From the NCBI RefSeq assembly GCF_009914755.1, contig NC_060925.1: a stretch of 64,000 bases of DNA; one strand, written 5' to 3'. Made by a program: the position numbers and the translations under genes. Positions 1 to 64,000 of this stretch are shown here, piece after piece. Below the pieces are notes generated by a model, which saw only the letters and a list, made by a program, of their open reading frames with translations, was not told the DNA's origin and searched no databases. Source of the stretch: the human T2T-CHM13v2.0 reference genome, Homo sapiens. Numbering within the stretch: position 1 is the stretch's first letter; each line of letters opens with the position of its first letter.

Positions 1-291
1 AGGTTGTCTGTTCACTCTGATGATAGTTCATTTTGCTGTACAGAAGCTCTTTAGTTTAATTAGATCCAATCTGGCAATTTTTGTTTTTGTTGTAATTGCT
101 TTTCACATTTTGTTCACAAAATTGTTGCCCATGCCTATGTCCTGAATGCTATTGACTAGATTTTCTACTAGGGTTTTTATAGTTTTGGGTTTTACATTTA
201 AGTCTTTAATTCATCTTAAGTTAATTTTTGTATACGGTATAAGGAAGGGGTCCCGTGTCAATTTTCTCCATGTGGCTATCAGTTCTCCCAG
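1..291 (-). mobile_element. L1PA/PB-type ORF2 fragment, cut by the window edge
   Basis: Reverse complement resembles the L1 copies at 5900-6210 and 49980-50260 (cagaagctctttagtttaattagatcc). Confidence 0.85.
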
Positions 292-561
292 CTATATGTG
301 CAATTATTAAGGTATACAACTAGTATTTATTCTAGTACCACTTTATTTTATTTCACTCTCCTTGCAACATATTTTTCCTTGAAAAGGATTAGATCAGGTA
401 AATTGAATAAAACATTTTAGGGTGTCAAGGATAAGCTTTTTAAAAAGTTGATGCCTATAAACAAGAACTTTTTCAAAATGTGAGTGTACTATGTGTGTTT
501 ATGTATATATGTATATGTACACAAATATACACGGGTGTATGTATGTGCATGTGTGTGTGTA

Positions 562-811
562 CAGGTTGAATATTCCTTACAGAAATGCTTGTGACAAGCA
601 GTGTTTTGGATTTCAATTTTTTTTTTGATTTTGAAATATCTGTAGATACGTATTTGTGGAGCATACCCAATTCAAAAATCCAATAAACATAAACCAGTGG
701 TTGAAAATGCTACAACGACCATTTCCTTTGAGCTTCATGTCTGTGCTCAAAAAGTTTTGGAGTTTGGAGTAATTTGGGTTTCAGATTTTTGGATTAGGGA
801 TACCACACCTG
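562..811. mobile_element. TcMar-Tigger MITE, MER46/Tigger4a-like
   Basis: TA|CAGGTTGAATATTCCTTA...TAGGGATACCACACCTG degenerate terminal inverted repeats; internal gtgttttggatttc. Confidence 0.7.
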
Positions 812-1049
812 TGTAGACACTCACATACACATACACAATCTCTCCAGCTAAGAAAAATGAGTGAAACATAAAATCCCAGGTTTTTTTCCATAAATTTTCA
901 ACACCAGCCATTTCAAATATTACTATCACTTCCTATGGAATTGTTACTAATCATGTGCCATGTGACTTTTTTGTGGCTATTGCTATTAGGGCAATAGAGT
1001 ATAGAGGGAACAGAATGGAGATTAAAAACAAACAAACAAACAAACAGGG

Positions 1050-1240
1050 TTTGCATCCTCAATTTCCATTCCAAATTAGGAGAAACAACTTAATCTCATG
1101 GAACCTTAGCTTGCCTATCTGGAAAAGAGCAACAAATTTACCTACTTGACATACTTGCTGTGAAGATTAAAAATAATGTATAAGGAACCAGTCTGCCACC
1201 TGGCACATAATGGTATATTCTCCATAAGTGTTTGTTATCC
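1050..1240 (+). mobile_element. MIR SINE
   Basis: Degenerate MIR core (ttaatctc...ccttagcttgcctatctggaaa...gtgaagattaaa...cctggcacata). Confidence 0.6.
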
Positions 1241-2175
1241 ATGCTGCATGTTAGTTACTTATAATCATGGTCCTAAGGATTTACAATATACTAAAATACT
1301 TCCTAAAAAATTAAAGAAGTATTAATTATGCAGCAAGATCTTTAAGGCTCATATCCTTCCAACAAGTAATTCTATTTCTAGGAAACTAGCCAGAGGAAAA
1401 GATTAGAGATATCATCAAATATTTACGTATAAAGATATTCTTCAAAGTTTTAATTTTAATATCAAAACACTGAAAACAACCTAAGTATCCAAATACCATA
1501 CTACATCTATACAATTGCTGTTAAATATTAAAGAATCTATTAAAATATTAATGAGGACTTAACAGCAGCCAGAAATGCTCACAAAAATTATATTTAAACA
1601 ACAGCCTATAGACCTACATCTCAACCATTACATTCATGTGTAGCAGTGTACACACATGCACATACAAATGCAGAAAAAAATGATTTGGAGGAAATGCATC
1701 AAAACATTAACAATGACTATCTTCAGGTGATGGGAATTCAGTATTTTTTTACTTCATTTTTAATGGTTTTTTATTTCCAATTTTCTACTATATACATGGA
1801 TTACTTGGATACTTAGGAGACATAAAATTTTAAAATCCAATCACTTCTGTATATTATTTAGTATATTCTAGTTTTTTAAGGGTGATCTTTTTAACCATAC
1901 CCCATCTTACTTCCAAAAAGATTTGAGATACCTAACAAAAATATATATACCAGACTAAAATAAATAAAATAAAGAAATTGAGACAAAAATAAGAAAAGAA
2001 CTTGCAAACTCTTTCTCTTTATATATGTATATATATGCAAACATGTATATACATACATATGTCAAAGAACTGTTTCAGATACAAAGAACTGAAGGAAATT
2101 TCTCCAGCCTTCTCAGAAAGGGTATACTAGAGGTATGGCAGACATTGTTTTAATTTGTACAACAGGAGTGCTATT

Positions 2176-2443
2176 GGCTGGGCACAGTGGCTCATGCCTA
2201 TAATCCCAGCACTTTGGGAGGCCGAGGTGGGTAGATCATCTGAGGTCAGGAGTTTGAGACCAGCCTGACCAATATGGTGAAACCCTGTCTCTACTAAAAA
2301 TACAAAAATTAGCTGGGCATGGTGGCATGTGCCTGTAGTCCCAGCTACTCGGGAGGCTGAGGTTGCAGTAACTCGAGATCATGCCACTGCACTCCAGCTT
2401 GGACAACAGAACTAGACTCTGTCTCAAAAAAAAAAAAAAAAAA
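2176..2443 (+). mobile_element. AluS with a ~30 bp deletion in the right arm
   Basis: Two arms, A18 tail, TSD agtgctatt; ggaggctgag joins directly to gttgcag. Confidence 0.93.
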
Positions 2444-2775
2444 GTGCTATTGAAGTAAATTAAGTGAATCACAATTTGTGATTAGAAAGAGAGAAGGCAG
2501 ACTAAAAGTCAATTAGCCAAGATCTGTAACAGTATGACTGAGCCTGAGCATGATCAGCAACTCAAAGAACACCTCCTAAAAATCCACAAAGAAAAGACAA
2601 ATAGAGATTTAGACAGATTTTCCCTTATATTTTGTCACCTTTACTCAAGTGCCTTCAAAGAAAAAAAATGGAAATACTAAAAGTATACTTTATTTTCTAT
2701 ACATAAAGTACATCAAGAAAATAAACATTGCTCTCCTATTAACAAAATGTACTGAATATAGTGTATTCAACATAC

Positions 2776-2881
2776 CTTCACTGACAGCATGGGGTTTAAC
2801 AATGCAACAGGTACAATTAGTAAATTTAGCAGTGTTTGCCGGCCCACAACCTCCACTTGAAGGAAAAAACAACTCCATTTC
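2776..2881 (-). CDS. NME7: NME7 exon 7 (106 nt, phase 0-1), EMELFFPSSGGCGPANTAKFTNCTCCIVKPHAVSE(G), linker and start of NDK domain B
   Basis: Acceptor ctgtctttag|GAAATG, donor GTGAAG|gtatgt; ORF 2690..2878. Confidence 0.96.
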
Positions 2882-3781
2882 CTAAAGACAGAGAGAAATG
2901 ATTTTGACAAATGTGATCTCTTATCTTGAACTTACAAGATATTTCTGTGGGGGAGGAGAATCATGCAATTACTTTTAGAGTTTCATCATATAAATTTTTT
3001 GTTTCAGATTTTCTAAAAATGAGCTTTACAAAGACACACTGATTAAATTAACCCTGTTTCAAGACTTAGAACCAGAAGAGCATATAAAGAAGTATCAATC
3101 AAAGCAATGAGAATATGTGTCATTTTGTTCCAGGAATATAGTGGACAAAGATTTAATAAATTTTGAATATTGGAAATACCAATATAAAGTTCTTATTCTC
3201 CCCAAAGCATTAGTTAATTAGACACAAATTTAATTTTAAATTTTTCATTAAAATATGTAAAATAAAATTTAAAACTAGGAAATTTTATAGGAACAGAGAT
3301 TAATATCAGGAATCTGAGAACTACAGCTACTTAAAACTAACTATAGGCCTAGTATAAAATAAAATCAAATGAACCATGTTTTATAAACAGATTCAGGCTG
3401 TGTTATTCACTTTGCATGTGGTTCACTAAAATGACAACACAACAATTTGAACTAGCCACAAAGATGTTCACACTAATCAGTTCTTTTAATTATTTAGATG
3501 CTTTCCTGTCTCTAAGCTTTCACTGCTATTATTTCTACTATTTCCTATAAAACCCTCTGACTCAAGCTCCAAAGAATCTTACCAATGTGTAAAGAGCCAC
3601 CTCAAATACCACTTTCCACTAGGAGGCATTTCCTGATGCCTCCTTCCGGCAACCTTTGCTCCCCCAAAGTTATGGTTATTTGGGTACTTATCTTCCATCA
3701 AATCATAAATTTGAAAAAGAGGGAACTAAGTTGTATAGCTCTGTAGGACCCCTAGCACCTAAAACAATGTCTGGCTCAATG

Positions 3782-4018
3782 CAAATAGCCCTTGGTATAC
3801 ACAAGGGATTGGTACTCAAATCCCTGTGTGTACTCAAATCCATGCATGCTCAAGTCCTGCAGTCAGCCCTGTGGAACCTGCTTATAGGAAAAGTCAAATC
3901 TCTGTAGATGTGAGTTTCACCTCTTGCAAATACTGCATTTTCAATCCTTCTGTTGAAAAAAATCCACATATAAGTAGACTCGTGCAGTTCAAACCTGTGT
4001 TGTTTATGGATCAACTGT
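3782..4018 (+). mobile_element. MER8-like Tigger MITE
   Basis: cccttggtata...gggattgg...ctcaagtcctgcagtcagccctgtggaacc...gcagttcaaacctgtgttg...tcaactg|TA. Confidence 0.75.
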
Positions 4019-5784
4019 ATTTATTTTTCATTAAATTTAAAATGAAAAGATTATAGAATGTGTTAATGTGCCACACTGATGAGCATTTTTTTAAACACAA
4101 GGATGATGAGGAATTATTCAAATAGTAGTGTATACACCTGAGCATTTCCAGTGGTAAGACACTAGAATAAAAAGTGTTCTATTCCTAAGATACCAACTGC
4201 CTTTCTATCATATTGCTGCCATTATTTATTATTCTTTTTAATCAATAACAACAGCAACTACCCCTTTTAGTCCTATACCAGATGCTTTGATTGCATGGTC
4301 CGAGAGAACCTTTATGGTACAGATGAAAATTCAAATACCTACAGGGACCTGGCAGATGATCAATGAAGGAATGAAGTAGAAGTGGTGTGACAAGAGAATA
4401 TGATAGAGTAGCAAACTAGAAAGGGCATGCTCTTTCGAGAGTTCCCATTGGTCTGTTCCCTTCACAACAAAATTCAAAAGAAATGTCTTTCTTTTCCATT
4501 TCCATTTTTACTTCCTCTCCTACAGTCTCTTTTAAATCCACAACCAATTAGGTTTTCATTCCACCAAAGCTGCTCATTAAAATCCCTTACTACCTCCATG
4601 TTGCTAAGTCCACTGGTTAATTATTCTCAGCCCTCACCTTACCTGACCAACAGTATTTGACACAGTTTGTCACATCCTACACTCTGGAATGCTTTCATTA
4701 CTTGCCTTTCTTCCTACCTCACTGGCTACTCCCTCTCAGTCTCCTTCGATGGTTTTCTCCTATCTAGCTGACCTCTATGTGTTGGAGAGCACCAGGGCTT
4801 AGTCCATCTTTATTACTTGTTCACTAGCAGTTTCTCAATGAATATTTGGGAATGACTGAAATTCAGCACCTAATAAATTCTGCATGTGCTAAACAAAATA
4901 AATATATCCACAGTGTACAAATGAGAAAAATGAGACTCAGAAAGCTTAAGTAACAAGCCCTTACAAGTTAGCAAGTGGCAAAGCCAGGATTCAAATCCAA
5001 GTGACTGTAGCTCCAAAAACCATGTACTTTTTCTATTATCTGTCTTTCCAAAGTAAAAAGCAGTGATAAATTGTTCTATCTCTAGTTTAACAAATTATTT
5101 AACAATTAATTGACCAATTATTTTTGTCTCAACTTTCCTTTGATTTCTTTTCTCGCTCAATTTTTAAAAATAAAAATGCCAGCTTTCCAACTACCCAGAT
5201 TTTCAAGTACCATATTTACCTATGCTGAATAAATATTTATTTATAAAGCATAAAGATTTTACATAAATATATCTTCTTAGTGAAACGTGAATAAGAGCGC
5301 TTTTACTAGGTCATTGTTATGGCAATTAATTCAAAGTCTTTATAAAACAAAGTCACAAAAATAATATCCAGGCTTCTTTGGGATTTGAGGGGCTAAAATA
5401 TTTTGTATAAAGATCCTGTTCTTCCAAAGATTCCTGCTATTACTCTTGGCCTTTTACATTTTCCTAAATTCCCTAGTAGGAAAGAATAAATATTTATAGC
5501 TTTACAAAAAATTAAAAATTCAGACTGAATTCGAAAGCTTTAGGTATATAATTTTTAAATTTTTAAACAAATTATAAAGTATATAGTTGTACTACTTCAT
5601 AAATTTTCACGCTGATAGGATTTCCTGGTAATTTCACTAAAGCATTTGTAATTAATCTATACTAATAATTTTATTATGATAATAAAAGTATGGCTAAATG
5701 GTGGCCAGTTAAAAGTTTCTCCAAAACTTTGTACTTGTAATAGTAATTTAAAATGAATATCATTTCTGTAAATGTCCCAAATTA

Positions 5785-7148
5785 AAACAGTATAGATCAA
5801 TGGAACAGAACAGAGGCCTCACAAGTAAAGGCACACATCTCCAACCATCTGATCTTTGACAAACCTGACAAAAACAAGCAATGGTGAAAGGATTCCCTAT
5901 TTAATAAATGGTATTGGGAAAACTGGCTAGCCATATGCAGAAAACAGAAACTGGACCCCTTCCTTTCATCTTATACAAAAATTAACTCAAGATGGATAAA
6001 GACATAAATGTAAGACCTAAAACCATAAAAACTCTAGAAGAAAACCTCAGCAATATCATTCAGGATATAGGCATAGGCAAAGACTTCATGACTAAAAGAC
6101 CAAAAGCAATGGCAACAAAAGCCAAAATTGACAAATGCGATCTAATTAAACTAAAAAGCTTCTGCATAGCAAAAGAGAAATTATCATCAGAGTGAACAGG
6201 CAACCTATAGAATGGGAGAAAATTTTTGCAATCTGTTCATCTGACAAAGGGCTACTGTCCAGAATCTACAAGGAACTTAAACACATTTACAAGAAAAAAA
6301 CAAACAGCCCCATCAAAAAGTGGGCAAAGTATATGAACAGACACTTCTCAAATGAAGACATTTATGCAGCCAACATATGAAAAAAAGCTCATCACTGGTC
6401 ATTAGAGAAATGCAAATCAAAACCACAATGAGATACCATCTCATGCCAGTTAGAATGATGATCATTAAAAAATCAGGAAACAACAGATGCTGGAGAGGAT
6501 GTGGAGAAATAGAAACGCTTTTACACTGTTGGTGAGAGTGTAAATTAGTTCAACCTTTGTGGAAGACAGTGTGGTAATTCCTCAAGGATCTAGAACCAGA
6601 AATAGCATTTGACCCAGCAATCCCATTTCTGGATATACACCCAAAGGATTATAAACCATTCTGTTGTAAAGACACATGCACACGTATGTTTATTGCAGCA
6701 CTATTCACAATAGCAAAGACTTGGAACCAACCCAAATGCCCATCAGTGATAGACTGGATAAAGAAAATGGGGCACATATACAGCATAGAATACTATGCAA
6801 CCATAAAAATGGATGAGTTCATGTCCTTTGCATGGACATGGATGAAGCTGGAAACCATCATTCTCAGCAAACTAACACAGGAAGAGAAAACCAAACACTG
6901 TATGTTCTCACTCATATGTGGGAGTTGAACAATGAGAACACAAGGAGGGGAACATCACACACCGTGGCATGTTGCGGGGTGGGGGGCTAGGGGAAGGATA
7001 GCATTGGGAGAAATACCTAATGTAGATGATGGGGTGATGGGTGCAGCAAACCACCATGGCACGTGTATACCTACATAATAAACCTGCACGTTACGCACAT
7101 GTATCCCAGAACTTAAAGTATAATAATAATAATAATAATAATAAAAAG
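5785..7148 (+). mobile_element. 5'-truncated L1PA (3' ORF2 + 3'UTR) with (TAA)n tail
   Basis: ORF2 remnants in ORFs 5992, 6192 and 6686 (MFIAALFTIAKTWNQPKCPS); G-rich 3'UTR; tail ~7118-7148. Confidence 0.95.
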
Positions 7149-7474
7149 AAATAGACACAGCCACTTCAACCTTTGGCAAAAACAACCCTGATCAATCAGC
7201 AGACATCAACATCAAAGTAAGATCAGCAAAAAGATTATGACTCGCTGAAGGCTCAGATGATTGTTAGCATGCATTTTTTAGCAATGAAGTATTTTTAATT
7301 GATATATTCATAGTTTTTTTTAGACACAATGCTATTGCATTTAGTAGCCTACAGTATAAACATAACTTTTATATACCAGGAAACTAAAAAATTCATGGGA
7401 CTCCCTATATAGCCATATTCACTCCACTGTGGTGGTCTGAACCAAATCTACATTATCTCTGAGGTATGCTTGTA
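7149..7474 (+). mobile_element. Tigger1 3' terminal fragment
   Basis: accctgatcaatcagcag...aaaagattatgactcgctgaaggctcagatgattgttagca...tctctgaggtatgcttg|TA. Confidence 0.8.
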
Positions 7475-8486
7475 GATGAATAGAACACAACAAATCGCTG
7501 AAATTGACCCAGATATATATATTCAATACATTTTCAACAAAGGTGAAAAAGCAATTAATTAAAGAAATAAGGTCTTTTCAGCATAATGCTGGAAGAATAT
7601 ATGTCTAAAGAATAACAAATTGTGATCATACCTTGCACCTTACATAAAAATTAACTCAAAATGCATCATAGAGTTAAGTATAAAAACTAAAACTATAAAA
7701 CTTCTAGAAGCAAATAATGAAATATTGGTGACCTTAGGTGTGGGAACAGTTTGTTAGACTTGACACCTAAAGCACAATACATTAAAGAACAACTGATACT
7801 GGACTTCATCAGAAGTAAAAATTGCTCATCCAAAGATATTGTTAAAGAGGATGAAAATGCAAACCACATACCATGAGAAAATACTTGCAAATCATATCTC
7901 TGGATAAAGAATTTGTATGCATAATATAAAGAACTCTGAGCTGAGTGTTAAAAGGCAAATAAAAATTACCTGGGCAAAGGCAGAATTGGAATTCCAAGGC
8001 AGAGGGGTAGAATGAGTAAAAGCAACAGAGTAAGAATCCCACAGTATACAGAAGGTGAGGCAGGATATAAGGCTGGAGGAGGGGCTGGGAGACAGATCAC
8101 TGGAACGCCTTGGAAACCATGTCAAGGAGCTTGAACTTGATTCTGGGAATAATGGAGTACTTTAAAAATTTTTAATAGTCATGAGATTGACGGATTAATA
8201 TTTTTAGACAACTTGTTCTGAAGCCTATGTGGAAGATATATTTGAGGTAGAAAAGTATATTCCAGGACTCTTGCAGCAGCCCAGGTCAGAACTAGAAGAG
8301 TGATGGTAGGAATACAGAGAAAGGGAATAATTCAAGAAAATGTTCAGAAGGAAAAACCTACAAGATCTTTTGCTGATTCTATTAAGGGGATAAACAGGGC
8401 AGAAGAAAGAATACTGGCTCCCAAATTTCTTTCCTAGAGATGTACAGAATACAAAAGGAATACTTTGGTAAATTATAATCAGTGCA

Positions 8487-8791
8487 GGCTGGGCATGATG
8501 GCTTATGCCTGTAATCCCAGCATTTTGGGAGGCCAAGAAGGAGGCTCACTGGAGACCAGGAGTTTGAGACCAGACTGGGCAACATCACAAGACCCTGTCT
8601 TTAGAAAAAATAAAAAAAAATAGCTGGACATGGTGGTACAGGCCTGTAGTCCTAGCTACTTGGGAGGCTGAGGCAAGTGGATGGCTTGAGCCCATGGGTT
8701 CAAAGTTATAGAGAACTATTATCACACCAACCACTGAACTCCAGCTTGGGCAGCAGAGTGAGACTCTTGTCTCCAAAAAAAAAAAAAAAAA
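8487..8791 (+). mobile_element. AluJ
   Basis: Diverged dimer with ggatggcttgagccc in the right arm; A tail. Confidence 0.88.
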
Positions 8792-8869
8792 TTGTAGTCA
8801 GTTCAGTTTCAAATGTATTATTTCTATATAAGTCTGAAACTCTAAGGAGAATCCTAGATAGAAACTTAA

Positions 8870-9510
8870 GAAGTTAATTTACACTTTTCCATATAAAATT
8901 ATCTCACACAATTTATTGACTAATCAATCTATCCCTTGTCCACTGATTTATAATGGCACCAACTTCTCATTATATTTGGGTCATCTCTTGAGCACTCTAG
9001 ACTGTTACACTGATATACTTACCTACTCCCATGCTAATACCACAGTTTTTCCTACTAAAGCTTTATAAAAAGTCATGATATCCTTAAAATAAGTCTCACC
9101 TTATCATCACCACATCTTTTTCTCCCTCTTCAAAACTGTCTTAACTGTTTTGGACCCTTGGCTGTTTCATAAGTTTGTTAAACTTCATGAAAATCTGTGC
9201 TAAGATTTTGAATGAAATTACCCAATTTATAGATCAACTTGGAAAGAACTGATATCTTCAGGATACTGACTCTTCCCATTCATAAACATGGCATATATCT
9301 TCATTTATTTATGTCTTTCCTTATTCTCTAAAATAAATATTTATAATTTTCTCCATACAGATCTCCCACATCTTTTGTTCAATTTATTCTAGGTGTCATA
9401 GACTTTTTTTTAACCGTATGAATGGAAATCTCTTCTAAAATTACATTTTCTAACTGGTTATTTCAAGTATATCAAGATTACTATTGATTTTTGTATACTA
9501 ATATTACATC
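8870..9510 (-). mobile_element. Old L1M ORF2 fragment
   Basis: Antisense L1 motifs (tttatagatcaacttggaaagaactgatatctt...cttcccattcataaacatgg...ctattgatttttgtata). Confidence 0.65.
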
Positions 9511-10303
9511 CAGTACAAATTACAGATACAGGTTTGGGAAGCACCATGCAAGTAAAATATTAATAATAAAAGATAACATCCATTCATTAAATACTATGTT
9601 CTAGGTACTATACTAAGCACTGAAATAATTTCATTTAATCCTCAAAGACCTCTATAATGCAGGTTCAATCATTATCTTATTTTACAGACTAGGAAACTGA
9701 AAATTAGAGCAAGAAAAGCAGTAAACCAAGAAAAGAAGCCTGCACAATACCAGCATCTGAAAGGACAAGTGAAGGAAGAAAAACCAATTAGTAAGACACA
9801 AGTCATGGTCTCCAAAGACAGTATTTTCAGGAATGATGAAAATAATGCTAAATTTTAACAATTGCTCACAAATGAGTAGTCAAAGATAGCTGAGGAATGA
9901 AAATAGTGAGTATAAGTCTATGTTTTGGTAAAATCTGGAAAGATGGAATGAAAAATTAGACAATAACTAATAGGAATTCAAGGTAAAGAAGAGGCTGTTT
10001 GGGGCTGCATAAGTTTGGGGCTGTGATGTTTTTCAATTTTTTAAGACCTGTGGTCTTTGCTTCTTCACATAAGCTCATTTTCCAGCTACAATATTTTTCC
10101 TTAATTCCTAGAGCCACCTAACATAATGTCAACAACACTCACTCTTCCCCAGACAAGGGTAAAAAAATATATATCCTAAAGGGTTCATACAAATAATAGG
10201 ATATTTCAGGAACTAATGGCAGAAAGAGGTTAAAAAAATTAAATGCACAAAATATAAACGAATATGTTTAAGACATTTCTTTAGGTGAAATGGCAATGGT
10301 AGC

Positions 10304-10722
10304 TGCTCTGGATTGGATGTTTGTTCCTTCCAAATCTCACGTTGAAATTTGATCCCCAATGTTGGAGATAGGGCCTAATGGGAGGTTTGGATAGTAGGGG
10401 TAAATCCCATGAATAGATTAATGCCCTCCCTCCAAGGTGAGCGAATTTTCCCTCTATTAGTTCCTCTGAAAGCTGGTTGTTAAAAACAGCCTGACACCTC
10501 TCCCGGTGGCTTGCTTCTTCTCTTACCATGTGATCTGTGCACATGCAGGCTCCCTTTTACCTTCCACCTCAGGCAGTGGAAGCTGCCTGAGACCCTCACG
10601 AGATGCAGATGCCCAATCTTGATGTCCCAGCCATCAGGACTATGAGCCAAATAAACCTTTTTCCTTTATAAATGACCCAGCCTCAGGTATTCCTTCACAG
10701 CAACACAAAATGGACTGAGACA
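10304..10722 (+). mobile_element. MST-family (MSTB-like) MaLR solo LTR
   Basis: TG...CA ends; perfect 5-bp TSD GTAGC at 10299-10303 and 10723-10727; typical MST 3' end (aataaacct...acccagcctcaggtattcc). Confidence 0.88.
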
Positions 10723-11029
10723 GTAGCTAACTTAACAAAAGTTGCTCCACTACAAGATATGCTAAAATCTAACAAGTATATTTATGCTCAAATTTATTAA
10801 ATAATCTAGTAGAAATAAAAAAGAAATGGATGGCATAAGGTGGTAATAGGGTGAAATAGGCAGGAAATATCAGTAAACATGGTAGTGACTTTCAGTTCAG
10901 CCTCAATTATTTCCTTCATTAATTAGATATGTTTATTATTTTTATAATGCTTTAAAATATGATTGGAAATTTAACTATACAAAACAATACCACATTTACA
11001 ATAAATGTCTACTACTAAGATATGGTCAA

Positions 11030-12990
<1,961 letters not shown>

Positions 12991-14028
12991 CCAGACAGAA
13001 ATATGCTATTCAAGGAATAGCGAGATGGTTAGTGTGCCTGGAACACAATGATTAAGATAGAGATTGATCAAAGATACAGTTAGAGATAGATATGGGCCAG
13101 ACTAGATAGAGCATTGGAGGCCACAATAAAGACTTTAGATTTTATTCTAGAAGAGACAGAAATTCACTGAAGGGTTTTCAGCAGGTGAATGTTAATCTGA
13201 TTTGTCTTTAAAAGATCACTGGGCATAGCTGATTTTACTTGGGTAAGGTAAAATTTTCATTAATTGAGTGTAAGAAAAGAGGAAAAAAGAATTTGGAGGC
13301 TATTGTAGCAGTTCTGGCAAAATATAATAGTGATTCAGACCACAATGATCAGATTCAGGGTTTATTTTGAAAGAGCTGAAGGGACTTGCTGATGAAATGG
13401 TAGGAAAAAGAAAGAAATCAATTATAAAACTGTCTAATATTGTTTCATTGCAAACACAACCAGATTAAAAACTACCTTAAGTGAGACACTTCTCACGATG
13501 CTAAAAATAAACTTACACTTCTTTAATTCAACCTCAGTATAAATCCAATAAATGCTTTATTTATATGGATTTAAAAATAAGGAGTAGAGAAACTTTCATA
13601 AACACTAGCTATATATAGGAAAATAATAGGATGTTAAGCTTGAAAGCACAGTGTTAGGTCTGAATCAAAAGGAAATATCTCAAATTATATCTTCTTTTTA
13701 ATATCTACTAGCCATAAACTGGTATTCTTACATGAATTCAATAATTCAAACATTTAGGAGCCTCAGTAATTTAAGTCTTGGGAACAAGAAACAGGATGAG
13801 AAGTGTTTTAATTGGAGAAAACTTACGTTGATCATGATCAGGTTACCAGTTCACAAAGGAGACACACTGAATCACTGTTTGATAGTAGGCAAGATGTCAA
13901 AGGTTTTCTCTACTACTAGAGCAGCAGCATAAATCCACCCTAAGTCACCAGTGATAGAAATGCTTTCCTTTGATATAAAACATTTAACAGAACTAGAAGA
14001 GCATTAAAATATTTTTAAAACACCTTAC

Positions 14029-14236
14029 TCTGGCCGCAGAAGCAAAAGAATCAGGGCCATGCGCTGCATTTCTTATGCCATCTGTTCCAAAGAGGGCTCT
14101 AATGCTTTCAGAAGCATCTGTGCGTGCCACTCCAGAGTTTGCAGGTCCCAGCAGTCTTTTCCATTCACATATAGCATCATCTCTTAAAATCTCCATGGCA
14201 ATAATAGGACCAGTTGTAATAAACTGGATCAGCTCA
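14029..14236 (-). CDS. NME7: NME7 exon 6 (208 nt, phase 2-0), ELIQFITTGPIIAMEI...GTDGIRNAAHGPDSFASAAR, includes the phospho-acceptor His (H206)
   Basis: Acceptor ctgttttgtag|TGAG, donor GCCAGA|gtaagg; ORF 13993..14280; NxxHG motif with the His codon at 14059-14061. Confidence 0.97.
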
Positions 14237-16149
14237 CTACAAAACAGATAGAAGATTAGTTTGCTTCTTTTTTCTGTCAACTAGGTATTTGTCTTAACGA
14301 CAGGATATATTTAAATTGGATTATTTCAACATAGACATGAATATTATAATCTTAGAACCATTAAGCATAGTTAATTTTACATGGGCAGGAGAAATTTTTC
14401 ATAAATTGAGTGTCTTGCAGTGGCTCAATTCACTTCAAATCACTAGTAATGTCAAATTACTGTTACCAGAAAAATCACTGTTCTGTTGAATTAAGACTAT
14501 TTCATGACTTAAAATGCATACTGTTGACCTATGCTTTTCCCAGTGCTCTAACAGGTACAGAGGATTTTCCTTTTTATTTACATGTGTTTACCACTGCAGT
14601 CAAGTACAATTTCACAATATATAGGGATGGATGCCTTGTAACATATTTTTAGTAAGAATTTATTTATTTTTGTGTAAAACTATTAGAATTCAAAGACTGA
14701 CAAAGAACTCTCTTAATCAATAAACACTGAGCTGGTTTGGTGATAAAAAAAAAAATCCCCAGCAGGCTTCAAGAAATATCCTTTTATTAGCGTAAAAACT
14801 ACTCTGGGTTATTTCTGTATTAAATTATTAAAGTGTACGCATCGGTTCTTGACTAAAAATCCAGCACTGAGTCACAGTCCCCCAAGGTATAAAAGACAAT
14901 ACTTCATTTTATTTTCTACTTTTATATGTGTACAGGATGCAATGACAAGTTTAACTATGAAATAAGTGACATCCTCCCTCTGACTATATTAAGCAGGGAC
15001 ACAGTACTTTTTAGAGTAAGCCCATGGTTTTCTCTCATCCAAAGTACAGAGAAGAGATCCTCCTGGAGAAAGGAGCATGGTGTGACAGGCTCTTTTGTGC
15101 CCACTAACTTATGACTATTTTTTACACACTTCCTTCCACCCTGCATGTTATATGTCAGCTCCCCTCAGTACTTCCTTTTTAAAACACTCCCATTCATTTT
15201 GAAGAATATTTCTAAAAAACAGCATGTACAAAAAAGTATTCTTGTCTTCTATCCTAAGAGTTCTATAATACCTCCTCATACATTTTCTGCCAGACCTTTG
15301 CTGCCAAAACAAACAAAACCCCCAAGACCAACCACTAGATTTAAAAAAACCCAAATCAAAGGAGCAAACCATGTTTATTCACTCAATAAGCATTTAATAA
15401 TTGCCTATAACATATCAGCGTCTGTGCCACAAAAAAGATCCCCCTTCAAGACACTTACAATCTAACGCCCTATTAATACAAAATTCTCAAAACACACAAT
15501 TGAATAAGCCTATGAATATGGCATGTAACAATATAGGGAAGGATGTGCCTGATCATAGATACTGCTTCATGAAAATTTAATTACTTCACCTAGTCTTTTG
15601 TTACATCATTCTCATTAACAGGCAACTAGTTAATTCATTCCTTTAATAAAATTTACTGCATGCAAATCACACATAAATCATTAGACTAGGAGTTGTAAGT
15701 TAATGCTATAAACATATACAAAGTTTATACCAAAAGATAATTTCCACCAATTTTCTAGAAAAGTGTATATAGCTATTCTAAGAAGGCTTAGGAATATTTT
15801 ATAACACTTGATTTGAAATAATCTATAGCATAATAATTTTCTTACATACAAATTTTTTTAAAAACCCACTACTCAGTGCAGGATATCAAATAACATGTCT
15901 ACTGTGGCCATTTAGTTTGGCTGATGTAACATTCTTTCTTATTAGAAGTGTAAACAGTCTTTGGCAACAGTAATAATAATATGAGCATGCAAAATATTCA
16001 CTTAAATTTAATTACATGTCAAATATTTAGAATACATAAAGTGTAACATATATTATCTGTTCTATGTCAAGGAACAAAATATATATCAAACTAGTTAAAA
16101 TAGAAAGGTTCCATGAACATTGCTTTATGTATACAAGACTACCAAAATA

Positions 16150-17563
16150 GTTTAAAAGTACAACAGGCTACAGTAACCAAAACATCATGGTACTGGTACA
16201 AAAACAGACACATAGATCACTGGAACATAATAGAGAACCCAGAAATAAAGCCACACATCTACAGCCATCTGAACTTTGACAAAGTCAACAAAAATAAGCA
16301 ATGGAGAAAGGATTCTCTATTCAATAAATGGTGCTGGGATACCTGTCTAGCCATAAGCAGAAGAAAGAAACTGGCCCCTTAACATTAACCATATACAAAA
16401 CTTTACTCAAGATGGATTAAAGATTTAAAAGTAAGACCTCAAACTATAAGAATCCTAGAAGAAAACCTAGGAAACACCATTCTGGACATTGGCCTGGGGA
16501 AAGAATTTATGACTAAGTCCTCAAAAGTAATGGCAACGAAAACAAAAATTGACGAGTGGGACTAAAGAGCTTCTGCACAGAAAGCTTCTGCACTAGCAAC
16601 AGAGTAAAAAGACAATCCACAGAATGAGAGAAAATATTCACAAACTATGCATTCAACAAAGGACTAATATGCAGAATCTGTAACGACCTTAAATAATCAA
16701 ACAAGCATGAAACAACCCCACTAAAAAAAGAGCAAAAGACATAAATACACACTTCTCAAAAGAACATACAAGCAGCCAATAAGCATATGAAAAAACGCTC
16801 AATATCACTAATCATCGGAGAAATGCAAATCAAAACCACAATGAGATACCATTTCACACCAGTCAGAATGGCTATTATTAAAAAGTCAAAAAATAACATG
16901 CTGGCAAGACTATAGAGGAAAGAGAATGCTTATACACGGTTGGTGGGAATATTAATTACTCCAGCCATTGTGGAAAGCGGTGTGGATATTTCTCAAAGAA
17001 CTTAAAACAGAGCTACCATTTAACCTAGCAATTCCATTACTGGGTATATACCCAAAAGAAAAGAAATTCTGCCAAAAAGACACATGCCCTCATACACTCA
17101 TTGCTGTGCTATTCACAATAGCAAATACATGGAAATAACTCAAGTGCCCATCAGTGGCAGATTGGATAAAGAAAATGTGGTATATATATATATATAACAC
17201 AGAATTCTACACAGCCATAAAAAAATAAAATTATGTCCTTGGCAATAATATGGACACAATTGGAGGCCATAATCCTAAACAAATTAATCCACAAACAGAA
17301 AACCAAATGCTGCATGTTCGCACTTACAAGTAGGAGCTAAACATTAAACACACATAGACACAAATTTGGGGGTAATAGACACTGTGGACTACTAGAGGAG
17401 AGAAGGCAGGTGGTTTGAAAAACTACCTATTGGGTACTATACTCACTACCTGGATGATGGGATCCATACTCCAAACCTCAGCATCACACAATATTCCCAC
17501 GTAACAAATCTGCATGTGTACCCCCTGTATCTAAAATAGAAGTTGATTTTTTTTTAAAAAAAA
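16150..17563 (+). mobile_element. Older primate L1 (L1PA15-17/L1PB-like), 3' ORF2 + 3'UTR
   Basis: ORF 16113 ([18 protein letters not shown]); 3'UTR ccaaacctcagcatcacacaatat; short tail. Confidence 0.9.
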
Positions 17564-18280
17564 AGTCAAAAAACGACAGATATGCTGGCAAGTCTGTAGA
17601 GAAAGGGAACACACTTATACACTGTTGATGGAAATGCAAATTAGTACCTCAACCACTGTAGAAAATAGTTTGGAGTTTTTTCAAAGGACTTAAAACAGAA
17701 CTACCATTTGAACCTTAAATCCCATTACTGCTATATATCCAAAAGAAAACAAACCTTTCTACCAAAAAGATACATGCACTTGCCTGTTCATTGCAGCACT
17801 ATACAAAATAGCAAAGACATGGAATCAACCCAGGCGCCCATCAGTGGTGAACTGGATAAAAAAAATGTGGTACATATACACCATGGAATACCATGCTGCA
17901 ATAAAAAAGAATGAAATCATGGTCTCTGCAACAACATGAATGGAGATGGAGGCCATTATCCTAAGCAAATTAACGCAGAACAGAAAACCAAATACCACAT
18001 GTTCTTACTTATAAGTGGGAACTAAATAATGGCTACTCATGGACAATAATATCTATTGATGGCAACAACAGACACTGGGGACTACTAGAGTGGGAGAAAG
18101 GGAAGGGAGCAAGGGTTGAAAAACTAACTATTGGGTATTACGCTCAGTACCTGGGTAATGGGATCAATTGTACCCCAAACCTCAGCATCACACAATATAC
18201 CCAGGTAACAAACCTGCACATGTACCCCCTGAATCTAAAGTAAAAGTTGACATAAAAAATAAAAATTAAAAAAATTAAAA
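17564..18280 (+). mobile_element. Second L1 3' end in tandem (L1PA16/17-like)
   Basis: Repeats the last ~700 bp of L1 with clear divergence from the preceding copy; has its own A-rich tail. Confidence 0.88.
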
Positions 18281-18621
18281 GCCCCACAAACACAAAAGCA
18301 TAATAAAAATATTGAACATCAAATATAATTATCACTCCATTTTTAATCAACCAAAAATTTTAAAAGTTATCCTTCTTGTAATGTAAACAAATCTTTCTAT
18401 TTGCAACTGATTAAACTTTAAGATTTTTAATGATAAAATATAGGAATTCTTACTTAATAAAAAGACAGAGAATATAATTCTTAGAATTCTGTGCAGTTGC
18501 AAGATGTTGCTATGGCCCTTTTGACAGATTATTCTCAAGTAATAAATTTTACAAATGTAACTCCATAGTTTTCTAGGATATCCTCCTTTACATACCACTA
18601 ATCCCCAAATTAAGGACCTAC

Positions 18622-18672
18622 TTGAAAAAGGGTCTTGACTGGTGATCTACATGAAAATCCAATGCTTCTTTC
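18622..18672 (-). CDS. NME7: NME7 exon 5 (51 nt, phase 2-2), KEALDFHVDHQSRPFF(N)
   Basis: Acceptor attttatag|GAAAG, donor TTCAA|gtaggt; NDK RPFF motif. Confidence 0.95.
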
Positions 18673-18932
18673 CTATAAAATAATCAAAATGACAATAGTT
18701 AAGAATTATAAAATTAAACACTTATTATTTTAGCTTACATTAATAAAATTAAGATAAAATCCTCTCAATTTATACTAATTTATATTTTAATTAATAATTT
18801 TTCACCAAATATTCTGTCAAAGCCACTCTTTTAAAATATTTTTTAAGTATGAGTAATATCAATGTAAATAAAAATTAATGTAGGAGGCAATGTTTACTTT
18901 TCTACTTATGTTATATATTGTCTATCTTCTTC

Positions 18933-19228
18933 TTTTTTTTTTTTTTTTTTTTTTTAGATTGAGTTACCCAGGCCAGAGTGCAGTGGCACGATCTTGGCGC
19001 TCGCTACAACCTCCACCTCCTGGGTTCAAGCAGTTCTCCTGTTTTAGCCTCCCAAGTCGCTGGAATTACAGGCGTGTGCCACAATGCCCAGCTAATTTTT
19101 GTACTTTTACTAGAGATGGGGTTTCACCATGCTGGCCAGGCTGGTCTCAAACTCCTGACCTCAGGTGATCCACCCACCTCGGCCTCTCAAAGTGCTGGGA
19201 TTACAGGCATGAGCCACCGCACCTGGCC
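18933..19228 (-). mobile_element. AluS
   Basis: Poly-T followed by a reverse Alu dimer, ~260 bp from the exon 5 acceptor. Confidence 0.93.
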
Positions 19229-20959
19229 TTATCCATCTTTTTACACAGCATCCTGAACATTCTAGAAACAAAGGTTAATATTTGACCAGTGAGAATATTT
19301 GTTCTTTAAAGTCTAAATAAGTTGCATCAAAAAAATGCAAAGCCATCTTCTAATTAAAAATTTGTCATTTTTTTCCACAGGCTTTAAACTTAAGAGCTTA
19401 GGCTAGAATTTTAATTTAATGTTTATAGCTTTTTTTCTTAGCTAGGTCTCTCCAAAGGAAAGACTACAGTCGTGTTTTTAAAAGCTGCCTGAGAAATTAT
19501 GTATCTTAATATGTTTTTATTTTATTGGTTACTAATGCTTTAACTGACATCACTAAAAAAGGGGAGAATATGGAAACATTTAGAATTCAGAGTTTATTAA
19601 TTGTAACAGGGATTTATTTTTACATTTATATTACCACTAAAGAATATCTACAGCGGCAATAAAAGAATGCATTTTAAACTGATTAGCTAAAAAGTCTAAA
19701 AAACTTTTTTTAAAAGCAAACCAGATGACTCTCCTAACACTGTGTAGTTTTCTTAAAGGCTTTGAACTGGGTTCACAGTATGTGACAAATATATGTAAAC
19801 ATTAACTACTTTTAAAACTGGAAACTGTTCCCTAGCAAAGAATCAACCTTTCAGGCTTGAGAATTCATTTGATATGCAATGCTTTTAAGATTTTATCAGG
19901 ATATTACAAAATGAATTTACATAACAAGTTATATCACGCATACTCTCATTCTAACCAAATGTACTTAAACATTCATTTGGCTATGAAGAGATTATGAAAT
20001 ATGTAATGCCAATATAGAGAATAAAATTCATCCCGAGACATGGAAAGGAGAAAAAAATCAAAATTTTCTAGAGCCAATTATAGCCATGATTAAATTATTA
20101 TATTTATTCCTTACAACAATATATTGAAATAGGTGTGATCACCTTTATTTTACATCGGAAAAGAATAAAGTTCAGCATGGTTACATAAGTTGTCCAGTTC
20201 ACAAAGCTAGTAAGGACAAGACAAGAAGATTTGAACCCAAAGCTCTCTGATTGCAAATTTCTGACTGCTTATGCTCTTGCTACTACTAACTGTAGAACAA
20301 CATTCTAGAGGGTAAAGAGAAAAACTCACAAAAAAAGAGATACGTATATACTGCATTACAGCCTAAAATGGGGTAAAACTGAATAACTGAAAAACTTACA
20401 TGGAGAGTAAATTAGAAGAGTTAGCAGAAGAATACTAAAACAACCAATTCTAAGCTTTTCAAACGCAAAAAACTGAACTACAAGAAAGGAAAAAGCAATC
20501 ATAATCTTTAACGTCATTGAAAAGAAAAACCTCAATCCATTACTAAAAATGTTTCATTGTTTTCATCCAACATGTCCCTGATTCCATAGTTATCTCCATT
20601 CAAAATCTAAAATTGAAACCACGATGAGAGTTCATAAATTTTTTCCCATCATTCTTATCTAATTCTTTGCTTTAAAGGTTTAGAAGGAAATAGGTATTAA
20701 CAAGTGAATCACTATCTAGAGAAGTTTTTTGTTGTTTTGTTATGTTTTGTTGTGTTTTTATGAAGAAACTAACCATTCTTTCACAAAGATCTATCCATTA
20801 ACCCTTTCAAGAAATATTTACTTAATGCCAACCTTGATTGAGGCACTGATCCAAGAACTAGAAATACAAAGTCATACAGAACTCAGCAGCTATCTTCTGG
20901 ATATTGTCATCATGGCGGAACCGACATTTGAACAAACAATTTTAGAAAAGATGCATACA

Positions 20960-21415
20960 TTGTGAGAAATTCCTCCAGGTGAGTTTCTCTCTTCTAACTT
21001 GTCTTATCGGGTATGCCAAGAATGCAAGGACCTGACTGATCTTCATCGGTGTCGTTTCTCAGGATTGTGTTTGCAACAAGAAACCTTGAGGGATAAGGTA
21101 AAGCCTCTCTTCAGTATAAAGAGTAGGCTTGTTTATTGCTTGCTAATGGAACAGCTGGTAACCCAAGCTCACTCCTCCTCAGTTGTGATGCCACCCTCTA
21201 GATACACAGTATACACCTGGGCATTGGTCATTTTATTCCTGTAGGATATGGAGGCAAGGAGAACCAATATAAACACAATGCTCATGCTGCTTGCTCTACC
21301 ATTATAAAGTCTTTTGTCTCTGACCCAGAAGTCTCATGTCATCTGCTAACATCCATGGAAGAGTTACAGGTAACTTCCTAGCTTATAAATTGGATGAAAT
21401 CTCAAGCTCAACATA
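20960..21415 (+). mobile_element. LTR40-like ERVL solo LTR
   Basis: ataaagtcttttgtctctgacccagaagtctcatgtcatctgctaacatccatg resembles the remembered LTR40 R/U5. Confidence 0.6.
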
Positions 21416-22212
21416 CTAATAAAAATATATGAAGTGATATGAATGATTAGATAAGCAGTTAAGTTTTCTTGGGAATTAGTTTCCATGAGACATTTGAGTT
21501 GGTTCTGAACGATGAATAGGAATGGATGAGACAGAAGACAAGGCAGAGCATTCAAGACAGTACAATATTATGTACAAGAAAACTGAGATGTGATAAAGCA
21601 CAACATGTTCAGGGAACTGAAACCTAAGTATCCTCTTAGAGCTATTACAGTAGGTGAGTACAGATGACTAAGAGTCTTGTATACTCTATCAAAGAGCTTG
21701 TCTGCTTGACCATATTTTCCTGCATATGGGAAACCACTGACGGATTTAAGGAAGGGAATGGTAACATGTTCAAATTTTCATTTTATGAGGTTCATTCTAA
21801 TGGCAATAAGAAAATGGCATGGAGCAATCTTGAGGTAGGAAATGAGCCATCAAGGAATAGAAGGTAGTAAGTCAAGAAGTAGACAAATCAGTCAGTAGCC
21901 TATGTTGATACGTTGAAAGCCTGAATATGAGCCTATAAAATGCCTAAACTAAGGGGCTGCAATAGGAATTATAAGGAGAGAATTGCTCCCAGAGATATAC
22001 AGAAAGCAGAAGTAAAAATATTTATATATCAGGTAGGTATGAGGAATGGGGGAGCAGCAAGATGAATCTAGGATCACTTTCAGATTGACAGTTGCAGAGA
22101 GAAGTCAAGGCTGAAGATGTATTTGGAATTCATCTATAAGTAAGTGGTAGGTGATCATATGGACATGCATGGGACTACTCAAGTAAAGTTGTAAAGAAAA
22201 TAACATACAACA

Positions 22213-22340
22213 AGCTGGATGCAGTGGCTCATGCCTGTAATTCTAGCACTTTGGGAGTACAAGGCAGGAGACTCACTTGAGGCCAGTTCGAGACTAGCCT
22301 GGGCAACAAAGCGAGACCACGTTTTTTAAAAAAACAAAAA
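22213..22340 (+). mobile_element. Alu monomer (FLAM-like)
   Basis: Single left arm followed by an A-rich tail. Confidence 0.8.
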
Positions 22341-23183
22341 GCAAGGATCTGGAGGAATACCTAATTGAAATCATAGTGACCGTCACTGAGATGGGAAAGC
22401 AAATAGAGCAGAGCCCTGGATGATCACTGACAGAGATGTTGAAGTCATCCCAACTGTCAGGAGACACTGGAATAGAAGGAGACTATAAACAAAGTGCCCA
22501 AATCTTTAACAAATGTGGAGTTTGTGAACTGTAGAATGGAAATGAGGCTCAGTGGATGGTAAAACAACTAAATAACATGAATTTCCAAGGATGAAGAAGA
22601 GTATAGATTTTTAGGAGAGAGCTAAAATACGCTATATCGTAACCCTGTGACATAAGAAACATTTGTGAGTGAGCAGCCTACAGGGCTAAAAGGAAAGGAA
22701 TGTCCCTGGAGAAGGGTCAGATTTCAACTAAACTAAAAATGTGCGGGCAAAGATACACTCTGTTAAGACACTATGGACATAGGGATATTTGTTCACAATG
22801 AAACTTGATTTCCAGAGGGGCCAGTGAAAATGGTTTGGTAAGAGATTTGTGTTCAGAAGACTATGGGAAAAGGAAGTGCATAACTACAAATGAACAGGTG
22901 TGTCAACAAGTAATTAGAAGGGCTTGCATCTGTGGTACTCCAAAGAATGAAGTATTTCAAAAGGCATGGGTGGAATTAACAAGACTTAAGGTTTCAAAGA
23001 AACTAGCAAATGTATGCCCTATGGTGCTCTTGAAGTGTTTGCTGGTTTTAGCATCTTTCTTCATGTGCTATAGGGCCATTATGATAAACAAGTAGCATCT
23101 TTACCACAGGAAGTTAGATACCAAGTCATCAGACACTAGAAGTATAGAGACACTAAACTCATGTAACCCTCACAACTACTTTA

Positions 23184-23600
<417 letters not shown>

Positions 23601-24715
23601 CTAAATACTGTGCTCTGAAATGTAAGCCTCCTGTCTCTCTAGAAAATATGTAAACTAGGAGATCATACATAAGGGAAAAATTCCAATTAAACATGTCATT
23701 GTCAGGGTAAAATGGAGGGTTTTGTGTTAAAGTTTCTCGGAATCAGATGTATTGAAGCTGACTTGAATGTCTACTGCTCCCCATTGTCCCTGCTCTCACA
23801 GAAACAAAAATGCAACTGACCCATGGAATAAATCCAGAAATGAATGATTTATTGAAGCATTAAGAAGATATCTGACCAAAAACAAACAAAAACTAGTGGA
23901 GAAACATAAGAACACTATTGGAGCCAGATCTGCCTAACTGCTACATTCCTGTCCCTAGAGACACTCTGTGTTACACTCAGCCAACCAGAGGGTGATCCCA
24001 GGAAACAAAGGCCTCTGTCCTATACTCATCTCCCTTCTTCATCTTCCAGAATGTTTCAGTCTTTGCTTTGTCCATTTGGTAGGAAATTTTTTAAAAACAA
24101 ATGTCCAATATCATGGAAAAATCACTAGTTTTTTTTCTAAAGGATCTCTAAAAAAAACTGAAGAGAAGGTTTTCCCTATCCTTTGTTTGTACGTTGTTAA
24201 TATTCTCCTTGCCATTCTTACGGGGTTAGAGTTACTTACTTCATGATAGAAAGGGATAAGTAAATGTATAAGTCTTATTTTCACTAAATAACTTAGAAAA
24301 TATCTGGTCAAACAGGTTGGACTGCTTGTTAGATAGGTATATTTACCTATCTAGGTAAAAAATAAATAGGTATATTTGCCTATTATTTATAATAAGAAGA
24401 GCTAAATGTAAACATTTCCAAATGCATCATCTTTGGAAATCTCAACAGTAAATCCTCTTGTCAAATAAAAATAATCAGACATCATTTCCTCTATTAATTT
24501 TATACAGTGTGTTATCCTTATATATTAAGAAATGATTATAATTATCAAGCACTGGTGTTATAAAAGCAGATGGGGTTTTGAAAGACAATAATAATTAAAT
24601 GAGGCATGCATAATTTGACAACTCCTAATTACTTAGACTTCAGTGGTTATTTATGCATCTGATTACTTGGTGTCTTATTGTTCTTTTCTTTCTTCTTTTT
24701 CTTTTTGTTGCCTGG

Positions 24716-25284
24716 TGTAATGCCTACATGACAGCTGAATTTCTACCCTGTCCTAACTTTGCTTATCTTTAAGAAACAGGACTTCTGCAATAAAAGGTTC
24801 CCTTTACAACCAGACCAGTTAAGACTGGTTAGAACCAAGATATGCAACCAAATGACATCAAAAAGACCTCGGGCTTCATTATAATCTCATTTTCATACTA
24901 TATGGCACTCCCACCAGCACCATGACAGCTGAAAATCACCATGACAATGACCGGAAGAGGCCATAAAAAGACAAAAAGGAAAGCAGCACTGCGATTCACC
25001 ATCAATTGTGAAACTGGTGGAAGTTCACCACCAATTTCCAGAAAAGACATGCATATTGCTCCTCTTGCTTTTCATGTCCTTTATTAGAGAAATCCTTTAT
25101 TTTAACCCCCTCACCCCTCACTAGTTGAGAAGTTGATTTGTGAGCCACACTCCTGTTTCTCAATTCCACAGACACTGAATAAAGCCTGCACTGCTTGATA
25201 CTCACTTTCGGTTTTGTATATGGGCTTCATGACACTGAATAGGAAAAGATCAAATCTTTTAGGGGGCCGGCTTTGTCAGTAACA
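24716..25284 (+). mobile_element. ERV1-class solo LTR, family not resolved (MER41-related motif)
   Basis: TG...CA ends; ctcccaccagcaccatgacag motif; AATAAA ~25178 followed by U5-like sequence. 5' end and TSD uncertain. Confidence 0.6.
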
Positions 25285-25447
25285 TTCTAGATGAACTCCT
25301 GTCAGTTCCCATTTTGGTTAAGTTACTATTCTATTCTTTGTCATTCAATACGAGGTTTTTTAATTTTAAACAATGACAAGAAAGACAGAAAATGATTTTT
25401 TAAAAAGGAATCAGACATTACATAACTGAAAATGATAAAAAAATTAC

Positions 25448-25558
25448 CTTGAAAGCATCATCATTTTGAGTTTGGTTATAGTAAATCCAGCTTTGTTTAT
25501 TATTTCAATTATTTCTCCAGCCTTTGATATTGCATCTGGTTTAATTAGGGCTAGCGTT
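25448..25558 (-). CDS. NME7: NME7 exon 4 (111 nt, phase 2-2), TLALIKPDAISKAGEIIEIINKAGFTITKLKMMMLS(R), start of NDK domain A
   Basis: Acceptor ttccttatag|AACG, donor TCAAG|gtaatt; NDK IKPD motif. Confidence 0.96.
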
Positions 25559-26614
25559 CTATAAGGAAACAAAAAATAAGTTTGCAAATAAAAATAGTTC
25601 AACAGTTTTTATTTATAATTCCCAAGCAGCAGTATTCTCAACAATCATCCTAGATCATCAAAATTTGAAATTAATTGTATAGAAAAGTGTATTAAAGACA
25701 TCCCTTAAAAACTTACACAAAGTAAGCTTAGTATTTTTCCCATGAACATCAAAATTAGATACTAAACTTGGGGGAGGGAGAAGCTTAGGAAAAAAAGCAC
25801 TAAAATTTAATTATTTTTAATATATCCAAATGAGAAAACACAGGCATTTAGAATCTCCATTTCTTAGAATACATTTTATACAAAGGACTAATCTCTAAAA
25901 CATTGCATTAAATATATTATGAGCTTGGTTTTTGGTCTCTTAGACTTCAACATATGTATGCTATATAGTCAGTTCAACATTGATTTGGAAATAATTATAA
26001 ATTCTTCTATTGACTCTTTATTCATAACATGGGTGACTGCATGAAGAATCAAATGTCTTCTTATACAACAATGTATATGAATACGTAACAACATGCTAAC
26101 TTTTAAAATCATGTTTTTCTCCAGGAGGATACATCAGAACAATGCATTCTCCACTCTCCCCCTCTGAAGATTCAGAATTAAGAGAAATTTGGAGATGAAG
26201 ATCACCTGAGTGTCCTCATTTTACTAATGATGAAACTAGGCCTACCAAGGTAACATGACAAAGGTTACACAGCTGGTCAGCAACATTTTCAGGACAAAAC
26301 ACCCAGTTTACCAGACTCCTAGGTCTGTCCTTCCACATCACAAATAATGTTACTATTAATATTATTAAAAAGGGGCATCATCACCAAATCCTCAAGAATA
26401 CTATTTGCAAATGCAACATAAAAACTATATTAGCTGGAGTAATTCTGCTTTTGTGATAAAGAATTGCTGCTACTTTTCCCTCTGCATTTCCAATTGTTCT
26501 TATAACACTGGCATTAATTCAAGGAATCCATAAAAGGAGAAAGGTTGGTCTTTTCATTTTGGATTTTTTTCACCAATAAGACAAACTTAGCTCAGGATAA
26601 AATTCAAATATCCT

Positions 26615-26916
<302 letters not shown>

Positions 26917-27514
26917 TCAAATATCCTTACTTAAATTGGATATAGCTTATGGCTGAGTTTTAAAACTGTAATAACAAAAGAAATTGTTCATCTTAGTGTG
27001 TTTATTACAAATTATACCAGATAATGTTTTTCTTTATTTTAAAGCAGATGAGTCAGTTATATTACTTTATATTGTCTGGCTTCATTGAAAACACACTTAA
27101 AACTCTTCACTTTTTAATTCATATTATTTAAATATTTTAATCCAGACTAACCTATAAACTGTTTATGCTAAACTCTGGAAGAACATTTCACTGACCATGG
27201 CTCTTAAAGAAAAAATAAAACATGGCAGTAGTCATCAATGTCTATAAACAAGAAGCAATGTGAAAAGTCTAAAATTGACAAACAGCTTAAAATGTAATCT
27301 GATTTTCTCTTAAATGCCTACAAGAGACAAAGGATTGACTATGTGATAAATAACTCTAAATAAATTCCTCTGTCATGTCTTTGCTGCTTAATTTTTCAGT
27401 AAGTAATAGTAAATTGTATTTTGGAGGGAAAATAAGAGAGAGATCAGCATCATATGTGTTAATTTAAAAATAAAGATAGCACATGAAGAAACAATAGGGT
27501 GACAAAGATATATC

Positions 27515-27908
27515 AGTAGTATCTCTGTTATCTGTAACTGCATAACAAACCATCCACATATGTAGTGGCGTAAAACAACAATTTCTCAAGGTTCTGTAGG
27601 TAGGCTGTGCAATGGTTTCACCTAGGATCATTCACACAGCTGTATTCAGCTAGTGGGCCAGCTGGGGGCTGTGCTCAGCTGAGACAACTAGGCTTTTCTT
27701 TCCTGTGGTCCTTAAGGAGGCTAGAGCAGGCCTCTTCAAATACCACCACACATCAACCAATGTACAGGCAATTATCAAGTGTCCCCTTGAGTCATTTTTG
27801 CTGACATATCTTTGGCCAATGCAAGTCACGTGGTCAAGCTCAGAGTCACTGTGAGAGAAAACCACAAGGTATGATTCATTGAGAGCCATCAGTGTAACAA
27901 TCTACCAC
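27515..27908 (-). mobile_element. Old MLT1 MaLR LTR
   Basis: ctgcataacaaaccat...tagtggcgtaaaacaaca...ttggccaatgcaagtcacgtggtcaagc...gtaacaatctaccac. Confidence 0.6.
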
Positions 27909-30141
27909 TTAGTAATCCTCTTGCCTGCACTGAGGCAAGCACTGTAAGATGCAGCGTGAGATATTCTCAAAAGAAAACAAAACATTATAAAAACCACTAT
28001 TTAAGATTAAAACTTCTTAGCAATACACGGTAACTACTTCTTGTGAAAAAACAGTATGGCCAGCCTTCACGAACCCAGAATATAGATTTCCAGAAAATAA
28101 CAATTCTCACAGAGCTATGCAATAAATGTCTTCATATACCATCAGGTTCTGAGCAAAAATTGCAGCAAATATATTTCTGAGAAAGATGACTGATTGCAGT
28201 ACAATAAATGTCCCAGACAGTATAGTGCTATTGCTATGTAATAAAGTCTTAGATAGTACAGTGCTATTAAACATCTTAGATAGTGCAGTGCTATGGACTC
28301 TTTAAATGCCATTGACCAAAAAGAATAAATATGTAAACTTTAATCTATATGGGATTCATATTTGTCTTAAGTAAATATTCTATTCTAAACCTATTCTAAA
28401 AGTAAACCTATTCTAAACATCAAGGCTAAATTTTTGGTTTTTGTCATACTTTGTTTACAAGCATAAAGTGTATATCTGCCCCATGGATAAAGGAAAACTG
28501 TCTCAAATGAGGCACCTGTAATTTGGTGGAAAATTCAGTGATCAAGACTTTTGCTTGGCAACAATAGCAAAATTATTCAGAACAATTCTTCCACCAAAAA
28601 CTAAAAAAGTTGATATTTTTAAAAAATCTTTTAAAAATTAAAGATAAATTGACTAGATCATAAATAATTACTGGGACAAAAGTGAAAAAAAAAAAAAACA
28701 ACCAAAGAATGAAAAGTAAGAATGAAAGTTGTTTTTGACTTGACAGCATTGCCTATCTGGAAAATCTGAACTTTGATTTGCAGTACATCATTGGGAAAGG
28801 GTAACAGAACCCAAGAGATGATCCTTCCTAAAATAATTTGGACCCAAAGGCTATACCACCCCCGCTTAAGGTGAATCAGAAACAACCAGGTCTTGAATGG
28901 CAATACAAGTTCACATCATCTAAGCAGTCTCAAAACTTAGAATTTTTGAACTACCAATCATACAGACTGCTAATGCCTATGGGAAAAAGACAGAAGCAAA
29001 GACAATTAATTCCCTCCTAGTAGGAAAGTAATGTCATCCTGTACCTCAAATAATTCATATGAAAATGCATATCTCACATATATTATTTACATATATGCAA
29101 TACACCCACACATACACACATGGCAATCATATAGAAAGATAATCACACAGACACATACACACATACAGGGAAAAGGCCAACATGAGGGAAAACCAGGAGA
29201 AACAACAGAAAAGAGAGAGACCCACAAATACTTCAGATACTAGGATAATCAGAGAAAAACTGTAAAGTATCTGTGCAAACTATGGTTAAAGGACTAAAAG
29301 ACAAGCTACAAAACATTATCAGGTAATAGAAAACTGTAAGCTACAAAATGGAATAAGCAGATCTGAAAAAGAATATATTAGAATATCTTGTGATGAAAAT
29401 ACAATAATGAAAATGAGAACTAGATAAAGGGTTTGACAGAAGAAAGCAGATTCAGAATGAAGCACAGAGAAACAAAAAGATACAACAGAGATAAGAAAAT
29501 AGTTTCATGAATGTAAGTGAAATAAAGACATTTTCAGATGAGTGCAAACTGAAAGAGTTTTCTATTAGTAAACACACTCAAAAGGAAAATATTTTTTAAA
29601 AATGTAATTTAAGCAAAGGTAAAATAATCCCAAACAGAATGTTTGAGATAAAAGAAAGGATAAAAAGCAAAAAGTGAAGAAACCTAAATGAATACTCATT
29701 ACATAAAACAATAATAGTAAATCATTAGGTTCATGGAAAAAAAACAAAAAAAAATACACAACAAAAACAGCATATAATTCAGCAAAAATCCCAACAAAAA
29801 TTGAGCTAAAGTCTTCTGAGATTCTTAGATTTTAAAGAAGGAGGTTAAAATATTAATTAGATTTAAGCTTTATCAAGTTAAGTACATATGTTGTAGTTTC
29901 TAGTGTAAATACTAACTGTATATAGAAAAAAAATAGATGAAAAAAATCCTCAAGCAATCCGAACAATCAAAAATAAGATAATAAAACAGGCAGGAGAAGA
30001 AAGCTCAGGATAAGATGTCAGAGTTAAAGCCAAGTATATTAGTAGTTACGTTACAAATAAGTGCTCTACAGTAGATGCAGATTATAAAACTGTATTTATA
30101 AAAAAATTTTTTTAAAAAGATAATCTGATTGGATTTTAAAG

Positions 30142-30280
30142 CCTAGATGACAGGTTGAAAGGTGCAGCAAACCACCATGGCACATGTATACCTATGTAAT
30201 AAACCTGTACATTCTGCACACGTATCCCGGAACTTAAAGAAAAAAAAAGATATAAAAAACAAACAAACAAAAACAAAAAC
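30142..30280 (+). mobile_element. Very short L1PA 3' end
   Basis: ggtgcagcaaaccaccatggcacatgtatacctatgtaataaacctg...aacttaaag plus an A-rich tail. Confidence 0.85.
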
Positions 30281-30721
30281 TAATGAAAGGCACACATAGA
30301 AGAGAATACTGAAAATCTAAAGTAAAAAGAATGGAAAAGGTATACCATGCGAATGTTAACTAAAAGAAAGCCAGTGCAGCTATAGTAATATCAGAGAAAG
30401 TACAGTTTAAAGTAAAAGGCATTGCTAGAGATGAAGATGGTCTCTTCATAGTAATAAAAGATTCAATTTACCAAGAAGATATAACAATTTAAATCACCTA
30501 GTAACATACCCTTAAAATTATAATATAAAGACTAACATAACTACAAGAAGAAATAGACAAATGATAATTACATTAGAAAATTTTAATAAAACCTTGGCAA
30601 TTGATAGAATAAGCTGCCCAAAAATTAGTAAATATGTGAAAGATTTGAACATCACAATTCACAGACTTCACCTAATGAATAAATATATAAAACTATACAA
30701 AACAACTGCAGACTAAACATT

Positions 30722-31076
<355 letters not shown>

Positions 31077-31910
31077 TAATAATTGACTATTCTAAGCCAG
31101 AGGCAAATCTTAACCAGTTTGAAAGGCAAAAATCATGAAGAATATGTCCTCTAGACACATGCAATTCAGCTAGATTCCAATACAAAAAGAGAAAAACAAA
31201 TCTCCATATGTTTGGAAATAAACATAATTCTAAATAAATAATAAACCAAAGAAGACAACACAAAGAAAGTAAAAAATGTTTCAAACTGAATAAAAATTAC
31301 ATATCAAAAATAATAGGATATAGTTATAAGCAGTTAGAAGGAAATTTATACCCTTAATTGCATATATTAAAAATATTAAAAATTGATAGAATATATAATT
31401 CTGTAACTACTAATAGCAGAAAAGGGGAATAAAGAAAATTGGTCAATAACCATCAACTTAGAATTGTGTGTCTAGCAATAGTATCATTAAAGAAAGAGGG
31501 TAAAATAAAAAACGTGCAGATTAAAAAGAAACGGGTAGTTTACAATGAAGAAATGAAGAATAACAAGAAGAGAAAATATTCTAAAAGGACAGGTTGATAT
31601 GCAAGAAAAATTGGTGAACAAATGTTTAGGTAAATCTAAGCAAATGTTGTTTCTATCAAAATAAATAAATAAATAAATAAAAGAATGTCTAACATGCAGG
31701 CAAAAAACTGAATGTCCAAAAACAACAATAATAACAAAACTATGTAAGATTTAAGAGAGAAGATTAGAGCTAAAGTGTCCTAATCTTGTTGTATGAGTTG
31801 GGAGAGAGCCATATTATTATAGAACTGTAAGTTAAATATATGAAAAAATTTCAAGCCTAACCAATAAAGAACAAGTATAAAAATCACATAACCTCTAAAG
31901 CAACAGAGAA

Positions 31911-32410
31911 TATAGTAGGCAGAATAACACTACCCCTCAAAAATGTCCACATTATAATCTCCAGAACGTATAAATATATTACCTCACCTGCCAAAAAGGA
32001 CTTTGCAGATGTGATTAAGATTACAGGCCTTGAGATAGTAGAGATTATTCTGGATTATTCCCCTGGGCCCAATCTCATCACATGAGTCCCTAAAGTCAGA
32101 GAATCTTTCCTAGCTTTAGAGAACCAGAGAGATGTCAGTGTGAGGAGGACTCAAGCCTGCTATTGGTGGCTTTGAAGATGGAGAAAGGTGGCCCCAAACC
32201 AAGGAATGTGGATGGCTTCAAGATGTTGGAATGTGCAAGGAAATTGATTCTTTCCTAGAGCCTCAAGAGAAATGCAGTCTTATCAACACCTGATCTTTAC
32301 CTGATGAGATCTGATTGGACTTCTGACAGAACTGTAAGATCATAAATTTGTATTGTTTAAGTGACTAACTTGGTAGTAATTTGTTATAACTTCAATAGAA
32401 AACCATATAA
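31911..32410 (+). mobile_element. MLT1D/E-like MaLR LTR
   Basis: gtaggcagaataa...ggactttgcagatgtgattaag...ggctttgaagatgga...agaactgtaagat...gtaatttgttata. Confidence 0.78.
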
Positions 32411-34490
32411 TAGAAAAAAAAAACTGAAGAGAGGAAGAAAAATTTCTTCAACTAATCCAAAGAAAAGGCAAGAAGAAAAAAATAGAAAAACAGGAAAACA
32501 GTAAAATAGAAACATATACAAAAATAACAATAATCACAGCATATTTCAATGTACATGTATTAACTTTACCAATGAAAATATAACCATTCCAGATTAAATT
32601 GAAAAAAAACCTATATGTTATTTACAAGAGACATATCTAAAGCATAACAGGGCAAGTATAAAAGAGATGGCAAAAAGATATTAATTAACCCAAATACGCT
32701 ATCAATCAAACCCTTTCTAAGGAAAGATGGCTCAAGCTGGAGCTGAAAAGGAAATTCAACTCTAATCTGTTAACTGACCAAGGACCATATGACTGAGAAT
32801 TGTAGAATGGAAAGGCAGAATTCTTATTTTACAGAAAAAAATATCAATTTCTCCCTGGGAATTTAATAATGAGAAGGCATTCTTCATTGTATTATTTGGG
32901 AGGCAGTTACACTGTTGTTGGGTCTATCGTATAATCAATAGCATGCCATCTTAGACAACGATACTATAGATAAGTAAAGATGAGAAAAAGATTGGGGGTG
33001 AGTTTTTAGCAAGGCCTCTGTTACTGAACTAAGGTATTCCTCTAAGGCATTAGGGTGCCCTTCTGCAGCCAAAACTCAACTGCTCACCACTGGTCCTAGG
33101 ACAATATACAAAGCAACAGTAATTGGTATTGAGGGAAAGGTTTCCCAAAGGTGAGAGCAAGACTAAACTAATATTCATCTGGTCTGTTCCCCGAGAAGTA
33201 GCCATAGTCTACTAGAGCATGGCAGCCAATTGGCTTAAAGGTATAAAACCCAGAAAACAACTAGGAATGTGTACTCTTGCTCCTCATGAGTAAAGTAACT
33301 TCTATCCCTGTTCCCATAAGAAAGTGCTCTCTCTCTCTACTTCTTCCATTTGCTTCTCCATGTCCGGCCATATTTAAGGGTTTCTGGTTATTTGTGGCCC
33401 TACCTCTTTTTTCTCAGACCTGCAGACCCTCAAGTAGGGGATAGTGTACAAGTAAGAGATAGCGTATTGTTCTCCTGCTTTCACATGTTAAGCACATTGG
33501 AATCAGAGTCCGGCACCTGCAGTGGAAGCCTGTTTCTCTCTAGTGCTCTCTCTCCTGTGCTCCATGGGCTGGGAGGCAGGATGAGAACCCTGGGCAAGTA
33601 TGCCCTTAGTTTGTTCTGTAGATCCAACTTTTCCTCAGGCAGGCCTCAAGTTCCAGATCAGTGTAAGGGATAGAGGAAATAGGAATAGAAAGAAAGCCTC
33701 AACCATTCTCAAACACGCTTTCACAAGACAGCCTAAGTAAAATTAATACTTAATATTTTGATCTACATCTATCTCCTGTGTTAGTTCTTCATCAGTTAGT
33801 AATTTGGAGGGAAGAATGGAGACTAACTGAGCTCAAGAGATGACAAGAAGCTGTTTTAAGGAGGAATGTAAAAGATAAAAAAGAGAAGAGAAATAAGAGA
33901 GATCTATGAAGGAGACAAGTAAATTGGTAAGATTAGGTCCCCATGTGGATTTAGGGATAAAATACACATGGAACTCAAGGACAGCCACCAATTTTGTAAG
34001 TATGTAATTAGGTGAATATTGTGTTAGTGCATACAGAAGTAGGTTTTTCAATGAAAGAGAATTAATTTAATTTTGAATTTGTCAATTAATTCAATTTTGG
34101 ATTTTTAAGTTCCTGTGAAAAATCTACATGGAAACGTTCAGGAAAAAGCTTAAACATATGGTTTTACAGCTGGGGTGATGACATAAATTTGGAAAGCAAC
34201 ACATTGTTGAAGTCATGGAGTACATAGAATCCCCTGGGAGAGTATATAGAATGAGAAAAAAAGGGCCATGAACAGAACCCTGGGGAATACCAGGAGTCTT
34301 TTTTGCCTCTGAGAAGGAATGACTCTGAGAAAAAATAGCCAGAGAGATAGAGATGGAAGCAGCGGTGGGGGTAGCGGTGGTGAAGTGCCATAACAACCAG
34401 GGGAAGACAGAATAATAATTTTTAAAGTATTCTAAACTTAATTTATTCCAGTTGGGATGGAAGAACAGAAGAGGTACATTTTTTGTATTT

Positions 34491-34572
34491 ATTAAAATTA
34501 AATTTAATTTAATTTTAATTTTAATTTTAATTTTAATTTAATTTTTAAATTTAATTTTAATTAAAATTAAAA
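34491..34572. repeat. Pure-AT (TTTTAA)n/(TTAAAA)n tract with inverted symmetry
   Basis: Read directly from the sequence; see findings. Confidence 0.9.
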
Positions 34573-36639
34573 TGTCTTTTAAGTCATTCATACATTATGA
34601 TATCCCAATACTGTAATCCTGCTAAACTATATAATACCTGAACACTGAAGTTGTTTCAAACTTGATATAGCCAAGATTTTATGACATTTCCTTCCAATGA
34701 AATTTCTTCAAACATATATCTGATGATACTGCCAAATCTTCACATAGAAAAAACGTATAGTTCATATGAGTCAAATTCTAATATTAGAAAATGTATGTTC
34801 ATCCATAAGAATTGTTAAACTACATAAGTCTAGAAAACATATAAAGTATTATTTCAGTACCTTTTAAAAAATTATCAATTAAGCAAATGCTTGGAATTTT
34901 TGGGCTGTATTTAAAAATTCAAAAGGTGATTTAGTTCAAAAGGTTATTTAGGTCAATCTCCCTACCTCCAGGGAGAAGTATTCTTAAGCCCCTTCCAAGC
35001 ACAGGTCTCACCTAAAATACGGCTTGTTTTTTTATCCATATACCATTTCAGTACATCTCCAAGAGGACAGGAAAATGCATACTGTGACTGAGTTCCTGCT
35101 GTGATGGAGCCTCAAATAACTTGGGCTTAGACCTTGGGATCAAAGATTATACACACAGTTGACTTCATAATTTTTCTTCTGAAAAACAGGGGGGTCTTCC
35201 TTTCACTGAAAGTTAATAGATGGGCACAAGAATTTCATGTATTTAACATCTACTATAATGTTGTTCACCCAACCTACTGATGCCTTTCTCCCTTTAATTT
35301 GATTAGATGGCTTGCTTTCTGGCTGAGACTCAAAAGGAATGAGGATTGCTCAATGTAAATATGTGGCTCAGTACTTAAAATTAATGGATTTTTAAATAGG
35401 ATACTAGCATTATTTTTCATTGATTTTTATAAACTTCTTACTAAAGATATAAGCTATCAAAGTAAACATTTAATACCTCACTTATCACATGGGGAATAGC
35501 TGTCTATTCATATAAAATTCCTCTATCATTCATACACATGCATACATATACATATTGACTCATCATATGAAAACTTTAATTATTTCTGGTTTGAGGTAAT
35601 AAATTTTTAGAAAGACACAAATTGTATCGTGTCTCCAAATCTAAACAACAATCATAAAGCACCAATTAATTACTAGCTAAAATTAAAATCAAAGACTGAC
35701 TCATTGACAACTTGTAACCTTTATCCATTTGATTAGAGGATCTTTATAAAGAGAGGATAAAAATGTGAATCAAATGTCAGATTTCTACAGTCAAAGGGAA
35801 TTGGAAAGCTGAAGCTAGTTCATGAGTTAAGCTGAATTATATTAAATTATCTGGATAACTGCTCCCCAATTAGCTGATAGGCTCCATGGGGATCAATTTC
35901 ACTCATCCTCCTCACTACAGGCTTTACTATAGAAAGAAAAGAGTTGAAAATGTAATTGGTTCATAAATTTTTCTCAACACTATACAAAACTGAGAACTAG
36001 ACTAAATCGGTTGTTACATAGAAGGTGTTTCTGTGGAACGCTGATAGACATACACACATATTTCCATATGCTTACTTTTTGCCATTTAAATAAAACAATA
36101 AATTTTTGAAACTCTTCGGTTTGGAAGAAGTTTATTTAAATCACCCAAATGGTTGTTGGATTTACTAACCCATATGCAATTAAGAAAGAATAAGAAGAGA
36201 AAATGGTGAATCAATTTGAGTCAGTAAAATATATACTACATATATTTTCATTTTCATTAACTATATAAAGCCCAAATACTTCAAATTTGTTTTTACATTA
36301 AAATAGAATTCTTCTGTTCATCCTGTTTTAAAATCAGTCCCATTCAACAGTATTTGCCAGCATATTAATTAGAGGTTTAGTAGAAAGAGAATGAATTTTA
36401 GGGAAAAACAAAACACGGTTTTCTGGTTTCCCTTTACTTTCTAGCTGTGTTACTGTGGACAAGTTACTTACCCATTCTATAAAATAGATTTAACAACATT
36501 CACTTCAGTCAAATCATAGTTAAAATACATAAATTATAATTTTTATGGTTGTTATTTTATTTTTCTTAGGTCAGACTGTTAACCCTGACTCCCTAACTCA
36601 CTTATTTTGCTAGTTTAAATAAAAATTTAAAGCAGTCTT

Positions 36640-36866
36640 CCAGCCTGGGCAAGAAGGCCAAACTCCATCTCTAGCAAAATACCAAAAAATTAGCCAGGAA
36701 TAGTGGTGCATGGCTGTAGTTCCAGCTACCTGGGAGGCTTAGATGGGAGGATCACTTGAGCATGGGAAGTCAAGGGTGCAGTGGGCTATGATCATGCCAC
36801 TTCACTTCAGCCTGGGTGACAGAGCCAGACCCCACCTCAAAAATAACAATAATTAAATAAAATAAA
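36640..36866 (+). mobile_element. 5'-truncated AluJ
   Basis: Starts mid left arm; ggaggatcacttgagc; TSD taaag(c/t)agtctt. Confidence 0.87.
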
Positions 36867-38597
36867 GTAGTCTTGAACTGAGGTGTATGTAAAGTGCATA
36901 TCATAGTGTCTGGCACATAGTATGTGCTCCATAAATGAATGCTACACATATTTATGAGTTTTAAATAAAGGAATTATGGTTGGCATTTCTTTAATCCCAA
37001 AGACTTTTACATAAGATCTCATAACATTAAAAGATTCCTATTTATTTATCTAATACCTGAAATTTCTGTCCTATTTCAAAGAGAGTCTTTGGTCTTCCTT
37101 TTTAATGAGGCATGCACCACCCCTCTGATCCATCACCATTTGTGTACTAACACCCACACTAAGAATCCAATCACCTCAAGAGCTATAAAGTGCTTATACA
37201 GAAAGACTATGGAAGTCACAGAAAGAGATATCATATTACTATAAGAGTGACTCAGACGTTAGGCAATCAGCTAGTCATTTGAGTAGTAGATCTCAAAAAA
37301 TAGTTTGATTGATTTGTTTTCCCTATTGAATTAAATCATTTTTGGAGCCTTTTATACATATAGCCTTAACTTCTACAAATAATCCCTATTTTAATTACAG
37401 CACCAATCACTCTACAGGAAAAAAAAACTCCCCAAACCATACAAAGTATAAGCTACAGAAATTAAAGCCAAGAAAGATGACAAAGGAATTAAAATTTCAC
37501 TTCAAATATAATTAATTCTAGTCTCAGAAAGTTGAAATTCATAAATGTAGAGACTGAAAATTAAAATGTCATCTTGCTAATACTGAAAATCAGTATTCAG
37601 AAGGAAAACATCAAAAATCCTTGTTTTCTTGTTTTCTATAAGTCTAATTTTCAGCTGTATCTACAAGTTGTTCTTTCTCTTCCATTTTTTTTCTTAGCCC
37701 CTTTTACAGATGACTGTATCTCTTCTAAATCAAAACTGAGAAAAAGAATGATGAATGCAGCTTTGACAAACAATAGAGAGAAGAACAGGGACACATGTGG
37801 AGGCACCATGTCACAGTTTCTCTCACAGAAAGAGCCACATGCAGTGGGAGGAAGATAGGGAGGCGGGGATGCCAGCCAGTGGGAAACTCTTCCTTTAGAC
37901 ATACCGTACCTCCAGACATTTCGATGACATAAATTTATTCATTCATATATTTAACAAACTTTTGTGGGTCACACTCTGTGAATAATTTACTGTTTGAGGT
38001 ATCACTACAACAGTTTTTAGGGATACAGTTATGAATAAGATACATCAGTCTCCCTGTATCATAATTTCTTTATATGGTTTCTTTTTTTTTTCCTTTTTAC
38101 AACACTCACATTGTCATTTTTCAATTGATCCGTTGGTCAACATCTATTAGATATAAATATATATATATATATATCTGTTAACAAAACTTGACAATAGGCA
38201 GCATTAGTTACAAACAATCTAGGCAAAAACCTCCTGGTCAACTAGATCAAAGATCATCATTTGAAAACAGGGAGAAAGTGGAAAAAGGAAAGAATAGATC
38301 ATAGATTTTAAATTGTGATTCATTAATTCGTTCAGCTAATACAGACAAGGTGCTTGCAATGTGGATGGAGATGTGCTAAGTGCCACAGGAGACATAAACA
38401 TGAATTAAGTCAGATGAGACATGCACAACTATGGTATTATCAATTTTTTTTTAAATTGAAAAAAAGAAAAAGAATGAAGACAACCATTTTCCAGGTCCTA
38501 TCCATCCTCATATGGTTACATACTCCCAGTCTTGATTCAGATTGACTTTGAACCCAAAGTTAGAGCATGTAAAAAGATTATATAATTGTTTTCTTAC

Positions 38598-38764
38598 TTT
38601 TCTTTCCTACTGCCCAGCTGGCGAGCTGTATATTGATCCCCATAGTCAATTAATACCAGTTGTCGAGAAAAGACATTCACTTTGTTGCCTATAAATAAAT
38701 CTTCCAAGTGCAGGTTATCATATTTGGTCCGCTTTAAAAAGGTGCGATGATTCTTTACATCATG
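38598..38764 (-). CDS. NME7: NME7 exon 3 (167 nt, phase 0-2), HDVKNHRTFLKRTKYDNLHLEDLFIGNKVNVFSRQLVLIDYGDQYTARQLGSRKE(K), rest of DM10 domain
   Basis: Acceptor ggttctag|CATGAT, donor GAAAA|gtaaga; translated by hand, not in the ORF track. Confidence 0.96.
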
Positions 38765-39315
38765 CTAGAACCAGACACAACAATATAACAAACAAACAAA
38801 AAAAGTTATGAATAAGGAAAGTTAATCTCATCATAAGGTAGAAATAATTCTTAATTCTGTCTTATCAAAGATAGGTTATATTCTGTTTCTTTTTTGTTAC
38901 AAATATAAATCATAATTTTTAATAACTTCCATATTTCCTAATCCAATCTGGTAATAACATAAAAGCTTCTTATTACAAATTTAATACTCTTAAAAACCTG
39001 AATAGAAAGATTTGTTTATTACCAAATCATTTCAGCAAAGTAGTCCTTACAAAATGCTAAAGAAAGAGTCATACACCCAAATTTCTGCTTTCTTGTGTAC
39101 ACAAAATCCCAATACCAAAAAGATCTACTTGTTAAAATTGTGTTGCCAGTGAAAGAACACAAAGAAACAGAAGTCTCTTAGCTTGAGCCTCTTCAATTTG
39201 ACTTTTTGTAGCAATAACAGCTTTCAATAATGAGGACGTATTTATGACCATAATAATCCTTATCTATAATCACTTGTTTATTTCTTATCCAAAACATGAA
39301 TAATCCCATTTCAGT

Positions 39316-39633
<318 letters not shown>

Positions 39634-39871
39634 CCCACTTCAGTCTTCTAACAACAACAACAAAAAATTCCTATTTTTGACATTAAAAATAAAGGCACAA
39701 GTTAACTTCTTATATTGGAATTATAATGAATAAGTTTAAAAAGAATTTCCATATGTATATATACACACACACATACATATAAATGTGTTTTTAAAAAGCA
39801 ATTATATAAAAGGCAATGGTTCCCATGTTCACCCCCTTTGCCAACATTCAAGCAAAGAAAGGCTTATTTAC

Positions 39872-39979
39872 CATTTCAACAGATCCATCCCCTGGGTAAA
39901 ATAAAAGCTCATAACGTCGAAGAAGTGAAGCATTTGGATCATACCACTCTGCAATGAAAACGAATCTTTCACTATGATT
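39872..39979 (-). CDS. NME7: NME7 exon 2 (108 nt, phase 0-0), NHSERFVFIAEWYDPNASLLRRYELLFYPGDGSVEM, first part of DM10 domain
   Basis: Acceptor tctttgcag|AATCAT, donor GAAATG|gtaaat; peptide is in ORF 39848..40063. Confidence 0.97.
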
Positions 39980-40504
39980 CTGCAAAGAAAGACAGAAGAA
40001 TTTTAACACTAACATATAAAGAACAAGCACTCTTCTGTAAGTCACACAAAATGAAATTACCAATATGCAAGAAACAAAATTACTTCTACCTATTATATTG
40101 AATGTTTCTGCTTTTCAACAAAGTATCAGTTATCAACACACCCTCAGCAATATTTCCTTTCAATTTCTCACTAAATACCCTTAGATATCTCAAAGATGAC
40201 TTATGGATTGCTTTTTACTTTACAGCCATCTAATCATCCTGAGTAAATTAACGTTTTCTGAGAACATGAGCTCCTGATTTTACTATTGTAACAATTCAGT
40301 CCTTCTGAAAGCAAGTTTACATACAGACTATCAATAAACTAATATAAGAATAAATTTCTGAGGAGAGCTCTCAATTATATGAAGTTTTGACTTCCCTAAA
40401 TTTGAGAATCTAGTAGTATCAGAATATTACCATTAAAATTATAGCAAACATTTTTTTTTCCTTAGTAATTTCATATGATAGTATCTTTTTATAGAAATAG
40501 AGAA

Positions 40505-40942
40505 TGTGTTAGTCTAGGACCTCTGAAAATGAATGTGAAGACAAGATTGAACATACAAGAATTTCATTAAGGAAAATTCCCGTAATATAAAATGATGAGG
40601 GAGCCAAGGAAGACTAGAAAAGCCGATAAAAACAATAGAAGTTTGACACAGAGTGGTGGAGAGATGCAAGGAAGGTTAAGTGGAATCATCCCACATTGCT
40701 ACACCCTCTAAGAAAGGTTCTGTAAGCCCATCAGGAAGTGCTAGAGCCAGGTGACTCCCAAGGACAGGGAGGGGCCAGCTTTAGTATCCCTGCTCCTCTC
40801 AATCAGTGGCTGGGAGCAGCCTTTGGGAAGCAAGTGCTCAGCACAAAAGCAGCAGTGGATTTCAGAGAACAGCAGCTGGGACCCTTGGTCACTTAGGTTG
40901 CCTGTAGTTGGAGGTCTGTGAAGTACACTCTTAGGGCTACCA
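40505..40942 (-). mobile_element. LTR16-family ERVL solo LTR
   Basis: tgtgttagtctaggacctctga...agacaagatt...caagaatttcatt and cagtggctgggagcagcc resemble reversed LTR16. Confidence 0.6.
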
Positions 40943-43900
40943 CAGAGAGCAAAAAATGAAAAAAATAAGTCAAAGATGGGTCCTTTTCCCTTGACTATTG
41001 AGCAGGACTTCCCATCATATATGTTAGTAAAAATACCCTCGCCCCAAAGATCTTCATTATAATAAGCAAATAAAAGCATAGGGAAGAAGGGAATCTAGGA
41101 GTTTTATTGCTAATTCTGGATTTGCCATCTGATGCTCTGGTTAGGGAAAATTTGGGGGTTCTTTTTAAGTTAATAATTGACTTATAAATTCTAATGGTAG
41201 AAGTTGTGTGTCTAATGATGTTTATAATATATCCATAAACTATAACGTAGATGACACTTTTATTTTTAAGACACTTTTATTTTTCCCACAATCATCCAAA
41301 GACATATTTAAACCATGCTGATTACTCAAGAGAAAATAAATGTAAAATAAGAGACATACTATGACATTTGTAAAAGCCTTTCATCATATATATTTTTCAT
41401 ATTGATTATAACAATACAGCTTTTTTGAGTTTAGGTTTCACTGTGCATTCTAGTATTGTACTCACCTACAAATAAAAATTTAAATATTAGTAGATTATTA
41501 AAATTTTTACTATCCATAATAAAATATTTATTTAAATACATAATTGAAATGTTGCCTTCACTAAAATAAATATAAAATAGAAGAAATGACACATCTAACT
41601 AAAGCAAATGAAAAATCCACGAAACCTGGTACTTCCATTTATCCATGTAGCCTATCCACCAAACCTGCCAACCACACTCTTTAATTCTGAATTGGGCAGC
41701 AGAATTTTGCACTATACTCTATCCAGAAAAGAGTTTTAATACAAAGAAAATAAACTGAGGAACTGTTGCTTCTGGCTATGACAAAGTAGCTCACAGCAAA
41801 CCAATGCTACTTCTAAGAACAACTAGAAAAGTAGGATATCAAAGATTTGGAGAGCTTTTAAGGCAGCCAGGATCTGAGGATCCAAGATCCAGAAAGACAG
41901 GAAGCCCATTGAAGTGAAACCAACATTCATTGCGTTGTCTTTACTCGTAAGACATGTGCTGAGTCTCAAGTCAAGCAGACAAGTGACTGAGAAGCCTAAG
42001 AAGCTGGTAGAGGGAGCCCACCAAGGGACAGAGAAACAGGTACAAAAGTGAGCTGAAACCTGTGCTTGTTCAGTAGAGCTTTTGGAAACGAACTCCCAAG
42101 CTAGTGCTGTTTCCTCTGTGGGAAAAGGTTTATTACTCCAAGTACAAATTATATTCAAACTTGATTTAAACTTAACTTTCTGGTTTACCTTTATAGTAAA
42201 AACTGTGTTTACTTCCTAGAGTTAAAAGATGTACCTGGAGATATAACAGTGGTACATCTGGACTTGGGATAAAACATCACAGTGAGGTTGGCCTTTCAAC
42301 TACCTGCCTGACACACATGCACATACACACACCATCCAGACCAAAGCCACCCTTAAAATTTAAAGAAAATTTACTTTTCAGCTTTGTTGAGCCAAATCTA
42401 GAAAAAAGGAGGAACTTGGTTTCCTTCCTCAAATGCTATTAAAGCTATATATCATTTTGTTTTAACTCTTCACTTTATGGATAAAGAAACTGAACTCCAG
42501 ATAATATAAATGACTAGCATAAGGTCACAGAGCTGGTTAATAACTGAGCCAAAACTGGAAACTACATTTCCTATGACTCAGATATTTCCATATCACTAGC
42601 CTTCCAGGGCCAACTCAAGAGAGAGAAACTAACACTTTAGTAGCACATAGATACACCTTGAGTTGTCTGTCACAGATGCTCTGATGAGAATGCCACAACC
42701 TAATGATTACACAGACAATCATTAGCTCCTTCTTCCCTGAAGATTCCAACTTCTATCAAAAGTACTTTATGAGGAACATTTAAAGATTACACTGCATCAA
42801 AAAGAGACTTTCTTAAAGAAGCCAAATCATTTTTCCTCTTTTGAACATTTTAAATATAAGTTATACATAATAAAAGAGTTGATCCCTCACACATAATCAC
42901 ACTTTGTTCCAGAAATCTTAAAGTCTTAAAGGAAAATGTGTATTATTATACCAGAAGTCTTGAAGTGACTTGAACTGGACAATGAGGTATTATTATACCC
43001 AGAAGCCTTAGTATCTTAAAGTCTTAAGGTCTCTGTCTATACAGAGAGAACTTTCCTAGAGCACCAGTCTTACTCGATGGTAAGTAACGTAAACAATTTT
43101 TACATTGCAACATGCATATATGTGTATATAAATATATGTTATTGAGTGGAATGTAAAATTCATATAAGTTTTATAACAAAAAATAGGTGATTTTATGGAA
43201 ATATTGACCAATATTGGAATTGCAAGTGAAATTATATTTGAAGATTAAACAAGTCTTTGGAGAAATAAATCACACCACCACCTCTCTCTGCTACTGTTTA
43301 AAGGAAGGTCCAGCTTTACAGTGGATCATATGAAATTAACAATCTTTTCCATACAGATATACTTTAAAAAATCCAAACTCTCAGTTCAAGAGTAAGTTTA
43401 AGCGTATGTTACCAAGCAAAATTGTACCTTGGCCTCATTTCAATAATACTGATCAGAAAGCTATTCCATTCCTGATGATACTATGATCATCAATCAACAA
43501 ATACCAACTGGGCCTGGTACTACTAGCATGCTGAGTGCAACGAGCACACCAATCTGATAAGTCTGCTGCTGCTGGTGCTACTGCTGCTATCATTTGCTGG
43601 CAGCCTACAGCAAGAGACATGGCCCTGAAATGTGTTGCTTAAAGAGAAGATCCAGGAAACTATAAAGGGGTTTTTTGGAGGGGGGGATTATGGAGGAATA
43701 TTTGTGAGAGTCCAAAAGACCTGGGCAAGACTTAATGTCTCTAACTCTCATTTTCCCCATTTGAAAAATGGAAACAGTACTTTCTTCATAAGGTAGTTTT
43801 GGGGATTAAATGACTTAGTTTACATGAAGCACTTAGGATTTCTGTTGCCTATGTCTCCCAAAGCGATGATGGTGGCTTATAGGTCCACCTGTGACTTTAG

Positions 43901-44599
43901 AACTGCATTGTACACACTCATCTCCCTCACTGATCTTTTTCTGACATACAAGAAGAGCAACTCTGGATTTGTGATGATGCAGCCTCAGCTGCAACTAACC
44001 CTAGGTAAATAGTTTTTTAAAGGTCTTTGCAGAAAAAAATCAGTATGAAGGAAAAAGGGATTTATGATGGACAAAAAAATGACTAAAATTATATTTATAA
44101 ATGAAAATAAAAACTATTGAACATATAATACTAGGTAAATTTTTTTGTAAAGGATATATCATATTAATAAATCAGAGCCAAAGTACAATTCTTACCTTTT
44201 GGGGAGTTCAAACAGTTATAGATCTGTTTTTGTCAATAAAAATTTTAGTAACAATTTTCTTTTTAAATTTTATAACACTATCTGTTGCACATTCATCATT
44301 AGTTTTATAATGGACTTAGGGTGCCCCTTAAAGCAGATATAGCTTAGATCATAATACCCAAGACTTTTCAAATACATGTAAAGCCTTCCTAAGAAGGATG
44401 GGTACAAACATGCCAAGATTGCAGACTACAGTAAATACCTAACTTTTCAGTGCCCAGACACAGATGAACATCCACAAGTATCAAGATCATCCAGGAAAAT
44501 ATGAACTTACCAAATAAACCAAATAAGGCACAAGGGACCAATCCTGAAGAAACAGAGATATGTGACCTTTCAGACAGAGTATTCAAAATAGCTCTGCTA

Positions 44600-44893
44600 T
44601 AGGTTTCAAAATCAACCCTGGCTAGGGGCCTGAAGCAAACCAGTTTAGTGCTAACAACAACAACAAAAAAATCTGATCTAATTTTTTTCACTTTACTTTC
44701 TCTCCCACATATTCCTTATTTCTCACTCTACCGCTCCAAGCTTCAACTTCCTTGTTCCTAAATATTTTATGAAAAAGTTCAAAACACTTTTTCTTCTGGA
44801 TAAGTAATATTTGTGTTTTCTTAATGTCATGCTGTGGTTTGAATTTTCAAATTTCATGAAAATTTGTGTTTCCTGAAAAAAAAAAAAAAAAAA
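44600..44893 (+). pseudogene. Orphan retroposed fragment (short processed-pseudogene 3' end or orphan transduction)
   Basis: Non-L1 sequence ending in A18 (44876-44893), flanked by aaaatagCTCTGCTA / aaaaaacCTCTGCTA; host L1 resumes after it. Confidence 0.7.
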
Positions 44894-45875
44894 CCTCTGC
44901 TAAGGAAACCCAAGAAATTCAAGATAACACAGAGAAGAAATTCAGAATTCCATCAAATAAATTTAACAATGAGATTGAAATAATTAAAAAGAATCAAGCA
45001 GAAATTCTGGAGCTGAAAAATGCAAAAAGCGTACTGAAGAAGGCATCAGAGTCCTTTAATGGCAGAATTGATCAAGCAGAAGAATTAGTGAGATTGAAGA
45101 CAGGTTATTTGAAAATACACAGAGGAGACAAAAAAAGAATAAAAAACATGAAGCACACCTATAGGATCTAGGAAATGGGCTGGAAAGGGCAAATCTAAGT
45201 TATTGGTCTTAAAGAAGAAGTAGAGAAAGAGATAGGGGTAGAAAGTTTATTCAAAGGGCTAATAACAGAGACCTTCCCAAACCTAGAGAAAGATATCAAT
45301 ATCCAAATACAAGACGATTATAGAAAACATTAAACAGATTTAATCCAAAGAAGACCACCTCAAGGCATTTAATAATCTAACTCTCAAAGGTCAAGGATAA
45401 AGAAAGAATTCTAAAAGCAGCAAGAGTAAAGAAGCAAATAAACAATGGAGCTCCAATACATCTAGCAACAGACTTTTCAATGGGAACTTTACAGGCCAGG
45501 AGAGAGTGTCATTACATATTTAAAGTGGTGAAGGAAAAAAAGACTGTTACCCTATAATAGTATATTTAGTTAAAATATCCTTCAAACATCAAGGAGAAAT
45601 AAAGACTTTCCCAGACAAACAGAAGCTGAGAAATTTCATCAACACCAGACCTGTTCTATGAGAAATGTTAAAGGGAGTACTTCAATCAGAAAGAAAAAGA
45701 CATTAATGAGCAACAAATAATCACCTGAAGGTACAAAACTCACTGGTAATAGTAAGTACACAGAAAAACACAGGATATTATAACACTGTAACTGTGGCGT
45801 ATAGAGAAATGCAAATCAAAACCACAATGTGGTACCATCTCACACCAGTCAGAATGGCTACTAAGAAGTCAAAAT

Positions 45876-46233
<358 letters not shown>

Positions 46234-49200
46234 CTATATGCCAATAAACTGAAAACTCTAGAAGAAACAGAAAAATAACCAGATATATACAATCTACCAA
46301 GATTGAACCAGGAAGAAATTCAAAACCTAAAGAGACCAATAACAAGTAATGAGATCAAAGCCATAATAAAGACTCCCAGTAAAGAAAAGTCCAAAAAATA
46401 GAGGAGGAGGGACTACTTCCAAACTCATTCTACGAGGCCAGTATTACCCTGATACCAAAACCAGACAATGACACATCAAAATAAATAAATAAATAAAACT
46501 ACAGGTCAATATCTCTGATAAATATTGATGCAAAACTTGTCAACAAAATACTAGCAAACTGAATTCAGCAATACATTAGAAAGATCATTCATTATGACCG
46601 AGTGGGATATATCCCTGGGATGCAAGGATGGTTCAACATAAGCAAATCAATCAATGTGATATGTGATATCAAAAGAATGAAAGATAAAAACCATACAATC
46701 ATGTCCATTGATGTTGTAAAAGCATTTGATAAAACTCAACATACCTTCATGATGAAAACTCTCAAAAAACTGAATATAGAAGTAACATACCTCAACATAA
46801 TAAAAGCATATTTGACAAATATGACAGACCCACAGCTAGTATCATACTGAATGGGGAAAAACTAAAAGCCTTTCCTCTGAGATCTGAAACATGACGAGGG
46901 TGCCCATTATCACTACTGTTGTTCAACATAATAATGGAAGTCCTAGCTAGAACAATCAGACAAGAGAAAGATATAAAGGGCATCCAAATTGAAAAGGAAG
47001 AAGTCAAATTATCCTTGTTTACAGATGATATGATTTTATATTTGGAAAACCCTAAAGACTCCACTGAAAGACTCTTAGAACTGATAAATTCAGTAAAGTT
47101 GCAGGATACGAAATCATACAAATATCAGTGGTATTTCTATATGCCAACAGTGAACAATCTTAAAAAGAAATTTTAAAAAGTTATCCCATTTACAATAGCC
47201 ACAAATAAAATAAAATACCTAAGAATTAACAAAAGAAATGAAGATCTCTACAATGAAAACTATGAAACACTGATGAAATAATTTGAAAAAGACCAAAAAA
47301 AAAAATGGGAAGCTATTCCATGTTCATGGAATTGGAAGAATTAACATTGTTAAAATGTCCACACTACCTAAAGCAATCTACAGATTCAATGCAATCCCTA
47401 TCAAAATACCAATGTTGTTCTTCAAAGAATAGAAATAGAAAAAACAATTCTAGAATTTATATGGAACCACAAAAAACTCAGAATAGCCAAAACCATCCTA
47501 AGCAAAAAGAACAAAACTGAAAAAATCACATTAACTGACTTCAAATTATACTACAGAGCTATAGTAACCCAAATATCATGGTACTGACATAAAAACAGAC
47601 ACATAGACCAATGGAACAGAATAGAGAACCCAGAAAAAATCCACACACCTACAGCGAACCCATTTTCAACAAAAGTGCAAACAAGATACACTGGGGAAAA
47701 GACAGCCTCTTTAATAAATGGTGCTGGGAAAACTAGATGTCTATATGCAGAAGAATGAAACTAGACCCCCTATCTCCAGCCATATACAAAAATAAAATAA
47801 AAATGGATTAAAGTCTTAAATCTAAGACCTCAAACTATGAAACTACTACAAGAAAACATGGGAGAAAATCTCTAGGACATTGGTCTGGGCAAAAATTTCT
47901 TGAGCAATGCCCCACAAACATAGGCAATCAAAGCAAAAACGGACAAACAGGATCATATCAAGTTAAAAACCTTCTGCACAGCAAATAAAACAATCAACAA
48001 AGTGAAGAGACAACCCACAGAATGGGAGAAAATATTTGCAAACTACCAATCTGACAAGGGATTAATAACCAGAACACCTAAGGAACTCAAACAACTCTAC
48101 AGGAAGAAATCTAATAATCCAGCTACAAAATGGGCAAAAGATCTGAATAGATATTTCTTAAAAGAAGACATACAAATGGAAAATAAGCATATGAAAAGGT
48201 GTTCAACATCACTGATCATCAGAGAAATGTCATCAAAACTACAATGAGATATCATCTTATCCCAGTTAAAATGGCTCTTATCCAAAAGACAGGCAATAAA
48301 AAATGCTGGTGAGGATGTGGAGAACAGGGGACCCTTGTACACTGTTGTTAGGAATGTAAATTAAAACAACCACTATGGAGAACAGTTTGAAGGTTTCTCA
48401 CAGAACTAAAAATGATCCAGCAATCCCACTGCAGGGTATATACCCAAATAAAAGGGAATCAGTATATTGAAGAGATATCTGCACTCCTATGTTTGTTGCA
48501 GCACTGTTTACAATAGCTAAGATTTGAAAGCAACCTAAATGTCCATCAACAGATGAATAAAGAAAATGTGGTACATATACACAATGAAGTACCATTAAGC
48601 CATAAAAAAGAATGAGATCCAGTCATTTGCAACAACAGGGATGGAACTGGAGATCATTATGTTAAGTGAAATAAGCTAGGCAAAGAAAGACAAACATCAC
48701 ATGTTCTCACTTATCTGTGGGTTCTAAAAAATGAAAAAAAATTGAACTCATGGACATGGAGAGTAGAAAGATGGTTATCAGAAGTTGGGAAGAGTAGTGG
48801 GAGGCTGTAGGGAAGGTGGGGGTGAATAACAGGTACAAAAAAAATAAAATTAAAAAGAATGACTAAGACCTAATATTTGATAGCAGAGTAGGGTGACTGT
48901 AGCCAATAATAACTTAATTGTACATTTTAAAATAACTTAAAGAGTGTAACTGCATTGTTTGTAACAAAAGGATATCAAAAGGATAAATGTATCAAAAGGA
49001 TAAATGCTTGAGGGGACAGAGCACATTCACCATGATATGCTTATTTCACATTGCATGCCTGTATCAAACTATCTCATGAACCCCATAAATATATATATCT
49101 ACTATGTACCCATAAACATTTAATATTTAAAAAAAAAAGAAATTTGCCAAGATCACACAGCTTATAAACAGAGGTGAACCCAGGCAGCTTGACTCCAGAT

Positions 49201-49804
49201 CTGCTCTTAGACACTCTCCTTAACTGTGGCAAGAAGGGATGGAAACTCCCTTCTGAGAGACACTGGACTAAGCAGCCTATATAAGCTGCAGTGTTTGCTC
49301 GATTTCTAGAAACAGCAACTATATTCTTTCAATTTAACCCCCTATTAAGACAAATCAGGTTTTAAAAACCAACACAACCACAACAATAAAAATCAGGACA
49401 TACTTATCAGACTTGTAATTCTAACAGTGCACTGAAAAAAATGTACATTGCATTTTTGTAATGCTGTATTTTAGGAAAAATTACTTCACAATAGGCAGCA
49501 AAATATTTTTGTTCATACAAAAGTGCTCCCTTCTTTAAATCATACTAAATGGATTCCATAATGCATGATGGAGAAATATCTTAAACTAACTAGAAGTCTT
49601 ATTTTCATGATTTGCATGTTGAAGGGTCAGTAACTAGTCAATCTATTTCAAGCCAAGTATCTGCTTCTGTTTGACTTCAAAGACATTCTGGAGTAAATTA
49701 TGTAGATGATAAAGGTTACAGTTCAACAAGCTTCTAAAGTTTAGTCTGAGTCTCCATGAACCCACATTCACCTTGAATGACATTATAATAGAAATCAACA
49801 GCAT

Positions 49805-51294
49805 GAGTAATCAAAACAGCATGGTATGGGTAGCAAAACAGACACATACACCAATGGAGCAGAATAGAGACCTCACAAATAATACCACACATCTACAACC
49901 ATCTCATCTTTGACAAACCTGACAAAAACAAGCAATGGGGAAAGGATCTCCTATTCAGTAAATGGTGCTGGGCAAACTGACTAGCCATATGCAGAAAAAT
50001 GAAACTGGAACGCTTCCTTACACTTTATAGAAAAATTAACTCAAGATGGATTAAAGACTTAAATGTAAAACCCAAAACCATAAAAACCCTGGAGGAAAAC
50101 CTACACAATACCATTCAGGACATAGGAATGGGCAAAGACTTCATGACAAAAAGGCCGAATGCGATTGCAACAAAAGCAAAAATTGACAATAGGATCTAAT
50201 TAATTAAACTAAAGAGCTTCTGCACAGCAAAAGAAACTATCATCAGAGTGAACAGGCAACCTATAGAATGGGAGAAAATTTTTGCAATCTACCCATCTGA
50301 AAAGGTCTAATATCCAGAATTTACAAGGAACTTAAACATATTTATAAGAAAAAAACAAACAACCCCATCCAAAAGTGGGCAAAGGATATGAACAGACACT
50401 TCTCAAAAGAAGACATTTATGTGGCCAACAAACATGAAAAAAAGCTCAACATCACTAATCATCAGAGAAATGCAAATCCAAACCACAATGAGATACCATC
50501 TCACACCAGTTAGAATGACGATTAAAAAGTAGGAAACAAGGTGCTGGCGAGGCTGTGGAGAAATAGGAATGCTTTTACGTTGTTGGTGGGAATGTAAATT
50601 AGTTCAGCCATTGTGGAAGACAGTATGGTGATTCCTCAAGGATTTAGAACCAGAAATACCATTTGACCCAGTAATCCCATTACTGGGTATATACCCAAAG
50701 GAATATAAATTATTCTACTATAAAGACACATGCACACATATGTTTTCTGCAGCACTATTTACAATAGCAAAGACATGGAACCAACCCAAATGCCCATCAA
50801 TGATAGACTGGATAAAGAAAATGTGGTACATATACACCATGGAATACTATGCAGCCATAACAAGGAATGAGATCATGTCCTTTGCAGGGACATGGATGAA
50901 GCTGGAAGCCATCATCTTCAGCAAACTAGCACACGAACAGAAAACCAAATACTACACATTCTCACTCATAAGTGGGAGGTGAACAATGAGAACACATAGA
51001 GAGGGGAACAACACATACCAGGGCCTGTTGTGGGGTGGGGGATGAGGGAAGGGAACTTAGGGGACGAGTCAATAGGTGCAGCAAATCACCATGGCACATG
51101 TGTACCTATGTAACAAACCTGCACGTTCTGCACATGTATCCTGATTTTTTTAGAAGAAATATATATAATATATATGTTTATATATTTTATATATATTAAA
51201 TAAATAATATATATTTAATATATACTTTTATATATTAAATATATATTTATATATATGTTTCAGAAGAGATATATATATATACATATATATAGAA
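49805..51294 (+). mobile_element. 5'-truncated L1PA whose tail has become an AT microsatellite (~51150-51294)
   Basis: ORF2 remnants (49999, 50740); 15-bp TSD agaaatcaaca(g/c)cat at 49790-49804 and 51295-51309. Confidence 0.94.
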
Positions 51295-51414
51295 AGAAAT
51301 CAACACCATCTAAGAACCTGCTCCCTCAAGCCAGCTGCTTCCAGTAAGGGTGAGTGAAAAGTGGCTTCTAAACAAGGAAATTTTCACTTTGCCTTGAACA
51401 TTCTGAGAACATAG

Positions 51415-53121
51415 TGTGTCCGGAATTGGTGGGTTCTTGGTCTCACCGACTTCAAGAATGAAGCCGTGGACCCTCGCAGTGAGTGTTACAGCTCTTAAGG
51501 TGGCGCATCCGGAGTCTGTCCCTTCTGATGTTCAGATGTGTTCGGAGTTTCTTCCTTCTGGTGGGTTCGTGGTCTCGCTGGCTCAGGAGTGAAGCTGCAG
51601 ACCTTTGCGGTGAGTGTTACAGCTCTTAAGACAGCGCGTCCGGAGTTGTTCGTTCCTCCCGGTGGGCTCGTGGTCCCGCTGGGCTCAGGAGTGAAGCTGC
51701 AGATCTTCGCGGTGAGTGTTACAGCTCATAAAAGCAGCATGGACCCAAAGAGTTAGCAGTAGCAAGATTTATTGCAAAGAGCGAAAGAACAAAGCTTCCA
51801 CAGTGTGGAAGGGGACCTTCCCTTCCACAGCTAGCTCAGGCAGCCTGCTTTTATTCTCTTATCTGGCCCCACCCACATCCTGCTGATTGGTAGAGCCGAG
51901 TGGCCTGTTTTGTCAGGGCACTGATTGGTGTGTTTACAATCCCTGAGCTAGATACAAAGGTTCTTCACGTCCCCATCAGATTAGTTAGATACAGAGTTTG
52001 GACACACAGGTTCTCCAAGTCCCCACCAGAGCAGCTAGATACAGAGTGTCGATTGGTGCATTCACAAACCTTGAGCTAAACACAGGGTGCTGATTGGTGT
52101 GTTTACAAACCTTGAGCTAGATACAGAGTGCCGACTGGTGTATTTACAATCCCTTAGCTAGACATAAAGGTTCTCCAAGGCCCCACAAGAGCAGCTAGAT
52201 ACAGAGTGTCCATTGGTGCAATCGCAAACCTTAAGCTAAACACTGGGTGCTGATTGGTGTATTTAAATCCCTGAGCTAGACATAAAGATTCTCCAAGGCC
52301 CCACCAGAGCAGCTAGATACAGAGTGTCGATTGGTGCACTCACAAACCTTGAGCTAGACACAGGGTGCTGATTGGTGTGTTTACAAACCTTGAGCTAGAT
52401 ACAGAGTGCCGATTGGTGTATTTACAATCCCTGAGCTAGACATAAAGGTCCTCCAAGGCCCCACCAGACTCAGGAACCCAGCTGGCTTCACCCAGTGGAT
52501 CCCGCACCGGGGCTGCAGGTGGAGCTGCCTGCCAGTCCCAGTGCCGTGTGCCCGCACTCCTCAGCCCTTGGGTGGTCGATGGGACTGGGCGCCATGGAGC
52601 AGGGGGCGGCGCTTGTAGGGGAGGCTCGGGCTGCACAGGAACCCACGGAGTGGGTGGGAGGCTCAGGCATGGCGGGCTGCAGGTCCCGAGCCGTGCCCCG
52701 TGGGAAGGCAGCTAAGGCACGCGGTGAGAAATCGAGCGCAGCGCCGGTGGGCTGGCACTGCTGGGGGACCCAGTACACCCTCCGCAGCTGCTGGCCCGGG
52801 TGCTAAGTCCCTCATTGCCCAGGGCCAGCAGGGCTGGCCGACTGCTCCCAGTGCAGGGCCCGCCAAGCCCACGCCCACCCGGAACTCCAGCTGGCCCGCA
52901 AGCGCCGCACACAGCCCTGGTTCCCGCTCACGCCTCTCCCTCCACACCTCCCTGCAAGCTGAGGGAGTGGGCTCTGGCCTTGGCCAGCCCAGAAAGGAGC
53001 TCCCACAGCGCAGCGGTGGGCTGAAGGGCTCCTCAAGTGCCGCCAAAGTGGGAGCCCATGCAGAGGAGGTGCCAAGAGCGACTGAGGACTGTGAGGACTG
53101 CCAGCATGCTGTCACCTCTCA
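51415..53121 (-). mobile_element. LTR12C (ERV9) solo LTR, 1707 bp, same orientation as NME7
   Basis: Minus strand starts TGAGAGGTGACAGCATGCTGGCAGTCCTC and ends ACCAATTCCGGACACA; perfect 4-bp TSD ATAG (51411-14, 53122-25); GC-rich 5' U3, ~40-bp enhancer repeats, three U5 repeats. Confidence 0.95.
51845..52470 (-). promoter_or_regulatory. ERV9 U3 enhancer/promoter: nine CCAAT boxes, GATA motifs, GC-type box, AATAAA TATA-equivalent
   Basis: ATTGG occurs nine times between 51880 and 52420; minus strand reads GGGTGGGGCCAGATAAGAGAATAAAAGCAGGC (AATAAA at 51850-51855). Activity is not shown by sequence. Confidence 0.75.
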
Positions 53122-55136
53122 ATAGCAGATCATTAAAAATGTATTATCTACACAGTAGGCAAACAAGCATAGTAATTCACATTGCTTTACTTAGATGTCA
53201 CAGTGATAAGTACAATAGAAATAAAAACACAAGGAAAAGGTTTATATTATCCCATTGTCAGAGGCTAGATTTTAAGCACTAACTTGTTTTGTACCTATCC
53301 TTTATCAAATAGTCTTCCTCCAGGGCTTCCTTCAAAGACCAAGAAATTTTCTTACATTGAATAGTGTCAAATATTAACCTTACTTTAGTGTGACCATAAC
53401 CAGTTTTGAGCCTGTCCAGGTTGTTCACAGAGACCTATTCCTTCTTCATAAATCTATCTTGTAAAGACAGACAGAAGGCAAACTCAAGTAAAAAGGGTCT
53501 TCACGTGTGAAGAATCTAATTTGTCAACTCCAACTTAGCATTTCTCATTAATAAAGGAAAACAAATTATAACAGAAGGAAAAGTTAGGTGAATCATTAAA
53601 TTTAGTTAGCTATCCTATTTCACTTAAATTCTTTAAACACTAAGTATACCATTGCAATCACTTTTTGCTTTTAAAAAATTACAGTTTAAAATTTCTTTTG
53701 AAAAAATATTTTCAACAGAATTCCACATATTTCCAAGATTGTGTTTTTTAATGTTACTTCAAGACAATATCTCAGAAATAGAATGCATTGTTTTTGTGTT
53801 TACAGAAAAAAGTCAGTGATGCAATGAACAGAACACAAACACCTGTATTTCCCCAACTGTGATGTTTAAGATGCACTTTCAACTTAACTCCTGCTAAATT
53901 TTGTTAGTGAAAAATGCCAGAAAAGAACCATTTCCACAGTATGAATATATAGCAGGAAGCTGGTCAAACAAGATGGAATCGTTTAAAAAGGCACACATCC
54001 AGTTTCAGGGGAGAAACAGCTTTTTAAACTTCTTCACCTTGGGCCCCATAATCTTGAAAATTTTTGCTCTCTGACTTCTGCAGATCACTGCCCAGTGAAA
54101 AAACAATGCCACACACCATCTATCAAGGGAAACCTCTCTAAAAAGGTTGAACTTTCCTTTAGACATCTCAAAGAAAACACAGTTATTATGAAGTCTTCCC
54201 AGACCAACCCCAGCCAATGTATATTTCTGTTACTTGGAATTTGATTTTCACAGAATTTCAGAGATCAAAGGAACATTAACAATGAGGAAACAGAAGGTCA
54301 GATAAGTTAAATGACTTGGCAAAAATGATGTTGACTTGTTAAGTGGCATAGTTTAACAAGGACCCTTGTTTCTTCACGGGCAGACTGATGTTCCCACAGT
54401 AGAACACTGGGTTGTCGTCTAATTTTGTATTATACAATACAAATTGTCTCTCTAATAAAATTATGAAATTCTCAAAGAAGCTGTAACATTTATTTCTCTT
54501 GAAACTTCAAGGTGGCTCTCCTAGTTCTGGGACCATAAAATACTCAAATAAATATTTACCAAAATAAAGATCTAAAGGAGTAAATAAATGTGCACAGCAA
54601 TAGATCTTGACAAAATGGCAAAAATCCACTCTTCCATATTCAAAAAACTCCCCCCCAAACTCTAATATTTGTTTGTAAGTCTGTTTACTTATATTTCCAG
54701 AAAGATTCTCAAAGAGGACATCTTTTCTTACTTTTTTGGTAAGTATGGGCTTCTCTGACTACCATCTTAAAAGAATATACTTGATAAAGTATTAAGTAAC
54801 TCCAGGACATGAGTTACCCATGAGAGATCACTTGCCAACAATTAACTGAACCACAATATTCCAAAAAGAGAGATGGCTCTTAATCAATAAATAAATTCTG
54901 GGTCTAATTATAATGGCATGAAAATATTTAAGCAATTATAAACTACTCAATGTTAAGATAGAAAATTGACTTTATTATTGAGCTAGAAATCAAATGATAA
55001 CACAGAAAATAACAATATAAATGCTAACCTTGAGTTTTTCCAAAAAAGCAACTGTTGTCAAGGTCACAAACACACTGAGCCAAGTCTTGTTATTCCTTTA
55101 TCCCATAGCTATTGTACTACTTGGTCTGAAAGTGGA

Positions 55137-55609
55137 TGTGCTAGACATTTTCCATTTGTCATTTTCCATTTGTCTCTCCAGACCTTCACTCTGCTCTTCT
55201 CCATCCTGTTCTAAGCCTGGTCAGCTGACCTCCATGAACTTCATCAAAGGACCCCCTTGCCCTTGGACTTTTACATGGGTTTGGCCAGTAGAAGCCAGTG
55301 GCTACAAATCAAAGGAAGAACAGAGAGGCCAAGATATTTATTCTACTTCCTCCTCCTTGCCAGATCACATTGGTTAAGTTTCTCCTCTGCAATGAAGACC
55401 ACAGCTCATGTCAGACAGCCTTTCCATTACAGCTGCTCTCTGGTAGTTCTCTCCATTTTCCCTGATAGGTCAAGAAGTAGTAAAGGCTTCCTGTTGTCAC
55501 TAACCCTGACTTCTGCTTCCTGTACCATCCCTTGTTAGTTTCTCTTACTCTGCCCATACCTTTGTAACTAGTCCCTTCAGTAAACTCTTCAGTTATTCCA
55601 TTTGAGTAT
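55137..55609 (+). mobile_element. LTR33-like ERVL LTR, interrupted by THE1; last ~30 bp resume near 58432-58461
   Basis: tgtgctagacattttccatttg...gggtttggcca...ctctgcccatacctttgtaactagtcccttcagtaaactc. Confidence 0.65.
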
Positions 55610-57955
55610 TGACATGGTTTGGCTCTGGGTCCCCAGCCAAATCTCCTCTTGAATTATAATCCCCATGTGTCAAGACAGGGGCCTGGTGGAAGGTGATTGG
55701 ATTACAGGGGCAGTTTCCCCCATGCTGTTCTTGTGATAGCGGGTTCTCACGAGATCTGATGGTTTTAAAAGTGGCAGTTTCCCCTGCACATTCTCTCTCC
55801 TGCCGCCTTGTGAGGAAGATGCCTGCTTCCCTTTTGCCTACTGCCATGATTGTTAACTTTCCTGAGGCCTCCACAGCCATGCAGAACTGTGAGTCAGTTA
55901 AACCTCTTACCTTCAAAAATTACCCAGTTTCAGGTATTCTTTACAGCAGTGTGAAAATGGACTAATTCAGAGAATTGGTACCAGCAGAGTGGGGTACTGC
56001 TATAAAGATAACCTGACAATGTGGAAGCATCTTTGGAACTGGGTAACAGGCAGGGGTTGGAAAAGTTTGGAAGGCTCAGAAGAAAAGAAGATGTGGGAAA
56101 GTTGTGGACTTCCTAAAGAATTGTTGAATGGTTTTGACCAAAATGCTGACAGTGATATGGACAATGAAGTCCAGGCTGAGGTGGTCTCAGATGAAGATGA
56201 GAAACTTAGTGGGAACTGGAGTGAAGGTCACTCATGCTATGCTTTAGCAAAGAGACTGGCGGCATTTTGCCTCTGCCTTAGAGATCTGTGGAGCTTTGAA
56301 CTCAAAAGATGATTTAGGGTATCTGGCAGAAGAAATTTCTAAGCAGAAAAGCATTCAAGAGGTGACCTGGCATTTTCTGAAAGCATTCAGTCAGATGTAT
56401 TCACAGAGATGGTTTGAGATTGGAACTTATGTAAAGGTTTGGAAAACTTGCAGCCTGGCCCTGTGGTAGAAAAGAAAAACCCATTTTCTAGGGAGGAATT
56501 CAAGCTGGCTGAAGAAATTTGCATAAAAAATGAGGAACGGAATGTTAATACCAAGACAATGGGGAAAATGCCTCCAGGCCGTGTCAGAGATCTTCGTGGC
56601 AGCCCCTCCTATCACAGACCTGGAAGGCTAGGAGAGAAAAATGGTTTTGTGGGCTAGGCCTGGGGCCCCACTGCTCTGTGTGGCCCTGGGGCGTGACACC
56701 CTAAGTCTCAGTCACTCCAGCTCAAGCCGAGGCTAAAAGGGGCCAAGATACAGCTTGGGGCATTGCTTTAAAGGGTGCAAGCCCCAAGCCTTGGCAGCCG
56801 ACACATGGTGTTGGGATTGCAGGTACGCAGAAGACAAGAGCTGAGCTTTGGGAGCCTCCACCTAGATTTCAGAGGATGTATGAAAACACCTGGATGTCCA
56901 GGCAAAAGTCTGCTGCTGGGGCAGAGCCCTCATGGAGAGCCTCTACTAGGGCAATGCAGAGGGAAAATGTGGGGTCAGGGTGCCCACACAGAGTCCCCAC
57001 TGGGGCACTGCCTGGTGGGGCTGTGAGAAGAGGGCCAATGTCCTCCAGACCCCAGAATGGTAGATCCACTCACAGCTTGCACCATGTGCCTGGAAAAGCC
57101 AGGGGCACTCGATGCCAGCCTTTGAAAGCAGCCATGGGGACTGTCCCCTACAGATCCACAGGGAAGGAGCTGCCAATGCCCTGGGAGCTCACCTCTTCCA
57201 TCAGCATGCCCTGGGTGTGAGACATGGAATCAGAGGAGACCATTCTGGAGCTTTAATGAATTAAAAAAAAATTTTTTTAACAAGTACCCTGCCAGGTTTT
57301 GGACTTGTATAGGGCCTGTGGCCTCTTTGGTTTGGCCAATTTCTCCCATTTCGAATGGGAACATTTACCCAATGCCTGTGCCCCCACTGTATCTTAGAAC
57401 TAACTAACTTGCTTTTGATTTTATAGGCTCACAGGTAGAAAAGACTTGCCTTGTCTCAGATGAGACTTTGGACTTGGACTCTTGAGCTAATGCTGGAATG
57501 AGTTAAGGCTTTGGGGGACTATTGGAAAGGCATGATTGGTTTTGAAATTTGAAAAGGACATGAGATTTGGGAGGGGCCAGGGGTGGAATAATATGGTTTG
57601 GCTCTGTATCCCCACCCAAATCTCATTTCGAATTGTAATCCCCACATGTTGAGGCAGGGACCTAGTGGGAGGTGACTGGATCATGGGGGCAGTTTCCCCC
57701 ATGCTGTTCTCATGATAGTGAGGGAGTCCTCATGAGATCTAATGGTTTTAAAAGTGGAAGCTTCCCCTGCACATTCTCTCTCTCCTGCCACCTTGTGAAA
57801 AAGATGCCTGCTTCCCCTTTGCCTTCTGGCATGATTGTAAGTTTCCTGAGGCCTCCGCAGCCATGTGGAACTGTGAGTCAATTAAACTTCTTTTCTTTAT
57901 AAATTACCCAGTCTCACGTAGTACCTTTATAGCAGTGTGAACATGGACTAATACA
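55610..57955 (+). mobile_element. Full-length THE1 (THE1C/D-like) MaLR: LTR 55610-55969, internal 55970-57588, LTR 57589-57955
   Basis: Two similar ~360-bp LTRs; internal MaLR ORF remnant (ORF 55989 ...FDQNADSDMDNEVQAEVVSD); polypurine tract before the 3' LTR; TSD agtat/agtac. Confidence 0.9.
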
Positions 57956-58430
57956 AGTACATATATATACTTGTATTAGTATATATATATATACAAGTAC
58001 ATATATATATAGTATATATATACAAGTACATATATATAGTATATATATATATACAAGTACATATATATAGTATATATATATATACAAGTACATATATATA
58101 GTATATATATATACAAGTACATATATATATAGTATATATACAAGTACATATATATATAGTATATATACAAGTACATATATATAGTATATATATATACAAG
58201 TACATATATATATAGTATATATATATACAAGTACATATATATAGTATATATACATATATACAAGTACATATATATAGTGTGTATATATATATACAAGTAC
58301 ATATATATAGTGTGTATATATATATACAAGTACATATATATACTTGTATTAGTATATATATATATATACAAGTACATATATATACTTGTATTAGTATATA
58401 TATATATATATATGCATATATATATATACA
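57951..58430. repeat. AT-rich minisatellite, ~27-43 bp unit ACAAGTAC(AT)nAGT(AT)n, 14 copies of caagtac
   Basis: Counted directly from the sequence. Confidence 0.95.
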
Positions 58431-58529
58431 TACCTGTGTCCAGCTAGGACTCAGAATGATCCTTTGGGATAGAGGTCCTTCCTGTCTCACATTGCCAGTT
58501 CCACACGATTTTTTGTTGGGGAGGGAATG

Positions 58530-60790
<2,261 letters not shown>

Positions 60791-60794
60791 TTCT

Positions 60795-60929
60795 CTTTTT
60801 ATTTTCTAGTAGAGATGGGGGGGTCTCACTATGTTGTCTAGGCTAGTTTCAAACTCCTGGCCTCAAGTGATTCTCTAACTTTGCCTCCCTAAGTGCTGGG
60901 ATTACATGAGTGAACCATCACACTCTGCC
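60795..60929 (-). mobile_element. Alu monomer (FLAM/AluJ left arm)
   Basis: gtagagatgggg...tctcactatgttg...ctcctggcctcaagtgat...gtgctgggattaca. Confidence 0.8.
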
Positions 60930-60999
60930 TTTTTTTGTTTTTTGTTTTAAGGTAGAACCTTAAGTTGCTGATTTGAAACCTCTCTTCTATTCCAGTACA

Positions 61000-62204
61000 G
61001 GCATTTCTCCTTGGTTTCTTGATGTTAGAGTGTCAGCATACTCTACAACTTGGTCTTTGGACCCTTAATCTTTAGCTACACTCACTCTGTTATCATCTTA
61101 TCTAGTCTCATGGCTTTAAATATAATCTACATATTGACAGTGCTCAGGCCAGACCACTCCCTCTAAATTTTAGTTGCATATATCTATCCAACTGCCTTTT
61201 ATCTTAGATGTTAGACAGCTCTAGTTTAACAAGCCCCAAGTTGAAATCCTGCTCCCAGCCCCCTAACACAAATTGGCTTCTTCACCAGTCTTCCGCATCT
61301 TAGTTAACAGCAACGCTATCCTTACCATTGCTCAGGACAAAATCCTAGGGTCATCTTTTAACTCTATCCTTGACTCATTTTCTCTCAGACCATAGATCTA
61401 ATTCATCAGGAAATCCTATTAGATCTACCTGCAAAACATATACACATTCTAGCCACTTTACTACCTCCACTGCAAACCCCCTACTCCAAGCCACCATACT
61501 CCCTCACCTAGATTATAGCCTCATAACTAACCTCTCTACTTCCATCTTTGCCCCCTACAGCTTCTCTCAAAAAAATACAGCCAGAGAGGATTCTGTAAAA
61601 ATATAAATTGTATCACCTCATTCCTCTGCTTAAAATTTGCCAACTCAGCCTATGAGAATAATGTCAACCCACTTTCAATAGCCCACAAAGCCCACCAAGA
61701 TCTGGCCTCCAGTGATCCGTCTGACTTCATCTCCCACAACTGTCACTCTTGCTTACTTTGCCTTAGCCACACTGTTTCTTGAACATACGGCATGCTCCCA
61801 CCTAAAAAAGTCTGTCCGCTGACTGTCTTATTTCCTGGAATACTTTTTCCCCAATATTTACATGGCTTATCTTTTCTCACCCTCAAGACTTTGCTCAGGT
61901 ATCATCATCTTCTCCACAAGACTAACTCTGGCCACTTCCCTTTAAATTACATTCAACACCACTATCAGTACCCCCAACATTCATTACCCTGCTCATTTTT
62001 TTCCCGTAGCACTTATTTACCTTCAAATATAATGTATACTATACTTCATATGTTTATTGCTTATTGCATATCTGCCCCAAAAGAATGCAAGCCCTTTTAG
62101 GGCAGAGACTTTTGTCTGTTTTATTTATGGATGCATCCCAAGGGACTAGGTATATGCATTGCATATATCAGATATCTATTAAGTATTTGTTGAATGAATA
62201 AATT
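61000..62204 (+). mobile_element. L2 3' region
   Basis: L2 motifs (tagtctcatggctttaaata; gggcagagacttttgtctgtttt); ends tatttgttgaatgaat. Confidence 0.72.
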
Positions 62205-62264
62205 TAGAAAGCAGAACTCTGCTAGCTATCATCAATTGAAATATTAGTTATGCCTTAAAAGTTG

Positions 62265-62390
62265 AATTTATTCATGCCTTCATTCATTCAACAAATACTG
62301 AATGGCTTCTCTTTGCCAGGCACTGCAACAGACACTGGGGATATTCAAGACAGAAGACAGACAAGGCCCTGTTGACATGGAGCTTACTTA
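62265..62390 (-). mobile_element. L2 3' end in the opposite orientation
   Basis: cattcattcaacaaatactga...gccaggcactg...actggggata...catggagctta. Confidence 0.7.
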
Positions 62391-62462
62391 CTAATTTTCT
62401 GTCTCTCCTTATAGAATGTAAAAATAAAAAATATATATAATTCTTGTAATAATATGTGTTAT

Positions 62463-62620
62463 AGCCAGACATCATAGCTCGTGCCTGTAATTGCAGCTAC
62501 TCAGGAGGCTGAGGCACGAAGATCACTTGAGCCCAGGAGTTGGAGTTATGACCATACCCCTGCGCTCCAGCCTGACCGACACAGTGAGACGCCATCTCTA
62601 AAAATGTAAGTAAATAAATA
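62463..62620 (+). mobile_element. Alu monomer (FAM/FRAM-like)
   Basis: Single right-arm-like unit with an A-rich tail. Confidence 0.75.
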
Positions 62621-64000
62621 AATTGTGTTACAAAAACAATAGGATAAATAGGTAAACATGCCAATTATTGGGGTAGTGAGCTAGGGAGTACCCCTTCAAC
62701 TAGAATAACAACTACACTTGATCTGAGATGTCAAAACGGGATGAGGAAAAGCCAGTCATGCAGAAACCTGAGGTAAAAATACATTCCAGGTAGACAAAAA
62801 GTATAAAGCTTTGGGAGGAAGATGGACGTTGGCAAGTTTAACAAACAAAGCCAGTATGATTTGAAGGTAGAGTATGAGGAGAAGATACAGTGGGATGGCA
62901 TCCTGTGGCATCTGTCCATTGTAGAGGCCCTAAACCCACCCTGACATTTGTAGTAAATTAGATGCATCCTGGAATGGTACTTTTATATCACCTTCTCTCT
63001 CCTGTGCTCCCTCCTCTCGTATTCTTTTTTCTTTCAAGAATAAGAGCCAATGGCATAGACGAGCAGTATCATTGCTAAGAAATCTGAAAAGACTATTCTT
63101 TAGTCCATCTAGTACTCCTGTGCAAACAGAAAAAGTTGTGCCTTCCTGAGAACACTTTACTGCCACGTGTTAGAAAAATACGTAATAAATAAGAATATCA
63201 GCAACTCACTCATAATTGTGCAATGTCCTATATGTAGTATGTAGCAGCCCTGGTTGCAGAGATAGAGAAAAGTAGCTCTATGCAAAATATGCAAACCAAA
63301 ATGGTTCCATTTTTTCCTGTATGTCATATACCAAATGCTGCAGATGCTAAATATACATATAGATTTACATGCATTGCAAATTACTACTATTCTGCATTAG
63401 CTACAGTTGGCTACTGATTCTGATAGCATTTTCATCATGAGAAAAAGAATGAGTCTTTTTGAATATTAGTCAATGGAGAAAATACTGTGTTTACAATAAA
63501 GTGATACAGACTTAAGTGGCTGTAACCACTAATGTACCTTTATAAAAGTGGTAAAAGTCTTAAATACATCCACAAGTGTTAGAAGTAGTGATCATCAGAC
63601 AGTCTATCTGAAGAAGATATTAAGACAGTGTTTTCTTTGGAATGCATTTGCCTATATTACCTCATGTAATTCAAACATTATTTTTATTTTGTAGTTTCCT
63701 GATTAAGTTTTTAAAAATAAGTCAAAGGATATTTTGGTAAAGTAACAGATTCCAAAAAAAAGCAAAAAAAAAAAAAACCCACATTTTCAAGCTTAATCCC
63801 AAAGATGACCATTTGTTTCATCATTTAGGCTAAAGTTTTCTAATTTAGGAAAGAAAAACGTGTGTCTTTGACTTTATGAGAAATAATCTGTGATACTGTG
63901 TACATCTGTGATTTCTAGATGAATAGCATTCGAATGCCACTTCAATATGATTAAAATTAATAAGCAACTAATAAAATCCATAAAGGATAGCTTTTCCTGA

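What the first reader, a model, noticed from the sequence alone, without database searches (positions are those of the whole stretch)
39872..53121. Sense-oriented intact LTR12C 11.4 kb upstream of exon 2: candidate ERV9 alternative promoter for NME7
Seen: a complete TSD-flanked LTR12C points towards exon 2. It keeps nine CCAAT boxes, the GATA/AATAAA core and a possible donor CCGCAAAG|GTCTGC (exon would end at 51603). Most other younger LTRs and L1s here are antisense to the gene. Known: LTR12C elements are NF-Y-dependent promoters, active in testis and induced by DNMT/HDAC inhibitors, and they can splice into host exons; NME7 is a centrosomal/ciliary protein. Inference: an LTR-to-exon-2 transcript would bypass the exon-1 ATG, leaving Met37 (last codon of exon 2) as the first in-frame start and giving a DM10-truncated protein with both NDK domains. 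Caveat, seen: the LTR exon has two short uORFs (ATGs at 51740 and 51729) and exon 2 has four out-of-frame ATGs, so the RNA may translate poorly or act only as a regulator. I cannot tell whether such a transcript is already annotated.
Basis: partly seen in the sequence, partly recalled or inferred. Interest (0 to 1): 0.72.

Follow-up and report, generated by a model that had tools for sequence, protein, structure and literature searches.

The report
Ordinary solo LTR12C in NME7 intron
This is a real but ordinary remnant of the ERV9 retrovirus (a solo LTR12C) lying in the first intron of NME7 in the gene's own direction, and nothing seen here shows that it drives NME7.

Summary
Window 51415-53121 (minus strand, 1707 bp) is a complete solo LTR with TG...CA ends and a 4-bp target duplication. 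It is colinear end to end with six loci that print names LTR12C, and it lies in sense 11.4 kb upstream of NME7 exon 2. Pairwise distances and print put its age at roughly 10-20 million years, typical for the family.

The promoter reading is not supported, and not excluded. No RefSeq NME7 transcript starts in the LTR, and no held paper pairs NME7 with LTR12. The upstream promoter motifs are intact, but the published start-site motif is not: a rewrite seen in no other scored copy replaces it. The proposed U5 donor occurs seven times inside five RefSeq LTR12C-initiated first exons on chr1 and is used in none. All five splice at or beyond the LTR end, and no strong donor follows this LTR. The predicted Met37 protein is already RefSeq isoform b, made through an alternative acceptor in exon 2. 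It sits behind an overlapping four-ATG uORF and was not detected as protein in four cell lines. Expression data, which I could not reach, would decide the question.

The parts
53122..53125 (.). Target-site duplication, copy on the LTR's 5' side (CTAT on the minus strand)
   Evidence: The same 4 bases stand at 51411-51414. A 4-bp TSD is exact in 4 of 6 assessable named LTR12C loci.
51415..53121 (-). Solo LTR of ERV9, LTR12C type, 1707 bp, TG...CA ends, sense to NME7
   Evidence: Colinear over query 1-1707 with the published LTR12C loci at GBP2, ZFP90 and IRGM, and in pieces with those at GBP5, TP63 and RAE1 (names and lengths from Table 1 of PMC11853044). The genome search gave 4242 first-look candidates, of which 40 were scored; 23 other full-length rows showed 86-91% identity.
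52443..53121 (-). GC-rich 5' extension of about 680 nt, the feature shared by LTR12C, D and E
   Evidence: The ADH1C LTR12 matches only from query 630 onward. The DHRS2 LTR12D matches 1-249 and then 630 onward. Print: a roughly 600-nt 5' extension in LTR12C/D/E, almost exclusive to hominoids.
52033..52442 (-). U3 enhancer array, 41-bp unit, 10.2 copies, carrying most of the CCAAT boxes and the TATC (GATA) sites
   Evidence: TRF, period 41, with a 118-bp super-period. (CCAAT positions). (8 GATA/TATC sites in the whole LTR). Print: 5-17 repeats of about 41 nt.
51848..51894 (-). Proximal promoter: last U3 CCAAT box, G-rich box, AGATAAG and the TATA-like AATAAAAG
   Evidence: This segment reads like the other 23 aligned copies. 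AATAAAAG is present in 23 of the 28 other copies examined.
51786..51835 (-). Start-site zone. The published 12-nt LTR12C start motif is not intact and the next stretch is rewritten and shorter. It now holds a perfect 10-bp inverted repeat (arms 51804-51813 and 51820-51829).
   Evidence: this is the only one of 24 aligned rows with the 4-column gap; the inverted repeat; the next best genome match to the 71-mer is 88% or less among 40 scored of 431 candidates. Motif taken from PMC11853044. RefSeq starts at homologous places in GBP5, TLCD4, CYP2J2 and LINC01647 lie 1-29 nt after the motif.
51768..51773 (-). AATAAA polyadenylation signal of the R region
   Evidence: The 40-mer around it has 2218 genome matches at up to 3 mismatches, against 0 for the control.
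51415..51767 (-). U5 with three imperfect repeats. It holds the two short uORFs (ATGs at 51740 and 51729) and the candidate donors after 51603, 51472 and 51447.
   Evidence: ATGs, stops, GT contexts. (self-matches about 102 nt apart). (the same 9-mer goes unused 7 of 7 times in five RefSeq first exons).
51411..51414 (.). Target-site duplication, copy on the LTR's 3' side (CTAT on the minus strand)
39872..39979 (-). NME7 exon 2 (108 nt). It has a strong acceptor and an alternative acceptor at 39948, four ATGs in one +1 frame, and Met37 as its last codon (39874-39872).
   Evidence: Exon 2 encodes positions 3-37 of 89 of Pfam PF25364 (PH_NDK7_N), and exon 3 encodes 38-87.

Best explanation
This is an ordinary solo LTR12C, left when the two LTRs of an ERV9 provirus recombined. 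The provirus entered intron 1 of NME7 in an ape ancestor roughly 10-20 million years ago. It carries no viral gene.

Its U3 enhancer and proximal promoter motifs are as well kept as in its relatives. Like many LTR12C copies, it can probably bind NF-Y and could be opened in germ cells or by DNMT or HDAC inhibitors. That step is inferred, not shown.

It most likely makes no regular contribution to NME7 mRNA:
- The start-site motif has been overwritten by a private change.
- U5 offers only weak donors, which comparable annotated loci skip.
- No strong donor follows the LTR.
- No annotated transcript starts there.

Any RNA that did reach exon 2 would encode only the already known isoform b, behind several upstream ATGs. 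The sense orientation is tolerated, not evidence of use.
For: - Identity: end-to-end colinearity with named LTR12C loci, whereas LTR12 and LTR12D loci lack parts of the 5' extension. TG...CA ends and a 4-bp TSD. A 41-bp U3 array.
- Age: with CpG columns removed, the copy's own-branch distance is 2.0-2.4%, against a median of 1.9-2.5% for the other 23 copies. With all sites it is 4.3-5.3%. [quoted passage not shown]
- No use in annotation: 3 RefSeq NME7 transcripts, none starting in the LTR, and no functional element in the window.
- Base rates on chr1: 3 of 79 copies with an intact TATA-like box and start motif have a same-strand RefSeq start. None of the 6 that lie in sense inside protein-coding genes does. 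1 of the 25 other copies with an exact R-region match does.
- Start site: the motif is not intact, and this is the only one of 24 aligned rows with the shortened, rewritten stretch. The rewrite is private among the copies scored. 1014 genome places keep the box plus the exact motif.
- Donors: 5 of 5 RefSeq first exons that start in LTR12C-type copies end 0, 81, 193, 274 and 389 nt beyond the LTR end, and pass over 7 internal copies of the proposed donor 9-mer. No donor matches 8 or more of 9 consensus positions in the 1.5 kb after this LTR.
- Product: isoform b is already annotated. A four-ATG uORF overlaps Met37. NME7b protein was not detected in four cell lines.
- Print: 0 papers hold NME7 together with LTR12 or LTR12C. 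2 papers hold NME7 together with LTR: one I read and found irrelevant, the other is a fish genome paper that I saw only in the listing.
Against: - The U3 array, proximal CCAAT box, G-rich box, GATA site and TATA-like box are all present.
- The copy has 8 GATA/TATC sites, at or above the named active loci, which have 1-7. Print links the number of such sites with start-site activation.
- The start motif is not indispensable. The annotated promoters at ZFP90, IRGM and RAE1 lack it too, and only 8 of the 28 other copies examined have it exactly.
- LTR12C is the most frequent LTR source of chimeric gene transcripts in testis and oocyte, and genes near active copies are enriched for cilium and dynein terms. 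NME7 is a ciliary protein most abundant in testis.
- RefSeq is conservative.
- The 20 comparison copies were the ones most like this copy, and the own-branch method mixes in differences between source elements, so the date is rough.
Confidence: 0.7

Rival explanations
1. The LTR is a germ-line or drug-inducible alternative promoter. Its RNA splices from U5, or from just beyond the LTR, into exon 2, bypasses the exon-1 ATG, and yields NME7 from Met37 or a regulatory RNA.
For: - The LTR lies in sense upstream of a coding exon with a strong acceptor.
- The U3 and proximal promoter motifs are intact.
- LTR12C tops the LTR-driven chimeric transcripts in testis and oocyte. 101 of 872 expressed LTR12C loci drive one.
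- NME7 fits the cilium theme of that study.
Against: - There is no RefSeq transcript of this kind and no paper.
- The start motif is overwritten.
- The proposed donor is unused 7 of 7 times elsewhere.
- There is no junction donor like the one at GBP5, and no strong donor within 1.5 kb.
- Two uORFs in U5 and a four-ATG uORF overlapping Met37 stand in the way of translation.
- NME7b protein has not been detected.
Confidence: 0.15
2. The LTR acts as an NF-Y/GATA-type enhancer for NME7 or a neighbouring gene without starting transcripts of its own.
For: - It has ten CCAAT boxes and 8 GATA/TATC sites in a 41-bp array.
- In print, most LTR12C copies activated by a targeted activator gained the enhancer mark H3K27ac and only 20% also gained H3K4me3.
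- Named LTR12C enhancers exist at HBB and AXIN1.
Against: - RefSeq lists no enhancer or silencer in the window.
- The motifs are family-wide, so they do not single out this copy.
- Nothing here measures chromatin.
Confidence: 0.1
3. The sense LTR interferes with NME7 pre-mRNA, ending some transcripts early at its own AATAAA or trapping splicing.
For: - An AATAAA signal in R lies in sense inside intron 1.
- A paper listed (PMC1794541, abstract start only) reports an antisense bias of intronic LTRs and attributes it to selection against sense copies.
- On chr1 the ratio in protein-coding genes is 1 sense to 7 antisense for exact R-region matches, and 6 to 11 for intact-motif copies.
Against: - No RefSeq transcript ends in or near the LTR.
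- The review knows of no LTR12 used as a polyadenylation site.
- The copy has persisted in an essential ciliary gene.
Confidence: 0.05

Closest known systems
LTR12C promoter of GBP5 (hg38 chr1:89272453-89273890; Table 1 of PMC11853044)
   Same: It is the same family, has a 4-bp TSD, and lies in sense upstream of the gene's coding exons. The RefSeq start lies just after the start motif, at the place homologous to about window 51820.
   Different: GBP5 keeps the exact start motif. Its first exon ends on the last LTR base, and the donor GTAAG is supplied by the duplicated target site. Here the same junction has no GT. The GBP5 LTR-initiated transcript is curated in RefSeq. No such transcript exists for NME7.
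LTR12C alternative promoter of TP63 (germ-line isoform; Table 1 of PMC11853044)
   Same: It is the named locus most like this copy, at about 90% over the aligned parts. It even has the same CTAT duplication. It is a testis-active alternative promoter upstream of coding exons.
   Different: The TP63 copy has only 3 CCAAT boxes but an exact start motif, and the RefSeq gene start falls in it. The NME7 copy is the reverse: a full array and a damaged start motif.
NME7 isoform b (RefSeq NM_197972.3; NME7b of PMC4072575)
   Different: It is made from the normal promoter through an alternative acceptor at 39948, not from the LTR. It removes positions 1-37 of the 89-position N-terminal PH/DM10-type domain, so the domain is cut, not removed.
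ZNF676-controlled LTR12C copies near cilium genes such as DNAH11 (PMC8767690)
   Same: An LTR12C with the 5' extension lies inside a cilium and flagellum gene that is most abundant in testis.
   Different: NME7 is not named in that paper's main text (0 occurrences). Its tables of chimeric transcripts are supplements that I could not open.

Membership tests
ERV9 LTR, subfamily LTR12C | Retroviral LTR ends (TG...CA) with a short target-site duplication | tested here: met
   TG...CA ends and CTAT on both sides. The same 4-bp length is exact in 4 of 6 assessable named LTR12C loci.
ERV9 LTR, subfamily LTR12C | End-to-end likeness to loci that print names LTR12C | tested here: met
   Query 1-1707 aligns with GBP2 (1591 bp), ZFP90 (1671 bp) and IRGM (1651 bp). 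GBP5, TP63 and RAE1 align in pieces. The locus lengths equal those in Table 1 of PMC11853044 to within one base.
ERV9 LTR, subfamily LTR12C | 5' extension of about 600 nt, present in LTR12C, D and E and absent from LTR12 | tested here: met
   The ADH1C LTR12 matches only from query 630 onward. Print.
ERV9 LTR, subfamily LTR12C | Not LTR12D (a variant of LTR12C with indels) | tested here: met
   The DHRS2 LTR12D (1023 bp) lacks query 250-630 and matches the rest at 73-84%.
ERV9 LTR, subfamily LTR12C | Not LTR12E (also carries the 5' extension) | not tested
   No named LTR12E locus was at hand. Print gives 2453 LTR12C copies against 104 LTR12E copies, so LTR12C is far the likelier.
ERV9 LTR, subfamily LTR12C | U3 array of about 41-bp repeats (5-17 copies) with CCAAT and GATA-type sites | tested here: met
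   Period 41, 10.2 copies. 9 CCAAT boxes in U3. 8 GATA/TATC sites.
ERV9 LTR, subfamily LTR12C | TATA-like AATAAAA about 30 nt before the start site | tested here: met
   AATAAAAG spans 51855-51848.
ERV9 LTR, subfamily LTR12C | Start-site motif GCCAGCAGTGGC, with its GCCA....TGGC symmetry (PMC11853044) | tested here: not met
   It matches at 9 of 12 positions and the symmetry is lost. The motif is exact in 8 of the 28 other copies examined and the symmetry is kept in 16 of 28. This is a state of the copy, not a bar to family membership.
ERV9 LTR, subfamily LTR12C | Classification by Dfam or RepeatMasker | not testable with these tools
   The annotation file gives masked stretches without family names. 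51410-53000 is masked.
LTR-derived alternative promoter of a host gene (chimeric transcript) | A transcript start inside the LTR, on the gene's strand | tested here: not met
   None of the 3 RefSeq NME7 transcripts starts there. CAGE and RNA reads could not be reached.
LTR-derived alternative promoter of a host gene (chimeric transcript) | A splice junction from the LTR-initiated exon into a host exon | tested here: inconclusive
   There is no such junction in RefSeq. The candidate donors match 6 of 9, 4 of 9 and 6 of 9 consensus positions (my count on the contexts). The homologous donor is unused 7 of 7 times elsewhere.
LTR-derived alternative promoter of a host gene (chimeric transcript) | Sense orientation upstream of a coding exon with an open frame | tested here: met
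   The LTR is on the minus strand, like NME7. Met37 opens the frame through the window's exons.

The most novel reading that the evidence does not exclude
This hominoid-specific LTR12C is a germ-line (testis or oocyte) alternative promoter of the ciliary gene NME7. It would belong to the ZNF676/LTR12C network that print links to cilium genes. It would give 5'-variant RNAs that encode the N-terminally cut NME7b or that tune NME7 output.
Probability: 0.12. Interest if true: 0.45.

Novelty: already known. Interest (0 to 1): 0.2.

Why it matters
If the LTR did drive NME7 in germ cells, an ape-specific viral remnant would be shaping the expression of an ancient cilium and centrosome gene whose loss causes ciliary disease. 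It would also give a source for the little-studied short isoform.

As the evidence stands, it is one of about 2,500 LTR12C copies, with no sign of use. The product it was proposed to make is already annotated by another route. The practical value of this check is negative: sense orientation and a full set of CCAAT boxes are family-wide traits, not signs of co-option. The U5 sequence that looks like a donor is not the one that annotated LTR12C-driven transcripts use.

Tried and rejected
- Other repeats' orientation. There were 0 hits, so the remark stays unchecked. The long ORFs at 57914-58776 lie in AT-rich, low-complexity DNA.
- Relaxed start-site pattern. The pattern gave 1672 places, but it also picks up Alu-like sequence, as the listing shows. 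I did not use it for shares.
- Hairpin at the RNA 5' end. I asked whether the rewritten start zone makes a much more stable hairpin. It does not. The fold is -20.4 kcal/mol, against -19.2, -14.3 and -20.1 for three canonical copies. Only the shape differs.
- Age from all sites. CpG decay inflates that figure (4.3-5.3%), so I used the distances with CpG columns removed. The rates used to turn distance into years (1.0-2.2 per billion years per site) are recalled, not taken from a call.
- Papers not held. The DNMT/HDAC-inhibitor start-site paper (PMC6005702) and the ERV9-driven gene screen (PMC4815979) were not held. Their gene lists, and Supplementary Tables 1-3 of PMC8767690, may name NME7. I could not see them.
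- Presence in other apes. No primate genome is reachable with these tools, so this could not be tested.
- What I saw of each paper:
  - PMC11853044: outline, sections 3, 4, 5, 7 and 10, and passages.
  - PMC8767690: passages and sections 5 and 9.
  - PMC11317136: abstract, outline and passages.
  - PMC5134097, PMC5085097, PMC7641743, PMC13256974, PMC4072575, PMC8346284: passages only.
  - PMC1794541, PMC7930395, PMC11047736: search listing only.

Full report
**What is there.** On the minus strand, window 51415-53121 is a 1707-bp element that begins with TG and ends with CA. The four bases CTAT flank it on both sides. My first bound of 51414 was one base too long.

From 5' to 3' it has these parts:
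- a GC-rich stretch of about 680 nt;
- a tandem array with a 41-bp unit in 10.2 copies at 52033-52442;
- a proximal promoter with a CCAAT box, a G-rich box, AGATAAG and AATAAAAG;
- an AATAAA at 51773;
- a U5 with three imperfect repeats.

There is no ERV9 internal sequence on either side, and no second LTR12 copy in the window. It is therefore a solo LTR and carries no viral gene. I translated nothing viral, and there are no breaks to count.

They all check out.
- There are nine CCAAT boxes in U3 and a tenth in U5.
- The GATA and TATA-like core is present.
- Donor-like sites follow 51603 and 51472.
- Two short uORFs start at 51740 (4 codons) and 51729 (14 codons).
- Exon 2 has four ATGs in the +1 frame, and Met37 is its last codon.
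- The LTR lies 11,436 bp from exon 2.

**Family.** The genome search gave 4242 first-look candidates, of which 40 were scored. It returned 23 other full-length rows at 86-91% identity. A 40-mer from the R region has 2218 matches at up to 3 mismatches, against 0 for the reversed control.

I took names from print, using Table 1 of the LTR12 review (PMC11853044). I fetched those places in the same reference by their genes.
- The LTR aligns over its whole length with the published LTR12C copies at GBP2, ZFP90 and IRGM.
- It aligns in colinear pieces with the shorter ones at GBP5, TP63 and RAE1.
- The lengths I found equal the published ones to within one base.
- The LTR12 at ADH1C lacks the first 630 nt or so, and the LTR12D at DHRS2 lacks about 250-630.
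- A 4-bp duplication is exact at GBP2, GBP5, TP63 and RAE1, and matches 3 of 4 bases at ZFP90 and LINC02818. IRGM could not be judged because my 3' bound was off.

I had no named LTR12E copy to compare. Print counts 2453 LTR12C copies against 104 LTR12E copies. The name LTR12C stands, with that one gap.

**Age.** I aligned this copy with 20 of the 23 full-length copies and with three named ones. I computed pairwise Kimura distances only, with no consensus.
- The part of those distances that belongs to this copy's own branch is 4.3-5.3% on all sites.
- It is 2.0-2.4% after dropping every column where any copy has CpG.
- The other 23 copies have medians of 1.9-2.5% on the same CpG-free columns, so this copy is of typical age.
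- At recalled neutral rates of 1.0-2.2 per billion years per site, that is about 9-24 million years.

The method tends to overestimate, because differences between source elements are counted in. The comparison set was also the one most like this copy. In print, the 5' extension is almost exclusive to hominoids (about 20 million years), and ERV9 stopped spreading about 6 million years ago. I put the insertion at roughly 10-20 million years. I could not look at other apes.

**Is it used?** RefSeq has three NME7 transcripts in this window. None starts in the LTR, and no enhancer, silencer, promoter or CAGE feature is listed there. No held paper has NME7 together with LTR12 or LTR12C. Two papers have NME7 together with LTR. 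The one I read is irrelevant, and the other is a fish genome paper that I saw only in the listing.

The base rates on chr1 are low.
- Of 79 LTR12 copies that keep the TATA-like box and the exact start motif, 3 have a same-strand RefSeq start within 150 bp: LINC01647, a CYP2J2 model and TLCD4.
- None of the 6 that lie in sense inside protein-coding genes has one: SMAP2, AGBL4, FGGY, MR1, IVNS1ABP, TLR5.
- Of the 25 other chr1 copies with an exact R-region match, one (LINC02818) has a start inside the LTR.

Sense copies in protein-coding genes are the minority but not rare. The ratio is 1 to 7 among the exact R-region matches and 6 to 11 among the intact-motif copies.

**The promoter itself.** Everything upstream of the start site reads like the relatives. 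The count of 10 CCAAT boxes is the family norm of 8-11. The 8 GATA/TATC sites are at or above the 1-7 of the named active loci.

The start site is different. The review places the usual LTR12C start within a 12-nt motif whose inverted symmetry was reported as needed for correct initiation.
- This copy matches the motif at 9 of 12 positions and has lost the symmetry.
- The stretch that follows is rewritten. It is 4 bases shorter than in all 23 other aligned copies.
- The next best genome match to a 71-mer across it is 88% or less, among 40 scored of 431 candidates. The change is therefore private among the copies scored.
- It created a second copy of a nearby 9-mer and a perfect 10-bp inverted repeat at 51804-51813 and 51820-51829. 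This looks like one templated event.
- The predicted RNA fold is no more stable than in canonical copies.

Genome-wide, 1014 places keep the box plus the exact motif. This counts against the promoter reading, but only moderately. The annotated promoters at ZFP90, IRGM and RAE1 also lack the motif, and only 8 of the 28 other copies examined have it exactly.

**The donor.** I looked at every RefSeq first exon on chr1 that I found starting in an LTR12C-type copy: GBP5, LINC02818, TLCD4, a CYP2J2 model and LINC01647.
- All five end at or beyond the LTR's 3' end, by 0, 274, 81, 389 and 193 nt.
- That 9-mer is family-wide, present in 17 of the 20 copies.
- At GBP5 the donor GTAAG is supplied by the duplicated target site right at the junction. 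At NME7 the same junction has no GT.
- In the 1.5 kb after this LTR, no GT matches 8 or more of the 9 consensus positions.

RefSeq does not list every isoform, so use of a weak U5 donor is not excluded. It is not what comparable loci do.

**The product.**
- Exon 1 contributes only the ATG, so a transcript entering at exon 2 would first meet an in-frame ATG at Met37.
- That protein is already RefSeq isoform b, made from the normal promoter through an alternative acceptor at 39948.
- Print describes it as lacking 36 N-terminal residues. On blots of HEK293T, HeLa, RPE-1 and U2OS cells only the long form was seen.
- Exon 2 encodes positions 3-37 of the 89-position N-terminal domain (Pfam PF25364) and exon 3 encodes 38-87. 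The domain would be cut, not removed.
- The four exon-2 ATGs belong to one +1 frame that stops in exon 3, after the Met37 codon. This is an overlapping uORF, and one of its ATGs has a strong context.

**Verdict.** The element is real, is correctly named, and is ordinary for its family. The promoter idea is reasonable in kind. LTR12C is the leading LTR source of chimeric transcripts in testis and oocyte, and a published study ties active copies to cilium genes. For this copy, however, the sequence and the annotation speak mildly against it, and its predicted product is not new. Only expression data can settle the matter.

Noticed in passing
L002:2795-2815 (chr1:89115794-89115814), GBP5 LTR12C 3' junction: The donor of GBP5 exon 1 sits exactly at the LTR/flank junction. 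The 4-bp target duplication GTAA plus the next base supplies GTAAG, so the insertion site itself made the splice donor of the LTR-driven exon.
   Followed up: partly
window 51804-51829: A private rewrite of the LTR's start zone made a perfect 10-bp inverted repeat with a 6-nt spacer and a second copy of a nearby 9-mer. It looks like a single templated (fold-back or slippage) mutation, not several independent changes.
   Followed up: partly
window 39640-44802: The 5.2 kb or so directly upstream of NME7 exon 2 holds no masked repeat of 100 bases or more. The rest of the stretch up to the LTR is densely masked. Two ORFs of about 111 aa there (40741-41079 and 41823-42158, minus strand) have no Pfam match.
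   Followed up: no
window 58000-58400: A very AT-rich, low-complexity stretch (GC 14-16%) gives long stop-free ORFs on both strands. These are artefacts of composition and have no Pfam match.
   Followed up: partly
G000:C23:116659191-117712592 (chrX): 12 of the 65 match rows for this LTR fall within about 1 Mb of chrX, several of them adjacent to one another. This suggests a duplicated block rich in LTR12C copies.
   Followed up: no
G000:C1:174455154-174461351 (TNN intron): Two exact R-region matches lie 6.2 kb apart in the same orientation, antisense to TNN. They are probably the two LTRs of one ERV9 provirus or a duplicated pair. I did not fetch them.
   Followed up: no
window 39872-39948 with exon 1 (NM_197972.3): By my own reading of the frames, in the RefSeq isoform-b mRNA the exon-1 ATG falls into the same +1 frame as the four exon-2 ATGs. 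The annotated Met37 start would then lie behind five upstream ATGs of one overlapping uORF. That fits the report that NME7b protein was not detected.
   Followed up: partly
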